A stretch of DNA of 64,000 nucleotides, taken from IMG/VR virus record IMGVR_UViG_3300009285_011187; one strand, 5' to 3'. The notes below the pieces were generated by a model. It saw only the letters and a program-made list of their open reading frames with translations, was not told the origin of the DNA and searched no databases. This document shows, in pieces, positions 1 through 64,000 of this stretch. The position numbers were made by a program, and so were the translations under genes. Within the stretch, counting starts at the first letter, position 1; every line of letters begins with the position of its first letter. Source of the DNA: an uncultured virus (IMG/VR IMGVR_UViG_3300009285_011187). Taxonomy: Duplodnaviria > Heunggongvirae > Uroviricota > Caudoviricetes.

Positions 1-332
1 TGAGCGGCCAGGCCACGGTCATCGCCGAGCAAAACTGTGCGCGGCATAATGAAGTAGTGCTTGCCACGAGACTCAACCGGGAAAATTTCCTTTCCCTCTT
101 CCTGCTGCTTAAGCTTGGCTGCAGCAAACCCCAAACTGCCGTAAGCGTTGCCCTTGCGAGCGAGCATGGTGTCGCCGCTAATGTAAGTTTCACCCGCCTG
201 AACCGGGCCGGAAGAATAATCCAGACAAAAGCATTTCGTTACAATGGATACCACGATCTAATCTTATGAAAGTAGTTGGAATGATATGGAATATATTCTG
301 CTTAATTCTTAAATCTTACAAAGGAGGCGACC

Positions 333-1481
333 ATGAAGGAGTCTTTTGTTCTAACGATCAGCCCCAGGTATGTGCCTGATTGGGGGAAATGGGAAGCATT
401 CCGCGAATTGATGCAGAATTCCATCGACCGGGAAAACGAGCAGCCGATTTCCGAGATCATTTTTACCTATAATCCCACACAGCAAAGAATCACCATTGGC
501 AATAAACGCAGCGCCCTGGACCGGAAAACCCTGATTCTGGGTGAAGGAGATAAGGCTAACAATGAAGATGCGATCGGCAAATATGGTGAAGGTTATAAGC
601 TGGCACTCCTGGTCTTTTTGCGCCTGGGAACGAGGATTAGAATCCGGAACCTCGACGAAGTATGGGCTCCAAAAATAAAGTATTCGGATCAGTTTCAAAC
701 CGATCTGCTTACCATCGAAGCGATCAAAACCAAGCCGACCGATAACCTGTTGTTCGAGCTCGATGGCATCACCGACACTGACTACAGGGAATTCAAGAAA
801 AACTGCCTTTACCTGAATCCGCCTGCCGAAAAGATCACAACCAGCAAAGGCGATATTCTGCTTGACGAAGGATTAAGAAGCAAGGTCTTTGTCGAAGGAC
901 TCTTTGTTTATCAATTTCCAGAAAGTGACAAGATTCGCTACGGCTATGACATGAAGGCTCGTTGGCTCAATCTGGACAGAGATCGGCGCAAGATAGAATC
1001 GTTCAATGTGCTATGGGAAGTGGCCCAGATGTATGCATCACTCGATTCGACATATGCCAACCTGATCTACAATCTCGAAAAAGAAGAATGGCGAGACATT
1101 GATTATCTCAGCAGCCATCGCCGCGGTAAAGGCAATCCACTGTATGATGCGCTTTGCACGATGCACTATGCTGACTTTTTGGCCAAGTATGGCAAGCATG
1201 CGATCCCGGTAGGATCAGAGCAGGAAGCAGATTTCATTAAAGAAAAGTATAACAATCTTATGCCGGTATTGCTTAAGACTACTAAATACCGTTATGTCAC
1301 AGACAGTGCTTCCTACTCAACGTCTACCAAAGGCAACATTCCCAAGGAGGAAACGCCCTATTCACTATCTAAGGCTGCTATTATAAAGCTGTTGCCAGGT
1401 GCAAAATTCAAGGAAGCCAGGGATGTTATGCTCAAAGAATTCCTGCCAATGACAAAAAACTGGTGCAAGAGGTATATATGA
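333..1481 (+). CDS. GHKL (HSP90/MORC/rIIA-like) ATPase domain protein
   Basis: N-box AFRELMQNSID and G-box IGKYGEGYKLAL; strong AAGGAGG RBS upstream. Confidence 0.75.
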   Translation: MKESFVLTISPRYVPDWGKWEAFRELMQNSIDRENEQPISEIIFTYNPTQQRITIGNKRSALDRKTLILGEGDKANNEDAIGKYGEGYKLALLVFLRLGTRIRIRNLDEVWAPKIKYSDQFQTDLLTIEAIKTKPTDNLLFELDGITDTDYREFKKNCLYLNPPAEKITTSKGDILLDEGLRSKVFVEGLFVYQFPESDKIRYGYDMKARWLNLDRDRRKIESFNVLWEVAQMYASLDSTYANLIYNLEKEEWRDIDYLSSHRRGKGNPLYDALCTMHYADFLAKYGKHAIPVGSEQEADFIKEKYNNLMPVLLKTTKYRYVTDSASYSTSTKGNIPKEETPYSLSKAAIIKLLPGAKFKEARDVMLKEFLPMTKNWCKRYI

Positions 1482-1708
1482 AACAATGGCCGTCAGTAAA
1501 AGTTAAAAAACATTTTGAAAAAATATTCCAAACGGGATTCAAAGAATACTGGGATATTATGACAGGGTTCGACATCATTTCCTTCGATGAATTTATGCAG
1601 ACGAAACGTGGCTATATAGAGGACGACAAGACGAGCCTCGGTGATTTCGTCAAGCAAAAGTATGGAAGTGAAGCAGAAGCATTGATAAGACTTCTAATCG
1701 CAATGTAA
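1478..1708 (+). CDS. hypothetical phage protein
   Basis: ORF coupled to the upstream stop (ATGA overlap). Confidence 0.5.
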   Translation: MKQWPSVKVKKHFEKIFQTGFKEYWDIMTGFDIISFDEFMQTKRGYIEDDKTSLGDFVKQKYGSEAEALIRLLIAM

Positions 1709-1961
1709 ATTGCTGTCTGAAAACTGGGAATTAAAATGAACCGGAAGAAACAAAAAGAGCTAATAAGGGCATTTAAAGAAAAATTGCCAGATGTTCCAGT
1801 GCTTTACAAAAATAAAATTTATACTGGGCATCCGAGTGGAAGGCTTGATCAATTTTGTACAATAATCTTTGACTATGATCGCAATTACAAAGTAAGTTGG
1901 GATACAATTACCAGATGTTACAACGAAAACAGGCCTGTACGGATTTGAAGAAAGGATTGAT

Positions 1962-2492
1962 ATGCGCAGTTATCGCTTAATGATCTGGGCTAGATTAAAG
2001 GTATTTGCAAAAGGATTCCCGAAATGGTTTGGTCTTTATCTGGGATTGGCCGGCTTGATTACATTTAATCTATTTATCCTGGAAGAAGCTTTCCAGACCA
2101 CCATGTTCGCCACCTGGCCGGCCCAGGATGCTCAGGAGTGGCGACTTGTGAAGCAATCGCTTAGTGTAATGGAAAAAATCCGGAAGACAACGGTCGCAGT
2201 AAACTATGCAGCTGGTTGGATCAATCCGATCGCTTTTGTTGCTTATGGAAAGTATATTGATTCGGAGCGCGCCTATATCGACGGTCTGACCGCGAAAACC
2301 CTGGCCCATGCACCGGAATTATTCATTGGTGAAAAAGTGACCATGACATTCATTCCAATGGAAAAAGAGCATGTTGGCTATCATTGGATTCTTCGCAATA
2401 ATCGTTTGACAGTGTGGACGCCGGAAGAACGACCAGTGATTACCGGTATTATGAGAAAGATTGACGAGCGCCTGGTGCTCGATGGGAGGTAA
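1962..2492 (+). CDS. hypothetical membrane-anchored protein
   Basis: 176-aa ORF with N-terminal hydrophobic segment FGLYLGLAGLITFNLFIL. Confidence 0.55.
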   Translation: MRSYRLMIWARLKVFAKGFPKWFGLYLGLAGLITFNLFILEEAFQTTMFATWPAQDAQEWRLVKQSLSVMEKIRKTTVAVNYAAGWINPIAFVAYGKYIDSERAYIDGLTAKTLAHAPELFIGEKVTMTFIPMEKEHVGYHWILRNNRLTVWTPEERPVITGIMRKIDERLVLDGR

Positions 2493-2494
2493 AT

Positions 2495-2689
2495 ATGAAA
2501 GTACATTTCAGGGCAGATGAAGCCAATGGAGTACATACAAAATTCACAGTATTCATGAACGGCGCCAACTGTGGCCAGCTAACAATGAGTGAAGATGAAG
2601 CATGCTACTTTCATGAAGTTTTTGTGCGATCAACTTACTTAATGCCTGAAGATGAATTTATGTCGTCTGGTAAATGGTTCAAGGAGTAG
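2495..2689 (+). CDS. hypothetical phage protein
   Basis: GGAGG RBS, tightly packed ORF. Confidence 0.55.
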   Translation: MKVHFRADEANGVHTKFTVFMNGANCGQLTMSEDEACYFHEVFVRSTYLMPEDEFMSSGKWFKE

Positions 2690-2691
2690 CT

Positions 2692-2937
2692 ATGAAAGTA
2701 CAAGCACTGTGGTATGGCGGGCCAAATTATGCATTGTCAACACAAGACGATATCGAGACTTTCGATTCGATAAAACGGGCCAAGGAAGTCTTCTTTGACC
2801 GGCAGGATTGGGACCATTATCGTCCTTGCGTGCAGGACTCTGAAATGCATCTGTATTTTCATAAATTTACGGAAAACGGACCAGATCGTATTTTAACTAT
2901 GGGACCGCGAGGCGGTGTAAGGATGGAGAGGTGTTAA
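2692..2937 (+). CDS. hypothetical phage protein
   Basis: AAGGAG RBS before ATG 2692; ends in GPRGGVRMERC. Confidence 0.55.
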   Translation: MKVQALWYGGPNYALSTQDDIETFDSIKRAKEVFFDRQDWDHYRPCVQDSEMHLYFHKFTENGPDRILTMGPRGGVRMERC

Positions 2938-2938
2938 T

Positions 2939-3547
2939 ATGGAACCGGCGCACAAAGAAGAATATCAAGGTTTGACGATTAAGATCCATCAGGACGAAGA
3001 TCCACCTAATCCGCGCCTCGAGTTTGAGACCTTCGGTCATATGATCTGTTTCCATCGCAATTACGATCTGGGCGACAAGCATGATATGGACAAGGATGAT
3101 TTGATTGAGACGGTTAAATGTAAAGACGTGATATCCTTGCCGCTCTACCTCTTGGACCATTCCGGACTGTGGATGCGCGTCTTCCGATTCGCTGAAGATC
3201 CTGGTGGCTGGGATACCAGCATGGTGGGTTACATCTACTGCAGCCTGGAAGAAGTTCGCGAAAACTGGAAAATTAGAAAAGTGACCAAGAGATACAGACA
3301 AGCAGCCATCGAATTGCTGGAAGACGAAGTCAAGGAATACAGCCAGTATCTCGAAGGTGATATTTGGGGCTTTGTCATCAATGATCCACATGGGGCACAG
3401 CTTGATTCATGCTGGGGATTTTATGGATTTGATTGTTGCGTGACAGAAGCCAGGGCAAACGCTGATGAGCTGGCCAAAAGATACTTTGCCAAAGAAGCGA
3501 TATTGGCTTACAGCCGGCACGCAGCGACTATGGTCACTACAGCGTAA
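2939..3547 (+). CDS. conserved-type phage hypothetical protein
   Basis: 202-aa ORF with motifs DEDPPNPR, LYLLDHSG, WDTSMVGYIY, DSCWGFYG typical of phage early genes. Confidence 0.6.
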   Translation: MEPAHKEEYQGLTIKIHQDEDPPNPRLEFETFGHMICFHRNYDLGDKHDMDKDDLIETVKCKDVISLPLYLLDHSGLWMRVFRFAEDPGGWDTSMVGYIYCSLEEVRENWKIRKVTKRYRQAAIELLEDEVKEYSQYLEGDIWGFVINDPHGAQLDSCWGFYGFDCCVTEARANADELAKRYFAKEAILAYSRHAATMVTTA

Positions 3548-3763
3548 AAAGGAGGCTTTCGTGATAGAGATACATTTTACCGAAAAAAGCGCTACTGCTA
3601 TGGGACGCAATGGCATCATGTATTGTCGAGGACTGTACGTTTCGCAGACAAACTATGTGGTAACTATTAGGCCGATTAACAGCAAGGGGCACATTGGCAA
3701 CTGCTATATCGACATACCGTTAAAAAATCTGCAACTGGTCATCGAGAAACTGATGGAGGTATT

Positions 3764-4696
3764 ATGAATCGTCGAATCATTGAAAAGATACTTTGTGGTA
3801 TCCACGCCCGCTTTGTCGAATCAATTAAGGATGAACATACTAGAAAACTGGTCTCCAAGTACAGCATCATCACTGGCGGATCCATAGTATCGTTGCTTCT
3901 CAATGAGCGTGTATCGGACTTTGATTATTATTTCACAAACAAAGAAACGGTCCTGGCAGTTACGAATTACTATGTCCATGAGTTCAATCGGCTCAATCCA
4001 AAAACATTAATCATGCCGCAGATTGCTGAGCAAGACGATCGTGTAAGGATTATGATCAAGTCGGCCGGAATTGCCGGCGAAGGAGCTGATGATAATTATC
4101 AGTATTTTGAACGGCTCCCTGATAAGGTTGGCGAAAATTGGCTCGACAAAGTCATGTCCGCTGATGAAATACCGGCTGAGTTATTGAACGAGGTTGGTGA
4201 GACGGAAGAAAAAGAAAAATATCGGCCGGTTTTTCTATCCGACAATGCCATCACGCTTTCCGACAAAATTCAGCTGGTAATCCGATTCTATGGAGATCCG
4301 GAAGAAATACACGAAAATTATGATTTTGCGCACTGCAAGAATTACTGGACCGCGGCAACCGGCAAGTTGACCTTGGATCCATTGGCCATCGAGTCGATCT
4401 TAACCAAAAACATGGTCTACCAGGGCTCGCTGTACCCGGTTTGCAGCGTAATCCGTATGCGTAAATTTCTGAAAGCAGGCTGGCACATCAATGCTGGTCA
4501 GATCCTTAAGATGTTGTTTCAGGTATCTCAACTTGATTTAACGAATGTTACAGTCCTGGAGGACCAGTTGACCGGCGTTGACGCCGCTTATTTTCATCAG
4601 ATTATCGATTACTGCAAGGCGAGGCAAGAGAAGGATCCAGAGTTTAAGGTGACAATGCCTTACCTTCTAACCATCATCGACAGGATATTCGGATGA
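3764..4696 (+). CDS. putative nucleotidyltransferase (Pol-beta superfamily)
   Basis: ITGGSIVSLLLNERVSDFDYYF (GS...DxD) and later YDFAHCK motif. Confidence 0.6.
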   Translation: MNRRIIEKILCGIHARFVESIKDEHTRKLVSKYSIITGGSIVSLLLNERVSDFDYYFTNKETVLAVTNYYVHEFNRLNPKTLIMPQIAEQDDRVRIMIKSAGIAGEGADDNYQYFERLPDKVGENWLDKVMSADEIPAELLNEVGETEEKEKYRPVFLSDNAITLSDKIQLVIRFYGDPEEIHENYDFAHCKNYWTAATGKLTLDPLAIESILTKNMVYQGSLYPVCSVIRMRKFLKAGWHINAGQILKMLFQVSQLDLTNVTVLEDQLTGVDAAYFHQIIDYCKARQEKDPEFKVTMPYLLTIIDRIFG

Positions 4697-5261
4697 CCAA
4701 ACGTGAAATTTATTTAGGATGTGCGCAATCATATTTTCGTAATAGACATAGCTACCATCCAAGATTTAAAAAGTCCAAACGACACAATAAAGTAATGGAC
4801 TCTAATTTTGAACGCAATTGTCAAATGGTTAGACATTACATTAAAAAAATCAGAGCATTAGATAGCTCGGAAAGGAATTTTCCGTGAAATTCAGATTTAC
4901 AATAAAAGAACTTGAAGAAAAAAATGACGATACGTTATTGTATGATTTAGTTACTGAACGTCTCAGTCTATTAAAAAATCCTTATACTCCTTTGAGGCGC
5001 CGGCTGGAAGCGCTTCAAGAAAAACTCAGAATCAAAATAATTCCAAAAAGTATAAGATAATGAAAGAAATAAAGACGATTGGTGAAAAATGAAAAAAAGA
5101 CAATGCGAATGTTGCGATCCAGGTTGTCCAGTTCACGAAGGCAAATCGGAGTGCATTAAGCGAGCAGTAACCATAGTACGACGGTTTGATTTTGCCGACG
5201 AGCCAAAGTGCTATTTTTGCCGGGCCTGCGCTGATGATGCACTGGAATCGGGGGTGTTTGC

Positions 5262-5477
5262 ATGAAAGAATATACAGTCATTCTGCTTTATCCTGATTAT
5301 ATCGCCGAGAACCATGGCGAGGAGACTTATATAACCTATGCTTCTGTTAAATCAAAAGCAAGTGCCATCAAAAAAGCACGCAAAGAAGCGGCCAGGGCAA
5401 ATAGCGACAGGGCATTTCCATCAGATTTTTTCGTTATCGGCGTCATCGAAGGAAGACATAAGGTATATGGCGAATGA
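5262..5477 (+). CDS. hypothetical phage protein
   Basis: ORF within a dense + strand cluster (YTVILLYPDYIA). Confidence 0.5.
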   Translation: MKEYTVILLYPDYIAENHGEETYITYASVKSKASAIKKARKEAARANSDRAFPSDFFVIGVIEGRHKVYGE

Positions 5478-5707
5478 ACATCAGTAAACAGGACTGTATC
5501 GGCTGTGAAGATAACTTTTATAATGACCGCAATCCTTATGGTATCAAGGAATGCTGGAATTTCGGGAACGCCAAGATTATCAAACGTAAGAAAGTTGGAA
5601 TAAACGATGTACCACCATGGACCTGGAAGCCGGGTAAATTCCCAAGCTGTTATAGGCAAGAAGGTTATGTTTTTATCGACTGTACAAAAGGAGATAGGCA
5701 ATGCTGA
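5474..5707 (+). CDS. small Cys-rich hypothetical protein
   Basis: CIGCEDNFYN...ECW; ATGA overlap. Confidence 0.5.
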   Translation: MNISKQDCIGCEDNFYNDRNPYGIKECWNFGNAKIIKRKKVGINDVPPWTWKPGKFPSCYRQEGYVFIDCTKGDRQC

Positions 5708-5967
5708 AAGACCAATATGGAGATGACATTCCTAACGACTTGGTTCTAATGCCAGACATGGAGTTCTTAGATGAAACAGATCTTGAAATGATTGATAATG
5801 CAGACTGGTATGAGGCTCATGGGATTTTAATGGTCCCTGCTTCTGCCATAAATTTTTTATCTGAAGACGACCCCGTGGATGCCGATATTAATCTTGAAAC
5901 TGATGAAGTTTGGAAAATAGATAATGTACTGCACCGTTGGAGTAAGGAAGGGTTCTACCATGCATAA
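5701..5967 (+). CDS. acidic hypothetical protein
   Basis: 88-aa D/E-rich ORF with overlapping start. Confidence 0.5.
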   Translation: MLKDQYGDDIPNDLVLMPDMEFLDETDLEMIDNADWYEAHGILMVPASAINFLSEDDPVDADINLETDEVWKIDNVLHRWSKEGFYHA

Positions 5968-6460
5968 AATAGTTACGATCAGCGAATTACCTCTTGTTTC
6001 ATGCAATATCGAAATTGAAAATGGCAATTTATCAATATCGGGACGCACCGGTCATAGCAGCGGCCAAATTATTACGGACTTCAAGGAATATGACAGCCGT
6101 GGTCATATGTCTATTGAAGATCTGACGCTGGCACTCGGCTGGACAAAGGAAAAAATCAAACAATTTTTTGACATATGGGACCGTTGGCATTTGAATAACA
6201 TGCGAGCTGGTTGCGAACATCAACGGGAAGCCGGATGGAACAAACAAAAAATTGATGAATCGCTGCCGTTGGAAACATATGGTAAGTTTTTTGAGGGTCA
6301 GGGAATAAAATCTTGGAATATGTGGGCCTGGATCCCAGAAAAGGATCATCCTCAGGGCCTATTAAGTAAGGCCTGCCCGGTATGTGGCTACCGGTATGGC
6401 AGTGCCTGGCTCAAGGAAGAACTGCCGCAAAATGTCATCGATTTTCTGGAGGTGCTATAA
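5960..6460 (+). CDS. hypothetical phage protein with C-terminal Zn ribbon
   Basis: WDRWHLNNMRAGCEHQ ... CPVCGYRYGSAW. Confidence 0.6.
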   Translation: MHKIVTISELPLVSCNIEIENGNLSISGRTGHSSGQIITDFKEYDSRGHMSIEDLTLALGWTKEKIKQFFDIWDRWHLNNMRAGCEHQREAGWNKQKIDESLPLETYGKFFEGQGIKSWNMWAWIPEKDHPQGLLSKACPVCGYRYGSAWLKEELPQNVIDFLEVL

Positions 6461-6666
6461 TGGGCTATGTATTTATGACTGCGTTATGCGGACAATGCAA
6501 ACGTCCATTCATGTTCAATCCTCACAAAGTGCCCAGCTTAAACAACATTCCGTTTTGTAAAAACTGCGTTGACGCAGCGAATGCCGGGCCACGGCAACAA
6601 AATGGCCTGCCGCCAATCGTTTATACTGATGATGCGTATCAAGCTTTACCTGAGGAAGAACTATGA
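6460..6666 (+). CDS. small Zn-finger protein
   Basis: CGQC...FMFNPHKVPS...CKNC; ATG overlaps the upstream stop. Confidence 0.55.
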   Translation: MGYVFMTALCGQCKRPFMFNPHKVPSLNNIPFCKNCVDAANAGPRQQNGLPPIVYTDDAYQALPEEEL

Positions 6667-6804
6667 AAACATTTGAAATCTACTTTAGCGATCTAAGTGA
6701 ACAGGCCAAAGTTCGATTTTTGGTATTTGAAGATATCGACAATGAGCAAGGCGGAAATTATGAATTTATTCCATTGGCAATCATTGAACGAGAGGAGGAG
6801 TTCG

Positions 6805-7149
6805 ATGCCTGAAATCAAATTCTTTGAAGTGCGTGACAAGGCAACGTTTATTCCTGTTATGGCTATCAAGTTGCAATATTACATAGACAATTTGACTGAG
6901 AATGAACTGTTTTTACTTAATACTTCCGGTTACGAAGGCACTTATGTTTTATATACCCCGCTTGATGGACTTAATCATGGCCGGATTCATTATGCTCCAT
7001 ATGAATGGAATGATCGGACGCATCGATTCGCGCACGAATGGATTAGAGATCATTGGCATAAACTTATGTCTGGCGACGTTGTTGATGTAGAATTTATTTT
7101 GAATGAAACCGCGGCACCCAAAGAAAGCCAGTATCGAGGTAAATCATGA
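6805..7149 (+). CDS. hypothetical phage protein
   Basis: GAGGAG RBS before ATG 6805; FEVRDKATFIP...GDVVDVEFIL. Confidence 0.6.
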   Translation: MPEIKFFEVRDKATFIPVMAIKLQYYIDNLTENELFLLNTSGYEGTYVLYTPLDGLNHGRIHYAPYEWNDRTHRFAHEWIRDHWHKLMSGDVVDVEFILNETAAPKESQYRGKS

Positions 7150-7448
7150 AAACATATATTGAAGCAGGCGAAGAACAGGAAAAAAAGTTCCAAGATATCC
7201 CGGTTTACGAACTGGGAGAAACGCCGGACAGCATTTATGCAGAACAGCCAATTCTAGCAAACTGCATTCGCATCAAGCGCGCTATCCTTGCCGGCTATGA
7301 TTCAGAGTATGAGATGCCCATGCCTGTTGTGGATGTCCTGATTGATCTGCGCCATCTGTGTGATGCCATGGATCTTGATTTTGCGGACTGTGATCGCGTA
7401 GCCTATGATCATTACATCGAAGAGCTTGAAGAACAAAGGGGGGACTGA
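7146..7448 (+). CDS. hypothetical phage protein
   Basis: DVLIDLRHLCD...AYDHYIEE motif; coupled ORF. Confidence 0.55.
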   Translation: MKTYIEAGEEQEKKFQDIPVYELGETPDSIYAEQPILANCIRIKRAILAGYDSEYEMPMPVVDVLIDLRHLCDAMDLDFADCDRVAYDHYIEELEEQRGD

Positions 7449-7667
7449 CATGAGTACAGAACTAGTCCGTAATAATCAATACAGTATTGTAAGGTTTTAC
7501 GGTGGAGATCGTAGAGGGCCGTGTATTCAGATAACATCGCAAACAAACGATCCATATATTCAGTTAACTGCGAAACAATTAGAGATATTTATACAGGAAC
7601 TGCGAGATGCCACCGAGTCACTAAAAGGAAACAACGAAACTTTTATATAAAAAAGAAGGAGTAATTC

Positions 7668-8294
7668 ATGGACTTAGAAGCCAATAAAGAAAAAATTATC
7701 GAATTATTATGGAAATCAGTTAATCGATTCGGGATTATACGTTTAGTCGATTGGCTTCAGGAATCGGATTTTTTTACAGCGCCGGCATCTACCAATGGGC
7801 ACCTAGCAGAACTCGGCGGCCTGGCGCAGCATTCACTCCTTGTTTACAAATTACTGGCCGATAAGATAAAATACTATATAACCAACTCACAAAAACCGGA
7901 TATCACAGCAAAAATAAAACAGCTGCTTGATACCATAGATGATGAATCGGTGATTGTCTGCGCACTGGCCCATGATTTCTGCAAAATAAATTTCTATTCA
8001 ACAGAAAACAAAAACGTCAAAAACCCGGATACCGGCAAATGGGAAACAAAGTTGGCGTATGTAATCAAGGACCAGTTCCCTTACGGTCACGGCGAAAAGT
8101 CAGTTTCGATACTACAGGCATTCATTAATGTAACGCCCCGAGAGCGATTGGCAATTCGCTGGCACATGGGACCGTTTGAGCCGAATGTTATGTTTTTCGG
8201 TCATCAACAAACATATCAACAGGCGATGAAAGATCCACTGACCGTGTTGCTTTACACCTCGGATCTTGAAGCATCAAAGATTCTGGAGGGATAA
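7668..8294 (+). CDS. HD-domain phosphohydrolase
   Basis: DFFTAPAST..H...GGLAQHS, HDFCK, GHGEKSV, AIRWHMG. Confidence 0.8.
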   Translation: MDLEANKEKIIELLWKSVNRFGIIRLVDWLQESDFFTAPASTNGHLAELGGLAQHSLLVYKLLADKIKYYITNSQKPDITAKIKQLLDTIDDESVIVCALAHDFCKINFYSTENKNVKNPDTGKWETKLAYVIKDQFPYGHGEKSVSILQAFINVTPRERLAIRWHMGPFEPNVMFFGHQQTYQQAMKDPLTVLLYTSDLEASKILEG

Positions 8295-8512
8295 ATGAAC
8301 AAATATTTATTGATCATCTGGGATGATGTAGAACCTGGAATAATAGGTCCATATAAAAACGAAGGAGTACGAAACAAAACAGCAAGAAATTTTCGCAAGA
8401 TTAATGGTCCAGATCACGGCATTTACCAACTAGATGTTGTTGGCACGCCAAGCATCGAGGCATATTCAAACGAATTTTTTGAAGAGTAAATTATGTAGAT
8501 GGAGGTTTTCAC

Positions 8513-8866
8513 ATGAATAAGGAAGAAGCGCCATTCAAAGAAGCAGTTCCGGATTTCCTTCTGGCATTCGCCAAAGGGGTTGTCAACGTTCTGTTTATCT
8601 TTGTTGTCATTTTCAACATCAATCGGATACTGGAAATCATCGCAGTCGGGTTCGAGAGCTACATCACAAAAGTAGCGGCTCACTACGTTGAACACAGGAA
8701 ATCCACAGTTCGCACGTTTACCAATGAGCACTTGGTGCGCAAAACTAAGCGAAAAGTTTACAGTAAATTTGAAACACAAACCATTGAACAGGTTGTACAA
8801 CGTTTACGCGAAGCGGAAGCGAAGGAGAAAAAACATGCCTCTATACCGAGTGCGATGGGAAATTGA
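8513..8866 (+). CDS. hypothetical membrane protein
   Basis: GGAGG RBS; hydrophobic segment VVNVLFIFVVIFNI. Confidence 0.45.
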   Translation: MNKEEAPFKEAVPDFLLAFAKGVVNVLFIFVVIFNINRILEIIAVGFESYITKVAAHYVEHRKSTVRTFTNEHLVRKTKRKVYSKFETQTIEQVVQRLREAEAKEKKHASIPSAMGN

Positions 8867-9032
8867 TCTCGATGCCGACACGGCAGAAGAAGCAGCGCAT
8901 GAAGCTTATAAGATCCAGAAAGATGGTTCAAGCGAGGCCACTGTATTTGACGTAGTTCTTTATGATGGTTCTGGTCCGGAGCCACAAGAATGGACATGCA
9001 TCGATCCAGTTGATGATTTTTTTAAGGAGTGA
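8835..9032 (+). CDS. hypothetical phage protein
   Basis: AAGGAG RBS; YRVRWEIDLDADTAEEAA motif. Confidence 0.55.
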   Translation: MPLYRVRWEIDLDADTAEEAAHEAYKIQKDGSSEATVFDVVLYDGSGPEPQEWTCIDPVDDFFKE

Positions 9033-9035
9033 TCA

Positions 9036-9578
9036 ATGAACATCATAATTGAACAATCCAAAACGATTCCGGTACGATACCAACATTTCAATGCCTTGAC
9101 TTGGTTGATAAAAGCGGCGGCAGGCGATGTAATGCGGCATAATATAAGTCAAATAATTCATGTAAACCAGGGCATTTGCTATTGTACGGACGGTCAAAGG
9201 TTGCATGTTTATTCCCAAGATTCAGAGGAATTGCCAACCAATGATTATCTTCAGGATGGCAATTACAGAATAAAATCGGCGACTAAAAAACTTATCATTC
9301 TCGAAACCGTTGACCCGGATGAATTCGAGTATCCGGCCGTTGATCGCATCCTGGCATATCAGCCAAAAGTCACAAAGCATTATCGAACTATGGCACATTT
9401 TACCAATTTCGTTTTTACGATTTTCCATGACTGGGACACCATGATCAACATCGACTACTTGCGTGACGCCTTCATGGAAGAAGACATCAAAATCGAATGT
9501 ACTGTCAGCAAAATAGGGCCGATTGTTTTCGGAAACGAAGATCGGCTTGCGTTAATTATGCCGATAATAAGGCATTAA
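9036..9578 (+). CDS. DNA polymerase III beta-clamp-like protein (partial fold)
   Basis: CTDGQRLH, FEYPAVDRIL, INIDYLRDA and terminal ALIMPI resemble DnaN signature segments; only 180 aa. Confidence 0.5.
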   Translation: MNIIIEQSKTIPVRYQHFNALTWLIKAAAGDVMRHNISQIIHVNQGICYCTDGQRLHVYSQDSEELPTNDYLQDGNYRIKSATKKLIILETVDPDEFEYPAVDRILAYQPKVTKHYRTMAHFTNFVFTIFHDWDTMINIDYLRDAFMEEDIKIECTVSKIGPIVFGNEDRLALIMPIIRH

Positions 9579-9582
9579 GATC

Positions 9583-9948
9583 ATGCAAATGTTAATCGTC
9601 ATCGAAGGTGGTAATGTACAGCATGTATTGTCTACTGGGCAAATCGAACTTTTTCTTATTGACCGCGACAATTTTGCGCTCATGAAAGAAAAAGGCAAAT
9701 CTCTCGATGATCTTAAAGAAACAATAAGATATCGAGTAACTCCAAGTACCAGTGTCAATATCATGAAATGCATTGATGAAGCTCTTGCGCAGTATCAACC
9801 CATGAAACAGGCATCAAGCAGTACCTTGATTTGCCCTAAATGTGGTGGCAAAGTTATCGGCATCACCTTCCGGTATCTTTCTAATGCAGGTGCTCTATTC
9901 TGCTATAAATGCGACGCCGACATGGTGTTTGATGTTGAGGAGGCTTGA
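9583..9948 (+). CDS. hypothetical protein with C-terminal Zn ribbon
   Basis: IVIEGGNVQ N-terminus; CPKC...CYKC. Confidence 0.5.
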   Translation: MQMLIVIEGGNVQHVLSTGQIELFLIDRDNFALMKEKGKSLDDLKETIRYRVTPSTSVNIMKCIDEALAQYQPMKQASSSTLICPKCGGKVIGITFRYLSNAGALFCYKCDADMVFDVEEA

Positions 9949-10418
9949 AATCGATTGCCACAAATTATAAGTGAGGTCAAACTATGTATCACGATTTAAT
10001 GACGACGATAGCTAACTTTTTATTTTGGTTGGGGATACTCGAAATTTTACTTTATTCTTTCGCTATGAGCAATGTACATAATGCGCAAGTGGCGTATAGG
10101 GGCTATGCGTTCACAACACTTATATTCATAGCTGCTGCAGTCGCTAAATATCTATCAACATAATAATCGACAAGGAAGCGTGCAAATATGTTGATTTTGC
10201 CGGCAGACAGTATAAAGACTTATGATAGAAACGATCACCCCGGAACAGTAATTGGTATTAGGGCGGTTTATAGAACAAAGCAATTGGGACCTTGCGAAGA
10301 TTGCGGAGATATTACCGGAAGAATCATAGATTATCTCGGCACTTTAACATATAACTGCGGACAAACTGAAAAACATATATCGAAAAGAAAATAAACGCAT
10401 TGACAAGGAGGTAAGATT

Positions 10419-11144
10419 ATGTCAGAACTCGTTTTACACAGAGGAGGAGAACTGGTTACGCTTGATCAGTTGGATCTCATTCAATTGCCGAAGGCGACTG
10501 AAACTTATGTACCGGTAAGCCATTTCGGTTTGGCCAACAAACTGAAAGTCATGTCCCAGGACCTGCTTAAAGGGTTTACTTTATCCAAGGAATCTTATGG
10601 CGTTGCCCGGCAGGGACAGCAACTGTTCGGCATACTGCGATTTCAGAACGGAGATCCGAATATCGGCATGTCTCTGGGATTCCGGAATTCCTACGATCAG
10701 TCTATGTCCATCGGCATCTGTCTTGGCGCCAACGTTTTCGTTTGCGATAATCTGGCTTTTTCGGGCGGCATCGCCATTATGCGTAAACATACCAAGAATG
10801 TTTGGGATGAGCTGGAAGAACGAACGATTGCGGTTCTATATAAGGAAAATTATCGTTATGGCCAGATCGTCGATGATGCTCATCGGTTCGAGGCTCTGGA
10901 AATGAATGACGATGAAGGATTTCGGCAACTGGGCGCCTTGTTCGGTCACGGCGTCATTGGCCCACGACAGCTGGTGGTGGCCAAAGACGAGTGGATTCAT
11001 TCTTCACACGAAGAATTTAATGCCCGCAATGCCTGGTCACTTTACAACTGCGTGACGGAAGCCCTAAAGACCTCGGCGCCGAACGCCATCATGGAGAATC
11101 ATGTACAAGTGCATGAGCACTTCAAGGGGCTCGTGCCGGCATAA
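10419..11144 (+). CDS. DUF932/DUF945-family phage/plasmid protein
   Basis: GFRNSYDQSMS...GANVFVCDNLAF...RKHT and NAWSLYNCVTE; AAGGAGG RBS. Confidence 0.75.
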   Translation: MSELVLHRGGELVTLDQLDLIQLPKATETYVPVSHFGLANKLKVMSQDLLKGFTLSKESYGVARQGQQLFGILRFQNGDPNIGMSLGFRNSYDQSMSIGICLGANVFVCDNLAFSGGIAIMRKHTKNVWDELEERTIAVLYKENYRYGQIVDDAHRFEALEMNDDEGFRQLGALFGHGVIGPRQLVVAKDEWIHSSHEEFNARNAWSLYNCVTEALKTSAPNAIMENHVQVHEHFKGLVPA

Positions 11145-11166
11145 AGACACAAAATTAATCGATTGA

Positions 11167-11225
11167 TGCGGGAAAGGCTGGCTTATAAGCCAGGATTTCG
11201 GGTTCAATTCCCGGTCCCGCTACCA
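11167..11225 (+). tRNA. truncated tRNA-like element lacking the D-arm (pseudo-tRNA)
   Basis: acceptor stem GCGGGA/TCCCGC, hairpin CTGGC-TTATAA-GCCAG, T-arm TCGGG-TTCAATT-CCCGG, 3' ACCA; only 4 nt where the D-arm should be. Confidence 0.6.
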
Positions 11226-11623
11226 AAAAGAAAGTAAACCATGAAAATAATTCTGCATGAAAAACCGGTTATGTTAAACGGCGAAACATTCACGCAAAGA
11301 GACATCGAGCTCGATTTTGCTGTTGATGAATTGCGGGATCTAGTCGCATCGGTGCCTGATCCAGGGGTACCTAGCGCCATCTTCGCGTTTATTAAGTGGG
11401 CACTGGGACAAGGAAGATAATGAACACTCCAAAATGGCAGAAGAAATTAACCAAAAGAGAATTGCTTCATGTTAAAGAATGGTGCAGCGGAACAATGAAA
11501 GGCCTCAAAGCGAATAGAAAATTTCAACGTGAGCATACCAGGCCAAGCAAGCCAGAACCCTGTTGGGAATGCCGAACCATTGCCAAAAAACTGGGGATTG
11601 AATAATGATATAAGGATCGAAAG

Positions 11624-12073
11624 ATGATCAAAAATTATACCTCTACTGTTCCTGTCCAGCGTAGTCTTGCCCACATCGAGGAGCGTCTAGTCAAACATGG
11701 AGCCCGGAGCACAGTTAAAACTTACGATGATAAAGGAAACATCGAAGCATTTTGCTTCGTTTTAATAATCAACGATAAAGAAGTGCCTTTCAAGCTGCCG
11801 GCCCGGGTTGCCAATGTCGAAAAAGTTCTTATTAAGCAAGTTGTTCGCAAAAAAGCAGAAACATTACTGCGCGTCCATGATCAGGCGGAACGCACAGCCT
11901 GGAAGTTGGTATCCGATTGGGTGGATATTCAACTGAGTCTTGTGGAACTTGGACAGGTAGAAATTATGGAGGTTTTATTGTCTTATGTCTACGATCCCAA
12001 AAACAAATGCACCTTATTTGAACGTTACAAGGAAAATTGGTATAAATTAATATCCGACTCTACCAGCAGGTAA
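11624..12073 (+). CDS. conserved-type phage hypothetical protein
   Basis: IKNYTSTV...LVKHGA...FKLPA...QAERTAWK...DWV. Confidence 0.6.
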   Translation: MIKNYTSTVPVQRSLAHIEERLVKHGARSTVKTYDDKGNIEAFCFVLIINDKEVPFKLPARVANVEKVLIKQVVRKKAETLLRVHDQAERTAWKLVSDWVDIQLSLVELGQVEIMEVLLSYVYDPKNKCTLFERYKENWYKLISDSTSR

Positions 12074-12634
12074 ATATTCTGTCTGTTTTTATTGAAATTC
12101 TCGCTCTAGGATTACTGTAATGGGCCAGTTAGGAGTTTGCATCTTCGTCATCATCCCTGAATTCTACGACTCTGAAAAGGGCTACGAGCTAGGCATTGTC
12201 TGGCCTGGCTATCTTGGTGTTTACAGCACTGATTATTTTTGTGGCCATGATCTGGATCTGGCAATCGAATGGGCTAATAATTTAAATCAACGTCAAGGCA
12301 TTAATCCTACATGGTCCAGGGCGATCCTGGAAGCCAGTATTGGCATACATAAAATCCCAGTTTTTTATAAGGCTTAAAAATGGAATGTGCATACACAATT
12401 TACAATGTCTGGATAGCTTTCAGTACCGGACTGTTTCTTGGCATTGTGTCTGGTTTTTTGGCAGCTGGCATCGCATTTTTGGCAAAACATAAAACCAATC
12501 ATGAAAGGAATGAAAAATGGCTTGGTGGGAACTGGAAATAATTGGAAAAGAAAATCTAGATGATGTGGATTTGGATCATATTGCCGATCTAATCAAAAAA
12601 GGCTATACGGAGGGTGAATTAAACGAGGAAGAAT

Positions 12635-14386
12635 ATGATCTCGATTAAACTGAATGATAACATCTTGCAACTGCGTACTCCGTATTCGGAAAAAGATCGT
12701 TGTGTGGCAATCAAGGGTGGTCGCTGGAATCCACACCAGCATGCATGGGAGTACATGGCTACGCCGGCCACAGCACAACAGGTCTTGGCTCTTTTTGGCA
12801 ATGCTATCTCTGGAGACATTAAACCGCGGCTGCAGGTCCTGGCTAGTCGGCTTGTCTACCTGCAGTCGATCTTCAACGAAACGTTCCAGGATATAAAAAC
12901 GCCTGTTGGGCGAATGGAGCCCCGTAAATGTCAGGTCATTTCCTATAATATAGCGCTCATGATGTTTGGCTTTTTCGACGACGAGCCCATCGGCGGCGGC
13001 GCAGGCATCTTTCTTGATATGGGGCTAGGCAAGAGTAAAGTTGTTGTGGACATTATTACGAACCATCCTGATCGCATGAAATCAGTATTGCTGGTTTGTC
13101 CAAACAAGGCTAAAGATGTCTGGATCGGCACACCGAACAAGACAGGTCAGTTCCGGGCCCATGCTATAAACAATCAATTCGATCGACTTCATTTAACGCC
13201 GCTGCTTGGCAATCAGACTATTCAGAAACGTGCTCATTATGCCGAAGAACAGCGCGCGTTCGCTTATCGAACCAATAAGCAATTTATCTGTGTCGTGAAT
13301 TATGAGGCGATTTGGCGCGAGCCATTGGCTTCCTGGGCATTGGAAGTGCCGTGGAGTCTGATTGTCTTGGATGAAGGGCACCGCATTAAAGCAGCCACGA
13401 CCAAGATATCAAAGTTTTTTGAGAAACTTTCCAGGCGCTGCGTAGGAGGAAGCCGTCTGACGTTAACTGGGACTCCGATACCGCATTCGCCATTGGACGC
13501 ATTCGGTCAATATCGATACCTTGATTCCGGGATATTTGGTACATCCTACGGCGCTTTCAAGGCAGAACATGCAATTACAAAAACTATCAAACCAAAGATC
13601 GGTGAACCGGTTTACAATGTCGAAACCGGTGAATTTGAACAACTTCGCGGCAAAGAAGTAGATATCGTGGTCGGTTATAAAAATACCGAGAAACTGCATG
13701 ATAAAATGTTCTCTATCGCTTACTACGTGGAATCCAGGGATGTCATCGATCTACCGTCATGGCAGGATATTGAACGTATGGTAGAACTTGAGGGTGAAGA
13801 AAAGCGGATTTATGCCGAAATGGATAAACAATTTTGCGCGGAGGTGGATGATGGAATTGTTACAGCTGCAAACGCAATGGTCAAACTGCTCCGTTTACAG
13901 CAGATCACATCGGGACATCTTGATAATCGACGCATCGGTACGGCCAAGCAAGAACTTCTTGAAGAAGTGCTTGACGAGCTGGCCGTCAAAGAGCCAATCC
14001 CGATATTCGCAACGTTTCATAACGACCTCGACATCATCGCCGAAGTAGCAAAAAAACAGGGACGGCGGTATGGCGAGCTATCCGGCCGACGCGACGATCT
14101 CGATGCCTGGCAAGGTGGCAAGTACGATGTTCTTGGCGTGCAGATACAAAGCGGCAAGGAAGCTGTAGATTTCACCCGGGCCAGGTACAGTATTTATTAC
14201 AGCCATGGCCTGTCTCGCGGTAATTATCAACAGTCGCGAAAGCGTACCGACAGGACAGGTCAGACCAGAAAAGGCACCTATATTCATCTTTTGGTCGAAA
14301 ACAGTGTGGATATTAAGGTTATGAGAGCGCTGCAGCTTGGAATTGAGGTAACACAAGCTGTTTTACGTGCATATAAGGAAAGATAA
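12635..14386 (+). CDS. SNF2-family (DEAH-like) helicase
   Basis: motif I LDMGLGKS, motif II LDEGH, motif III LTGTP, motif VI QSRKRTDRTGQ. Confidence 0.9.
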   Translation: MISIKLNDNILQLRTPYSEKDRCVAIKGGRWNPHQHAWEYMATPATAQQVLALFGNAISGDIKPRLQVLASRLVYLQSIFNETFQDIKTPVGRMEPRKCQVISYNIALMMFGFFDDEPIGGGAGIFLDMGLGKSKVVVDIITNHPDRMKSVLLVCPNKAKDVWIGTPNKTGQFRAHAINNQFDRLHLTPLLGNQTIQKRAHYAEEQRAFAYRTNKQFICVVNYEAIWREPLASWALEVPWSLIVLDEGHRIKAATTKISKFFEKLSRRCVGGSRLTLTGTPIPHSPLDAFGQYRYLDSGIFGTSYGAFKAEHAITKTIKPKIGEPVYNVETGEFEQLRGKEVDIVVGYKNTEKLHDKMFSIAYYVESRDVIDLPSWQDIERMVELEGEEKRIYAEMDKQFCAEVDDGIVTAANAMVKLLRLQQITSGHLDNRRIGTAKQELLEEVLDELAVKEPIPIFATFHNDLDIIAEVAKKQGRRYGELSGRRDDLDAWQGGKYDVLGVQIQSGKEAVDFTRARYSIYYSHGLSRGNYQQSRKRTDRTGQTRKGTYIHLLVENSVDIKVMRALQLGIEVTQAVLRAYKER

Positions 14387-14736
14387 TGGCTGGTGGAAAT
14401 CGATGGTATCAGAAAAAACTTCAAGAATTGTGTCAAATGTTTGGCGCATGTTGTGCATTGTGCGGTAAAAAGAACGGTGATTATATTGATAATGCTTCGG
14501 ACAAAACAGTTATTTTGCATTTTGCTCATAAAGTAGGTCATAGGTTTCCCCAGGGCAATAATCGTGGTCAAAATCATAGAGTACGTGAAATAATGCGAGC
14601 ACCGCACAGCTTCATACTTCTCTGCTGGTACTGTCACATAAAATACGATAAAGATAATTCTCTCACCGACGAGGAAAGGGAAGCTGAAGCAAGAAGACAG
14701 GCTGAAGAAGCTGAATTAGAGGAGGTGCCATTTTGA
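14386..14736 (+). CDS. HNH-like endonuclease
   Basis: CALCG...LHFAH...LLCWYCH. Confidence 0.55.
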   Translation: MAGGNRWYQKKLQELCQMFGACCALCGKKNGDYIDNASDKTVILHFAHKVGHRFPQGNNRGQNHRVREIMRAPHSFILLCWYCHIKYDKDNSLTDEEREAEARRQAEEAELEEVPF

Positions 14737-14874
14737 ATCTTTTACGAAAGTTTCAAATAAAGTCGCTTTGTTTGATCTGCCGGTCAAGGATATCTGCCCA
14801 AATCACAGCATGTGTTACAGAACTTGTTATGCCTATCGTCAACAACAATATTGGTTGAGGACTGAGGAGGGTTT

Positions 14875-15273
14875 ATGCGGTTAAGTGATTATGTTTTAGC
14901 TTGCGCGGTAGAGGGCGCCTGCGTCTGTAGTAAGTGTCGCGATGCACAAAAGAACCCCGGAGAAAAACAACCTGAAGGCCATACGGTTGATTTGACTTTT
15001 TTCAAGGTGTCATCCCGTGGCGGCCACAGAGATGAATTTCTGTCTTTGGTTCATGCCGAATATCCTGGCTGGCTGGACGGTAAGGAACATAATTATTTGC
15101 AGGTTGGTGGTGACATGGGAGGCCCGGGTATTGCCTTGATGACAATTGGTCTTGGTCATCTTCTCGGTGCATGGAAGGCATTAAGCCCAGACACAATGAT
15201 GCCATTTCTTCATCCTTATCTCAAGCAACAGATGGCAGGTTCAGGCATGGTCAGCTTACTGGCAACCCTATGA
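14875..15273 (+). CDS. hypothetical phage protein
   Basis: GAGGAGG RBS; CVCSKC motif. Confidence 0.55.
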   Translation: MRLSDYVLACAVEGACVCSKCRDAQKNPGEKQPEGHTVDLTFFKVSSRGGHRDEFLSLVHAEYPGWLDGKEHNYLQVGGDMGGPGIALMTIGLGHLLGAWKALSPDTMMPFLHPYLKQQMAGSGMVSLLATL

Positions 15274-16309
15274 GTGACCTGAACAAGAGATTGGCAAGGA
15301 GAAGGAGGGGAAGTAAATGGATTATAAGGCACCGTGGAAATTTGAATGGAACGAGGATTGTGCTCGAGTGCTTGATGCCGATGGAGATGTAGTGGCTGTT
15401 CTCGCGACCGGAACCCTAAAGGCACCCTATTCTGCCGCCAGAATCAAAGCGGTGGGAGAAGATATAGCACGAAAATACATAATGCCGGAACATTACCAGC
15501 GGAACGTCACAGCAGTTATGCAACCGGATTTGTTTGAGGAGGACTGACATGGAAGAACTGAACAAGCGATTGTGTAAGAAGTTGGGGATCGAGTGGCATG
15601 AAGATATCTATGGTGGCGCTGCTTTTGGAGCCTTTTTTTGTTCTTGTAGACGGCAGTTCCCAACACCCGAATTACTTTATGCCCACATAGCAGCAATCAA
15701 CCCCGACTTCAAACGCGACCCTGTGGCGTTGCTGCGGGTGATGATGGAGAGGGAAGATTACGATGAATTTACAATCTCACTTTTTTCCAAATTTATGTTT
15801 TCGGTTGGCGCTTCGCGCGAATTTGCAAGATTAATCACCGACACCACCGGCAAGCTCGCCCTGGCCGCGGATGAGCGGCTGCCGGAGCCCGGGGGTATTG
15901 GACAGATTGACGGCTACATCAGCCACCAAGAGGAATCATATGAATAAAGAAATTGTAAGATATTGCCTTGACCATGGGGGAACCTTCCACTGGTGTTGGT
16001 TCCATCATTATCGGATAATACAAAATTGTCCGAGCCACTGCTGCGATGACATTATCCCTACGTGCAATCTATTTAGTTGTGATTTACAACCAGCCCCAGG
16101 TAACAAATATTTGCGGCCAACTGTATGCACTAATGAACGCATGGTTGTGGCACTTAAGGCTGGATTGGCCACCACCAGGCCGCTGCAACCTGAAGACAAA
16201 CTAAAGTGGATCGCACAACTGGAGTCGTTCGAGGAGAGAAAATGAAGGGACAACCCAACAGACGCCCTGATCGATTTAAGAATCTGGTTGGAGACGAGAA
16301 AGGAGAAAG

Positions 16310-16786
16310 ATGAACCTATCACAGACTGAACTTGACCTGTACCAAGAGTTACAGCCCTACTTCTCGCAGGATTGGGAGGTGGGGGATTTTGCGTATGATC
16401 TGATGTATTATTCTACGAAATTAGTTGTAACGAAAGTATATGCACCGGATAAAATTACAGTATCGGCTAAGGGCGTGGATATTTTCTATGGCTTTGAACG
16501 AGCTATTGATAATTTAATCCGTCTTCCTCTCCCCATCGACCCAGGCGACCCTGAGCGTATCAGCCGGGGAAAGAAGCCGAGGGGACTGGAGGGGATGATT
16601 AAGGAATTCAGAAGTTTAATACTTCAGTCGGATAAAACATGGGTTTGCACCACGTGGGATGCTGGTGCAGACGAGAAAGATGATGAGGAAGGCAATTATT
16701 CTTGTGCCAACCAACGATTTTATTATGGTACTACCCCCACCCTTGCCCTCCTGAAGGCGCTCAAGGAACAGACGGTACAAAAATAA
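16310..16786 (+). CDS. hypothetical phage protein
   Basis: AAGGAG RBS; C-terminal TPTLALLKAL motif. Confidence 0.5.
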   Translation: MNLSQTELDLYQELQPYFSQDWEVGDFAYDLMYYSTKLVVTKVYAPDKITVSAKGVDIFYGFERAIDNLIRLPLPIDPGDPERISRGKKPRGLEGMIKEFRSLILQSDKTWVCTTWDAGADEKDDEEGNYSCANQRFYYGTTPTLALLKALKEQTVQK

Positions 16787-16789
16787 TCC

Positions 16790-16818
16790 TTGACATTGCG
16801 AAACGCATTTTATAGGAT
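16790..16818 (+). promoter_or_regulatory. sigma70-type promoter for the replication module
   Basis: TTGACA-17 nt-TAGGAT in an intergenic gap. Confidence 0.6.
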
Positions 16819-16884
16819 AACAGCAGCTCGTAGGGAGTACCTATCGTTTCCCTATCAAAAATCTATGATACAAAGGAGAGGTTA

Positions 16885-17148
16885 ATGATAAAAGAAAATC
16901 AAATACCTGATGTTTTTAGCGACAAGTGGTTCAAGTTGATTGGTGAAAAAATCGCCGATCTGGGTATCGAGAACAAAGGAGATCTCGAAAGGGCCTGGTT
17001 AGCTGGAACCAAGCAAAAAATCATCGTCAGCATTACAATCGGCGAAACAAGGCCTCCAAAGGTCAGGATTCAAATGAAGTCTACCTTGAGTAAGATGGAT
17101 GTTGAAGTGGAACTCAGGCCTGAACAGCAGAAATTAGATGGGATTTAA
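16885..17148 (+). CDS. hypothetical protein
   Basis: AAAGGAG RBS, 87-aa ORF. Confidence 0.55.
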   Translation: MIKENQIPDVFSDKWFKLIGEKIADLGIENKGDLERAWLAGTKQKIIVSITIGETRPPKVRIQMKSTLSKMDVEVELRPEQQKLDGI

Positions 17149-17192
17149 AACTGTCTCATTTTTGAATCATACAAGGAAGGAGTCATGCAATC

Positions 17193-17639
17193 ATGGAAAT
17201 GAAACTAGCAAAAAGATTGATAGAACTTGATACCCTGGCCGATAAGTTAAAAATAGAGTTAAAAGCCGCGGAACTCGAAATAACAGCTATCAAAGAAGTC
17301 TTGCAAAAACAGTTCGTCGAAGACGGCGTCAGCTCGCTTGCCGTCGATAAAAAGTTAATTTATCTTTCTTCGCAAATTTGGGCCGGCACGGCAGAAAATG
17401 CAACAAATCTTCAGGTTGTTGATGCGCTTAAAGCTATCGGGCGTGAGGATGCAATATCGTACAATACTCAGTCTGTTTCCGGGTATGTGCGCGAAATAGC
17501 CAAGGGCTACGAAGACTGGGTAAACAAGGACAATCAGATCATTGCTACGCCGGAACAAATACTTGCTGTTCTTCCGGGCGGGCTGTCAACGCTGCTTAAG
17601 ATTACCAGGAAAACTGATGTACGTGTCAGGGCAAAATAA
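17193..17639 (+). CDS. coiled-coil phage replication-module protein
   Basis: AAGGAG RBS; N-terminal heptads; lies upstream of the SSB-like gene. Confidence 0.5.
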   Translation: MEMKLAKRLIELDTLADKLKIELKAAELEITAIKEVLQKQFVEDGVSSLAVDKKLIYLSSQIWAGTAENATNLQVVDALKAIGREDAISYNTQSVSGYVREIAKGYEDWVNKDNQIIATPEQILAVLPGGLSTLLKITRKTDVRVRAK

Positions 17640-17661
17640 TCATTAAACAAGGAGGTATTTT

Positions 17662-18408
17662 ATGGCAACAAAAAAGAAAGCAGAAGCAAGTGTACCAGCG
17701 GTTACTGGCGATAATGCGCCGGATCTCAAAAAATATGTCTTTCTGGGCAGTGACGCAGTGGACATTATCCGGGAAAATTTGGGCAATCAGCCATTAACGC
17801 CCGCTGACTTTGTGCGTATCAAGTTTCCTACTGGCGGCAACATTTTTTGGAGTATCCCGACGCTTGAAGGAAAGGCAAAGCCGGTTGACGTCATCGAAGG
17901 CATTATCCTTATGCACCGCGATATACGGTTATACTGGAAAGAGGATTATACCGGCGCCAAAACACCGCCCGATTGCTTCTCGGACGACACCATCACCGGT
18001 CACGGAGATCCTGGCGGCGTTTGCGAATTGTGTCCATTCAATGAATTCGGTTCTACGCGCAAAGGTACAAAGGCCAAAGCTTGCAAGCAAATGAAACTTC
18101 TTTTTCTGATGAAACCAGGAAACAGTTTGCCGATCATTGTCCCGGTTCCGCCTACCAGCCTAAAGCCGGTGAAAGAATTTATGCTGCAACTGGCCATGGA
18201 AGGGTTCAAGTACCGGCATGTCGTTTTGTCAATCGGACTCGAGTCTGCCAAAAACGAAGGCGGCATTGAATATGGCCGCATAGTGCCAGTCAAGCTGGCA
18301 TCGCTTCCTGATGAAGCCTGTGCCCAAATTGATGCCTATGTTCGGCAATTCGAGGGTCTTTTTGCCAAAGTCAGGGCCCAAGACCTCACAAAAGAAGACG
18401 TTGAATAA
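17662..18408 (+). CDS. putative ssDNA-binding/annealing protein
   Basis: PPDCFSDD...CELCPFNEFGS...KACK and VPPTSLK motifs, acidic C-terminus; inside the replication module. Confidence 0.5.
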   Translation: MATKKKAEASVPAVTGDNAPDLKKYVFLGSDAVDIIRENLGNQPLTPADFVRIKFPTGGNIFWSIPTLEGKAKPVDVIEGIILMHRDIRLYWKEDYTGAKTPPDCFSDDTITGHGDPGGVCELCPFNEFGSTRKGTKAKACKQMKLLFLMKPGNSLPIIVPVPPTSLKPVKEFMLQLAMEGFKYRHVVLSIGLESAKNEGGIEYGRIVPVKLASLPDEACAQIDAYVRQFEGLFAKVRAQDLTKEDVE

Positions 18409-18415
18409 TCGCCCT

Positions 18416-18462
18416 TGACATGCCGGCCGGTTTTAAGTTATCAACCACCGGTCGGCATGTCA
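18416..18462. terminator. long hairpin between SSB-like and primase genes
   Basis: TGACATGCCGGCCGGT ... ACCGGTCGGCATGTCA inverted repeat followed by TTTGTT. Confidence 0.5.
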
Positions 18463-18487
18463 TTTGTTCTTTAGCAAGGGGTCCGAT

Positions 18488-20266
18488 ATGACAGATACCG
18501 CTATGCAGTTTCTTCATGTTCTATTTGATGATAAACCACCAAATGCCAATATCCTTATCTGGCAGAATAAAACAAAAAAAATAAGCACCTGGTTCACGGA
18601 TATAGATGAAGCCGCTGAATTTGCCGTTAAAAGTCAAGATTGCGATACTTATGTTGGCTGCGGCGTATCAGCTACAAGATTATCGGCAAGCGTCAGGTGC
18701 AAGGCTAATGAGATTGCGGGTATTCCAGGTCTATGGTTAGACGTCGATCTTCTGGATCCGGCACACCAGAAAAAAAATCTTCCGGAAACAATCGATCAGG
18801 CCATGGAAATTGTCAATGCTTTTCCAGTAAGCCCAACGATCATTGTTCATAGTGGGCACGGGATTCAATGCTGGTGGCTATTTGATAAGTTTTGCTGGTT
18901 CAAAGACGCCACAGAACATACTTTTATGGCCGATCTCCTGAATTACTTCAACCAGGCCATGGCAGATGTAGCATCCACAATGCACTATGCGCTTGATAAG
19001 ACATACGATTTATCAAGGGTGATGCGTATTCCGGGTTGCTTGAATCATAAACATGGTACGCCAAAAAAGGTGACACTGTTACGTTATTACCAGGGCAACC
19101 ATTATCCAGTTTCAGTCCTGGTTGATCGTCTGCAATTCCTAATCAAAGATGTTCTCAAAGATAAAGCTACTGTACCAAAAATAAAGTCAATTCATTTAAT
19201 CAAGACTCAGGCCACCGATGGCATTGTGCTGGATTCCGAAGCCGAGCCGCCAAAAAATAAGTTAGAAGCGCTCTTGGAAATCGATCCCAAATTCAAGGCA
19301 ACGTGGGAAAGGAATCGTAAAGATTTCAGGGATCAGTCTCCATCAGCGTACGATATGTCATTGGCCAATTTTGCCAGGATTGCTGGCTGGTCGCAACAGG
19401 AAGGCATTAATCTTATGATTGCTTTCCGCAGAAAACATAAACTGCCGCAAAAATTGCGAACCGATTATTATCGCCATACATGGCAGATAGCAGAGGAAGC
19501 CCTGGCAAAACAGGAAGGCCTGGAGGAGTTGGGCGGTGTAGTAACTGATGCGCGTGATCGGCAACTACAAGGAAAGTCCATTGGCCCTGATTTAATTAAA
19601 CAGGCAAAAGAAACTCTATCCAGGCTGCTAAAAATAAGCATAAAACGCATTCTACGGTATCTTCTGGACCCGGTTGAGTACCGACTGGAGTTAGAGGATG
19701 GCCGTAGCATTCATCTCGGCGCCGTGGAGAACTTGATCGAACAATCAAGATTTCGTCGCAAGATTGCCGATGTTATGAGTTACCTTTTGCCGGGATTCAA
19801 AGCAGCTGAATGGCATACCATCGGTCAGGCACTGCTTAATATTTCTGTTGATGAAAAAGTAGGCGATGATGTGTCCACGCTGGGGATAATAGAGAGCTGG
19901 ATAGTGAGCTACCTTGATTATGATAATCCGGTTTATACCCCTGGCGATGCTCTTATAATGAACAAGCCATTTTTTTTTGGCGCGTGCCTCTATATTTTTG
20001 GCGAGGCGTTCAGGCGGCATGTGCGTCGGTTTTGCGGAGAACAATTGAATCCCAAAGAGATGGGTCTGTTGTTCAAAGAATATGGATTGCAATCCACGCA
20101 CATGAACTTTCAAAAAGTCGAAGGAAGGGGCCTGACAAGCCGGGTAGTCTGGTATCGCAGCATCAATGAAGACGCGTTGCTCAGATCATATTGCGACATG
20201 GATTTACTATCTGAAGGAAAAAGAATGCACGAGGAAAACAGACGGATAAGTGATGTAGTATCTTGA
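18488..20266 (+). CDS. archaeo-eukaryotic/RepB-type DNA primase-polymerase
   Basis: GLWLDVD (DxD), VHSGHGIQCWW, DLSRVMRIPG motifs; DQSPSAYDMSLA helical domain. Confidence 0.75.
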   Translation: MTDTAMQFLHVLFDDKPPNANILIWQNKTKKISTWFTDIDEAAEFAVKSQDCDTYVGCGVSATRLSASVRCKANEIAGIPGLWLDVDLLDPAHQKKNLPETIDQAMEIVNAFPVSPTIIVHSGHGIQCWWLFDKFCWFKDATEHTFMADLLNYFNQAMADVASTMHYALDKTYDLSRVMRIPGCLNHKHGTPKKVTLLRYYQGNHYPVSVLVDRLQFLIKDVLKDKATVPKIKSIHLIKTQATDGIVLDSEAEPPKNKLEALLEIDPKFKATWERNRKDFRDQSPSAYDMSLANFARIAGWSQQEGINLMIAFRRKHKLPQKLRTDYYRHTWQIAEEALAKQEGLEELGGVVTDARDRQLQGKSIGPDLIKQAKETLSRLLKISIKRILRYLLDPVEYRLELEDGRSIHLGAVENLIEQSRFRRKIADVMSYLLPGFKAAEWHTIGQALLNISVDEKVGDDVSTLGIIESWIVSYLDYDNPVYTPGDALIMNKPFFFGACLYIFGEAFRRHVRRFCGEQLNPKEMGLLFKEYGLQSTHMNFQKVEGRGLTSRVVWYRSINEDALLRSYCDMDLLSEGKRMHEENRRISDVVS

Positions 20267-20272
20267 AATAGT

Positions 20273-20541
20273 TACATTAATCACAATAATCACCATAACG
20301 ACACACAAATCACCATAATAATCACCATAAGTGCCCCTGCTGCTTAGGTTAATCATAATTGTCACCATTTTTTGAAAAAAAATAATGTGACTTTTATATA
20401 TAAGGAAATTTTGATAGACAAGAAAACAAAATAATATTTACAAATATGGTGATTATTGTGATTAACATAATATATACAAATATTTATGGTGATTATTATG
20501 GTGATTAATGTGTCATTATGGTGATTATTGTGATTAATATA
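20273..20541. repeat. AT-rich nested inverted repeat with 9-bp iterons; probable replication origin
   Basis: 58-bp arms 20273-20330 and 20484-20541 are near-perfect reverse complements built of AATCAC(C/A)AT units; a second shorter inner IR; non-coding, between primase and helicase. Confidence 0.75.
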
Positions 20542-20620
20542 ATATTTCTATATATATACAGACTTCTATCCACAGGCAGCACCGTGGAATAAGCGTTCTA
20601 AATAATGGGGTGGTGCAATT

Positions 20621-22252
20621 TTGTCTAATAAATTCAATAATAAGGAAACCCGTATATTTGGACCACCAGGAACTGGCAAGACAACTTACCTGGCTCGTCA
20701 GATCGAGTTAGCCGCAGAAAAGTATGGTCCGGAGAATGTGATTGTAGCTTCATTCACTAAAGCAGCAGCTGTGGAACTCAATATGAGGCGCCTGTCTATC
20801 CCACGCGACAATATGGGCACATTGCATGCGCTGTGCTATCGGGCTATGGGCTCACCACCGATCGCCGAAAAGCATGCTGCTGAATTTAATGAAGTATATC
20901 CTCAGTTCGCTATCTCTGAAGATACCGGCAACGTGTTTGACGAAATGGCCGCCGATGCCTCATATAATACAGATGGCGATGAGTTTCTGAGACAGTATAA
21001 TCTGCAACGGGCTAAGTGCTTGCCACGCGATTCTATGCATCCGCTGGTAGTTAAATTCGCCCATGATTGGGAACGATGGAAGACCAAGAACGATTATGTC
21101 GATTTTACGGACATGATTTATTATACCTGGCAAAATAAATTGCCGCCGCCTGGCGAGCCGCGGGTAGGGTTTTTCGACGAAAGTCAAGATTTCAGTGCTC
21201 TGGAATTGGCATTGGTCAGACAATGGGCCAATTATCTGGAGTATATCTTGATTGCGGGAGATGATGATCAGTGCATTTATCCTCATCGCGGAGCCTCGCC
21301 TGATGCCTTTTTGAATCCGCCAGTTTCGGTCGAGCAAAAGCGCGTGCTTCGTCAATCGTATAGACTGCCGCGACGCATTCATGCATATGCTGAAAAATGG
21401 ATTAAGCAGGTAAAGTTTCGGGAAACTAAAGAATACAAACCAAGAGACGAGGAAGGCCAGGTTGAAGCAGGATATGGTCTCGATCTTAGGCAAACGGAAC
21501 ATATTATTGAAACTGCGGATGAGTATGCCAATGCCGGTAAAACAATCATGATTCTGGCATCATGTAAGTATATGCTGATACCTTTGATCGCGGCATTGCG
21601 GCGCCATGGTATACCGTTCCATAATCCCTACCGGCCGAATAAGGGTGACTGGAATCCATTGGGCAATTTTTTCGGATCCAGAAAAGGCACAATTAGTACC
21701 AGGGAACGACTACTGGCATTTTTGAACAAACCGGACAATGGAACAAACTTCTGGTCTTTTGATAAGTTGGACATGTGGCTGGATATGATGAAATCCACTG
21801 CTGTATTTAAGAAAGACATGAAAAAGGAGTATGAGCAAGCCAGGGACAGATTCGGCAATTTTCAGTATGAAGGGGATCCGGAATTTTATAAGAAAATTTT
21901 TACGGAAATAGCACTGCAGCGGGCGACTGAAAGAGATTTGCCATGGTTCAAGGAATCGTTGTTGGCAGCCAGAAAGAAAGCTATCGAATATCCGTTGTCA
22001 GTTTACAGAAAGCGAGGTATTGGTGCGCTTTCGGAACGGCCGCGTATAACGATAGGCACAATTCACAGTACCAAGGGCGGCGAGCATGATATCGTGATGC
22101 TTTTTCCTGATTTGTCAGTAGCCGGCTTTAATGAATATCGCAGTCAGAATCGCGATCCGGTTATTAGAACTTTTTATGTCGGCATGACCCGGGCTAAGGA
22201 AACGCTGCTTCTCTGTAAACCGATGTCTAACTTGGCTGTGAGGTATATATGA
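20621..22252 (+). CDS. UvrD/Rep-like SF1 helicase
   Basis: GPPGTGKT, FDESQD, GDDDQCIY, QSYRLP, TIHSTKGGE, YVGMTRAK. Confidence 0.9.
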   Translation: MSNKFNNKETRIFGPPGTGKTTYLARQIELAAEKYGPENVIVASFTKAAAVELNMRRLSIPRDNMGTLHALCYRAMGSPPIAEKHAAEFNEVYPQFAISEDTGNVFDEMAADASYNTDGDEFLRQYNLQRAKCLPRDSMHPLVVKFAHDWERWKTKNDYVDFTDMIYYTWQNKLPPPGEPRVGFFDESQDFSALELALVRQWANYLEYILIAGDDDQCIYPHRGASPDAFLNPPVSVEQKRVLRQSYRLPRRIHAYAEKWIKQVKFRETKEYKPRDEEGQVEAGYGLDLRQTEHIIETADEYANAGKTIMILASCKYMLIPLIAALRRHGIPFHNPYRPNKGDWNPLGNFFGSRKGTISTRERLLAFLNKPDNGTNFWSFDKLDMWLDMMKSTAVFKKDMKKEYEQARDRFGNFQYEGDPEFYKKIFTEIALQRATERDLPWFKESLLAARKKAIEYPLSVYRKRGIGALSERPRITIGTIHSTKGGEHDIVMLFPDLSVAGFNEYRSQNRDPVIRTFYVGMTRAKETLLLCKPMSNLAVRYI

Positions 22253-22602
22253 TCAGAAAACTTTATCAACCGGAAGGATCGAATCTTTGCGGCCAGACTT
22301 GCGTTGCCATGATTGCCGGCGTGACGATAGATGAAGCGTGCACAGCTGTTGGTCATCGGCATAGTACAAATGCCAGAGCACTGTACAGGGGAATGGAAAA
22401 TTTGGGCATTATTTACAATCCAACGAAACGGATCAATGGCGTAAGATCGAATTGTTTTGTACCGAGTTGCTGCATTGCCAGAGTACATTATAAATTGGGA
22501 AAAAGAACTCATTGGGTTGTGATCTGGGATAATGATATTTACGATCCGATTAAAGATAATTCAGCTTGGCGAGTTACTTCTTATATCGAGATACTGAAAT
22601 GA
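22249..22602 (+). CDS. peptidase C39-like (papain-fold) protein
   Basis: Q...CGQTCVAMIAG ... HWVV ... YDP catalytic pattern. Confidence 0.65.
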   Translation: MIRKLYQPEGSNLCGQTCVAMIAGVTIDEACTAVGHRHSTNARALYRGMENLGIIYNPTKRINGVRSNCFVPSCCIARVHYKLGKRTHWVVIWDNDIYDPIKDNSAWRVTSYIEILK

Positions 22603-22937
22603 CGTTCAAGCCAATAAAAATCAAAAAGCCTAAACCTTATGTGCCGCTGGAGTCGACGCGCACAAGGCAGGTTCTGGATTTTTTGAACAATATTCCCGGG
22701 TGTAAGGCCCAAAAGCGGCATCAATCTGGTTTCGGCAAAAGTGGCGAGCCAGACATTGTATTCTGTTTGTGTGGCCGACACGGCGAGATCGAGATGAAAC
22801 GGGCGGGTAAGGAGCCAAGCAAACTGCAGCTAGTCCGATTGGCAGAATGGGAAAAAGTTGGTGCCATTGTTGGACGCCGAATAACCTGCGTCGACGATGT
22901 CAAGCAGATGTTTGAAGATTATGGGGTAAAAATATGA
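22599..22937 (+). CDS. VRR-NUC family nuclease
   Basis: GEPDIV...EIEMKR..KEPSKLQ (PD-(D/E)xK). Confidence 0.75.
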   Translation: MTFKPIKIKKPKPYVPLESTRTRQVLDFLNNIPGCKAQKRHQSGFGKSGEPDIVFCLCGRHGEIEMKRAGKEPSKLQLVRLAEWEKVGAIVGRRITCVDDVKQMFEDYGVKI

Positions 22938-23112
22938 TTAATATCTCCTTGCAAGATACGGGCTTTGGTAAGAGTCTTCGTATTAATGATGATAAGTTGT
23001 TTTTAAATGTTTTTATACCTTATGAAAATTTGTGCAATATGAATCTTATTGAATTTACTGAAAATATTATAGGTAAGTTAAAAACATTAAACTCTTCTTT
23101 GAAGCGTTGTCT

Positions 23113-23286
23113 ATGAGCGAACGAGAAAGACTGGAAAATGCCAATGTCCGCGGCAAAAAAGATTACTGGAATGGCGTTGCTTACGAAGATTGCCCGCTGC
23201 GCGCCGGTGACTCGCGGGTAATGTGGAAACTTGGCTGGCAGGCGGCGCAAAAAGAAGATAAGTTGATAAAAAAAAGGAGGAAGTAA
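23113..23286 (+). CDS. ribosome modulation factor (Rmf)-like small protein
   Basis: 57-aa ORF absent from the ORF track: RGKKDYWNG....CP.....RVMWKLGWQAA matches the Rmf pattern RG..AG..G....CP....R..W..GW. Confidence 0.5.
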   Translation: MSERERLENANVRGKKDYWNGVAYEDCPLRAGDSRVMWKLGWQAAQKEDKLIKKRRK

Positions 23287-23287
23287 A

Positions 23288-23920
23288 ATGGCAAGGAAAC
23301 AAGGAAGCGGGGAAGAAAAACAGTTGCGGCCTGCGATCGAACAAAAAGATTTTGTTATCAAGTTAACAAACGACATGCTCGGCACGGTAACTAAAGACCC
23401 GGAAGTCTACAAAACCTACATTGCCAGCAAGCAGATTGAGACAAGGGCAGTTGAAGACCTGACCGACGACGAGACGATCACGGTTGAAAAGATCGAGGAA
23501 AGGGGGTGGACCGGATTTCACAAAGATGAAAACACCAATGAGCTCTTTATCTACAACTACATGATTAAGGGGTTCCTGAAGCATGCCGGCAATGTTCTGA
23601 AGGCTGTCGTCAAAATCAAGGCCCTCAGATCCAAACTTGATGATTTTGTTTTCATCCTACCAAGACGCATTTACCTTGGGCAATCAGAACCGGACGGTGT
23701 TCTGGAACGCCCGCTGCGCGTCATGACCATGCAGGGACCCCGGGTTTGCCTGGCCAGATCTGATTACATTAAGGCAGGTAAAGAGTTGGTCTTTACAATT
23801 AAGTTGTATCCGCATCCGGAGATTGACTGGGAGGTAATCAACCAATTATTGGCCTATGGCGAGGACATGGGACTCGGTCAATTCCGGAATGGCAGCTATG
23901 GAACCTTCATTAGAGCGTAA
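23288..23920 (+). CDS. stand-alone Cas7/RAMP-like protein (Vipr-like)
   Basis: N-terminal strand IKLTNDMLGT, IYNYMIKGFLK helix, ERPLR..T.QGPRV.LARSD thumb hairpin, C-terminal G-rich loop YGEDMGLGQFRNGSYGTF; AAGGAGG RBS. Confidence 0.75.
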   Translation: MARKQGSGEEKQLRPAIEQKDFVIKLTNDMLGTVTKDPEVYKTYIASKQIETRAVEDLTDDETITVEKIEERGWTGFHKDENTNELFIYNYMIKGFLKHAGNVLKAVVKIKALRSKLDDFVFILPRRIYLGQSEPDGVLERPLRVMTMQGPRVCLARSDYIKAGKELVFTIKLYPHPEIDWEVINQLLAYGEDMGLGQFRNGSYGTFIRA

Positions 23921-24359
23921 CGTTATGGCATTGTACTGTAAAGCAAGGCGAGGGTAGCGTAAAGTGTGGTAAAGTTATGGCAGGGTATAGCGCCGCAGAG
24001 TATTGGCAGGATGAGGTGAAGTAACGGCATAGTGTGTTATAGTACAGGTGGCATCGGAATAGTTTGGTACAGACAGGTAAAGTCTCGGTACAGCACCGTC
24101 CCGCAGGGTATGGCATCGGTAAAGTGTGCCTTTGTTCAGTAAAGTGATGCAATGGTTCGGTTCAGCAAAGTCAGCAGAGTAATGTTCTGGCATATTGCGG
24201 CGAAGCGTTGGCACGGTATAGTTTGACGAAGTAGAGGTAGTGTACTGTTCTCTGACGTTTAGTTCAGGCATAGTGTAGTAATGTTCAGCAATAGCGCAGT
24301 CTGGTAAAGCATTGCACTGGCGTTGTAGTGAAATGTGATGCGACGCAAGGCAATGGCTT
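23921..24359 (+). ncRNA. pentameric NGY-NN repeat array, candidate guide-RNA array of the adjacent RAMP protein
   Basis: manual parse gives ~85 five-nt units, ~75 of form NGY-NN, in 16 blocks each opened by one extra base and usually GGY; starts directly after the RAMP stop codon. Confidence 0.75.
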
Positions 24360-24386
24360 GACAAGGACGAACAGTAATGCTAAAAT
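24358..24386 (+). promoter_or_regulatory. sigma70-type promoter at the array end
   Basis: TTGACA-17 nt-TAAAAT with extended -10 TG. Confidence 0.65.
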
Positions 24387-24525
24387 GAGTTTGTGAATGA
24401 ACGAAATGAAAGACTAAAGGACGGCTACTGTAATTTTTGTTGCGCCTTCCGCGGAGAGAGGTGCCGGGCGCTAAATTCCGGGTGTCCGGTCCCGTCGCAA
24501 ACTTTAATAGCTATAGGAGAGCATC

Positions 24526-24708
24526 GTGACCGAGAAAAAGCCAAGATACGTAAAAAAAACCTTCAAGCCCAGAAAGTGTGAGTGTGGGTGCGGTGAAAAA
24601 TTTACGCCTGCAAGAGAGTGGCAACGATTCGTTGATAACTATCATCGTATGCAGAACTGGAGAAAAAATCATCCAGATTACATGAAAAAGCATGTCGTTA
24701 ACGAATAG
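24526..24708 (+). CDS. small basic Cys-containing protein
   Basis: AGGAG RBS; RKCECGCGEKF...QRF. Confidence 0.5.
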   Translation: MTEKKPRYVKKTFKPRKCECGCGEKFTPAREWQRFVDNYHRMQNWRKNHPDYMKKHVVNE

Positions 24709-25387
24709 GCCGCATTAATTCCGCAAAGATTCTCTTTTCTTTCAGCATATCCGGCCGCGGCGAACCTGCGTCCCTCATGCTGCCCCCTACCAAATGCCTG
24801 ATCGGGTTAGTTGTCATCTTGTACCAGGGCTGGCAATGATGAAAGATCCAGTCGTCGCCGCAAAACGTTTTTAATTTATTCGGGATTGCCGGCATTTTTT
24901 TAGCTATCTCGGCTCTGATACTAAAAGCCCATCCTTCCCGCTTGGCCATCTGTTTTAAGTACCCGAAAAACGCATTATGCAGGACCAAATGGCTCGTTGT
25001 AACATGTGGACAGAGGACGGCAGCGTGTTTAGCGTACGTCATGCTGGCGCCCAGGACAAGAAAGAAATTTTGCGTGATGATAATGTCGTCGTTCAGGATC
25101 GAAATAATGTCCATGCCGGCCTCGATCATGCATCGAATGCCATACATCCAGGACGCATTGACACCCATAATCTCTTTAGGAGTGTGTACAACAACGGGCA
25201 AATCACTGCGTTCACCGGACCATGACTGGAAATCAATCGTTTTCCCGGCCAGGATTCTCGATAAAGAATTGTCGATATTGTTCATAATCAGTATTTTATC
25301 CGGCGTTTGACTTTGTTCCTCGAATTGCTTCATAAGATTGTACAGGTAGTCTTTCTTGATTACCGGTATCACAACTCCGATTTTCAT
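24698..25387 (-). CDS. glycosyltransferase family 2 (GT-A fold)
   Basis: IGVVIPV, GVNASW..G, ILNDD, FCGDDW. Confidence 0.75.
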   Translation of the reverse strand: MKIGVVIPVIKKDYLYNLMKQFEEQSQTPDKILIMNNIDNSLSRILAGKTIDFQSWSGERSDLPVVVHTPKEIMGVNASWMYGIRCMIEAGMDIISILNDDIIITQNFFLVLGASMTYAKHAAVLCPHVTTSHLVLHNAFFGYLKQMAKREGWAFSIRAEIAKKMPAIPNKLKTFCGDDWIFHHCQPWYKMTTNPIRHLVGGSMRDAGSPRPDMLKEKRIFAELMRPIR

Positions 25388-25397
25388 AAGATATCCT

Positions 25398-25675
25398 TTA
25401 TCTGCACCGTTTCCACACGCCGCGGATTAGATGACCGTGCCAGTTGAGTTGAACGTTTGATTGATCTAACACGGTTACGTTGATGCTTGGTTTGACGGTT
25501 ATGTACCGTCCTAGTGTTCCTGGACAGTACAGCCATCCTGTCCGCAGTGGATAGCGCCGTGGACGCCGGTCGGAACACAGACTTCCCATCTCGTATCCGA
25601 AGATTTTAGATACTCGCCCGGCTGCAATATCGGGACATGGCCATCGGCGTCCGGGTATATTCTTTTGCCCTGCAT
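25398..25675 (-). pseudogene. disrupted small protein (DUF6527-like)
   Basis: TVQEH*DGT then a 1-nt frameshift into ITVKPSI...WHGHLIRGVWK. Confidence 0.45.
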
Positions 25676-25683
25676 GGGATTTT

Positions 25684-26643
25684 CTATGGTTGCCATTGTT
25701 TAATCCAGTCTTCTATCGAAATTACCTGTTTCGCCTCTATCATTTTGCGATGTTTCCACACAGACATGGCCTGATCAACCGAGTTCCATATAGCCGTCTT
25801 CTGGGGTAGGCCGCCCTTGATGTTCATACAATATTTCAGGGCCATGTCGCGGCCGCCGTAAATGTATGTGGAGATAGTGCGGTTTCTATGAAAGTCGTCG
25901 TAATTCCAGTGATAGCCGCGGGGCGCTGCGTAGTGGTACAGCGGCTGACTGTGGAATACATTGATTGATTTACCGAGTATGGCAAGCGTGAAATTAATAA
26001 AATTCTCGCCGCCGCCGTAGATTCCCAGTTCCCGGGGCCAGCCGCCAATTTCATCGTAGAGCGAACGCCGCATCATCATGCCGCAGGTGGACATACAGGG
26101 TACGCGAAGGTGGCCCGGGTCGCCAGGATGCTGTGTCCGGTACTTTGTAAACTTATAATGTACAACTGCTGTTTCCGGTTCTATGTGCAATTTATACATC
26201 AGCTCGTTTCCAGGAGTATCCATAAAATAGGAAAGCGGCATATGAAGCGTGCCGTCAATAAAGTTGTCGAGGTAATAATTAAATGCCGGCACGATGGACC
26301 CCTGAGAAGGAAGACAGTGAGCGTCGCAGAAAAACAGAACATCGCCGGTCGAATTTTCAACGCCCAGGTTCTTTGCTTGCCAGTGAGAAAGCTTATCCTT
26401 GTACTCGAGATATTTGTACCAGGGCCGCTTGCCGCTGGCAAAACTGGCAAGGTATTTGCCGCCTGCATCGGGCTGCAAATTTTTTTCGGTCAACAACTGA
26501 TGCTCGAGTTCAGGACAAGTGTTATCAATCGCAATAATTTCAAAATCACAGCGATCGCGCAATTCTAGATAAAGAGCATGAACGGTGAATGCAGCTTGAG
26601 GATGTTCTTGAGCAAATGGAATAATGCACGATAGTTTAGGCAT
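25684..26643 (-). CDS. glycosyltransferase family 2 (ppGalNAcT-like motifs)
   Basis: LSCIIP, AKNLGVENSTGDVLFFCDAH, YDEIGGW...IYGGGE. Confidence 0.8.
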   Translation of the reverse strand: MPKLSCIIPFAQEHPQAAFTVHALYLELRDRCDFEIIAIDNTCPELEHQLLTEKNLQPDAGGKYLASFASGKRPWYKYLEYKDKLSHWQAKNLGVENSTGDVLFFCDAHCLPSQGSIVPAFNYYLDNFIDGTLHMPLSYFMDTPGNELMYKLHIEPETAVVHYKFTKYRTQHPGDPGHLRVPCMSTCGMMMRRSLYDEIGGWPRELGIYGGGENFINFTLAILGKSINVFHSQPLYHYAAPRGYHWNYDDFHRNRTISTYIYGGRDMALKYCMNIKGGLPQKTAIWNSVDQAMSVWKHRKMIEAKQVISIEDWIKQWQP

Positions 26644-27430
26644 GGATAGACCCTTTCTTTAATGCTTCGGCATAAGATGGCGACAGGAACTGCTTATCAG
26701 ACCGCAATGGATACTGCTTAAGGCTTTCGCTGAACATTAGATGATTCGCTTCCGAGAAGTGCATTTCATTTGTTCCGTAACGCACGCCAGCGTAACTGAG
26801 GCGCAGTCTTCCACAAAACTGGCAAAAAAGACCGAGCCGCGGGTTCTTTAAAGTGCCTTCCAGCGTGTCGCCGCCAAAGCCGAATACTCTGTCGATGCCT
26901 CCTGCCATGGAGCAATGATACCAGCCGTTGATTGTAAGTTGCAATCCGCAGCGCATCTGCTGACCACAGCCGCGGGCGTAGTCGTGTTCGGCGAATTCGG
27001 GAAAGTCGCGCGGAGCAATATTAACGGTCCAGAATCTCGACGGTCGGGCTCCGACGCCCGTGGCGATGTTTTTAGCGGCATGGCGCACCTGGATATTTTG
27101 AGTGCGGAAGCAAATGTCGTAAAGAATCGCTTTGGTTTTTTCCGAGTGGCAGTTGGAAACCAGCGTGCCCTGACATTTGGGATTCTTGCGGCAGTAGGCG
27201 GCGATGATATCGATGAATTCATTAAGTTGTGGATGCAATGTCGGCTCGCCGCCCATAATGTAAATTGCGTTCCAGGCATGTCGCGTTCCGTAAAGCTGTT
27301 TTTCAAAAAATTCGGGCGTCATGTCGGGACCAGGGGACAGGAGATCGCAGCGCCTGGTGCAGTTGGCACAGGCCAGGTTGCATTTCCAGGTAATATCCAA
27401 CTCGAAAACGTTGGTCCTAAATTTTCGCAC
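26636..27430 (-). CDS. radical SAM protein
   Basis: CNLACANC (CxxxCxxC), MGGEPTLHP, additional C-terminal Cys. Confidence 0.85.
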   Translation of the reverse strand: MRKFRTNVFELDITWKCNLACANCTRRCDLLSPGPDMTPEFFEKQLYGTRHAWNAIYIMGGEPTLHPQLNEFIDIIAAYCRKNPKCQGTLVSNCHSEKTKAILYDICFRTQNIQVRHAAKNIATGVGARPSRFWTVNIAPRDFPEFAEHDYARGCGQQMRCGLQLTINGWYHCSMAGGIDRVFGFGGDTLEGTLKNPRLGLFCQFCGRLRLSYAGVRYGTNEMHFSEANHLMFSESLKQYPLRSDKQFLSPSYAEALKKGSIHA

Positions 27431-27624
27431 GAATGATTTTCCTCCAGATGGCGGTCAGCGAGCAAATGGAGCAATAATTCCACAGATCAAGGCGTTCATG
27501 GATACGGTATTTCCAATATGGTGGACTTGCCGGCGATGAAAGTTCATTGATCCAGTCGCTGCATAGTTTTATATGGTCTTTCCACGTCCAGAAATAAAGG
27601 AATTCTTTTTTGCGTGCCCAGGGG

Positions 27625-28401
27625 CTAGTCAGGTTTAACGTATCCGACTCCTTTGTTATAAAGATCGACAAACTGTAAAAACGAACTATCGAACCCGTAG
27701 GCAATTGCCTTGACGTCTTTTGGCAGGCATTTACCGTCATAGCCACGTTTGCCGCGGTGCCAGGCTTCCAGATGGTTTGAGCCTACCCAGGGATGCCTGT
27801 ACATAAGATCGACGATTTGCGGCCAGTTGGCGTTACATTTTTGAGCCACATCAAACATGGCCTCAGCGAAAGTGACCTTAGTTGCAAAGAGACAGTTCAT
27901 GGCATACTTAAATAAAGAAGCGGTAGGAAGATCAACGATAAATTTACGTTCTTTAGGAAAGTTTTTAAAAAGCATCATTATCTGGTCAGCATAGTCACCT
28001 GCAGTGATAATGTAATATGGATTTTCGGCATCTTCCCACCAGCTGGATTCGGTCAGTGACTCCGGCATGAAATGGATTGGATAGTTATATTTTTCTTGGA
28101 ATATCTCGCAGGTTCCTGGTGGCACGGTTGACCTGATAATGATGTGGAAAGATTTTTCCTTTATGGCTGAAAGCCTGGAGACAGCCTCTTCAACGATCGA
28201 GGTATCACATTTTCCAGTTTCCGGATCTGCTGGAGTCGGTACGCAGATAAAAACGTATCCGCAGCTATTCATGCCCTCGTAATTGCAGTCAACAATCTTG
28301 GGATCGTAAAGAACAAGATCGAACTTCGGGTTAAAGTATTTTCTGAGCATTACTTCAGTAGCCTTGCCGACGATACCGTAACCGATGATTCCGATTTTCA
28401 T
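27625..28401 (-). CDS. UDP-glucose/GDP-mannose dehydrogenase family (short form)
   Basis: GYGIVG Rossmann motif, FICVPTP, IRSTVPPGT, KYAMN, GYDGKCLPKD. Confidence 0.85.
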   Translation of the reverse strand: MKIGIIGYGIVGKATEVMLRKYFNPKFDLVLYDPKIVDCNYEGMNSCGYVFICVPTPADPETGKCDTSIVEEAVSRLSAIKEKSFHIIIRSTVPPGTCEIFQEKYNYPIHFMPESLTESSWWEDAENPYYIITAGDYADQIMMLFKNFPKERKFIVDLPTASLFKYAMNCLFATKVTFAEAMFDVAQKCNANWPQIVDLMYRHPWVGSNHLEAWHRGKRGYDGKCLPKDVKAIAYGFDSSFLQFVDLYNKGVGYVKPD

Positions 28402-28708
28402 TTAATAAATCCTTTCTCTGTAAAGCGACCAAAAGCGATTTTCTGCATATCTTTTAAGTGATCCTGTCTGCTTGTCAAGTACCGGCACTACCGGATCCAT
28501 TTGACGGACGTAGACCGCAGTCCCATAATTGATTCATTAAGACCTGAGCTGCGGTCTTGGTAATGATAAATGTAGGTCTATGCACAGCATTTTCCGGCAT
28601 TGATTCCCAGGAGATACATGCACCACGAAATTTTTCATCCATGATGCACATCAATTCGATTTCCGGGCCCCATGGTGTTCTTTGCGCGTGAATCTTAATA
28701 TCAGACAT
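28398..28708 (-). pseudogene. frameshifted hypothetical phage protein
   Basis: LMNQLWDCGLRPSNGSGSAGT* continues in another frame as QDHLKDMQKIAFG up to a TGA overlapping the next start. Confidence 0.4.
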
Positions 28709-29654
28709 TATGATAGCTCCTATACCATCCAATGAATTTACTGATTCCGATTTCCACAGTTGTTGACGGGGAATAGCCGGTATATTGCTTGAGCTTTCGG
28801 TTAATGCCTTCTTTTGACCTAGCATCGCCGTACTGCATAGGCATGTCGATAATTTCCGGCCATGAACACTGGAGCGCATGAATGATATGGTAAACAACAT
28901 AACGCAGATAATCGGCACTACCCTTGCAAATATTGAAAATATCATACAGTGGCTCGTGGCGCATGAAGACCAGTCGATATAGCGCTTCGACAAAATTGTC
29001 GATATATGTCCAGTCTCTGTACTGCTCACCGGCACCATGCAGCTTGATCGGCGCACCGGTCAGGCAGGCCTCGACGAATTTCCAGATAGCCATATCCGGT
29101 CGGCCCCATGGTCCATAGACGGTAAACGGCCTGATCGTCAGCACTTTATTTTTGTGCGTTACAGCATGATTATAACAAAGAAATTCGCCCGATGCTTTTG
29201 ATGCGGCGTAAAGAGTAGCAGGCTTGGCGGTTGGCGAGTTTTCGCACACGCGCTCGATATCGGCATTGTAAACTGAAGACGAGGAGATGAAGACAAAAAG
29301 CCGTGCAGGCATGATTCGATTGAGTTCCAGCAAATGATGAGTGCCGGAAAGATTTGTTTCAATGTAGATGTTGGGATCCTCGAGACTGTAGCGCACGCCG
29401 GCCTGAGCAGCGAAGTGAACAACGATTTCGGGCTTGAAGTCAAACCATATTTGATCGCAGCAGTTGATGTTTGTCGCGGCGATATTTAGCTTGAAGTAAT
29501 CCATCCGTGCAACTTTTAACTCGGGATTATAGTAGCGATTAAAGTTATCGATACCCAGGACTGTATGGCCATGGGACTGCAATTTAGCGGAAAAGGCGCT
29601 GCCAATGAAACCTGCAGCTCCTGTGCATAGAATTCGACTCATACTTTTTCCCAT
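28701..29654 (-). CDS. NAD-dependent epimerase (UDP-glucuronate 4-epimerase-like)
   Basis: TGAAGFIG, HFAAQAGVRYS, SSSSVY, YAASK, FTVYGPWGRPDMA. Confidence 0.9.
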   Translation of the reverse strand: MGKSMSRILCTGAAGFIGSAFSAKLQSHGHTVLGIDNFNRYYNPELKVARMDYFKLNIAATNINCCDQIWFDFKPEIVVHFAAQAGVRYSLEDPNIYIETNLSGTHHLLELNRIMPARLFVFISSSSVYNADIERVCENSPTAKPATLYAASKASGEFLCYNHAVTHKNKVLTIRPFTVYGPWGRPDMAIWKFVEACLTGAPIKLHGAGEQYRDWTYIDNFVEALYRLVFMRHEPLYDIFNICKGSADYLRYVVYHIIHALQCSWPEIIDMPMQYGDARSKEGINRKLKQYTGYSPSTTVEIGISKFIGWYRSYHNV

Positions 29655-30370
29655 TCGGTGAATATGGCCTTGATTCCTTTTTTAGCGAAGCCGTGCTCGA
29701 TCATCCAGGGCCGGCCAATGTCGCGTACATAGGATGGGGCGTTCGGTTGACCGTAGGTACCATATTGATAAGCATCGATTAAGGACATCATGCTTGGAGA
29801 GCCATGATGAAATTGCTTCTCGGGATTATGGGCGTCGTTCAGGCATTCAACTGCAATGCGAGCCCAGGCGCCGCGGATCAAAGATGGGTGCCCGCAAAAT
29901 CCTACTTCCCGGCGCATGTTTTGCGGGCATTCAAAATAATCGCCGTTCCATGGATAAAAGCATTTCCAGTTTTTCTGCAGCATCGAACCGCTTGGCTTCC
30001 ATGGCAGTCGCAACACGGCAAGCTGTGGGTATTTATCCATGATCGTTATCATATGCCTGATATTGACTGGTTGCAGTAATTCCCAGTCGTCTTCGAGGTG
30101 CAGGATATATTTGGCGTGCGTGTTTCTCCAACACCAGACGAAAGCTTTTGGAAATGATGCGATGGACGGCATGTTGATGTGATAGTGCCGGAAAAACGAT
30201 GATACTAAGCCAACGATCTGCATGCTGGGAATGTCGTGGCCGACTGGATCGACGTTAATGATAACATTGCAATCGTTCTTGATCGGCTTTAGCATGTTGT
30301 CATAAAACGAATTCAAGGTGCGGAACAGGATCTCCGGCCGGCGAGTGGCAGTGATGGTAATATCAAGCAT
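29639..30370 (-). CDS. glycosyltransferase (GT-A fold)
   Basis: TATRRPEIL..TL.SF, LHLEDDW, FCGHPSL. Confidence 0.7.
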   Translation of the reverse strand: MLDITITATRRPEILFRTLNSFYDNMLKPIKNDCNVIINVDPVGHDIPSMQIVGLVSSFFRHYHINMPSIASFPKAFVWCWRNTHAKYILHLEDDWELLQPVNIRHMITIMDKYPQLAVLRLPWKPSGSMLQKNWKCFYPWNGDYFECPQNMRREVGFCGHPSLIRGAWARIAVECLNDAHNPEKQFHHGSPSMMSLIDAYQYGTYGQPNAPSYVRDIGRPWMIEHGFAKKGIKAIFTEWEKV

Positions 30371-30526
30371 TATACTGGCTCCACGATATAGCGACCTCTG
30401 CGAAATGATTTTACAACCTTATAAAGCTGCCCGTCGATTTTCATGCTGGAGAGCTTCACTGCATTCTCTGCTATTTTGACCTTTTTTCGGCGGCCAGTCA
30501 ATTTTTTGATCGATACAATGTGTATA

Positions 30527-31117
30527 TCAATCGTCATTGCTCCTCCGAAAATATACCAGATTATTGCGAATCGTCTGAGTCCAGCGATGCTTGTGATTCA
30601 GGCCAAGTTTTAGGATATTTTCAACATGGTTGTTCCGGCGATAATTGTGTAATCCAAAGAGATATTCCCAGTAAGCTATTGGTTGTAGGTTGACATGCCC
30701 GGTGCCTTTTTGGCCTGGTCCGGCGATGGTAAGCATCAGCCGGTCGGATAATCGGCAACAGTTGGCGACGAATTCCGCGGCATATTCCGGCTCGATGTGC
30801 TCGGCGACTTCCACAGATATGGCCAGATCGAGGGGGGCGTCGTGCAACGTGACCGGTTTTCGTAGATCCAGGTAGAAGACATGGTCGGCCGGTAGCATCA
30901 TAGTATCGGAAGCTTCCATAGATCCTTCGATACCGTAAGCGTCGACGCCGTGGTCCAGGAACCACTTGGCAAAATCACCGTTGCCGCAGCCCAGATCAAT
31001 CAGGTTGCACGGCTGCAGTACTGTCTGGATGACCGGGCACAGCACTTCGGTTCGCCACCACAAAGTGTGCCGTTTTTTGAAAAAGCGTTTTCCGTAGGTT
31101 TCGGCTACTGTTTTCAT
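30527..31117 (-). CDS. class I SAM-dependent methyltransferase
   Basis: IDLGCGNG, GIEGS, DLAISVEVAEHI, GQKGTGHVN. Confidence 0.85.
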   Translation of the reverse strand: MKTVAETYGKRFFKKRHTLWWRTEVLCPVIQTVLQPCNLIDLGCGNGDFAKWFLDHGVDAYGIEGSMEASDTMMLPADHVFYLDLRKPVTLHDAPLDLAISVEVAEHIEPEYAAEFVANCCRLSDRLMLTIAGPGQKGTGHVNLQPIAYWEYLFGLHNYRRNNHVENILKLGLNHKHRWTQTIRNNLVYFRRSNDD

Positions 31118-31923
31118 TTTTTGCGATCTTTGAGCTTCTGCTTCCATAATGGCGGTACGGGTTTTTTGTTTTGCGGCGGTCGGGTCGGATTATACTCTGG
31201 CGACTGGATTGGTTTATGTGCTGTGTCAGGTTCTGGCACTAACTCTGTATCAGGAAACTGACAATTATCGCCGCCGTAGACCATTGGTTTATGCTCCGTA
31301 TCAGGATCTGGATCCGGTACTGCATCGTCAACTGGTATATGGTTCATGTCTTTGGTTGCCCAGGCCAGGTGATACTTGCCAAGCTTGCGGATAATGGTAA
31401 GGCCGGCCCAGGGACCCGGAATGGTAACAAGTTCATACTTGTAATAAGTTCCCGTCACGGACCTGGTATCATTAATCAGGTTGTCGAGCAAAAATTCAGC
31501 GGCCTCCCAGGCGTTACTGCAGTACCCATCCGAAAGAAGCGATTCGTTGACAGGATGAGTGTCGTGCAGGAAAATCAGTCCGGTACCGGATCTAACATAA
31601 GGGAAGAAAGCATCGAAGTCTGCCAGGACCGCTTCTTTACGATGGTCAGCATCGATAAACAAGAAATCTATCATTTCGCCCTGGCCTTTGAGTGTTGCTG
31701 CATACTCGAGGCTTGTGGATTTGATGGGAATAATATTTGGTCTTGTAGGCGCCAGGCCAACTGGATCGACACCAATGGCGCGTTGGCAAACGAGCGCCAT
31801 CTGGTTGATTGTGTAGCCGCGCTTGGTGCCCAGTTCGACATAGATTTTTGGCTGAAGCAACTTGGCCAGCGTAACCAGGATATCGACGAACTCCATTTCT
31901 TTGTATGCTCCGGGTGTTTTCAT
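31114..31923 (-). CDS. class I SAM-dependent methyltransferase (Methyltransf_24-like)
   Basis: [26 protein letters not shown]; Pro-rich C-terminal tail. Confidence 0.8.
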
Positions 31924-32465
31924 TCGTTCCCTCCATTAAAATACTTTTTTATGAATGCATCGGGCTTTTGTAGTATCCATGGCAATTCAGCGACAATTTG
32001 TTCTTTTGGCCAGTCCCACCAGGCAATGTGTTCAAGGTTGAAGATTGTCTCAGGGTCGAAAAGCGTCCTAATATATCTAGCCGGGTTGCCAGCAACAATT
32101 GTAAATGGTGAAACATCTTTTGTGACAACCGAGCCTGCTCCGATGATGGCGCCGTTTCCAATAGTAACGTCAGAAAGGATTGTTGAATTCTGACCGACCC
32201 ATACCGCGTTGCCAATTTTGATGGGCCCTTTTGACCATGGATGTCCTGGAATATGGGCAACTTCTGGCCAGATAGCCGAGAAGGGATAGGTTGTAGTCCA
32301 GTCGTAACGATGCTCAACGCCAAGGAGGATGATCGTTCCATCAGCGAAAGAACAAAACTTGCCGATGGATAAATTACCTTCTCCGAGAATTTTAATGCGG
32401 CCATAACTATGTTCTCCGATCTCGAACTGCGGAAACTGATCTTTTAAGTATGGAACTTTCTTCAT
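31920..32465 (-). CDS. CatB/Vat-family O-acetyltransferase (hexapeptide repeat)
   Basis: [46 protein letters not shown]. Confidence 0.9.
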
Positions 32466-33550
32466 AACATTTCTATCAGTTTTTTGAATTGAGGGATGAT
32501 TACATTTTCAATTCCGTTAAAATGAGTAAATGAATCGGCAACTGTTTTTTTGTCGACTTTCTTCTCCGCCTCCAGAGAAATGTATATTTTTTCTGATGCT
32601 GTTTCCGGATTGTCGAGATCAACGAATGGAATGATTTCCTTAAAGAATGGCGGACTGTTATGATATTTGTACGTCATAACAGACGTTCCACACGCTAACG
32701 CTTCGAGAGGACCGCGGTCGTTCTGCCCGCCAACGGCAGTGTGGATATATAGCCGACTGCGGTTGTAGACTTCTTTGGCCAGGATCTGGCGAGGCAGCAT
32801 TCCGGGAAGCGTGATATCAAGACTGTGGCGCTGAATACTTGGCCATAGGTCGTTGGTGTTGACGCCGCGGTGCAGCGCGCCGGGGAGCACGCACTTTAGG
32901 TCCTTGCCATACTTTTTTCTGTAAGCAAGGAGTACGGGAATGATGGAAAACTGATTCTTTTTATCGTGAATATGGGAAGCGCCGATGCAGAGATCGTAAA
33001 CAGGCGTGCCGGCATCGGGGAAGAAGATGGTCGGATCAATGGGTTTGTTAAAGGGATAAATTAATCGACGATGCGCGAAAGGGATTTCCGGGGTAGGGGC
33101 CACTTCTATGGTCGCAATGTCGGGACTGGTATCTTCGAGTACCACAGTCCAGAACGGCCACCTACCGTTGCCTGTATTGGCCCGGTAAAACAATATCTCT
33201 CGGTGCGCAGATCCCCACCATGACAAGAAATTACACCATGATTTCCAGCCGCCTCGAGCCCAGAGTAGATCGTCGGCTCGCATGAATGGCGTCAGGTCGC
33301 TCAGGTTCGATACGCATACTCCGGTAATTCCAGGAAAATCAAAGGTGATGATCCCAGGTGAGCGTCCAGATTCCATGACGACAAGGATTTCCTGGAATAA
33401 ACTTTCCTGAATGAAGCGATTAAAAAGATAGTAAAATCCTTCCTGTTTGAAAAGCGGAACGAAGGGTTCCTGGCTCAACTTATTGACAGATACTTTCTCC
33501 GGTCCTGCGCCGGAGCTGACGTACACATATACCAGGCGTTTGTATTTCAT
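32462..33550 (-). CDS. glycosyltransferase (GT-B/GT4-like)
   Basis: [18 protein letters not shown]...[16 protein letters not shown]. Confidence 0.7.
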
Positions 33551-33551
33551 A

Positions 33552-34817
33552 TTACACCACCGTCAACCGTGATTCGGACATGATAGGTGCGTAGTATTTC
33601 AAATAGATCTCGTCCATATTGTAGGTCATGCGCATGAATGTGCGCGTCATTAGCGCATCGTTCTGCTGCATGCGCCCCAGGGCAATGAGAGCGATCTGGC
33701 GCAGGTATTCGTCCCAGTTATGGTCAGGCGGAAGGTTGGTGGTATAAGATCCGAAATCGAAGTATATGGCGTTCATGCCTGATACCTCCATTTGCATGTG
33801 GAGCGATTTGTTCAGGATGCAGAAAGCGCCGGATGCCAGCGAGGCCTCGGGAAGAACCAGGCCGAAGGATTCGTGGGTTGTGGGATAGATGAAAATATTT
33901 CCGAGCATCATGAGCTCGCGCAGAATCTCTTGTGGCACTCGTTTTTTGTACATGCCATTGTTGATCGTGGACGAAAAGATCAGGTTCGAGCCAGGCTTGA
34001 GTCCACAGACCTCGCCGTAGGACAGGTAATCATCTACCTCTTCGGAGTGTTTTTTGTGAGTTGACCACTGATTCGCAATGAACAAGCAGACTGAGACGCC
34101 TAACGTCTGCATCTTGCCGAAGAAGTTGATTACCTCGCGCACTCGTTTGTGTGGGAGTCGATCGCCGGCTGCGGGGTAGATCTGTATGATCTTAGACTGC
34201 ATTAATGCGGGAAACTGATCGATAATGTTGCAGGTCTCTGGACGAAAATCGAAAAAAGTGCGCAGATCTTTGATATGCGGAATAACCCGGACCTGGTTGA
34301 TGTTAGTCCTGAAGCATTCTGCGACCCTGACTCTGTCTGTGGCGTTGGGATAAACCAGGAAGTGGTTGGCGCCGAATTCCGGCAGAATGCACCAGTCGCG
34401 TTCGATGGAAGGAATACTGTGCAGCCAGTGCAGCCACGGTATCTTTGTAGCCATCTTCTGAATGCCAAAGGCATAAGGCAAGTTCCAGCCAGTGAGAAGC
34501 CAGTCGTGGGTAAAAACAAAGTCGATTCCGTATTCGTCGAATGCTTCGGTCAGCGCTTTGGCAGTTGCTTCGGCGATACCGACATGAGTGTCAGTGATCT
34601 TTTTCCTGCTGTCGTAATCGATCAGGTGAGTGAATGGGACACGTTTGACAAGATTGACATCGTCGGAAAATTCCTCGCCCTTGTACCGTTCATTGACGAA
34701 CAGAAACACCTCGTTTCCATGACGCTTGAGCATCTTGGCTTGATCCTTGACGATGCCTGTCAGTGAGTACCCAGGATTGAACTCTTGAAACGTTGTGAGC
34801 AGTGCTATTTTAGCCAT
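33552..34817 (-). CDS. glycosyltransferase family 4-like
   Basis: FIYPTTHESFGLVLPEA (EX7E) motif; N-terminal LKRHGNEV. Confidence 0.8.
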   Translation of the reverse strand: MAKIALLTTFQEFNPGYSLTGIVKDQAKMLKRHGNEVFLFVNERYKGEEFSDDVNLVKRVPFTHLIDYDSRKKITDTHVGIAEATAKALTEAFDEYGIDFVFTHDWLLTGWNLPYAFGIQKMATKIPWLHWLHSIPSIERDWCILPEFGANHFLVYPNATDRVRVAECFRTNINQVRVIPHIKDLRTFFDFRPETCNIIDQFPALMQSKIIQIYPAAGDRLPHKRVREVINFFGKMQTLGVSVCLFIANQWSTHKKHSEEVDDYLSYGEVCGLKPGSNLIFSSTINNGMYKKRVPQEILRELMMLGNIFIYPTTHESFGLVLPEASLASGAFCILNKSLHMQMEVSGMNAIYFDFGSYTTNLPPDHNWDEYLRQIALIALGRMQQNDALMTRTFMRMTYNMDEIYLKYYAPIMSESRLTVV

Positions 34818-34947
34818 GATTTTTCCTTTCTAAATAATAGTCGATTGCTTGTCTAATGATTTCGGAGATAGATGTGTCTAATTTTGCGGCGAGAACTTTG
34901 AGCTTATCCAGTAGCGGTTGTGGGAGAAACAGATCAAAGCGCTTCAT
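34810..34947 (-). CDS. ribbon-helix-helix (CopG/Arc-like) regulator
   Basis: 45-aa ORF absent from the track: MKRFDLFLPQPLLDKLKVLAAKLDTSISEIIRQAIDYYL. Confidence 0.7.
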   Translation of the reverse strand: MKRFDLFLPQPLLDKLKVLAAKLDTSISEIIRQAIDYYLERKNHG

Positions 34948-34955
34948 GACCGGGT

Positions 34956-34984
34956 GATATACATACAATATTTTGGGCTGTCAA
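34956..34984 (-). promoter_or_regulatory. sigma70-type promoter of the glycosylation operon
   Basis: TTGACA-17 nt-TATATC on the - strand, 8 nt before the RHH ATG. Confidence 0.5.
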
Positions 34985-35009
34985 GAAAAATTTTGTTTAT
35001 TGATGGCAT

Positions 35010-35038
35010 AAAAAAGACGGCGTTAGTGGCGCCGTCTT
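35010..35038 (-). terminator. intrinsic terminator closing the tail operon
   Basis: GACGGCG-loop-CGCCGTC followed by TTTTTT on the - strand. Confidence 0.7.
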
Positions 35039-35119
35039 CTTAAACGCGGTATATGCTTATTCTTCCCCTGAATATTTCATGTTGAGATTTGCGCAATCAT
35101 AGGCGTCACCTCCTTTTGT

Positions 35120-36313
35120 TTAGGCAAATAATTCCAGTTCTCCAACGATGAGCCAGTTTACGCTGCCATCGTTAGAGGTAATATTTAACCGGTAATAGCG
35201 ATATGCCGTTACATTGCTGAATGTAAAGTTTCTTTCTTCCTGGCTGCCCCATGCTGTTTCATTAATTACTGTGTCCAACGTATCCCAGTCGGCGTCGTTG
35301 TTCGATCCTTCAAATGTCCAATCGCTGGGACATGCCGTTGCATAACCGCCATCGGTATTGTTTGTAATGCTGTAATTTGTTACTGCGGCTTCATTCCCAA
35401 CTCCGAGATCGATTTTGAGCCACCCGGTAGTTACATTGATCTGGGCGATCCATTGATTATCATTGGCGGCAGTGCTGTGATCGAAAGCTTTAAAAGCATC
35501 CCAACCTGCACCACGAATTGTCGAGGCTGAAGCGACGTATGGAGACGGAGCATTGTCGGCCGTCATTATGGGTATCAAGTTTGCATCGCTGGCTGATGTC
35601 GTAGTTGTTGTTGTTGAAGTTGTTGTCGTTGAACTGGTGGAGGTGGTCGTCGTTTCGGTTGTTCCAGTTTCTGTAGTAGCCGTGGAACTTGTAGTGGAAA
35701 CTGTTGAACAGGTTGATGTGGTCGACGCCGTCGAACTTGTGGTTGAGGAACTGCTGGTGGTCGAAGTAGTGGTGGTAGTCGTCGAACTTGTTGATGTTGT
35801 TGTTGTCGAGGTGCTGCTGGACGTCGTTGTGCTGGACGTAGTTGTCGTGCTGGTAGTGGTCATGAAGACGCCTACGCCGGTGATACTGCCGGCCATGAGC
35901 ATTGAGGTGGCGGTCAAGGCCATGCCGAGATACTGACGGCGGTTATATGGAGGCAGGGTCTGCGTTACGCCGCCCGCGGTTGCGATGGAGAGATAGACTG
36001 CTTTCCCGACAGTGAAAGCCCAGGCGGCGTTGGTGATGGGACCGACCCGCTGACCAAGTATCTCGTCGTTAAGAATCCCAGCCTGCAGAGCTAGGTACCA
36101 GGCCGGCTGCCGCGTGCCGTCTGCTTTAGCTTTGTACCATTTGCCATCAGTCGATAAATAAAGAGCATCGTATTGAGAAACGGTCTCACCGAGAATAAGT
36201 TGATTGCGAGTATGAATATGGGTATCAGCTAACTCGGCAAAATTTGTTATCAGTACATCCCACCCTTGAACGCCAAACAGGGAATTGGGAAAACTATACT
36301 TGGTGGTGCTCAT
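35120..36313 (-). CDS. tail fibre/receptor-binding protein: anchor domain + Thr/Ser linker + discoidin (F5/8 type C)-like domain
   Basis: N-terminus paralogous to 37031-39913; ~90-aa T/S tract; AFKAFD...GWLKIDLG...PSDWTFEGSNN...YRYYRLNIT. Confidence 0.7.
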   Translation of the reverse strand: MSTTKYSFPNSLFGVQGWDVLITNFAELADTHIHTRNQLILGETVSQYDALYLSTDGKWYKAKADGTRQPAWYLALQAGILNDEILGQRVGPITNAAWAFTVGKAVYLSIATAGGVTQTLPPYNRRQYLGMALTATSMLMAGSITGVGVFMTTTSTTTTSSTTTSSSTSTTTTSTSSTTTTTTSTTSSSSTTSSTASTTSTCSTVSTTSSTATTETGTTETTTTSTSSTTTTSTTTTTTSASDANLIPIMTADNAPSPYVASASTIRGAGWDAFKAFDHSTAANDNQWIAQINVTTGWLKIDLGVGNEAAVTNYSITNNTDGGYATACPSDWTFEGSNNDADWDTLDTVINETAWGSQEERNFTFSNVTAYRYYRLNITSNDGSVNWLIVGELELFA

Positions 36314-37023
36314 TGTTGGCCTCCATGTTGTTTAATAAAAGCATCAACACGCTGTTCGCTAGCCCTGACTCTATTTTTATCGTAAACTAACTTGATTCGT
36401 ATTCTCGGGTCTTCTGTAAAACCAGGCATAATGGATTCGGCCAAGAGAAACATGGCATTGTCTTCGCCTGTCGGGAAATCAAGCGGCTTGCCCTGCTTTT
36501 CCATGGCAGTTAATCCCTTGGTAAACGGTTTGATAATTTGGTGATACACTTGTGTGTTGACCAGATCCATGTAAGGATTTTCGTTTGCCGATAAATCATT
36601 CTGCATCCAGTTCTGATAAGCCATGTATAAGATATCCGGACCATTGACCATGATCTCTGTATCGGTCACGTCGGCCTCATATTGCCGAAAATGGCAGCAA
36701 AATGGATTGTTCTGCCACTTCTTAGGCAGGGCGTCAAGCCAGGCCTGGCGTTCTTCGTCGGCCTGTACGAAAGCTGCATATTCTGGGATGGTTTGTCGTT
36801 CTTCTAACGGCGGTATTTTGGTTAACGTTTTGGCAAATGTCATCCATGCATCCCGTACTGCATCCAGTTCAGCCTGCTTGGGATAGCCCTCGGACGGTAC
36901 ATCAGGAATTTGGATATAGTGAATATTGTATCCATAGTCACCTGGATCAAGATAGCAGTTGTATCTGATTTCCACCAATCCCTTGTTTTCGCCGCAGCCT
37001 GAAAGATCTATTGTAAAGTGCAT
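36310..37023 (-). CDS. hypothetical tail-region protein
   Basis: GAGGAAG RBS before ATG 37023; sits between two fibre-like genes. Confidence 0.55.
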   Translation of the reverse strand: MHFTIDLSGCGENKGLVEIRYNCYLDPGDYGYNIHYIQIPDVPSEGYPKQAELDAVRDAWMTFAKTLTKIPPLEERQTIPEYAAFVQADEERQAWLDALPKKWQNNPFCCHFRQYEADVTDTEIMVNGPDILYMAYQNWMQNDLSANENPYMDLVNTQVYHQIIKPFTKGLTAMEKQGKPLDFPTGEDNAMFLLAESIMPGFTEDPRIRIKLVYDKNRVRASEQRVDAFIKQHGGQQ

Positions 37024-37030
37024 GGCTTCC

Positions 37031-39913
37031 TCATCCGATTCCGGTAGCGTAGATGCTAATTGAGTCTCCACTAAGAAAAGTGTAAGTATTCGTTGCCGTA
37101 TTAAAATTATTGCCAATCAATCGATGAATCCCGGCATATCCGCTATTATTATATTCAATATTGCCAGTGTCTGCATACCAACCCAACCTTTCATTTGTCA
37201 AAACATTGCAGTTTTTGCCTGTAAATGTTTGTTCGGACCCACTTGTTACATTGCCTAATGTTTCATAATCATCCATTAAGAAATCATCGCCGCTAATCAA
37301 TTCAAACGTGCCCATTCTGCAGCCGGTTAAGTCGGTGTAGGCCCAGAGCTTAAATGTATTCAAAATACCAGAAGCATTTGCCGGATTTTCTGTTACGATT
37401 ATTGTGTAAGCTCCCATGGAGGTATTACGATTTATTACGGAAGCCCCGATATCAATTAAAACAGGCGGGATCGTTGTTGATGTAGTAGTTGTTGAGCTGG
37501 TCGATGTAGTGGAGCTAGTGGTCGTTGACGAGCTGGTACTGGTTGATGATGTCGTGCTTATAGTAGATGCCGTGGTACTGGTTGACGAGGTTGTTGAAAC
37601 CGTTGACGCCGTCGAGCTAGTCGTTGAAATAGTTGACGAGGTTGTAGTAAACGTAGATGTTGTCGTCGAGATAGTTGATGCCGTGGTCGATGTTGTTGTT
37701 ATGGTAGTCGAAGTAGAAGTTGTCGTCGTCATCGTAGTCGATGTCGTGCTGACAGTAGAAGCGGTGGTGCTCGTTGTAGAACCGGTCGACATTGTGGTCG
37801 AGGTCGTGGAAGCGGTAGATGATGTCGTCGAACTAGTTGATGTTGTCGATCCGGTAGTAGAGACAGTCGTCATCGTGGTCGAAGTCGTGGAGAACGAAGA
37901 CGTCGTCGTAGAAATCGTCGAACTGGTTGTCGAGACAGTCGAACTAGTCGAAGATGTTGTAGATATAGTTGACGCCGTGCTCGATGTGGTGGTCGACGAG
38001 CTTGTCGTGGTAGTCGAGGTCGATGTGGTGGATGCAGTGGAGCTGGTTGTGGAGATTGTTGATGCTGTTGTGGAAACTGTTGTCTGCGTCGATGACGTTG
38101 TGGTCGAAGAACTGGTCGTCGTCATGGTCGTACTGGTCGTAGAGATTGTCGAGGCCGTGGTTGATGTCGTACTGTAGGTCGTAGTTGTCGAACTTGTCGT
38201 AGTAGCCGAGGTTGATGTGGTCGAAATAGTGGACGCTGTCGAAGCTGTCGAGCTGGTTGACGACGAAGTTGTTGTCGTAGAAGTGCTGGTCGAGGTTGTT
38301 GTCTCGGTAGTCCCTGTAGCCGTTGTCTGCGTCGATGTCGTCGTCGTTGAGCTGGTGCTTGTCATCGTGGTCGAGGTCGTAGAAACGGTACTGGCGGTTG
38401 AGGCTGTAGAAGACGTAGAGCTAGTCGTCGACGAACTGGTGGTTGTGGTCGAAGTGGACGTTGTCGAAATTGTGCTGGCGGTTGACGCCGTTGAAGAAGT
38501 AGAACTGGTGGTCGAGGAACTGGTGGTCGATGTCGAGGTTGACGTTGTAGAAATAGTGCTCGCTGTCGATGCAGTAGAGACCGTAGAACTTGTGGTCGAG
38601 ACACTCGTACTCGTGGTTGACGTAGAAGTCGTCGAAATGGTGCTCGCTGTTGATGCCGTTGAAGAACTCGAGCTGGTGGTCGAGGAACTAGTTGTGGTTA
38701 AGCTGGTCGAAGTGGTCGATATAGTGCTGGCCGTCGATGCAGTGGATGCCGTCGAGCTCGTTGTCGATGAACTGGTTGTCGTTGTCGATGTGGACGTCGT
38801 CGAGATGGTGCTGGCTGTCGATACTGTGGAGGCGGTAGAGCTGGTTGAGCTGGACGTAGTCGTCGAGGTAGATGTCGTTGTTTCCGTTGTCCCGGTCTCG
38901 GTAGTCTGTGTCGATGATGTCGTTGTCGAACTGGTCGATGTGGTCGAAGTTGACGTGGTGCTAATGGTCGATGCCGTAGAGAACGTCGTGCTGGTAGTCG
39001 AAGAACTTGTCGATGTGGTCGAAGTTGAGGTCGAAGTGGTGGAAATAGTACTGGCAGTCGATGAAGTGGTGGATGCAGAGGTTGAGGTTGTCGATGTCGT
39101 TGAGAACGAAGAAGTTGTCGTCGAAACGGTAGATGCCGTTGACGAAGTTGTTGATGTTGTCGATACCGTAGACGCAGTGGTCTCTGTTGTGCCAGTCGCG
39201 GTTGTTGATGTAGAGCTCGTCGTCGTAAAGCTCGTCGTTGTTATACTGGTGCTGGTCGTGGATGCAGTTGTTCCGGTCGCCGTGGTCTGCGTCGAACTGG
39301 TGGTGGAGCTGGTACTGGTGGTCGTTATACTGGTGCTGGTGGTCGAGGCAGTGGTCGAGGTTGTAGAGACTGTGGATGCGGTTGTAGAAGTCGAAGATAT
39401 TGTTGTTGATGTCGAAGATGTCGTCGTCGAAGAACTGGTTGTCGAAATTGTCGTCGTAGTCAAAGACAGTGTCGCCGTGCCAGTAACGCAGCCAGCCAAA
39501 AGCATGGATGTTGCGGACGTGGCAATCCCCATATACTGACGCCTGTTAAAAGGTGGAGGAATCTGCGTTAGTGCGCCGGCAACGCTTTCTGAAAGATATA
39601 CCGGCCGACCGACAGAGAAAGACCAGCCAGCGTAAGTAATAGGCCCAACACGTTGACCCATGACGACATCGTTAAGGACGCCCGCTTCCAATGCCAGACA
39701 AAGAGCTGGTTGCTTAATGTTATTGGCCAACGCCTTGCCCCATTTTCCATTGGCCATAACATAGAGAGCATCGCGATCCGATACAGACTCGCCTAACGTT
39801 GCTTGGACCCGGGAATGGATATGGGTGTCTGCCAGGTCAGCAAAGATGGTCATCAATGCATCCCAACTTTGGACCCCATACAAGACAACAGGAAAATTGT
39901 ATCGTTCAGTCAT
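37031..39913 (-). CDS. mucin-like tail fibre/appendage protein
   Basis: ~150-aa anchor domain, ~660-aa almost pure Thr/Ser tract with STASTISTTS repeats, ~145-aa beta-rich C-terminal domain. Confidence 0.75.
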   Translation of the reverse strand: MTERYNFPVVLYGVQSWDALMTIFADLADTHIHSRVQATLGESVSDRDALYVMANGKWGKALANNIKQPALCLALEAGVLNDVVMGQRVGPITYAGWSFSVGRPVYLSESVAGALTQIPPPFNRRQYMGIATSATSMLLAGCVTGTATLSLTTTTISTTSSSTTTSSTSTTISSTSTTASTVSTTSTTASTTSTSITTTSTSSTTSSTQTTATGTTASTTSTSITTTSFTTTSSTSTTATGTTETTASTVSTTSTTSSTASTVSTTTSSFSTTSTTSTSASTTSSTASTISTTSTSTSTTSTSSSTTSTTFSTASTISTTSTSTTSTSSTTTSSTQTTETGTTETTTSTSTTTSSSTSSTASTVSTASTISTTSTSTTTTSSSTTSSTASTASTASTISTTSTSLTTTSSSTTSSSSSTASTASTISTTSTSTTSTSVSTTSSTVSTASTASTISTTSTSTSTTSSSTTSSTSSTASTASTISTTSTSTTTTSSSTTSSTSSTASTASTVSTTSTTMTSTSSTTTTSTQTTATGTTETTTSTSTSTTTTSSSTSSTASTASTISTTSTSATTTSSTTTTYSTTSTTASTISTTSTTMTTTSSSTTTSSTQTTVSTTASTISTTSSTASTTSTSTTTTSSSTTTSSTASTISTTSSTSSTVSTTSSTISTTTSSFSTTSTTMTTVSTTGSTTSTSSTTSSTASTTSTTMSTGSTTSTTASTVSTTSTTMTTTTSTSTTITTTSTTASTISTTTSTFTTTSSTISTTSSTASTVSTTSSTSTTASTISTTSSTSTSSSTTTSSTTSTSSTTTTSTTIPPVLIDIGASVINRNTSMGAYTIIVTENPANASGILNTFKLWAYTDLTGCRMGTFELISGDDFLMDDYETLGNVTSGSEQTFTGKNCNVLTNERLGWYADTGNIEYNNSGYAGIHRLIGNNFNTATNTYTFLSGDSISIYATGIG

Positions 39914-39917
39914 CTTG

Positions 39918-41324
39918 TCACCGCTTACCGCACATTACGGTTGCTGAATCCGATTCAAAATCATCGATATAGTTAGTGATCACAAAAACAACATCATCGG
40001 CCAAGGCGCCGTTGTCGGAATTGTTCATTGCCGATGTGTAGGTCCAGGTCAAGGCTGCGATGGACTCCACAGTCCGGACGAGAATGTCGTTTACGTAAAC
40101 TTTGATTCGGTACAGGCCTTCATAGGCTGTGGCCGGCAAAACGGTACCAGGAGTGCCGATACCGGCGCCGCCGCCGCGCACCCGGGCGCTCCAGGTGAGG
40201 ACAATATTTGCAGTGTACCTGGCGGCGAAGTTAACGCCGTTGGCATAAAAGTTGGTCGGCGCATATGGAGTATAGACCAGACCGTCAATGGTCAGTGCAT
40301 TGACCAGGCTGTTTGTAATGTTGCCTGTATAAAATTTGTTATAAGGCACCAACTTGAATTTTCTGGCAGCGCCGACCACCACCTCCTGGTGTTCCACAGC
40401 GACGACTGATGAGGGGATGACGAATAGGCGTTCTCCATCGGCATGAACCATTCTCTGGGTACCGTACCGGCCGCGGATAACCGTAGAAAGCCGATATTGA
40501 GTTCCGGAAATCGGTGTGATGTCCTGGAATGAAATGATCTCGGTACCGAGAAATCCAAGATTGGCAATGCTGGAAAGGATGTCCGGGAGAGTGTGATCTT
40601 CGACGCGGTTAACATCTGTTTCAAAGTCAATGATAAGGCCGTCTGTATCAATAGTGAAAGTATCGGCGCTGTAAGATCCGACCAGGAAACCAAAAGGGAC
40701 GAGATTGGTAAGCTGTTGTAATAGAAAATAGCTGGCCCCGTCATCAATGCTCATATATAGATAAAATCCGATGTCTTTTGGCAGTTTTCTGGCTGCAACA
40801 GCCAGGATTTTTAGATTTTCACCAACACCGGCGTATGGCGCTTCCCTTACCAACTCATAAGCTAAGGCATCGATGTCGTAAGAAGGAGCTGCAATGGCGT
40901 GGTTGATTGGCGCAGTGTACTCTGTAACTGCATGAGCGCTGGCAAATATATCCTCGATAGCGGTGATCGTGATCTTTTCGGACTCGGCATCGGCTTCTCT
41001 GATTGTTGCCAGCCGGCAAACGAGGTTGGATATTCCGAGTTGCGTATCGGTAAATTTAAAAACGTCGCCTACTTCAAGGCGGAAATGTTCACGGTTTACT
41101 GACACATCGATTTCTGCATAAGGATAAGAAGCCTTCTGCAGATCGCGTCTGGCAGCCCAGACAGCATTTTGGTTGTTCGTGAAATAAGGATACTGAGTGG
41201 TTTTGGAGACAATGCGGCCCTGGATGGTTCTGTTCCCAACGTCGGTAACAATCGGATTGGAGATCGATTGCTTAATATTTATCGATCCTGAAGTAGAGGT
41301 TATGGTGAAATTGTCAATCGGCAT
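39918..41324 (-). CDS. tail tip (host-specificity J/GTA-like) protein, C-terminal half
   Basis: AVWAARRDLQKASYP..V..FRLEVGDVF, VIRGRYGT..HADGER, LTWSARVR. Confidence 0.7.
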   Translation of the reverse strand: MPIDNFTITSTSGSINIKQSISNPIVTDVGNRTIQGRIVSKTTQYPYFTNNQNAVWAARRDLQKASYPYAEIDVSVNREHFRLEVGDVFKFTDTQLGISNLVCRLATIREADAESEKITITAIEDIFASAHAVTEYTAPINHAIAAPSYDIDALAYELVREAPYAGVGENLKILAVAARKLPKDIGFYLYMSIDDGASYFLLQQLTNLVPFGFLVGSYSADTFTIDTDGLIIDFETDVNRVEDHTLPDILSSIANLGFLGTEIISFQDITPISGTQYRLSTVIRGRYGTQRMVHADGERLFVIPSSVVAVEHQEVVVGAARKFKLVPYNKFYTGNITNSLVNALTIDGLVYTPYAPTNFYANGVNFAARYTANIVLTWSARVRGGGAGIGTPGTVLPATAYEGLYRIKVYVNDILVRTVESIAALTWTYTSAMNNSDNGALADDVVFVITNYIDDFESDSATVMCGKR

Positions 41325-41655
41325 GCTTGCCTCGTGCAATTAATAAATCCAGATGCTTGTCTTCCAGGTATGTGATAACGGTGTTCAGAACCTTTGACCA
41401 GCGACCGATAATCAGACCAAACAGAATAAACCATGTCCATGGTTGATCCAGATAAAAGTAATAACCAGCCATTGCGAACCCGATCCACATACTTATGCAA
41501 GCCAAACAGTTCATGAGATGCCCTTTTTCTACGCTATTAAAAAAGGGCGTCAGCCTCATTAAAACTTTACGCAATGGTTGGATTGGCGTACCATTAAACC
41601 AGAGCCAGCTTAATGCTTCAGCGGCTATAATTAGCAAGAATAGCTTCGTAACCAC
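41314..41655 (-). CDS. small membrane protein with CxxC (DUF1360-like)
   Basis: hydrophobic helices around HLMNCLACISMWIG. Confidence 0.55.
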   Translation of the reverse strand: MVTKLFLLIIAAEALSWLWFNGTPIQPLRKVLMRLTPFFNSVEKGHLMNCLACISMWIGFAMAGYYFYLDQPWTWFILFGLIIGRWSKVLNTVITYLEDKHLDLLIARGKHAD

Positions 41656-41824
41656 AGTTGCACCTCTCTTTATATTTTTTGATAGAGCAGCACGGATTCA
41701 TAATTTTCAATTTGCCGCCGCAGCCAGTTGGGCATGGCTTGTTGGTGTACTCTGCTACCGTACCCGGGATGTCGTCAAGTTTCGACGCTTTTTGTAAACT
41801 TTTTAGGTGCTTTTTTAGATTCAT
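41618..41824 (-). CDS. small Cys-rich protein
   Basis: CPTGCGG...PCCS...RCNCGY. Confidence 0.5.
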   Translation of the reverse strand: MNLKKHLKSLQKASKLDDIPGTVAEYTNKPCPTGCGGKLKIMNPCCSIKKYKERCNCGYEAILANYSR

Positions 41825-42215
41825 CTTTATTTTTCTCCAGATTTTGCATCCACCAATTAAGGTCGTTAGGCGAGTTAAGTACGCTTCCTGGTCCAACGTG
41901 GTCCGGATTTGTACAGATTAACTGCACTTTTACGCCTTCGGGATTTTCAGGTACAGGTCTAAACATCATCTCAAAGTCGTCTTCTGGACATCGTGGCCGT
42001 TCATATTCGTCCATCAAGCGGCGTTGGCTGTTCGCTTCCTTGGTAGTAAGAAACACCTGGCGTTGTCTATCTTTAGCTGCACATAGTTCAATCCACAGTT
42101 CATAGGCAATAGATAGATTTTTCGTAACTCCGGAATCGATGAATACCTTATGGGCATCCAATAACTCCAGGCCGCGTTCAATCCATTGTTCCTTGGAAAG
42201 AGTTTTTTTAATCAT
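41775..42215 (-). CDS. hypothetical protein
   Basis: GGAGGG RBS; ATG overlaps the upstream stop. Confidence 0.5.
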   Translation of the reverse strand: MIKKTLSKEQWIERGLELLDAHKVFIDSGVTKNLSIAYELWIELCAAKDRQRQVFLTTKEANSQRRLMDEYERPRCPEDDFEMMFRPVPENPEGVKVQLICTNPDHVGPGSVLNSPNDLNWWMQNLEKNKDESKKAPKKFTKSVET

Positions 42216-44350
42216 TAGAATCCCTCCGGGCAACAACCAGTATCGATCATTTCTTGCGTCCTCACATCTCCAGTAGGCAGTGGACATAAAACATAGGAAT
42301 AGGAAGAAGTCCATGGGCCATCGTTGCCAGTGTGCCCAAGGCAACCTGGGATATCCGGGGTACACGGTTCCAGATCTGGATCATAGCCAGTTTGGCAGGT
42401 TGCCGTGTCAAATGGCAGACCGTCACAGTTGTATTCTATGTAGTAACATTGCCCGCCGCATGGCCCGTATGTGTAGCAAACATCATAACGGTAGGCTACT
42501 GCACAATCATTTGGGTATCCGCTGACGATTATTTCTAGTTGATCTGATCCGCCGCAGCCAGTAACAGTAACAATGGGTTGAGATCCACCACAATCTGCCG
42601 TAGGCGCAGTATAAGTAACGCTGCATCCTTGACTTGGATTGAATGTGCCGGCAGTGGCGCTCCAGGTATATGTTTCAGAGGCTATGCAGTTCGTGACAGT
42701 TAACGTTTGTTGGGATAAAGGAGCCATTTGCGTTGTTGTGTAACCCATGATCGGGGCGTCATTTTCTTCGCCCAGAGAAAATCCTGCGTACCCTGAAGTC
42801 CTGTTAGCGCACGGTACAGATCCGATAAGTTCGTCGTCTCGGTATGCATAGCAGACTTCATCCACGATATCGAGTTTGTAAGTTGTACCGGTAGCTGCAT
42901 TTGACAGGCCAACAGAACTATCTCCAACTAGTACCATATTGAGAGTCAGAATATCTGATTTTCTTAATTGATATTTGTCGCCGGTTGCCGGGTCGTAGTG
43001 TGCGAAGATGCTAAAGACTCCTGTGCATTGATCAATAGTCATATCTGCCTGGATGGTAAGATCGCCCTCGAAAAATTGATTGACATAAGCAATGTCTTGT
43101 ACGGCGATTGAATTATCGTTGACAAGTTTGCCTCCACTTTTTTCAACAAAAAATTGACCAGCACTATAGGACCAGGGTACGCCGTTTAATGAAGCCCAGG
43201 TAGAAAGGGTTACTCTATTTTCTGCACCAGTATAATTAAAATCGTCTTCTACGATATCGGATTCATCGACATTGAAGATTTCTTCATACTGAACTTTCAT
43301 TTCATTGATTGTGTCGATCCAGGAACGCCGCTTGAATGTTGGGTCTTCAAGAAAATTGTCATTGTCGACTGTGGGAATTGTAGCTACATTATAGTCATCT
43401 CTGATCAGCATGGGATGAAACTTGCCATCGTTACCGTAGCGTAGAATCATATCGATGTGCCGGTTAACGTTTTCCAGGTAAGACAGAGCGGCTTCTGCGC
43501 GGTTAAAAAGGATGGATACGCCGCGGCCTTCTGTGAATAGCGTGGAAGCTGCGGTCGCAAAGTCTGCATTGTGCAACCAGGCGGTAGGTGTACCGGCCAT
43601 GGTGTTCAGAATGGCGTACTGGGCATGTGCGCCATTGTAATCATAAGTGCCTATCTCATGATTGGCAGAAAAGCCTTGTGCCGGCCGTTTGGTCATCATA
43701 AATGAAAGCGTAGGCAGCCGATCGTATATTCCCAGCAGACAGTCGTTAAAGAAAGCATAGCAAAGTCCGCGCATTGGAGAATTCAGTGAATTGTCATCCA
43801 GGAGAGTGCCGATACTGCTATTGAGCGCATGATCACTAGTACCAAAATAGAAAGTAATCGAGCCAAAATTAGGGATGGCAATAGTTTCTTCTCCTCCTAA
43901 TGCCGGACGATCCAGTGGCCCGGTCCAAATAGGTACTTCTTCGTTATCGCGATAGATTGCATGCAGTGTGTCTACAGGCCCTTTGCAGAGTCCGACAACC
44001 CATGACATATAGTAATAGTTCCCGGTCTGTTGTTGTTGCGCACCGCCGCCTTTTCCGCCTTGAGCTTCGGTATATTGCGGTTCGGCCCGCTCGCCGCCAT
44101 AGCACAAAAGAGTACCACCAACTATTTTGGCTGTTCCCAAAAGATCATAAATAGGCAAACCGATAACATTGCCAGTTACAGTAAATGGCTCATTCGGAGA
44201 TCCCAGCGATGGGACATCAGGCGTATCAAGCGCCATACCTAGACCAAACCCTAAGGAAGCGCCATATAGTGCTCCCCATGGATTCCCGCCAGATATAAAG
44301 AAACCTATCGTACCGCCGATAGCGGCCCCTATGAGACCCTTAACGCTCAT
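42215..44350 (-). CDS. tail tip (host-specificity J/GTA-like) protein, N-terminal half with Cys-rich extension
   Basis: Gly-rich N-terminus, GGKGGG...YYYMSWVVGLCKGPV, RGLCYAFF, LIRDDY, RRSWIDTINEMKVQY. Confidence 0.75.
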   Translation of the reverse strand: MSVKGLIGAAIGGTIGFFISGGNPWGALYGASLGFGLGMALDTPDVPSLGSPNEPFTVTGNVIGLPIYDLLGTAKIVGGTLLCYGGERAEPQYTEAQGGKGGGAQQQQTGNYYYMSWVVGLCKGPVDTLHAIYRDNEEVPIWTGPLDRPALGGEETIAIPNFGSITFYFGTSDHALNSSIGTLLDDNSLNSPMRGLCYAFFNDCLLGIYDRLPTLSFMMTKRPAQGFSANHEIGTYDYNGAHAQYAILNTMAGTPTAWLHNADFATAASTLFTEGRGVSILFNRAEAALSYLENVNRHIDMILRYGNDGKFHPMLIRDDYNVATIPTVDNDNFLEDPTFKRRSWIDTINEMKVQYEEIFNVDESDIVEDDFNYTGAENRVTLSTWASLNGVPWSYSAGQFFVEKSGGKLVNDNSIAVQDIAYVNQFFEGDLTIQADMTIDQCTGVFSIFAHYDPATGDKYQLRKSDILTLNMVLVGDSSVGLSNAATGTTYKLDIVDEVCYAYRDDELIGSVPCANRTSGYAGFSLGEENDAPIMGYTTTQMAPLSQQTLTVTNCIASETYTWSATAGTFNPSQGCSVTYTAPTADCGGSQPIVTVTGCGGSDQLEIIVSGYPNDCAVAYRYDVCYTYGPCGGQCYYIEYNCDGLPFDTATCQTGYDPDLEPCTPDIPGCLGHTGNDGPWTSSYSYVLCPLPTGDVRTQEMIDTGCCPEGF

Positions 44351-44799
44351 TCCATGATCCTCATGGCATATTTCATTTGCCTGCGCATGGTACGGTCAGA
44401 AAAACTTATCTTACAAACGCACATATCGGTTAAGGCCTGGTAAAGATAGTTGTCAAGATAAATGGCTGCGTGCGCTGCTGCTTGCCCAAAGTGAAACAAA
44501 ATAATGTCGCCATTAATTAAATTTGCAAGAGAAACATCGGTAACGTTGAGTTCTCGGCGGATACTTTCTGAGAGTAGTTCTCTTGTGTTGTGAAGATGCC
44601 AATCCCTTGGATACGAAGGAATCATATTTGGTCGCCAGTGTAAGATGCCCATTTCTTCCAGGACGCGGGCAACAAAATGAATGCAGTCCGTTCCGAGCCC
44701 TTTAACGCCACAGCGATGCCGAAAAGGAGTACCTCGCCATGATTCCACGATACCTCTCAGTTTTTCCTGGTGCGCTATGTCGAGAAAATATGGCTTCAT
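44347..44799 (-). CDS. NlpC/P60 tail-associated peptidase
   Basis: WRGTPFRH...GTDCIHFV...GDIILF...HAAIY. Confidence 0.85.
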   Translation of the reverse strand: MKPYFLDIAHQEKLRGIVESWRGTPFRHRCGVKGLGTDCIHFVARVLEEMGILHWRPNMIPSYPRDWHLHNTRELLSESIRRELNVTDVSLANLINGDIILFHFGQAAAHAAIYLDNYLYQALTDMCVCKISFSDRTMRRQMKYAMRIME

Positions 44800-44980
44800 T
44801 TCACAGCCCAATAATAACTTCTCCAGAATAATTATCACCACTGAACCCTGTCCATGGTGATGCATATTTTAAATAATCTATATCGAGGTCAATGAATTCG
44901 TCATGATCTCCCATATAGAACATAACGTTACTCTGAGGATCGCACCTGGTTAGCCATTCTATTAATTCATATACAGTCAT

Positions 44981-45799
44981 TCACGGCAACCTCTTGTTTG
45001 GATTTTCTATCGGTATGAACGGGAATGCCAGGCTATTTAAAATATTACTGAATTTATCTCGACACGTTTCCAGGCGGCCATCGCAGCCTGGCAGAACGTC
45101 TATCGTATTTCCCGATTCCAGGTTCTGCATCTTGTACATTATGGTAATATCGTTGCCTGTATGGCCGGTGATCATTCTTGCCTCTCCATTATAGCGGACT
45201 TCGCCGAGTGTATAGTAACCGTTGGCTTCCAATCCAAAATCGACACTGGTAAGCACCATTTTTGTAGAATCAAGTGTAACGACGGTCTGGAGTAGGTAGT
45301 TAGCCTCCAGAAGTGTGCAGCCAGCATCGAAAACTTTGTGATTGCAAGTTAATTGGTAACGCCATACCGGAATCGACATTTTTAGGAAGTGTTCAAAGCT
45401 GACACCCTGGATCTCCACAGTTGCGCCCTTGAAGGCGCCTACTTTGATCTGACCGATGAAAATAACTGATTTTTCCAGAGGGTCCTGGTCACGAAACAGT
45501 CTTGAGATTTCAATCCAGACGATGTCTATCGGGTTCTGGGCGATGTACTGTGTAGCCGGAACAGTAACCTTGGAAAACTGGATTGATACTGTTGCGACAT
45601 CCAGATCGCTGTTGTAGGTAATTTCGCCGCGGTGAATCGTTGCCGGCTCGTAAGTGTTTCCTCCAAATACTACCGCTACGTCGCCGTTGGTATAGTACCA
45701 ATAGCTGGATCCTGAGTCGGTCCAGATTTTGTAAAGTTCGACCGGTTGTCGAACATCGGCTTCTTCTTTAGCGATATATTCAGCGGTTTGACTTTTCAT
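44981..45799 (-). CDS. tail hub protein (BR0599/DUF2163, GTA-like)
   Basis: YQLTCNHKVFDAGC and PGCDGRLETCRDKFSNILNSLAFPFIP. Confidence 0.85.
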   Translation of the reverse strand: MKSQTAEYIAKEEADVRQPVELYKIWTDSGSSYWYYTNGDVAVVFGGNTYEPATIHRGEITYNSDLDVATVSIQFSKVTVPATQYIAQNPIDIVWIEISRLFRDQDPLEKSVIFIGQIKVGAFKGATVEIQGVSFEHFLKMSIPVWRYQLTCNHKVFDAGCTLLEANYLLQTVVTLDSTKMVLTSVDFGLEANGYYTLGEVRYNGEARMITGHTGNDITIMYKMQNLESGNTIDVLPGCDGRLETCRDKFSNILNSLAFPFIPIENPNKRLP

Positions 45800-47655
45800 A
45801 GCCCCCAACTCACGTATAACTGCGGATGCAATACTCCCTGGGTCTCAATGGAGTAAATATTTTTTGCATTGTTCGTTCCGGTCGAACCATTTATTTTACA
45901 TAAAAGCTGGATAGCATTGCCGGATGTATACCCCGCCCTGTCAACTATTGCCTGAAGCGCAGTCACAAGGCTTGGGGATTGGTAATCTTGACCGGCAATC
46001 CAGTCAACGGGCGGCTGCCACACGGTTGCTGTGCCTAAAGCCAAACCTAAAAATTCTGCGCTGTTTGTAGGCGCCACTGCGTTATCAATATCATTGAACT
46101 TCAGATCCATTTGCAGTGGATCGTTGGCGAATGTTCCGGAACATCTGACCGTAAAGTATGCTTCAAGGATTGTGGCTCCTTGAGGAATGGTGCTGATGAG
46201 CCTGACACCAAACTCAGAAGTAACACCTACAAGCTCTCCAGCACTTAGATCGCCACTGATACTAAAAACATTGTTGCTGTTATGCCGGAAGTCGTCATAA
46301 GTAGTGGCAGGCTCAAAGGTAGCGCTCCAACTGGACGGCATCGTCGTTGTGGTACTGGAACTCGTTATCGTCGTTGTCGTGCTACTGGTTGTTGTAAGCA
46401 GATTCGTAGTTGTTGTGCTGGCCGTGGAAGACGTGGTCATGGTAGTCGATGTCGTTGATAATGCAGCCAATAGGGTCGCTGTTGTCTTGCAGCTGAATGT
46501 GGTTTGCGCGATTTCGTCGGTTATAAATCGCAACCTTAGTTCATCCTGGGCAAATCGTCCCAGATAGAGAAAAGAGACCAAAAGATGCGGAAGTTCAGTC
46601 GTAGTGCAGGTTTTGCCAATCGCTGAATCCAGGGTAATGGTAGACGAGGAATATCCGACTATGGCGCGGCAGACCTCGGTGTTGTCGGGAAATTTAATAA
46701 ACAGGTATCGTCCGGTAGAATACTGGTCCCAGTGACTACCGTATTCAATGCTGTCGATGTTCAAAACAGTGGCTCCGGCGCTAAATTCAGCGTTGACAAC
46801 AACATCGCGTCGCCATGAAGGAAAATAAAAATTTTGAGCCTGGCCACGCATTCCGTCAAAAAAGTCCATTACAGACTGGATAGCGGATTTGGATAAAAGA
46901 TCGAAGTCTCCATAAAGATAAATGTCGGTATCTTGGTATGTCGAATGACTATAGCCCAGACCAAGGAACTGCAGCATGGAATAAGGATGATTAAAAGATT
47001 GGCGCAGTCCATCTTTCCAGTTGGGCTCGGCATTGAACACGTACTTGCTATTGAAACTATCATAATCTGAAGCATCGCCAATGCTTCTGGTAATGCCGGC
47101 ATCGAATTCTTCCACAGCCGACAACGACAGTTCGGAAACGGCGGAAGTTTGCAACCCAAGTTCCTGGGTCGGCTCGATCCGACATTGCAGGAGGGGATAA
47201 ACCATAGTGTCTGCCGGCCAGGTAGAGCCTAGTTGATCGACCAGGGTTATCGAGGCAGCGCCGATCGTGGCAATCTCGCCTTCTTCATAAGATGTTTCGC
47301 TGCCAATGATTATGCAAGGCGCGCCGACTTCAAAATTGCGATTGGTCGTGGACCCAACATTCAATACATTTTGGCCAGCTGCGGCCTGGGCCGAAAGAGC
47401 TGTGCCATCCTGCCAGAAGGGGATACCCCATATATTGTGCAAATTCCTGTATAATTTCCGCTTAACGCGATTGCTCTCTGCTTCACTATAGAATTGAATG
47501 GTTAATTGTAAGCTGCGACGCGGCCAGGTAAAGAGTGTGGAGCGTTGCTCAGTTCCCTTTGCGGTAGTTAAAATGCCGGTACGCCAGGCACGGTTATATT
47601 CTATCGTGGCATCCCAGTTTGGTTCACGCAGGAGATAGTTGTTGATGGCCAGCAT
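45796..47655 (-). CDS. distal tail/baseplate-like protein with Thr linker and C-terminal accessory domain
   Basis: EPNW, GTEQRS..WPRRSL, FFDGMRGQAQNFYFPSW; T/S tract; IPQGATILEAY domain. Confidence 0.65.
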   Translation of the reverse strand: MLAINNYLLREPNWDATIEYNRAWRTGILTTAKGTEQRSTLFTWPRRSLQLTIQFYSEAESNRVKRKLYRNLHNIWGIPFWQDGTALSAQAAAGQNVLNVGSTTNRNFEVGAPCIIIGSETSYEEGEIATIGAASITLVDQLGSTWPADTMVYPLLQCRIEPTQELGLQTSAVSELSLSAVEEFDAGITRSIGDASDYDSFNSKYVFNAEPNWKDGLRQSFNHPYSMLQFLGLGYSHSTYQDTDIYLYGDFDLLSKSAIQSVMDFFDGMRGQAQNFYFPSWRRDVVVNAEFSAGATVLNIDSIEYGSHWDQYSTGRYLFIKFPDNTEVCRAIVGYSSSTITLDSAIGKTCTTTELPHLLVSFLYLGRFAQDELRLRFITDEIAQTTFSCKTTATLLAALSTTSTTMTTSSTASTTTTNLLTTTSSTTTTITSSSTTTTMPSSWSATFEPATTYDDFRHNSNNVFSISGDLSAGELVGVTSEFGVRLISTIPQGATILEAYFTVRCSGTFANDPLQMDLKFNDIDNAVAPTNSAEFLGLALGTATVWQPPVDWIAGQDYQSPSLVTALQAIVDRAGYTSGNAIQLLCKINGSTGTNNAKNIYSIETQGVLHPQLYVSWGL

Positions 47656-47657
47656 CG

Positions 47658-50600
47658 CTACCCCCTGAAAATCATGCGTCGAATTTTGGGTGCGTTAGAA
47701 GTCATAAAATTCCACATGGCGTTCTGCCCATCAACTGAAGCCATGACACGGCCAATTTCCGATGGATCGAGAACGTTGATGATGTTGGCTATTATGCCCT
47801 GGCCGCCAGATGGCGCTACAACCTTGCCACCTTCTGCGAAGTGGGCTTGGTATCCCTGACGCGATGGTATGGAAGGAATGTGCATGGCCCCTATTTCGAG
47901 TGTGCCTTTATTGATGGCGTCCATGAAGTTGTCGCCATATTTGCGAGCCGAAGAAGCGTTGATAATCCACTCGTCCCGTGAAGCGCGGATATCCACGTCA
48001 TCCGCAGTATCAGTTGTGCCAAGGGCTATCTTGCCGCCTTTTTTGTATCCACGAATCGTAGAAGCAGCTATTAATCCTATTTGGGCACCGACAAACGCTG
48101 ATGCAATTGTTGCAAAAGCTATTCCTCCAGCAGGGCCAAATACCGAACCAGCATTGAATGAATTAATTACGGCCTGCGTGCCTTTAATTACAGCCTCGGC
48201 TAGGGCCGTCGCTTTCATCAGGTAAAACATTTCCTTTGATTTTTTGCCGGAGGCTTCGTAAAGCATTTGGGCCGTGTCGCCGAGCATTTTATTCATATCA
48301 ACAGCGGTCTGCACCCGTATTTGAAAAACGCGGTCTTCTTCCTGCATAGTAATAATGTTGCGTTTTCGATCAGTCTCGGTCATGGCGTCGCGGATAGATG
48401 CGATTTTTCTTGCACCTTCTTCGGTAAGCATTGCTTTGTTTTCTTCGTGTTTGGCTAACTGACCTTCCAGATAAGAATAATATTCTTCAGGTGTTTCCGT
48501 GGTCATGGCCTTGATGTCCACATCGCTGGCCGGCAATTCGGTAGTTAATCTAGAAGCGCCTTTCATTCCTTCTTTCAGGGCTTTTTTCATATTTTCCTGG
48601 TAAACCATAGTCATTGGATCAACCGTACCGGCCAACCTTGTCCCGCCGCCGCGTAAAAAGGTCTGGACACGCTCCAGCATAGTGCCGCCACCCTGCATGG
48701 CGTTAACGGATTCCAGGCCGGCTTTGCCAAAACGATAAGTGGGCGATAGGCCAGCTTCAGCCTTCAGGGCATCGCGGATTGAAGTAATACGAGCAATGCT
48801 TAGTTCGGCGTAGGCCTGGTTCAATTTCTGCAGACTGTCTGTCTCGCCGCGTTCCATCTTGGCCTTGAAATCTTTAAGTTGGTTGAGCAGTTCTCCAATA
48901 TTGCGTTGCGCGTTAAGCAGTTTCGTCATGTCGCCGCGCAGACCTTCCGGATCGTCGGCAATGGCTTTTTCCATTGCAGCGAATAGATCCGCAAAGGCGG
49001 TTATGGCTTCATCGATACTGGGAGCGGTATTTAATGATTCAGTAATGTTGCCGATGATTTCCTGTGTGTTGAAATCGTTATAACCTGCACTGAAGATTTG
49101 GCCAGCGCCAGTACCTGCAGACCTGAAACGTTCCAGGCCAGCAGCACGCTGTCTTTTGAAGAAGTCAGGAATGGAGATGCCGCCACGTTCCATAATGGCG
49201 TTGAGTGAAGATATGGTGGCGTCCATCTCTTCTTTGTAGATTGCCGAAACCATATCAGCTCTGGATTTGGCTTCCGCGGCCAGGCGTTCACGTTGTTTCT
49301 GGTCGTATTGAGCATTGATTGCTGCAAGAGCAGCGTTACGGCCAGGGTCGTCCAGGACTTTCCAATCTTTGGATGACTTAACGCGCTGCAACGCGGATTC
49401 CCGTTCGGCATTGATGCGAGCGACGCCTTCCGGAATCGCCTTAGCAAAATTTTCAATGATGTTGGTTTGGGCAGTGCCAATCTTGATGATAAGCTCTTCG
49501 TTAAAGTGGGCAGCGGCAGCATTGATCGCCTGCATTCTTGCTTCCTGCCATTCCTTGGGCCATTTTGCACGATTCATTTCAAAGACGGTATTCAAGGCTT
49601 CAAGTTGTGATTTGCGCCACCCTTCGATAACGTCAGTGGAATTTTTTTCAATAATTTGGTCCCACATTGCAGCGGTCTTGGATACAAATTGCGAACCTCG
49701 TTCCTGTTCTTTGAGTAGGATCTGTTCGGCAATAGTTGAACCGGAAACCTTTGCCATCATTAAATTTGGATCGTTAAAAAAATATTCGCCTTTGCCTTTC
49801 GGCTGAAGAAACTGATATTTGTCTGCAGCGGCCTTGGCACTGGCGCCAACGAGTCCGGGATCCATGCCAAAGAAGTCACGCATAAAAGTCAGATTGCGTA
49901 TTTCCTGTTTAAATGATTCCGCCATATTCTTGCCGACATCGGGACCAGCGTTAAGCAGTGTTTTTGCGAGATCCTGGCCAAGGCGCAAATTCTCGCCGGC
50001 CCTTTGTGCGCGTTCCCGCTCTGTGCCTTCCAGGTTGCGCGGAGCAATCTTATAAGCTTCTCGGGGATCCACAGCGCCGATTGGGAATTTCGCGTCGGAC
50101 CATTTCATGACAGACAGAAGATTGTTGAGTTCTGTGAATTTCTGGATATATTCCTGCGGGCTCTGTATGCCCTGACCAGGCGTAGCCGCGGCCGGCTTCG
50201 TTGTACCGAAAAGCCAGTTCGAGAATTGCGAGAAAAGCGTGTTGGGACCGCCGCCACCAGGACCACCTGCACCACCGCCGCCTGGCTGTTGATCCCTGAT
50301 CCAGGATAGCGTGGAATGATCTACATTGTACGGCCGAATCGGCGTGATCATCCTGTAGCCCGGTTCCCGTGGATCCTCGGCCCGACGCCACATTTCATTA
50401 GGAACTCCAAGGTAAGATTCCATGAAGTAGCGTCGTTTGGCGTTTTCGGTCATCTTTGTGCGTTCGTTGTAGCCCATCATGTACTTGATTAGTGGGTCGG
50501 AATATTCGTATTTGGCGCCGCGTTCTGGTCCAAATTCCCTGCCAGTGCGGATATCTCTGCCGGTAACAAAAGACGTAAACATTGAAGCTACCGGTGTTAT

Positions 50601-52412
50601 CTGGTTGATCAGTTTTCGCCAATCACCTTTTAGCACAGATGAAATAACTTCCATGAAATCGTCGCGACTGAGACGGAAGCCACTGACATTGCCAATCATA
50701 GATTTGTCGAGATAGGGTGGCCGAAGACTGGGATCTCTCTTTATTGCTTCTGGAGTTGTGGCCTCTTGAACATGGCCCATGGTCGTAAAAAATGGCTGGC
50801 CTTTGGACATTAAGTATGGTTGCCGGCCAAATTGGGTCGCTTGGTACTGGTACCAGGGAAATACTTCCATCATAGCGCGTTCAAACGGGGTACGAAAAGC
50901 TTTGGCATAGTTGCCATGCGTCAATTCAGCAATGTCGGCCGCTTTTTCCACGCCTTTGGAAAGGTTGCCAAGGTAAGTAAGTACCATAGGAAATGTTTGC
51001 GAAAGACTGGCCATTTGTTTGGAACCTGCCAAGGTAGCTTCAGATGGACCGGTCGAGGAAACCATGCCAGTACGACCCAGAACTTTCCATAGTTCAGGAT
51101 CAGAGGCGCCTTTGCTTTTCAAAACATTAAAAGCCCTTGGTATGTCTTTAATGTTACCACCAGCGATCATGCTATTTAACATTTCGTCCATGAAATTGCC
51201 GGCATGCCATCGCGGATCGTAGGCTACCATCTGCTTCCAGAAATTAGTGGTTTTGGATATGCCGCCGAGAAGACCAGTGGGCTTGGTAATCTCGCCGAAA
51301 ATATTTTGTAATATCTTCGTTTTGATCGGATCAAAGAAAATATTATCTTGGCCAAGGTCAGCAAGCGAGTTACCGTATTTTAAGTTTGTTAAACTTTGAG
51401 CTTTGGACAGGGTCGGTTTATTGCCACGAAGTTCCCTTGTAAGCGCGATAAGTGTATTTTCTGCACTTTTAATTAGATCCCCAATGTTTGCTTTGGTTTT
51501 TATCGTACCAGAAGCAATTAGGTCTTGTATTTTTTTTAGATTTGTTAATTTTGTTTGCGTATCCTGGAGATCCCTGTTGACTGTTGCCTGCTCAACTGTA
51601 TCAAAGATTTTCGTGTCATTATTGGTTATATTGGCACTAGGAATCTTTATGCCAAATTTAGCGAGGATGCTTTTATCGCCGCCATAATAAGCTTCACGCA
51701 CTGCATGCCGAAATTCTTCAGCGTTTTTCTGGCCACTTTTACCGAGATCGTAGTACAGATCAAAACTGCGGCCAACAGCATCGATCCCCTTCTCGATTGT
51801 TGCAGACTTACTGGCAATATTTTTGGTGACAGTGGTAAGTTTTTTGGCGACAGAGAACATTTTGCCTGTAGTGCCGAACCCAGCCGATGGATCCATGATG
51901 ATGTCCATGGCCAAGCCGCCACTTTCCTTGGCCCAGGTGCCAGATTGACCAAAAACATCTCTCATAATATCAGAGCCGCCACGACGCACGCTGCTTCGAT
52001 ATTCACGGCCCGTTGCAGCGCTGGCCATATCCTCAACAACGTTCTTAGCATAGATTTTTAGTTCTGAGAGTAAGGTATTGAGTGCGGTAGCATCCTTGTT
52101 CTGAGTAGAAGCGCGCCATGTAGCATCGGGCAAGGCCTGCAGCGGCGACATAGCGCGCATTAGGATCTCGATGTTGCCAATATCATGTCGCTTACCTGTT
52201 CCGGGATCAATATTACTAAGGATCTGGGGAATACTGCTGCCAGATGGATTGATGTTTGAAAGTTTGGCAAAGGTTGCTTTAGCGACGGCATCGCGGCGGC
52301 GGCGCAGGTTGTCTATCTCGCCGGCAAGTTCCTGATTCCTGACCCAGGTTTCAGTGGATTCCTTGAGCTGACGTACTTCTTCTTCGAGTCTCTTGGTAGT
52401 ATCGTCGGCCAT
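47658..52412 (-). CDS. tape measure protein (atypical)
   Basis: 1584 aa, downstream of the tail chaperone; C-terminal GYKKGG...DDVDIRASRDEWIINASSARKYG and FAEGG motifs. Confidence 0.75.
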   Translation of the reverse strand: MADDTTKRLEEEVRQLKESTETWVRNQELAGEIDNLRRRRDAVAKATFAKLSNINPSGSSIPQILSNIDPGTGKRHDIGNIEILMRAMSPLQALPDATWRASTQNKDATALNTLLSELKIYAKNVVEDMASAATGREYRSSVRRGGSDIMRDVFGQSGTWAKESGGLAMDIIMDPSAGFGTTGKMFSVAKKLTTVTKNIASKSATIEKGIDAVGRSFDLYYDLGKSGQKNAEEFRHAVREAYYGGDKSILAKFGIKIPSANITNNDTKIFDTVEQATVNRDLQDTQTKLTNLKKIQDLIASGTIKTKANIGDLIKSAENTLIALTRELRGNKPTLSKAQSLTNLKYGNSLADLGQDNIFFDPIKTKILQNIFGEITKPTGLLGGISKTTNFWKQMVAYDPRWHAGNFMDEMLNSMIAGGNIKDIPRAFNVLKSKGASDPELWKVLGRTGMVSSTGPSEATLAGSKQMASLSQTFPMVLTYLGNLSKGVEKAADIAELTHGNYAKAFRTPFERAMMEVFPWYQYQATQFGRQPYLMSKGQPFFTTMGHVQEATTPEAIKRDPSLRPPYLDKSMIGNVSGFRLSRDDFMEVISSVLKGDWRKLINQITPVASMFTSFVTGRDIRTGREFGPERGAKYEYSDPLIKYMMGYNERTKMTENAKRRYFMESYLGVPNEMWRRAEDPREPGYRMITPIRPYNVDHSTLSWIRDQQPGGGGAGGPGGGGPNTLFSQFSNWLFGTTKPAAATPGQGIQSPQEYIQKFTELNNLLSVMKWSDAKFPIGAVDPREAYKIAPRNLEGTERERAQRAGENLRLGQDLAKTLLNAGPDVGKNMAESFKQEIRNLTFMRDFFGMDPGLVGASAKAAADKYQFLQPKGKGEYFFNDPNLMMAKVSGSTIAEQILLKEQERGSQFVSKTAAMWDQIIEKNSTDVIEGWRKSQLEALNTVFEMNRAKWPKEWQEARMQAINAAAAHFNEELIIKIGTAQTNIIENFAKAIPEGVARINAERESALQRVKSSKDWKVLDDPGRNAALAAINAQYDQKQRERLAAEAKSRADMVSAIYKEEMDATISSLNAIMERGGISIPDFFKRQRAAGLERFRSAGTGAGQIFSAGYNDFNTQEIIGNITESLNTAPSIDEAITAFADLFAAMEKAIADDPEGLRGDMTKLLNAQRNIGELLNQLKDFKAKMERGETDSLQKLNQAYAELSIARITSIRDALKAEAGLSPTYRFGKAGLESVNAMQGGGTMLERVQTFLRGGGTRLAGTVDPMTMVYQENMKKALKEGMKGASRLTTELPASDVDIKAMTTETPEEYYSYLEGQLAKHEENKAMLTEEGARKIASIRDAMTETDRKRNIITMQEEDRVFQIRVQTAVDMNKMLGDTAQMLYEASGKKSKEMFYLMKATALAEAVIKGTQAVINSFNAGSVFGPAGGIAFATIASAFVGAQIGLIAASTIRGYKKGGKIALGTTDTADDVDIRASRDEWIINASSARKYGDNFMDAINKGTLEIGAMHIPSIPSRQGYQAHFAEGGKVVAPSGGQGIIANIINVLDPSEIGRVMASVDGQNAMWNFMTSNAPKIRRMIFRG

Positions 52413-52424
52413 CGTCTTGCCTCA

Positions 52425-52703
52425 TCATTCGCGTAAAAAAGTATTGAGATCCTGCTGTCCGGCCCTGGTGCCATAATATACGCCCAGCGCTATCGCCTTG
52501 CGAAGCTGTTTGAAGAACGCAACTTCATTCTTGTGTAATTCGTTAAGCGCCGTTAAGAAGAAGGAGTATCCGTATCCCCAGGCGTTAACGTGTCCCTTTT
52601 CGATAAGCCGGCAAACCTCAGTATCAATTCGCCTGTAATTATCTTCCGGATTGTTACGATGAATGGATTTTCGCCCTCCACTCGCTGGGCCAGGTCGAAA
52701 AAA
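52425..52703 (-). CDS. -1 frameshift extension of tail chaperone (GT)
   Basis: T TTT TTC heptamer at 52703-52697; the -1 frame is open to 52425 (CRLIEKGHVNAWGYGYSFFLTAL...). Confidence 0.65.
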   Translation of the reverse strand, partial: FFRPGPASGGRKSIHRNNPEDNYRRIDTEVCRLIEKGHVNAWGYGYSFFLTALNELHKNEVAFFKQLRKAIALGVYYGTRAGQQDLNTFLRE

Positions 52704-52993
52704 ACCTGGTTCACCTCCTGAAATGAATTGTATATGGGCGCCAATTCCGATGGCGTGAGATCGCCGATTTCATCAAGAGTGATCCCGGCCACGCAGTCTG
52801 CCCAATTTTTTTTCAGGAAGTCGTCGCCAATAAAGGTGAAGGTAGGATCGGCATCCTTGTTGTCAGTATCGGTGCTGGCTTGCGGCTCGCCTACCGTTGC
52901 GAGATCCTGCCATACTTTCTTAATCTGATTGACCGACAACTCAAAAACCGTGATACGTCGATCGTCGATCTTCACTTCCTTTGTCGCCCGCAT
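52553..52993 (-). CDS. tail assembly chaperone (G)
   Basis: between tail tube and tape measure; EVNQVFFD slippery region. Confidence 0.7.
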   Translation of the reverse strand: MRATKEVKIDDRRITVFELSVNQIKKVWQDLATVGEPQASTDTDNKDADPTFTFIGDDFLKKNWADCVAGITLDEIGDLTPSELAPIYNSFQEVNQVFFDLAQRVEGENPFIVTIRKIITGELILRFAGLSKRDTLTPGDTDTPSS

Positions 52994-53012
52994 AAAAATC
53001 CTTTCTTTGCCA

Positions 53013-53032
53013 GCGGGGGATTGCTCCCCCGC
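53013..53032 (-). terminator. GC-rich hairpin after the tail tube gene
   Basis: GCGGGGGA-GCAA-TCCCCCGC on the - strand; no clear U tract. Confidence 0.45.
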
Positions 53033-53048
53033 AAAGCAAGGTTAATGG

Positions 53049-53618
53049 TTAGTCGGTCGTGGTCGTTGTCGTCGAGGTTGTGGTCGTAGAGGTCGTCGTA
53101 TCGAAGGTCTCGGTAAACCACGGACTTACAGCGTGGTTTACTCGATCAGCGATTCCTTCGCCAGAAAAGCTCAGGGTTGTGTATTCCTGACTGATTAGCG
53201 AAAAACGACCATTGGGCGTCAGTTTGCATTTCCAGAACTCGACCTTTTTGTTCGGCCCTACTGGGTTGTCGGAAATGAATTTCAAAGCGTAGAGCTGATT
53301 GACGTTCTGGTTCGCGTACAACACTCTGGTCCCGGACATCGAGGCCTTGATAAACATCCTCATGTTCTCGACAGATTGCTCGTCGAGTATAAAGGATAGG
53401 TTATAGCCGACTTCGACAACCGTTTCTTGGTCCTTTTCACGCATGCCAGTGCGCGAACTATAATGTGGCAGGGTCTGCTCTGTCACCTGATAGTCAATAT
53501 TTGAAGCGTTGCCAACGTCGGCATAAGCCCCTGGCGCAGATCCTGCCCACTTGGCAATGTATAGGATACCCTTGCCAATGGTGTAGTTGTTAATCGACGG
53601 AGATTCTTCCGGTCCCAT
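53049..53618 (-). CDS. major tail tube protein with Thr tail
   Basis: YTIGKGILY...DVGN...HYSSRTG...SDNPVGPN; ends TTTSTTTTSTTTTTTD. Confidence 0.8.
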   Translation of the reverse strand: MGPEESPSINNYTIGKGILYIAKWAGSAPGAYADVGNASNIDYQVTEQTLPHYSSRTGMREKDQETVVEVGYNLSFILDEQSVENMRMFIKASMSGTRVLYANQNVNQLYALKFISDNPVGPNKKVEFWKCKLTPNGRFSLISQEYTTLSFSGEGIADRVNHAVSPWFTETFDTTTSTTTTSTTTTTTD

Positions 53619-53632
53619 ATTGCATTCCTCCT

Positions 53633-54097
53633 TTAGTTCGCTATTTCAAATTGAAAATAATGTTGTTCGTAAACGGTAAAAAGATCGGTCGTAATCAGAT
53701 ATTGACCATCGCTTTCTATCGTCAATTCGCCGGCGCCAGGGACAAGAACCTTGCCGTCCAGCACCTTACGACACTGATCAAGCAAAAACAGAACGTTGGG
53801 TACGTCTGTACTGCCGATCATGTGCGTGTTCGCATCGCCAATATAAATGGAGATTTCATGCTTCATCTGGCGATTGCGGTTTTGCTGTTCCCTTGGCCAG
53901 CGAAACCGATCCTTGGAAATCACCAAGGCAAACGGAGTAGTCAAATTAACTTCCGCAGGGAAAGTAACGCTTTTCAACTGTTGAAGTTTGCTGAACCGAT
54001 CCAGCTCACCATTGTAAGGCCTGACAAGGTTAAAGGTCGGCAGATTAGCGCGCAGGTGATTGCATATCTTTTCAACCGATGTCGTGCGATCCAGCAT
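53633..54097 (-). CDS. tail terminator (Mu gp37-like)
   Basis: VRPYNGELD...PFALV; position between head-tail adaptor and tube. Confidence 0.6.
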   Translation of the reverse strand: MLDRTTSVEKICNHLRANLPTFNLVRPYNGELDRFSKLQQLKSVTFPAEVNLTTPFALVISKDRFRWPREQQNRNRQMKHEISIYIGDANTHMIGSTDVPNVLFLLDQCRKVLDGKVLVPGAGELTIESDGQYLITTDLFTVYEQHYFQFEIAN

Positions 54098-54531
54098 TAA
54101 AAGGTCTCCATATAGTCAACAGTGAATTTCTGGTCTCTGGTATCCACAGCATGAGCGGAAACAGCGGACTCTTCAACAACGCCGTCTTCATCCTGGCCAA
54201 AAGACAGTTTGCCTTCGGCGATCTTTTCGAGCGTCTTGAGACATTTGTCATAGGCGCGCTCCCAGACATCCGAAGCGAAGTACTTGCGCAGGTGCAGTTT
54301 CCATATTGCCATCTGTGCCGAAAGATTTGCAGCCATAGGAGGAACTGGATCCATAGGCACATCGTACCCGGCCATAATGGCGTAAGCATCGATTTCCCGA
54401 TCTGCGACATCAATGACTTCGTCGATATTGGTTTGGTTCACTACAACTGCCCCGGGAATGTCATTCGACAAATTAATCAAAATCGTTTCCGGGATCAGTT
54501 TTTTCATGTCAGTGACCGTGCAGTAAGCCAT
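54097..54531 (-). CDS. head-tail adaptor (Mu gp36/DUF1320-like)
   Basis: MAYCT..D, ADREIDAY...YDVP, LEKIAEGKLSFG. Confidence 0.85.
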   Translation of the reverse strand: MAYCTVTDMKKLIPETILINLSNDIPGAVVVNQTNIDEVIDVADREIDAYAIMAGYDVPMDPVPPMAANLSAQMAIWKLHLRKYFASDVWERAYDKCLKTLEKIAEGKLSFGQDEDGVVEESAVSAHAVDTRDQKFTVDYMETF

Positions 54532-54863
54532 GGGATCCTCCTTATTATGCGCCCTTTATCGGTTTCAATGATGCCAAATTTCAAGGCGTAAGCCTTGAGT
54601 GCCGATAGGGGCAGTCGCTTCTTTTCCGGTATGGGCAGCCTGCCAATCAACTCACCAGGAACAAGGTGACGTGGTCTTTTTGCTCCAGTGACTATTGTGC
54701 GTCGATATCTTAACTGCCCAGATGGATAAAGGGATTTCGCCAACACTGCATTCAGGTACACGCGATCCCCTTTGCCATAATACCGCTGGCCGATTTTAAT
54801 ACGGCCAGCGGTCACTTCGTAGCAATATGGTCCAGGCCATTCTATCCGATCTATCTTGATCAT
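54504..54863 (-). CDS. hypothetical head-region protein
   Basis: ATG overlaps the capsid stop; basic ORF. Confidence 0.45.
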   Translation of the reverse strand: MIKIDRIEWPGPYCYEVTAGRIKIGQRYYGKGDRVYLNAVLAKSLYPSGQLRYRRTIVTGAKRPRHLVPGELIGRLPIPEKKRLPLSALKAYALKFGIIETDKGRIIRRIPWLTARSLT

Positions 54864-55828
54864 CAGGCCTTGGTGTTTTTGATCAGATAGCCGGCGCCGG
54901 ACATGATCAGCATCTGGTCCCAGATGTCGGTGCATCGCACATTGACCAGCTTTCCCCCGGACTCGAGATAGATGTCTACATAGGGGTAGGGCTTGGTGCC
55001 GAACATCGGCCGGATCGTGTAACCGAAACAGGGCTCATCGAGGCTTGGGGTTTCGGTCGGTGGAATGTAGGCCAGAAGCGCGAAGTCGCCCCACAGATCG
55101 TAGAAGGCTTCCGCTGAATCCAGTGCCATGGACATACCGACGAGCACTTTGTCGAATCCGTGGATTTCCTTGATGAATTCCGGTGTCACGACTTTATGGT
55201 TCGTCGAGGCCAACTTGTCGGTATAGTTGGCATGGAACTTCAGCTGGAGCCATGTGTCATTGCCGATAATGAACGTATTGGGGTAAATGCCGATGGATCC
55301 CCGGATCGCTTCTTTGCCGGCGTCGATGTCTGTAACCGGGGTAGATCCCGTGGCGCTCCAGCAATCGGCGCCGGAAAGAGTGACAACATTCGCGGCCGGA
55401 TAGTTGGCCGAACTCTGGACCATATCGGCGACGACTTTCTCCAGTTCCAGCTTTAGGTTCCATTGAACGCGCCGGCGAGTCCTGTCCTGCAAATTAAACA
55501 ACGCCTTGAGAACGAAGTCTGATGGCAGGGCAGCAAGTGCATCAAGGTCGCGTTGATCCAGGGGGATAGCCAAATCGTGTTCCTCGCAGCTGAAAGACAG
55601 CCACGATTCCGGCGAAATGGTGCCCTTATTGGAATCGGCGCCACGGGCTCGCAGGGTTTCGTAAATTTTGAATGCATCTTTTCCGAAGACCGGTACCTTG
55701 CCGCTCAAGGAAATGCTGCGCGCAACTGGAAATACCTGTTCGCCGATCAAGCCTCGCGGCGTATAACCGGCAGCCAATGTGGTTAAAGGAACGCTAATTC
55801 CTTCTGTAATTGCTTCAAACAAATTCAT
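54863..55828 (-). CDS. major capsid protein
   Basis: LTTLAAGY...IGEQVFPV...FGKDAF..YETLRARGA; PNTFIIG; 321 aa; AGGAGG RBS. Confidence 0.85.
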   Translation of the reverse strand: MNLFEAITEGISVPLTTLAAGYTPRGLIGEQVFPVARSISLSGKVPVFGKDAFKIYETLRARGADSNKGTISPESWLSFSCEEHDLAIPLDQRDLDALAALPSDFVLKALFNLQDRTRRRVQWNLKLELEKVVADMVQSSANYPAANVVTLSGADCWSATGSTPVTDIDAGKEAIRGSIGIYPNTFIIGNDTWLQLKFHANYTDKLASTNHKVVTPEFIKEIHGFDKVLVGMSMALDSAEAFYDLWGDFALLAYIPPTETPSLDEPCFGYTIRPMFGTKPYPYVDIYLESGGKLVNVRCTDIWDQMLIMSGAGYLIKNTKA

Positions 55829-55859
55829 GGTGAATATCCTCCTTAGTTAATCAGCGCCA

Positions 55860-56459
55860 CTAAGCTGTAGTAACAGTCGTGGTGGTTGTGGTGCTGGTTG
55901 TCGTGGTCATGCTGGTCGTGGTCGTTGTCATTGTCGTCGACGTAGTAGAAATTGTTGAAGCCGTAGTTGACGACGAAGACGTTGTAGAACTACTGGTCGA
56001 GGTGGTTGACGACGAAGACGTTGTAGAACTACTGGTCGAGGTGGTTGACGACGAAGACGTTGTCGTAGAAGTGCTAGTTGAGGTTGTTGTCGTTGTTGGT
56101 ACCGTACTAACAGTGTTGCCACTCACCCTTATTTCAACCAACTGATCTGCCAACGATTGAGCACGCATAACAACGCCATTGATATACTCGCCTCTGCCGG
56201 CTATTACAGCCTTACCAAGTCCGTTGGTCGTGACTTTGTCGCCTACGCCCAGGGCTTCGCCGGCAGTAATCAGTCCGGTGCCGTCAACAATGATGGCGAA
56301 TGTCTGCCCATCAATGGCGCTGTCCATAGCAATGCCTTTGGCCAGTTGGCCCTTGGCATTGCACTGGGCATCGCTGTAATTAATAAACCGGCGACCAGTG
56401 ACTGCTCCACTTGCTACGCCAGTTGTCTTCCGGCGTGGCTTTTCCGTATGCAATCCCAT
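55860..56459 (-). CDS. capsid cement/decoration protein with long Thr/Ser tail
   Basis: DUF2190-like AGEALGVGDKVTTNGLGKAV domain; ~80-aa T/S tail; paralog of 56475-56903. Confidence 0.75.
   Translation of the reverse strand: MGLHTEKPRRKTTGVASGAVTGRRFINYSDAQCNAKGQLAKGIAMDSAIDGQTFAIIVDGTGLITAGEALGVGDKVTTNGLGKAVIAGRGEYINGVVMRAQSLADQLVEIRVSGNTVSTVPTTTTTSTSTSTTTSSSSTTSTSSSTTSSSSTTSTSSSTTSSSSTTASTISTTSTTMTTTTTSMTTTTSTTTTTTVTTA
55966..56063. repeat. perfect 39-bp tandem repeat (~2.5 copies) in the decoration-protein tail
   Basis: unit GTTGACGACGAAGACGTTGTAGAACTACTGGTCGAGGTG. Confidence 0.85.
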
Positions 56460-56474
56460 AATTCAAAGCCTCCT

Positions 56475-56903
56475 TTAGGCTGTCGTTGTGGTCGTTGTGG
56501 TCGTTGTCGTGGTTGTGGTCGTTGTCGATGTGGACGTCGTCGGAACGGTGCTGACCATATTGCCACCGACTCTGATTTCCACAAGCTGGTCTGGAATGAG
56601 TTGCTGGCGCATAACTACGCCGTTAACGTAATCCCCCTGGCCGGCGACAACCGCCTTGCCCAGGCCGTTTGTGGTAACTTGCACACCGGCGTTCAACGCC
56701 TCGCCTGCAGCTACCAGACCGGTTCCGTCAATGATAATGCCAAAACTTTGACCATCTATGGCATTATCGATAGCGATGCCCTTGGCTAACTGCCCTTTGG
56801 CGTTGCACACAGCATCGCTGTAATTGACAAACCGGCGCGCCGTCACGGCGCCGCTGGCCGTCCCGGTTGTAATAGTTCCGGGTTTCTCAGTATGTAAAGA
56901 CAT
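56475..56903 (-). CDS. capsid cement/decoration protein with short Thr tail
   Basis: same domain as 55860-56459; ends in a poly-Thr run. Confidence 0.75.
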   Translation of the reverse strand: MSLHTEKPGTITTGTASGAVTARRFVNYSDAVCNAKGQLAKGIAIDNAIDGQSFGIIIDGTGLVAAGEALNAGVQVTTNGLGKAVVAGQGDYVNGVVMRQQLIPDQLVEIRVGGNMVSTVPTTSTSTTTTTTTTTTTTTTTA

Positions 56904-56928
56904 GATTTATCCTCCCTGTGCGTGATGG

Positions 56929-58470
56929 TTACTGCATGAAGTGTTGCGAGGCAACTTCATAGGATACTTTCTTTTCCTCCATGTAAGCCCTGATCTGAGC
57001 GTCGAGATCCAACGAAGCTGGGTCAACCTGATCCATCACTTCGCTGTAAGTGGCCGGGAGCGCATTGCCTTTGGAGTCCTTTTGAGCGGCGCTATCCTTA
57101 CTAGCAAATCTCGGTTGCCGCTGGTTGATGACAGGCCTGGCCTCGATGCCTGCCTTAAACTTTGCAGATGGAGGAAGTTGCTTATCCGCAAAAGTAACGC
57201 CCTTTTCCAGGGTCAACAGTTCGGAATACTGATCTACCAATCCCTGCTTTTCTGCAGCCAGGATTTTGCCTTCCTTGACCATCGATTCAGCAAAGCTGGC
57301 AAATTCGGCAACACGATCAGCGTCCTTCGCGACCTTTAGGGTCGTGACGTCTGCCGCCAGTGCCGTAGCCGTATCGGAAAATTTCTTTACCGAGCTATCC
57401 AGCTTTGTAACGGTTTCAGCAAGAGCGGTAATTCCTTTCGCAGCTTCGCCAAACGCGGCCACCTGGGTCTCGATTTTGGCAAGACGATCGTCTAACGCTT
57501 TCTTTTCTTCTGGTGTCATGTGGTCCTCCTGTGAGTCTGAATATTTTGATTGCGGTTCATCAGGGATGTATGTCTCGGTAGCCGACTTCATCAAAGAGTT
57601 AATGGAGTTTTTGTCCAGGATCTTATTCGCCGTATCCAGCCCGAACTTCTCGATAAAGAAGTCACGGATAGAGGAAAATAGCCTACCGATTGCCGGCACA
57701 CGGTATTCATCCGTTGCCCAACCAGCAAATGCCGTTTCCAGTTCCTCAAATTCTTCTGTCGCCGAAAAAGCTACCGGCACAAGGCCCTTGACCGCAGGTG
57801 GCGTCGCGCCGAGCAAGCCTACATGACGCAGAAGTTTATTGGGATACAACGCGATGCTGACAAATTTGTAAGCTCCGCTCTTGGTGGAGTCCTTGGCATA
57901 CTGACTCACCTGATCACAAAAAGCGTACAGCTTGTTGCCGATCACCTTTAACGTCTGAATCCAACCATGGGCCGGATCGTCGGTTGCTGGATGACCAAAA
58001 ACAAGTGGCGCCTTATGTTCTGTTTGAGCATTGTAGAGATCAGCGATCTCGGCAATGTCTTCATGGCTGTATGTTTTAACCGTACCGTTACTGGCGGTGT
58101 GGGTTCCGGTCTTAAAAACTTCTATCCACATGGCGTCGCTATCGTCATGTTCAGTTTTGCAGGCTGGCATGTCCGGATATTTTTTGCAGACAGCTTTCAT
58201 AACTGCGGCATGATCCTTGGTACCAGCTGCGCGTGCCAGTGCATTGGCGGCGTGGGCCTTGTCATGTATAGGGAACCGACGCTCCTTTGAAAAAACAAAA
58301 GCGCTGTCCGGTAGGGCATTGCGTGTAGCGGATGTAAGTTGCTTGTACTCGAGGCCGGCATATTCCGCATAAGCAATTGACGCTGCGATATCGGCATCCA
58401 TGCCGCGCGTTGCGAGCTCCTCAATGCGCTGCTTCATGTAATCTGACAACATACAGTTAACCGGTTGCAT
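56929..58470 (-). CDS. Mu-like prohead protease/scaffold
   Basis: WIEVFKTG, APLVFGHP..DDPAHGW, YKFVSIALY, LRHVGLLGATPPAVKGL; coiled-coil C-terminus. Confidence 0.85.
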   Translation of the reverse strand: MQPVNCMLSDYMKQRIEELATRGMDADIAASIAYAEYAGLEYKQLTSATRNALPDSAFVFSKERRFPIHDKAHAANALARAAGTKDHAAVMKAVCKKYPDMPACKTEHDDSDAMWIEVFKTGTHTASNGTVKTYSHEDIAEIADLYNAQTEHKAPLVFGHPATDDPAHGWIQTLKVIGNKLYAFCDQVSQYAKDSTKSGAYKFVSIALYPNKLLRHVGLLGATPPAVKGLVPVAFSATEEFEELETAFAGWATDEYRVPAIGRLFSSIRDFFIEKFGLDTANKILDKNSINSLMKSATETYIPDEPQSKYSDSQEDHMTPEEKKALDDRLAKIETQVAAFGEAAKGITALAETVTKLDSSVKKFSDTATALAADVTTLKVAKDADRVAEFASFAESMVKEGKILAAEKQGLVDQYSELLTLEKGVTFADKQLPPSAKFKAGIEARPVINQRQPRFASKDSAAQKDSKGNALPATYSEVMDQVDPASLDLDAQIRAYMEEKKVSYEVASQHFMQ

Positions 58471-59794
58471 TTGCCTGCCTCCTCTGATTCTTGATGTCTA
58501 ATATCTTTCTGGCGCCTTTTCTTTCTTTTTTGGTCCCAGTTACCTGCAACTTGGAAGGATTGACAATCTCGTCTTCTAGATCGTCTTCCTGGAGCCGGTA
58601 TGCGCGTACAAAGTAAGATTTTTTGAAAATTACACCAGCCCGGGACAGCGCTTCATCGCGCGTCGCCCGCTTATCATCGACCTCATTTTCGTGAAAAGCT
58701 ATAACCCGCGGCCGCGGAGCCTGGGCGTAGCCATTGCGATAAAAAATCATGTTAATGATGTCATCCCAGATCGAGGCTACCATTCTTTTATCCCGGTCCT
58801 GGATATCGTCACGGACTGTCAGAGCTCCGGCTGTTGCTGCATAGCTGCCCTTTTGCCCGGCGTCTGTGGAAAGCGTATGACCCAAAATGCGTTTAGATAT
58901 CTGGGAATCCATAAAATCACACATCTGTTTAAAGCCGTCGTTATTTTGACGCGCACTGCGCTGTTCCAGCAATTCAACTTCTTTGTTCTCGGAAAGCGCG
59001 ATCACGGCATCCTGGACCAGGCCTTTTAAATCGGTTGCAAAGGCAGTCAAATCCTCACTTTTGGCACTAGGGCCTTTAATCGTCCCTTTGACCCATGGCG
59101 TGCCAAAGCGCTCCAAACAGTTAAGCCAGAATTCTAGTCCCGCACGCTTAAAAACGATGGGCCAAAAACATTGAGTGGCAACGCCGCGACCGTAGGGATT
59201 GTCAAAGGTAGGCTTGAAGCGTGGACAAATCAAAGTCCATTCATCTGGCGGCGGCTCGCCGTTAATCATGTCTTTCTTGGAAATAAATCGCAGTTCAGGG
59301 ACTCCATCGCTGGGAATAAAAAAATGGAACCAGTCTGGCGGCAACGGCGTAATCTCCAACGGCATCCACAACCCACTAAAGTAATCCCAGGTTAATTCTG
59401 CCGGTTGATAGCCCCAATAAATGACATCCAGCAAGTTCGATGTGAGCTCGTCCCGTGACAGATCCTCTACCCTCATTTTCCGTTCAATGATGGAGAAAAA
59501 CCATGTTTTGATGGCTTTATACAAAAATTCAGGACATTCGCCGCGTTCGATACGCCAATCGTAAGCCATGGTAGCCGACTCCCGTGATTCAAGTGTGGCG
59601 ATCAGGTGTGCGTCAGACATCAATTCCCGGTAAATGGCCATCGTCTGCCCGCGCTTTTCCAGTACGCGATCCGGGTTCGGCAGTCGCTGGTTAAGAACCA
59701 GCCAGGCTTGCGAAGTGGTCTGGTAGTTGTACTTTGTTTTCCCGTAAGGAATGACAACCGACTGTGGATCGCGTGGTTTACGCCGTCTCGACAT
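58457..59794 (-). CDS. portal protein (Mu gp29/DUF935-like)
   Basis: NPYGRG...WP..FKR...W...LERFGTP, ISKRILGHTLST, GSYAA. Confidence 0.9.
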   Translation of the reverse strand: MSRRRKPRDPQSVVIPYGKTKYNYQTTSQAWLVLNQRLPNPDRVLEKRGQTMAIYRELMSDAHLIATLESRESATMAYDWRIERGECPEFLYKAIKTWFFSIIERKMRVEDLSRDELTSNLLDVIYWGYQPAELTWDYFSGLWMPLEITPLPPDWFHFFIPSDGVPELRFISKKDMINGEPPPDEWTLICPRFKPTFDNPYGRGVATQCFWPIVFKRAGLEFWLNCLERFGTPWVKGTIKGPSAKSEDLTAFATDLKGLVQDAVIALSENKEVELLEQRSARQNNDGFKQMCDFMDSQISKRILGHTLSTDAGQKGSYAATAGALTVRDDIQDRDKRMVASIWDDIINMIFYRNGYAQAPRPRVIAFHENEVDDKRATRDEALSRAGVIFKKSYFVRAYRLQEDDLEDEIVNPSKLQVTGTKKERKGARKILDIKNQRRQANATG

Positions 59795-60221
59795 TGACAG
59801 CTCCTATCAGTAAATTGCCCTCAGCCTGCCGGCGCCGGATCAGGCCAGGCAGCTTTCTGCCGCCGCCAAAGACCCATTTCTGCAGCTCCAGATACGCGCC
59901 ATGGATATCGCCTGCATTAACTCTGCGTCTCAATGTGGATCCCGCAAGTCTAGTAGCGCCAAGGTTATAAGTAAAATCAGCAATTGCGGCTAGTTGTGGG
60001 CCGGCAAGTCCTGGACACAGTTTCATGGTGGCTCGCATAGCGATACCGGCATCCCGGCCAAGCCGAACTTCGGCCTGTCCGACCGAGAACATCATGCCTG
60101 GTTTTATGTCTGGGCCAGTGGCGCCATACATGGCAGTCCACACGCCGGCCGGACATGGGTAGGCCCGCAGTCGCAGTCCCTCGAACAGACGAATTAAGGA
60201 TTTAAGTATCTTAATAGCCAA
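59778..60221 (-). CDS. endolysin (GH24 lysozyme)
   Basis: FEGLRLRAYPCPAGVWT, DFTYNLG, GGGRKLPGLIRRRQAE. Confidence 0.9.
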   Translation of the reverse strand: MAIKILKSLIRLFEGLRLRAYPCPAGVWTAMYGATGPDIKPGMMFSVGQAEVRLGRDAGIAMRATMKLCPGLAGPQLAAIADFTYNLGATRLAGSTLRRRVNAGDIHGAYLELQKWVFGGGRKLPGLIRRRQAEGNLLIGAVNVETA

Positions 60222-60753
60222 GGCGCTTCCTCAGTGAACGGTCAACAAACCAGAACCCCAGAATCATAAAGAGAATGGATGAATCTTCCCTGGTCCATAA
60301 CACAACCAGAAAAGCTTCAAATGTTTGCGCTGTGATGGCGGCTGAAACAATGACGCATAGTTTGTAAATAGTGAACAACACCATCCACCAGTAAGTAATG
60401 ATTGGGCGTATGGTCGCACTAAGCGCATCGGCCCATGGCAATCCGATGACCGCGGGTGGCTTGATCGCTTCAAGGTATGCCTGCATCTCCAGGCGCCGTT
60501 CGTCGGCGTCTACCTGTGAATCAATAGTTTGGCGCGTCTCGGCGCTCTCGGCATGGAGTTTATCTATTGCCAACTTGGACCGCAGTTCGTCGATCTTGTA
60601 TTGCAGCTCGGTCATTCTATATTCGTGGTCGTGGTCTTTCTTCGCCGTCCAAATTTTCATGAACTCTGGGATCAGGCGCATAAAAGCGCCGGCGCCGCCA
60701 GCGAGAATCGGACCGAGACCGCCAGTAAAGATAGCAAGTAGTGCTTCAATCAT
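60211..60753 (-). CDS. holin-like membrane protein
   Basis: hydrophobic N-terminus, IRPIITY, ILGFWFVDRS; adjacent to the lysozyme. Confidence 0.7.
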   Translation of the reverse strand: MIEALLAIFTGGLGPILAGGAGAFMRLIPEFMKIWTAKKDHDHEYRMTELQYKIDELRSKLAIDKLHAESAETRQTIDSQVDADERRLEMQAYLEAIKPPAVIGLPWADALSATIRPIITYWWMVLFTIYKLCVIVSAAITAQTFEAFLVVLWTREDSSILFMILGFWFVDRSLRKRLGY

Positions 60754-60894
60754 ACGCGCTCCTTAAATAAACGACGTTGCTTGATCTCATCTTTTTCGAG
60801 TCGAAATCGGCATTGACCCTCGGTGCAGTGATCGCATGGAAGATTGCGGCGCCTGCACCAAGGAAACACAAAAATAATATGCATCGACAGGACC

Positions 60895-61221
60895 TCATTT
60901 AAGGGCTCCCGGATTAGTAAGTATAAATTTCCATATTCCGCCGATAATCGACAAAAGGGCCGCAATTGTCAGGGCGGTGATTACAGCTTCCCTGCGATTT
61001 TTTTTTGGTTTGTTTTGCTCTTCGATGGTGATTTCACGGGTTACATGTTCATCATACTTGGCAAACTTGCCGGCGCAGCGCGTTTGATGATCCATTACTT
61101 CCTGGCGGATACATTCAATGCCAGTTTCAACCTTTAAATGGACGTTTTGAAATCCTGTACTCATTTCTTGTCTTATCAAATTAACAGATGCTAATATTTG
61201 AGCGGCCAGGGCTTCGTCCAT
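60895..61221 (-). CDS. hypothetical membrane protein (lysis-associated?)
   Basis: GGAGG RBS; C-terminal transmembrane helix. Confidence 0.55.
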   Translation of the reverse strand: MDEALAAQILASVNLIRQEMSTGFQNVHLKVETGIECIRQEVMDHQTRCAGKFAKYDEHVTREITIEEQNKPKKNRREAVITALTIAALLSIIGGIWKFILTNPGALK

Positions 61222-61372
61222 ATTAAAGAGCCTCCAAAGGCGGTAGATATCACCTACAATTTATCTACTATGATTCCGTGCTTTCGGATGTTCGTTAAAA
61301 AGTCAATAGTAGAAATGCATTTATTTTTAAAAAAAGGTAAAAAATTTTTTAGTGGATTATATACCAGCAGGT

Positions 61373-63007
61373 TTAACGTGCAGGTAAAGAAGTGAATCCT
61401 TCAAGCAGTTTCATTGACTTGCGACCACCAGCGGTGACTATCCCGCCACTCCTGGCTGTGACGAGCGTCATCAAAAAAGAGATCGCCTGACTGGTGCTAT
61501 CAGCATCGTCCTTAAATTCAGTGTTCGGAAAATTAGCCATCATGTCGACATAGTCCTGAACCCAGGGTACGTTGCCTGGCAACCAGCAGCGGTGCGACTC
61601 CACTGTCGGAGATATATATAGCGCCCTGGTTTCCTTGCTTTCATTGCCCGGATTGACACGGATTACCGGAATAGACGTCTCCTGCTCCAGGCACGAAGCC
61701 AGGGCCTGCCCGGAATCCTTGTCCTCGATCAGCACGACATCCGGACGCCAAAGATTATACTGGTCTCCTGCGGCTTTGCGCAACTGTGGAAACTCCATCC
61801 GGTCCTGGAAGCGATCCAGTAGCGCAAAGCCCTGGTCGAACAAGCCCCAGGTCTGGCAGTTGCTCTGAGCCGAAGTGTCGCCTCTCTTAGATGCCGTGTC
61901 CCAGGATTGGACAATATAGTAGCACCGTGGCACTGTGGAATAATACTGCCAATACTTGCGCAGGAATAAGTTACCTTCCTCAGAGGACGGCCGCTGTTGA
62001 AATAGCGCGTTCCACACCTTGCGCGGCGTGTTAGCCCTGATCCGCTCCAGCGCTTTCTCGTCGCGGCGTTGCGGGCAAAGCGCCTCTCCAATGGAGCGGC
62101 CAATAAAGTCGTCAGCTTCAGCGATTGCCGGCAGCCTGATATATATCCAGCCATCATCTTTTTTTTCACGCATTACGTAGCCAATCGCGTCATCCTCGTG
62201 CCAGCGCGTCATCAGTAAAATTGCCGTGGCGCCCGGTTCCATCCTGGTCAGGAATGTCGAATCGAGCCAATCATGCACGCCTTTCCTTATAGTGTAAGAC
62301 ATAACCTCGGCCCAGTTTTTGTGCAGGTCGTCGCCGATTAACAAGTGCGCACCTTCGCCGGTCAGCGGCCCGCCAACGCCGGCAGTAATCATACCACCCC
62401 CTTCAGTGGTAAGCCAGCGCGCCGAAGCTGTGGCGTCCTCAGCAATCACGACGCCGAGTTCAGGATGTTCCTGGAAAATATTGCGGTCAGTCCGGCCCCA
62501 CTTCGCCGCGAACTTGGCTTCATATGTGGCCAGAATCACGTTTTTCTGCGGCCAGTTAGTCAAAAACCAGACCGGCAGCCACTGGGAAATGAACATACTT
62601 TTGCCATGTCGCGGCGGCACTGACACAAGTATGCGTCCGTCTCCCTTAGCAATCTCGTTGGTGATGATGTGAGACAATATGACAAGATAGTCATAAGGTA
62701 TCCAGGCGCCACGGCTTGTGTGAGCGGCCAGTGTGTGCGGCAATAACTTCCATGGGGTAGGCGGGACCCAATCCAGAAACTGTCTATAGCCCATCGATGT
62801 CGTAGCGGTCTGGTTCTCCGTCTTCAATCTCCTCGCGCTCACTCTCCCCGGAATGCCGGCCCGTCTCGAAGTCCTTGTCACTATTCTGTGGTTGGAGCTG
62901 TATATCTCCCCCCCGGTCGACTCCAGGCAGGTCAATACATCCAGGCCCGCCTGCGCCTCGGCCCTCTGCCAGTCCTCCCATTCCCGCAACTTCTCTTCCA
63001 GGCTCAC
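61373..63007 (-). CDS. terL: terminase large subunit
   Basis: VPPRHGKS Walker A, IGDDLHK Walker B, MTRWHEDD, QSWDTASK, IEDKDSG, DDADSTSQA. Confidence 0.92.
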   Translation of the reverse strand: MSLEEKLREWEDWQRAEAQAGLDVLTCLESTGGEIYSSNHRIVTRTSRRAGIPGRVSARRLKTENQTATTSMGYRQFLDWVPPTPWKLLPHTLAAHTSRGAWIPYDYLVILSHIITNEIAKGDGRILVSVPPRHGKSMFISQWLPVWFLTNWPQKNVILATYEAKFAAKWGRTDRNIFQEHPELGVVIAEDATASARWLTTEGGGMITAGVGGPLTGEGAHLLIGDDLHKNWAEVMSYTIRKGVHDWLDSTFLTRMEPGATAILLMTRWHEDDAIGYVMREKKDDGWIYIRLPAIAEADDFIGRSIGEALCPQRRDEKALERIRANTPRKVWNALFQQRPSSEEGNLFLRKYWQYYSTVPRCYYIVQSWDTASKRGDTSAQSNCQTWGLFDQGFALLDRFQDRMEFPQLRKAAGDQYNLWRPDVVLIEDKDSGQALASCLEQETSIPVIRVNPGNESKETRALYISPTVESHRCWLPGNVPWVQDYVDMMANFPNTEFKDDADSTSQAISFLMTLVTARSGGIVTAGGRKSMKLLEGFTSLPAR

Positions 63008-63737
63008 TTACCGCCTCCACATTTTTTAACGTCTGATCAAGCCGGCGCTGAAAATCCTCACCCTTGTCCTTGCCGCGCAGTGAAATATTGTAACCAAAAG
63101 CCATTGCCGCCAGAAATTCCAATGCCCGTCTGCCGGCAGGGTTCTGGAGGATATTTAAGTATTGCTGGTTAGACATAGTGCGCGGCGTCTTAACGCTTTG
63201 TTGCTTTTCCAGGTCGTTCAGTATCTCAAGTAATCGATCAATTGCCGGTTGTTTTGGGTGCAATTTAATTTTAACAGTATGCCCGCCGCGTTGGTTCGCA
63301 ACGTCGGTTATCTCCATGACGCCGGCACGCTGCAGGTCAGTCAGCTCATCAGAGTCCTTAAGGAAAGTAACGCCGTTACTATTCCACTTAATATAATCAG
63401 ACATCCTGGCCGTGGCCATAGCCTTCAACTCCAGGATCAGGCGATCCACAGTGATATCCAGGCGGGCTGCGATATGCTTCTTCAGTATATCAATATAGGC
63501 CGCAACCTTCTCGTGCTCAAGAACTCTATCAACATTCTTAGACCACATATTTTTCTGGTTAGTGCCGGCCAGCCAGTTTTCAGGATGCCCGTACCCAGCT
63601 TCGTGGAAAGCTAAAAACTTATCATAATGGATAATGTACCGCTCGGCAAACTTGCGTTGTTTTTCAGTCAGATCAAGTAGTGAAATTTGCTCGCGGCGAA
63701 CAATGTCAATAGTATTCATTGCGGGCGACGTAGTCAT
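62784..63737 (-). CDS. terS: terminase small subunit
   Basis: LTEKQRKFAERY...AGY N-terminus, VKIKLHPKQPAIDRL; upstream of terL. Confidence 0.8.
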   Translation of the reverse strand: MTTSPAMNTIDIVRREQISLLDLTEKQRKFAERYIIHYDKFLAFHEAGYGHPENWLAGTNQKNMWSKNVDRVLEHEKVAAYIDILKKHIAARLDITVDRLILELKAMATARMSDYIKWNSNGVTFLKDSDELTDLQRAGVMEITDVANQRGGHTVKIKLHPKQPAIDRLLEILNDLEKQQSVKTPRTMSNQQYLNILQNPAGRRALEFLAAMAFGYNISLRGKDKGEDFQRRLDQTLKNVEAVSEPGREVAGMGGLAEGRGAGGPGCIDLPGVDRGGDIQLQPQNSDKDFETGRHSGESEREEIEDGEPDRYDIDGL

Positions 63738-63914
63738 GGGTAAAAAATATAGTAAAAAAAAACAAAGTCAAGAAAAAATACTTGACAAGGATAAAAGATG
63801 GGGATACAAGACAATCGACTTCCTTGTACAAAGGTGCAGTTCGGTTCGGGCCCCGGCTGCACCTCTTTAAAGATTCAAAACGCATTCCGCCCCAACCCCC
63901 CAAAATTGTTACTC

Positions 63915-63974
63915 TAATCACGATAATCACAATAAAGGGAAAATAATCACCATCTCGTGATTATTGTGATTAAT
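63915..63974. repeat. second cluster of AATCAC(C/A/G)AT iterons in both orientations
   Basis: TAATCACGATAATCACAATAA ... ATAATCACCAT ... GTGATTATTGTGATTAAT; same motif as 20273-20541. Confidence 0.65.
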
Positions 63975-64000
63975 TCAATAAATTCAACTACTTACAAACT

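Follow-up and report, generated by a model that had tools for sequence, protein, structure and literature searches.

The window analysed here, a 64,000-nt stretch of an uncultured Caudoviricetes virus (IMG/VR record IMGVR_UViG_3300009285_011187), is a tailed-phage genome. Its minus strand carries the genes for terminase, portal, protease, major head, tape measure and tail, and its plus strand those for helicases and a primase-polymerase. Downstream of these replication genes is a 210-aa open-reading frame and, beginning one base after its stop codon, a tandem array of pentanucleotides. The names used below follow VIPR, a DNA silencer related to CRISPR whose first description dates from 2026 (10.64898/2026.04.26.720920). 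The runs containing the locus derive from groundwater and soil metagenomes, none of them an RNA run; contigs of four groundwater or soil runs were identical to the window wherever they overlapped it, and therefore supplied no strain variants for comparison. The features of the locus are:

23288..23920, plus strand: vipr, a 210-aa open-reading frame for a minimal Cas7-like RAMP (predicted fold and profile homology)
23921..24359, plus strand: very probable vrRNA array, 85 N-G-Y-N-N pentamer units grouped into 16 blocks, a one-base register slip marking off each
23926, 23952, 23978, 24004, 24025, 24055, 24086, 24117, 24153, 24188, 24209, 24235, 24266, 24292, 24318 and 24354, plus strand: block starts, where the slip creates GGY
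24358..24386, plus strand: promoter-like site, TTGACA, 17 nt, TAAAAT with TG (extended -10), overlapping the last array unit

The promoter-like site matches the sigma-70-like consensus at 11 of 12 positions, but as shuffled sequences contain such sites just as often as this region does, the evidence for it is weak; it is a neighbour of the VIPR locus and probably serves the downstream 60-aa ORF (24526-24708). This ORF encodes a Cys-x-Cys-Gly-Cys-Gly motif, has no family match and is not conserved beside vipr in relatives. A 59-aa ORF just upstream of vipr (23107-23286) weakly resembles ribosome modulation factor, its PF04957 score of 20.5 bits (E 4.9e-4) staying below the cut-off of 27.9 bits. 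Following the VIPR locus, and convergent with it on the minus strand (24698-29654), are sugar-modification genes encoding a family-2 glycosyltransferase, a radical-SAM-like protein, a UDP-glucose dehydrogenase-like protein and a nucleotide-sugar epimerase, a block that is unusual as phage cargo and may act on DNA or on the cell surface. A UvrD-like helicase (20621-22252) and a PHROG-93 endonuclease (22566-22937) were each considered as accessory genes and rejected, since neither is conserved beside vipr in relatives. Across the neighbourhoods of 59 related loci vipr was the only conserved gene, so that no conserved accessory gene was found there, and Pfam and PHROG searches of the genes neighbouring the array detected no cas genes.

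Periodicity and parse of the array

The array comprises 439 bases and is G-rich on the plus strand (G 141, T 116, A 114, C 68). A sequence-only reading of this DNA had described it as NGY-NN pentamers punctuated by +1 insertions, and had proposed positional entropy and autocorrelation against shuffled controls as a check; on that comparison the periodicity stood far above shuffled sequence. Same-base autocorrelation at lag 5 was 0.426 (z 7.3, against 500 mononucleotide shuffles), with further peaks at lags 21, 26, 31 and 36 (z 6.0, 8.2, 5.2 and 4.5, respectively), of which lag 26 exceeded lag 5 itself. The Fourier spectrum had a single sharp peak at 5.16 nt with a power of 15.3, compared with a mean maximum of 2.5 and a highest value of 4.4 among 200 shuffles, and showed no 3-nt peak. 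In a sliding 200-nt scan of the whole 64-kb window the top nine values all fell within 23801-24201 and the best value elsewhere was 3.5. Tandem Repeats Finder returned only a 9-nt, 2-copy row for the window.

An unsupervised Viterbi parse, seeded only with G at position 2 and a pyrimidine at position 3 and then re-estimated from the data, recovered 85 units with 15 one-base insertions and two 4-nt units; G occupied position 2 in 90% of the 85 units and C or T position 3 in 94%. The insertions, from 23952 through 24354, fell exactly on 15 of the block starts that the earlier reading had placed by hand. Complete blocks measured 26, 26, 26, 21, 30, 31, 31, 36, 35, 21, 26, 31, 26, 26 and 36 nt, hence the 5n+1 lengths described previously (mostly 21, 26, 31 or 36 nt) were present in 13 of 15, and the two 4-nt units sit inside the 30-nt and 35-nt blocks, which thus contain one more slip each. 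A recount returned the same GG opening in 15 of 16 blocks and the same lack of any identical pair of blocks. When boundaries were placed at random in the array, none of 200,000 trials gave every block a size of 4–7 units.

Two of the earlier figures needed adjustment. The pattern of G at position 2 together with C or T at position 3 stood, yet the count of about 75 units did not, with 71 of 83 full units carrying both in the earlier parse. Nor are positions 4 and 5 quite as free as had been claimed: position 4 is A in 54% of units (entropy 1.64 bits) and position 5 has an entropy of 1.88 bits, so each unit holds less information than two free bases. At position 1, G occurs only at block starts, which makes the array repeat one of a ‘related consensus’ kind as opposed to GGY/NN. 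An Rfam scan of the array found no family at E ≤ 1 other than a chance miRNA row (E 0.91), and the array RNA folded more poorly than 95 of 100 shuffles (z +1.5), weak folding being expected of a protein-coated single strand.

The Vipr protein and its conserved association with pentamer arrays

The 210-aa ORF (23288-23920) had no Pfam or PHROG match. Its relatives are mostly 185–195 aa in length and align from about residue 13–24 of the ORF, so the true start may be a TTG codon at 23324, which has a purine-rich stretch ~10 nt upstream and would give a protein of 198 aa. An AlphaFold2 model computed from a 44-sequence alignment (pLDDT 89.3, pTM 0.83) comprises a beta-alpha-beta core (RRM core), a two-helix insertion at residues 38–63, a long beta-hairpin ‘thumb’ at 137–161 and a C-terminal glycine-rich loop (residues 195–207 in the ORF, with the G-loop at 195–205 in the model). 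The top of the Foldseek list for this model against the PDB consisted of CRISPR backbone RAMPs only, namely type VII Cas7, Csm3, Cmr4 and Cas7-11 (E 5e-7, probability 1.0, TM ~0.55). Searching PDB sequences with the Vipr profile recovered type VII Cas7 (E 1.8e-4), Csm4 (E 3e-3) and, weakly, the entry 36pp ‘SUSP1 Vipr protein’ (E 0.27), these sequence matches running through the G-loop.

The backbones of CRISPR class 1 systems (Csm3/Cmr4, type VII Cas7, Cas7-11) form a filament on the guide RNA with periodic base flipping, at 6 nt per subunit and with a crRNA taken from a repeat-spacer array. They are the best structural matches of Vipr here, with the RAMP fold, thumb and G-loop in common, whereas CRISPR-Cas loci have ~25–40-nt repeats with spacers and cas genes, neither of which was found beside this array with its 5-nt period.

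A closer comparison is offered by the VIPR systems themselves. The preprint describes Vipr as a minimal RAMP of ~20 kDa that binds vrRNAs of 9–16 YNNGG repeats, the NN bases of which pair with double-stranded DNA whilst every third target base is skipped, and gives rival phages and satellites as the natural targets; it distinguishes seven types, with NNNGG, YNNNG and NNNNG as repeat variants, and among its layout variants the legend of fig. S18 lists ‘staggered arrays with overlapping vrRNAs’ (10.64898/2026.04.26.720920). In the SUSP1 filament, as described in a companion preprint, there is one Vipr protomer per pentamer and two neighbouring protomers jointly hold G1, G2 and Y3, with six protomers per turn in the free form and five on DNA (10.64898/2026.04.26.720927). 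Our periodicity scan also located the VIPR locus of Escherichia phage SUSP1, where strict GGT/GGC pentamers, tails, vipr and a second gene were present; the isolated SUSP1 vrRNA measured 5.0 nt per unit and a longer segment across the tails 5.07.

Direct BLASTP of the 210-aa protein against SUSP1 Vipr was not significant (E 1.2). Alignment of the two families by hhalign (44 sequences here, 34 for SUSP1 Vipr) was full-length, covering 176 columns with a probability of 95.3% and an E-value of 2.1e-8, and the G-loops aligned residue by residue, SUSP1 D177-W178-R179 corresponding to Q198-F199-R200 here. In SUSP1 Vipr, H17 and D177 are the residues reported to read G1 (10.64898/2026.04.26.720927); in this alignment, at 15% identity, the H17 stretch falls opposite a 5-residue gap and D177 opposite a nearly invariant Q198. 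Absence of both residues, to the extent that an alignment at that identity can be followed, would tentatively fit the free first position of the inner units.

Shared with SUSP1 type II are the ~20 kDa minimal RAMP with its glycine-rich loop and thumb, the viral context and a RAMP gene adjoined, on its own strand, by tandem pentamers in which a G-Y core is fixed and other bases vary. The SUSP1 type has strict GGY/NN units with a period of exactly 5.0, vrRNAs of 12–15 units, a conserved tail of ~40 nt on each and an accessory gene (Vap1). Here, in contrast, only G-Y is fixed within blocks, an extra G recurs every 4–7 units, blocks hold 4–7 units as against the 9–16 repeats of SUSP1 vrRNAs, and neither a conserved tail nor an accessory gene was found. 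The three related array ends that we compared contained no conserved 3′ tail, and arrays continued without tails. As no conserved structured 3′ tail and no vap1-like accessory gene were found, the system is not type II; judged by sequence, it is a Vipr relative of a kind other than that of SUSP1.

The pairing of gene and array is conserved. All ten viral loci with a Vipr homologue (50–68% identity) have an adjoining tract with a 5.1–5.3-nt period. Together with 11 loci on genome contigs and 51 on metagenome contigs, these ten yielded 44 non-redundant arrays with 2,862 units, and in 44 of 44 the array is on the vipr strand at 5.08–5.25 nt per unit. Related arrays range from 24 to 174 units. Most of the 44 lie directly downstream of vipr, whilst in four loci (L019, L020, L033 and L069) the sole detected array is upstream; another locus, L004, has a second small array upstream of vipr (2791-2930, 27 units). 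The upstream arrays of these five loci resemble the upstream vrRNA1 of SUSP1. The anatomy of the locus, the fold and homology of its protein and the conservation of the gene-array pair are established by these comparisons.

The family is both large and unannotated. A family search recovered 522 proteins at E ≤ 0.001, the best 120 of which are all ‘hypothetical’ or unnamed and without a Pfam domain, and an exhaustive search with Vipr gave 1,509 cluster representatives at E ≤ 0.001. One 150,430-bp viral contig carries the same vipr-array locus twice in inverted orientation (L009 and L010, at 58–65 kb and 86–92 kb), which could reflect either a true inverted duplication or a fault of assembly. 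The genome contigs (L012–L022) belong to metagenome-assembled genomes labelled WOR-3, Bacillota, Patescibacteria, Deltaproteobacteria, Christensenella and Limiplasma. Their homologues are probably phage or prophage DNA binned with those genomes, and on that basis the clade occurs in many habitats and perhaps in a wide range of hosts.

One-base slips across the clade

The slips are a conserved trait of the clade. In a parse-independent comparison of the spacers between successive G-Y pairs in the 44 arrays, the last base was G in 91% of the four-base spacers (n = 445) compared with 26% of the three-base spacers (n = 1,935), hence the extra base is a conserved G and not a random insertion. The first two bases of the four-base spacers are A in 55–57%, so the junction consensus of the clade reads GY-A-A-N-GGY, with the extra G every 4–7 units. 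The clade grammar is thus G + (G-Y-N-N-N)n, in which only G-Y is fixed within blocks. Inner blocks of 4–6 units make up 287 of 432 in the 44 arrays, with modes at 5 and 6; in the first 15 arrays they numbered 123 of 170 blocks, against 42 expected under random placement.

How the arrays evolve was compared among relatives, the sequence-only reading having suggested block gain and loss, and the outcome was mixed. Whole-block differences do occur: the arrays of L007 and L008 differ by one 26-nt block, and those of L012, L036 and L076 have some blocks in common whilst others differ as wholes. The net 26-nt difference between L043 and L044, on the other hand, is an indel inside blocks. Most differences between orthologous arrays are indels that preserve the grammar: among the gaps of at least 4 nt (19 non-independent pairs), 46 of 103 measured 5n+1 and 32 of 103 measured 5n. 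Of 296 ends of homologous segments (HSPs), 61 lay no more than 2 nt from a junction, a weak enrichment over the null of 17%. The variable positions turn over fast among relatives and the G-Y is retained. In two arrays the same run of variable dinucleotides recurs within one array (blocks 93 and 297 of L020, blocks 714 and 847 of L035), as if several modules aimed at one site.

Literature searches for this one-base slip grammar, the VIPR preprints included, found only the ‘staggered arrays’ named in the legend of the VIPR preprint, the supplements of which may contain more. Staggered and YNNNG arrays, compared through that legend, resemble those here in having repeats with one fixed G and a pyrimidine, and the staggered layout is probably the same thing as the one-base slips that we observe.

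Identity of the system, its proposed mechanism and the meaning of the slips

We conclude with high confidence that the array at 23921-24359 is the vrRNA array of a phage-borne VIPR system with the upstream ORF as its Vipr effector; this confidence belongs to the identity of the system and is separate from the meaning of the slips. It is a real element of an already known kind, and the detail of most note is the conserved G punctuation in a clade without a tail or accessory gene. The proposal, made from the letters of the DNA, that variable dinucleotides in a conserved scaffold constitute guide information agrees with the published VIPR code and with the adjacent Vipr homologue, an agreement of homology and anatomy.

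RNA binding, the pairing code and silencing are carried over to this locus from the VIPR preprints, and the mechanism would accordingly run as follows. The array would be transcribed together with vipr, since it begins one base past the vipr stop and nothing resembling a promoter or terminator was found between the two. Vipr protomers would bind the RNA as a single strand, one per pentamer, holding G2 and Y3 and exposing the variable bases, which, by analogy with SUSP1, would pair with the double-stranded DNA of a phage competitor or other mobile element, two bases paired and one skipped, and so silence it. A full GGY arises only where the extra conserved G shifts the register, every 4–7 units; because the GGY of SUSP1 is held jointly by two protomers, we infer that the filament is broken or bent at this 6-nt step. 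On that reading the array would consist of ~16 modules in a row, each about one helical turn long, the SUSP1 filament having five protomers per turn once bound to its target.

Target searches returned no candidate. The local search took 8-unit windows from 15 and then 44 arrays, with skips of 0–3, with 0 or 1 extra junction base and with a three-variable-base rule, and compared them with the window and the fetched related loci (210 kb, then 348 kb, arrays masked); only self-matches were found, and real guides did no better than shuffled ones in the 348 kb at skips 0, 1 and 2. With a skip of 1, for example, real guides gave 55 windows at 15/16 and one at 16/16, compared with 68 and one for shuffled guides. 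Viral contigs were scanned with three exact gapped seeds, whereas the preprint describes matches of 80% or more, and the matches occurred at chance level. The L020 seed (8 units) gave three matches, none of which extends, and the L035 seed (9 units) gave one, in which the skipped base falls on codon position 2 and which does not continue into the four further units of its block. The seed from block 24117 of the window (7 units) gave at least 116, with no standout extension among the matches listed at junction offsets of -1 to +3. Within the arrays, the variable dinucleotide with the strongest depletion is TA (42 against an expected 62.7), which is weakly informative, and in-frame stops across three variable bases showed no clear depletion (43 vs. 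56).

Several explanations of the array other than guide RNA were weighed. The RNA might bind the RAMP and yet guide nothing to DNA, serving instead as a scaffold, as a decoy soaking up the Vipr of a rival or as a regulator of the vipr mRNA, of which it would form the 3′ region. The empty target searches, the A bias of position 4 and the placement of the array on the vipr transcript are all in keeping with this, as are the decoy vrRNAs carried by the SUSP1 satellite according to a further preprint (10.64898/2026.10.15.759431); but fast turnover of the variable positions with the G-Y kept is the pattern expected of guides, Vipr is homologous to a protein shown to guide DNA binding, and arrays of 24–174 units hold more variety than a scaffold requires, so we regard a non-guide RNA as improbable. 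Less credible still is a signal at the DNA level, such as phased binding sites or intrinsically shaped DNA that marks an origin, a site of packaging or one bound by a nucleoid protein. Two periods of 5.16 nt make 10.3 bp, near the helical repeat of DNA, and replication genes lie upstream, yet the strands are strongly asymmetric (141 G against 68 C), the G-rich strand is the vipr coding strand in 44 of 44 arrays, separate one-base steps with a conserved G, and not smooth drift, account for the non-integer period, and the SUSP1 arrays, which are RNAs according to the preprint, have a period of exactly 5.0 (10.64898/2026.04.26.720920). The least likely of all is that the array is translated, an outcome which the sequence-only reading had named as one that would speak against it if the product were a conserved protein. 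The array is indeed crossed on the minus strand by two open frames, one of 129 aa (23975-24364) and one of 80 aa (23910-24152), but a 5-nt period cannot hold a codon frame, the spectrum lacks a 3-nt peak, neither ORF has a Pfam match, and antisense ORFs over the arrays cluster only among near-identical arrays (six loci). A TRAP-like triplet-plus-spacer RNA and a CsrB-like sponge were dropped in view of the RAMP fold and Vipr homology of the adjacent protein.

Within the VIPR reading, the meaning of the slips is more evenly balanced, and we give about an even chance that they mark boundaries of modules or guides. The junction has a G signal of its own, the block-size distribution is tight and relatives differ by whole blocks; weakening the boundary reading, homology ends fall barely more often at block edges and the L043/L044 indel lies inside blocks. 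A specific form of it, which we advance tentatively and as less than probable, is that the extra G is a dedicated stop/start that cuts the Vipr filament into one-turn mini-guides of 4–7 protomers, each reading 12–21 bp, so that this clade would rely on numerous short guides, either held together on a single transcript or released from it by cutting, and would evolve by gain and loss of 21–36-nt modules. The competing explanation leaves the VIPR system as it is and disputes only the slips: a few long vrRNAs, or one 440-nt RNA, would be read through as guides, an added base in roughly every turn serving as a hinge or relieving strain. The commonest blocks, of 5 or 6 units, equal the 5–6 protomers per turn of SUSP1 filaments, one block of 4–7 units specifies only 8–14 bases, which is little for unique targeting, and the L043/L044 indel and the sparse enrichment of homology breaks at junctions also favour it. 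Against such a hinge, block sizes of 4–7 and beyond fit a fixed helical geometry poorly, a junction with G in 91% and two A-rich bases before it looks like a signal, and whole blocks differ among L012, L036 and L076 and between L007 and L008; target scans found zero matches across junctions, but zero within blocks too. Reading through the slips is therefore, in our judgement, conceivable though on the unlikely side.

The sequence-only reading, working from raw sequence, had arrived at the logic of a guide-RNA class whose publication dates only from 2026. With this locus, a tailed phage from groundwater joins a very large Vipr clade (1,509 representative proteins) whose arrays follow a two-level grammar of pentamers and a conserved one-base punctuation every 4–7 units. 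If this punctuation is the published ‘staggered’ layout, the locus is one further example of it. If instead it marks guide boundaries, the guides of this clade would be much shorter than those of the studied systems, and mini-guides, if true, would be a different solution from the capped guides of 9–16 units characterised so far; such short guides would bear on the specificity that VIPR needs and on how its arrays gain guides.
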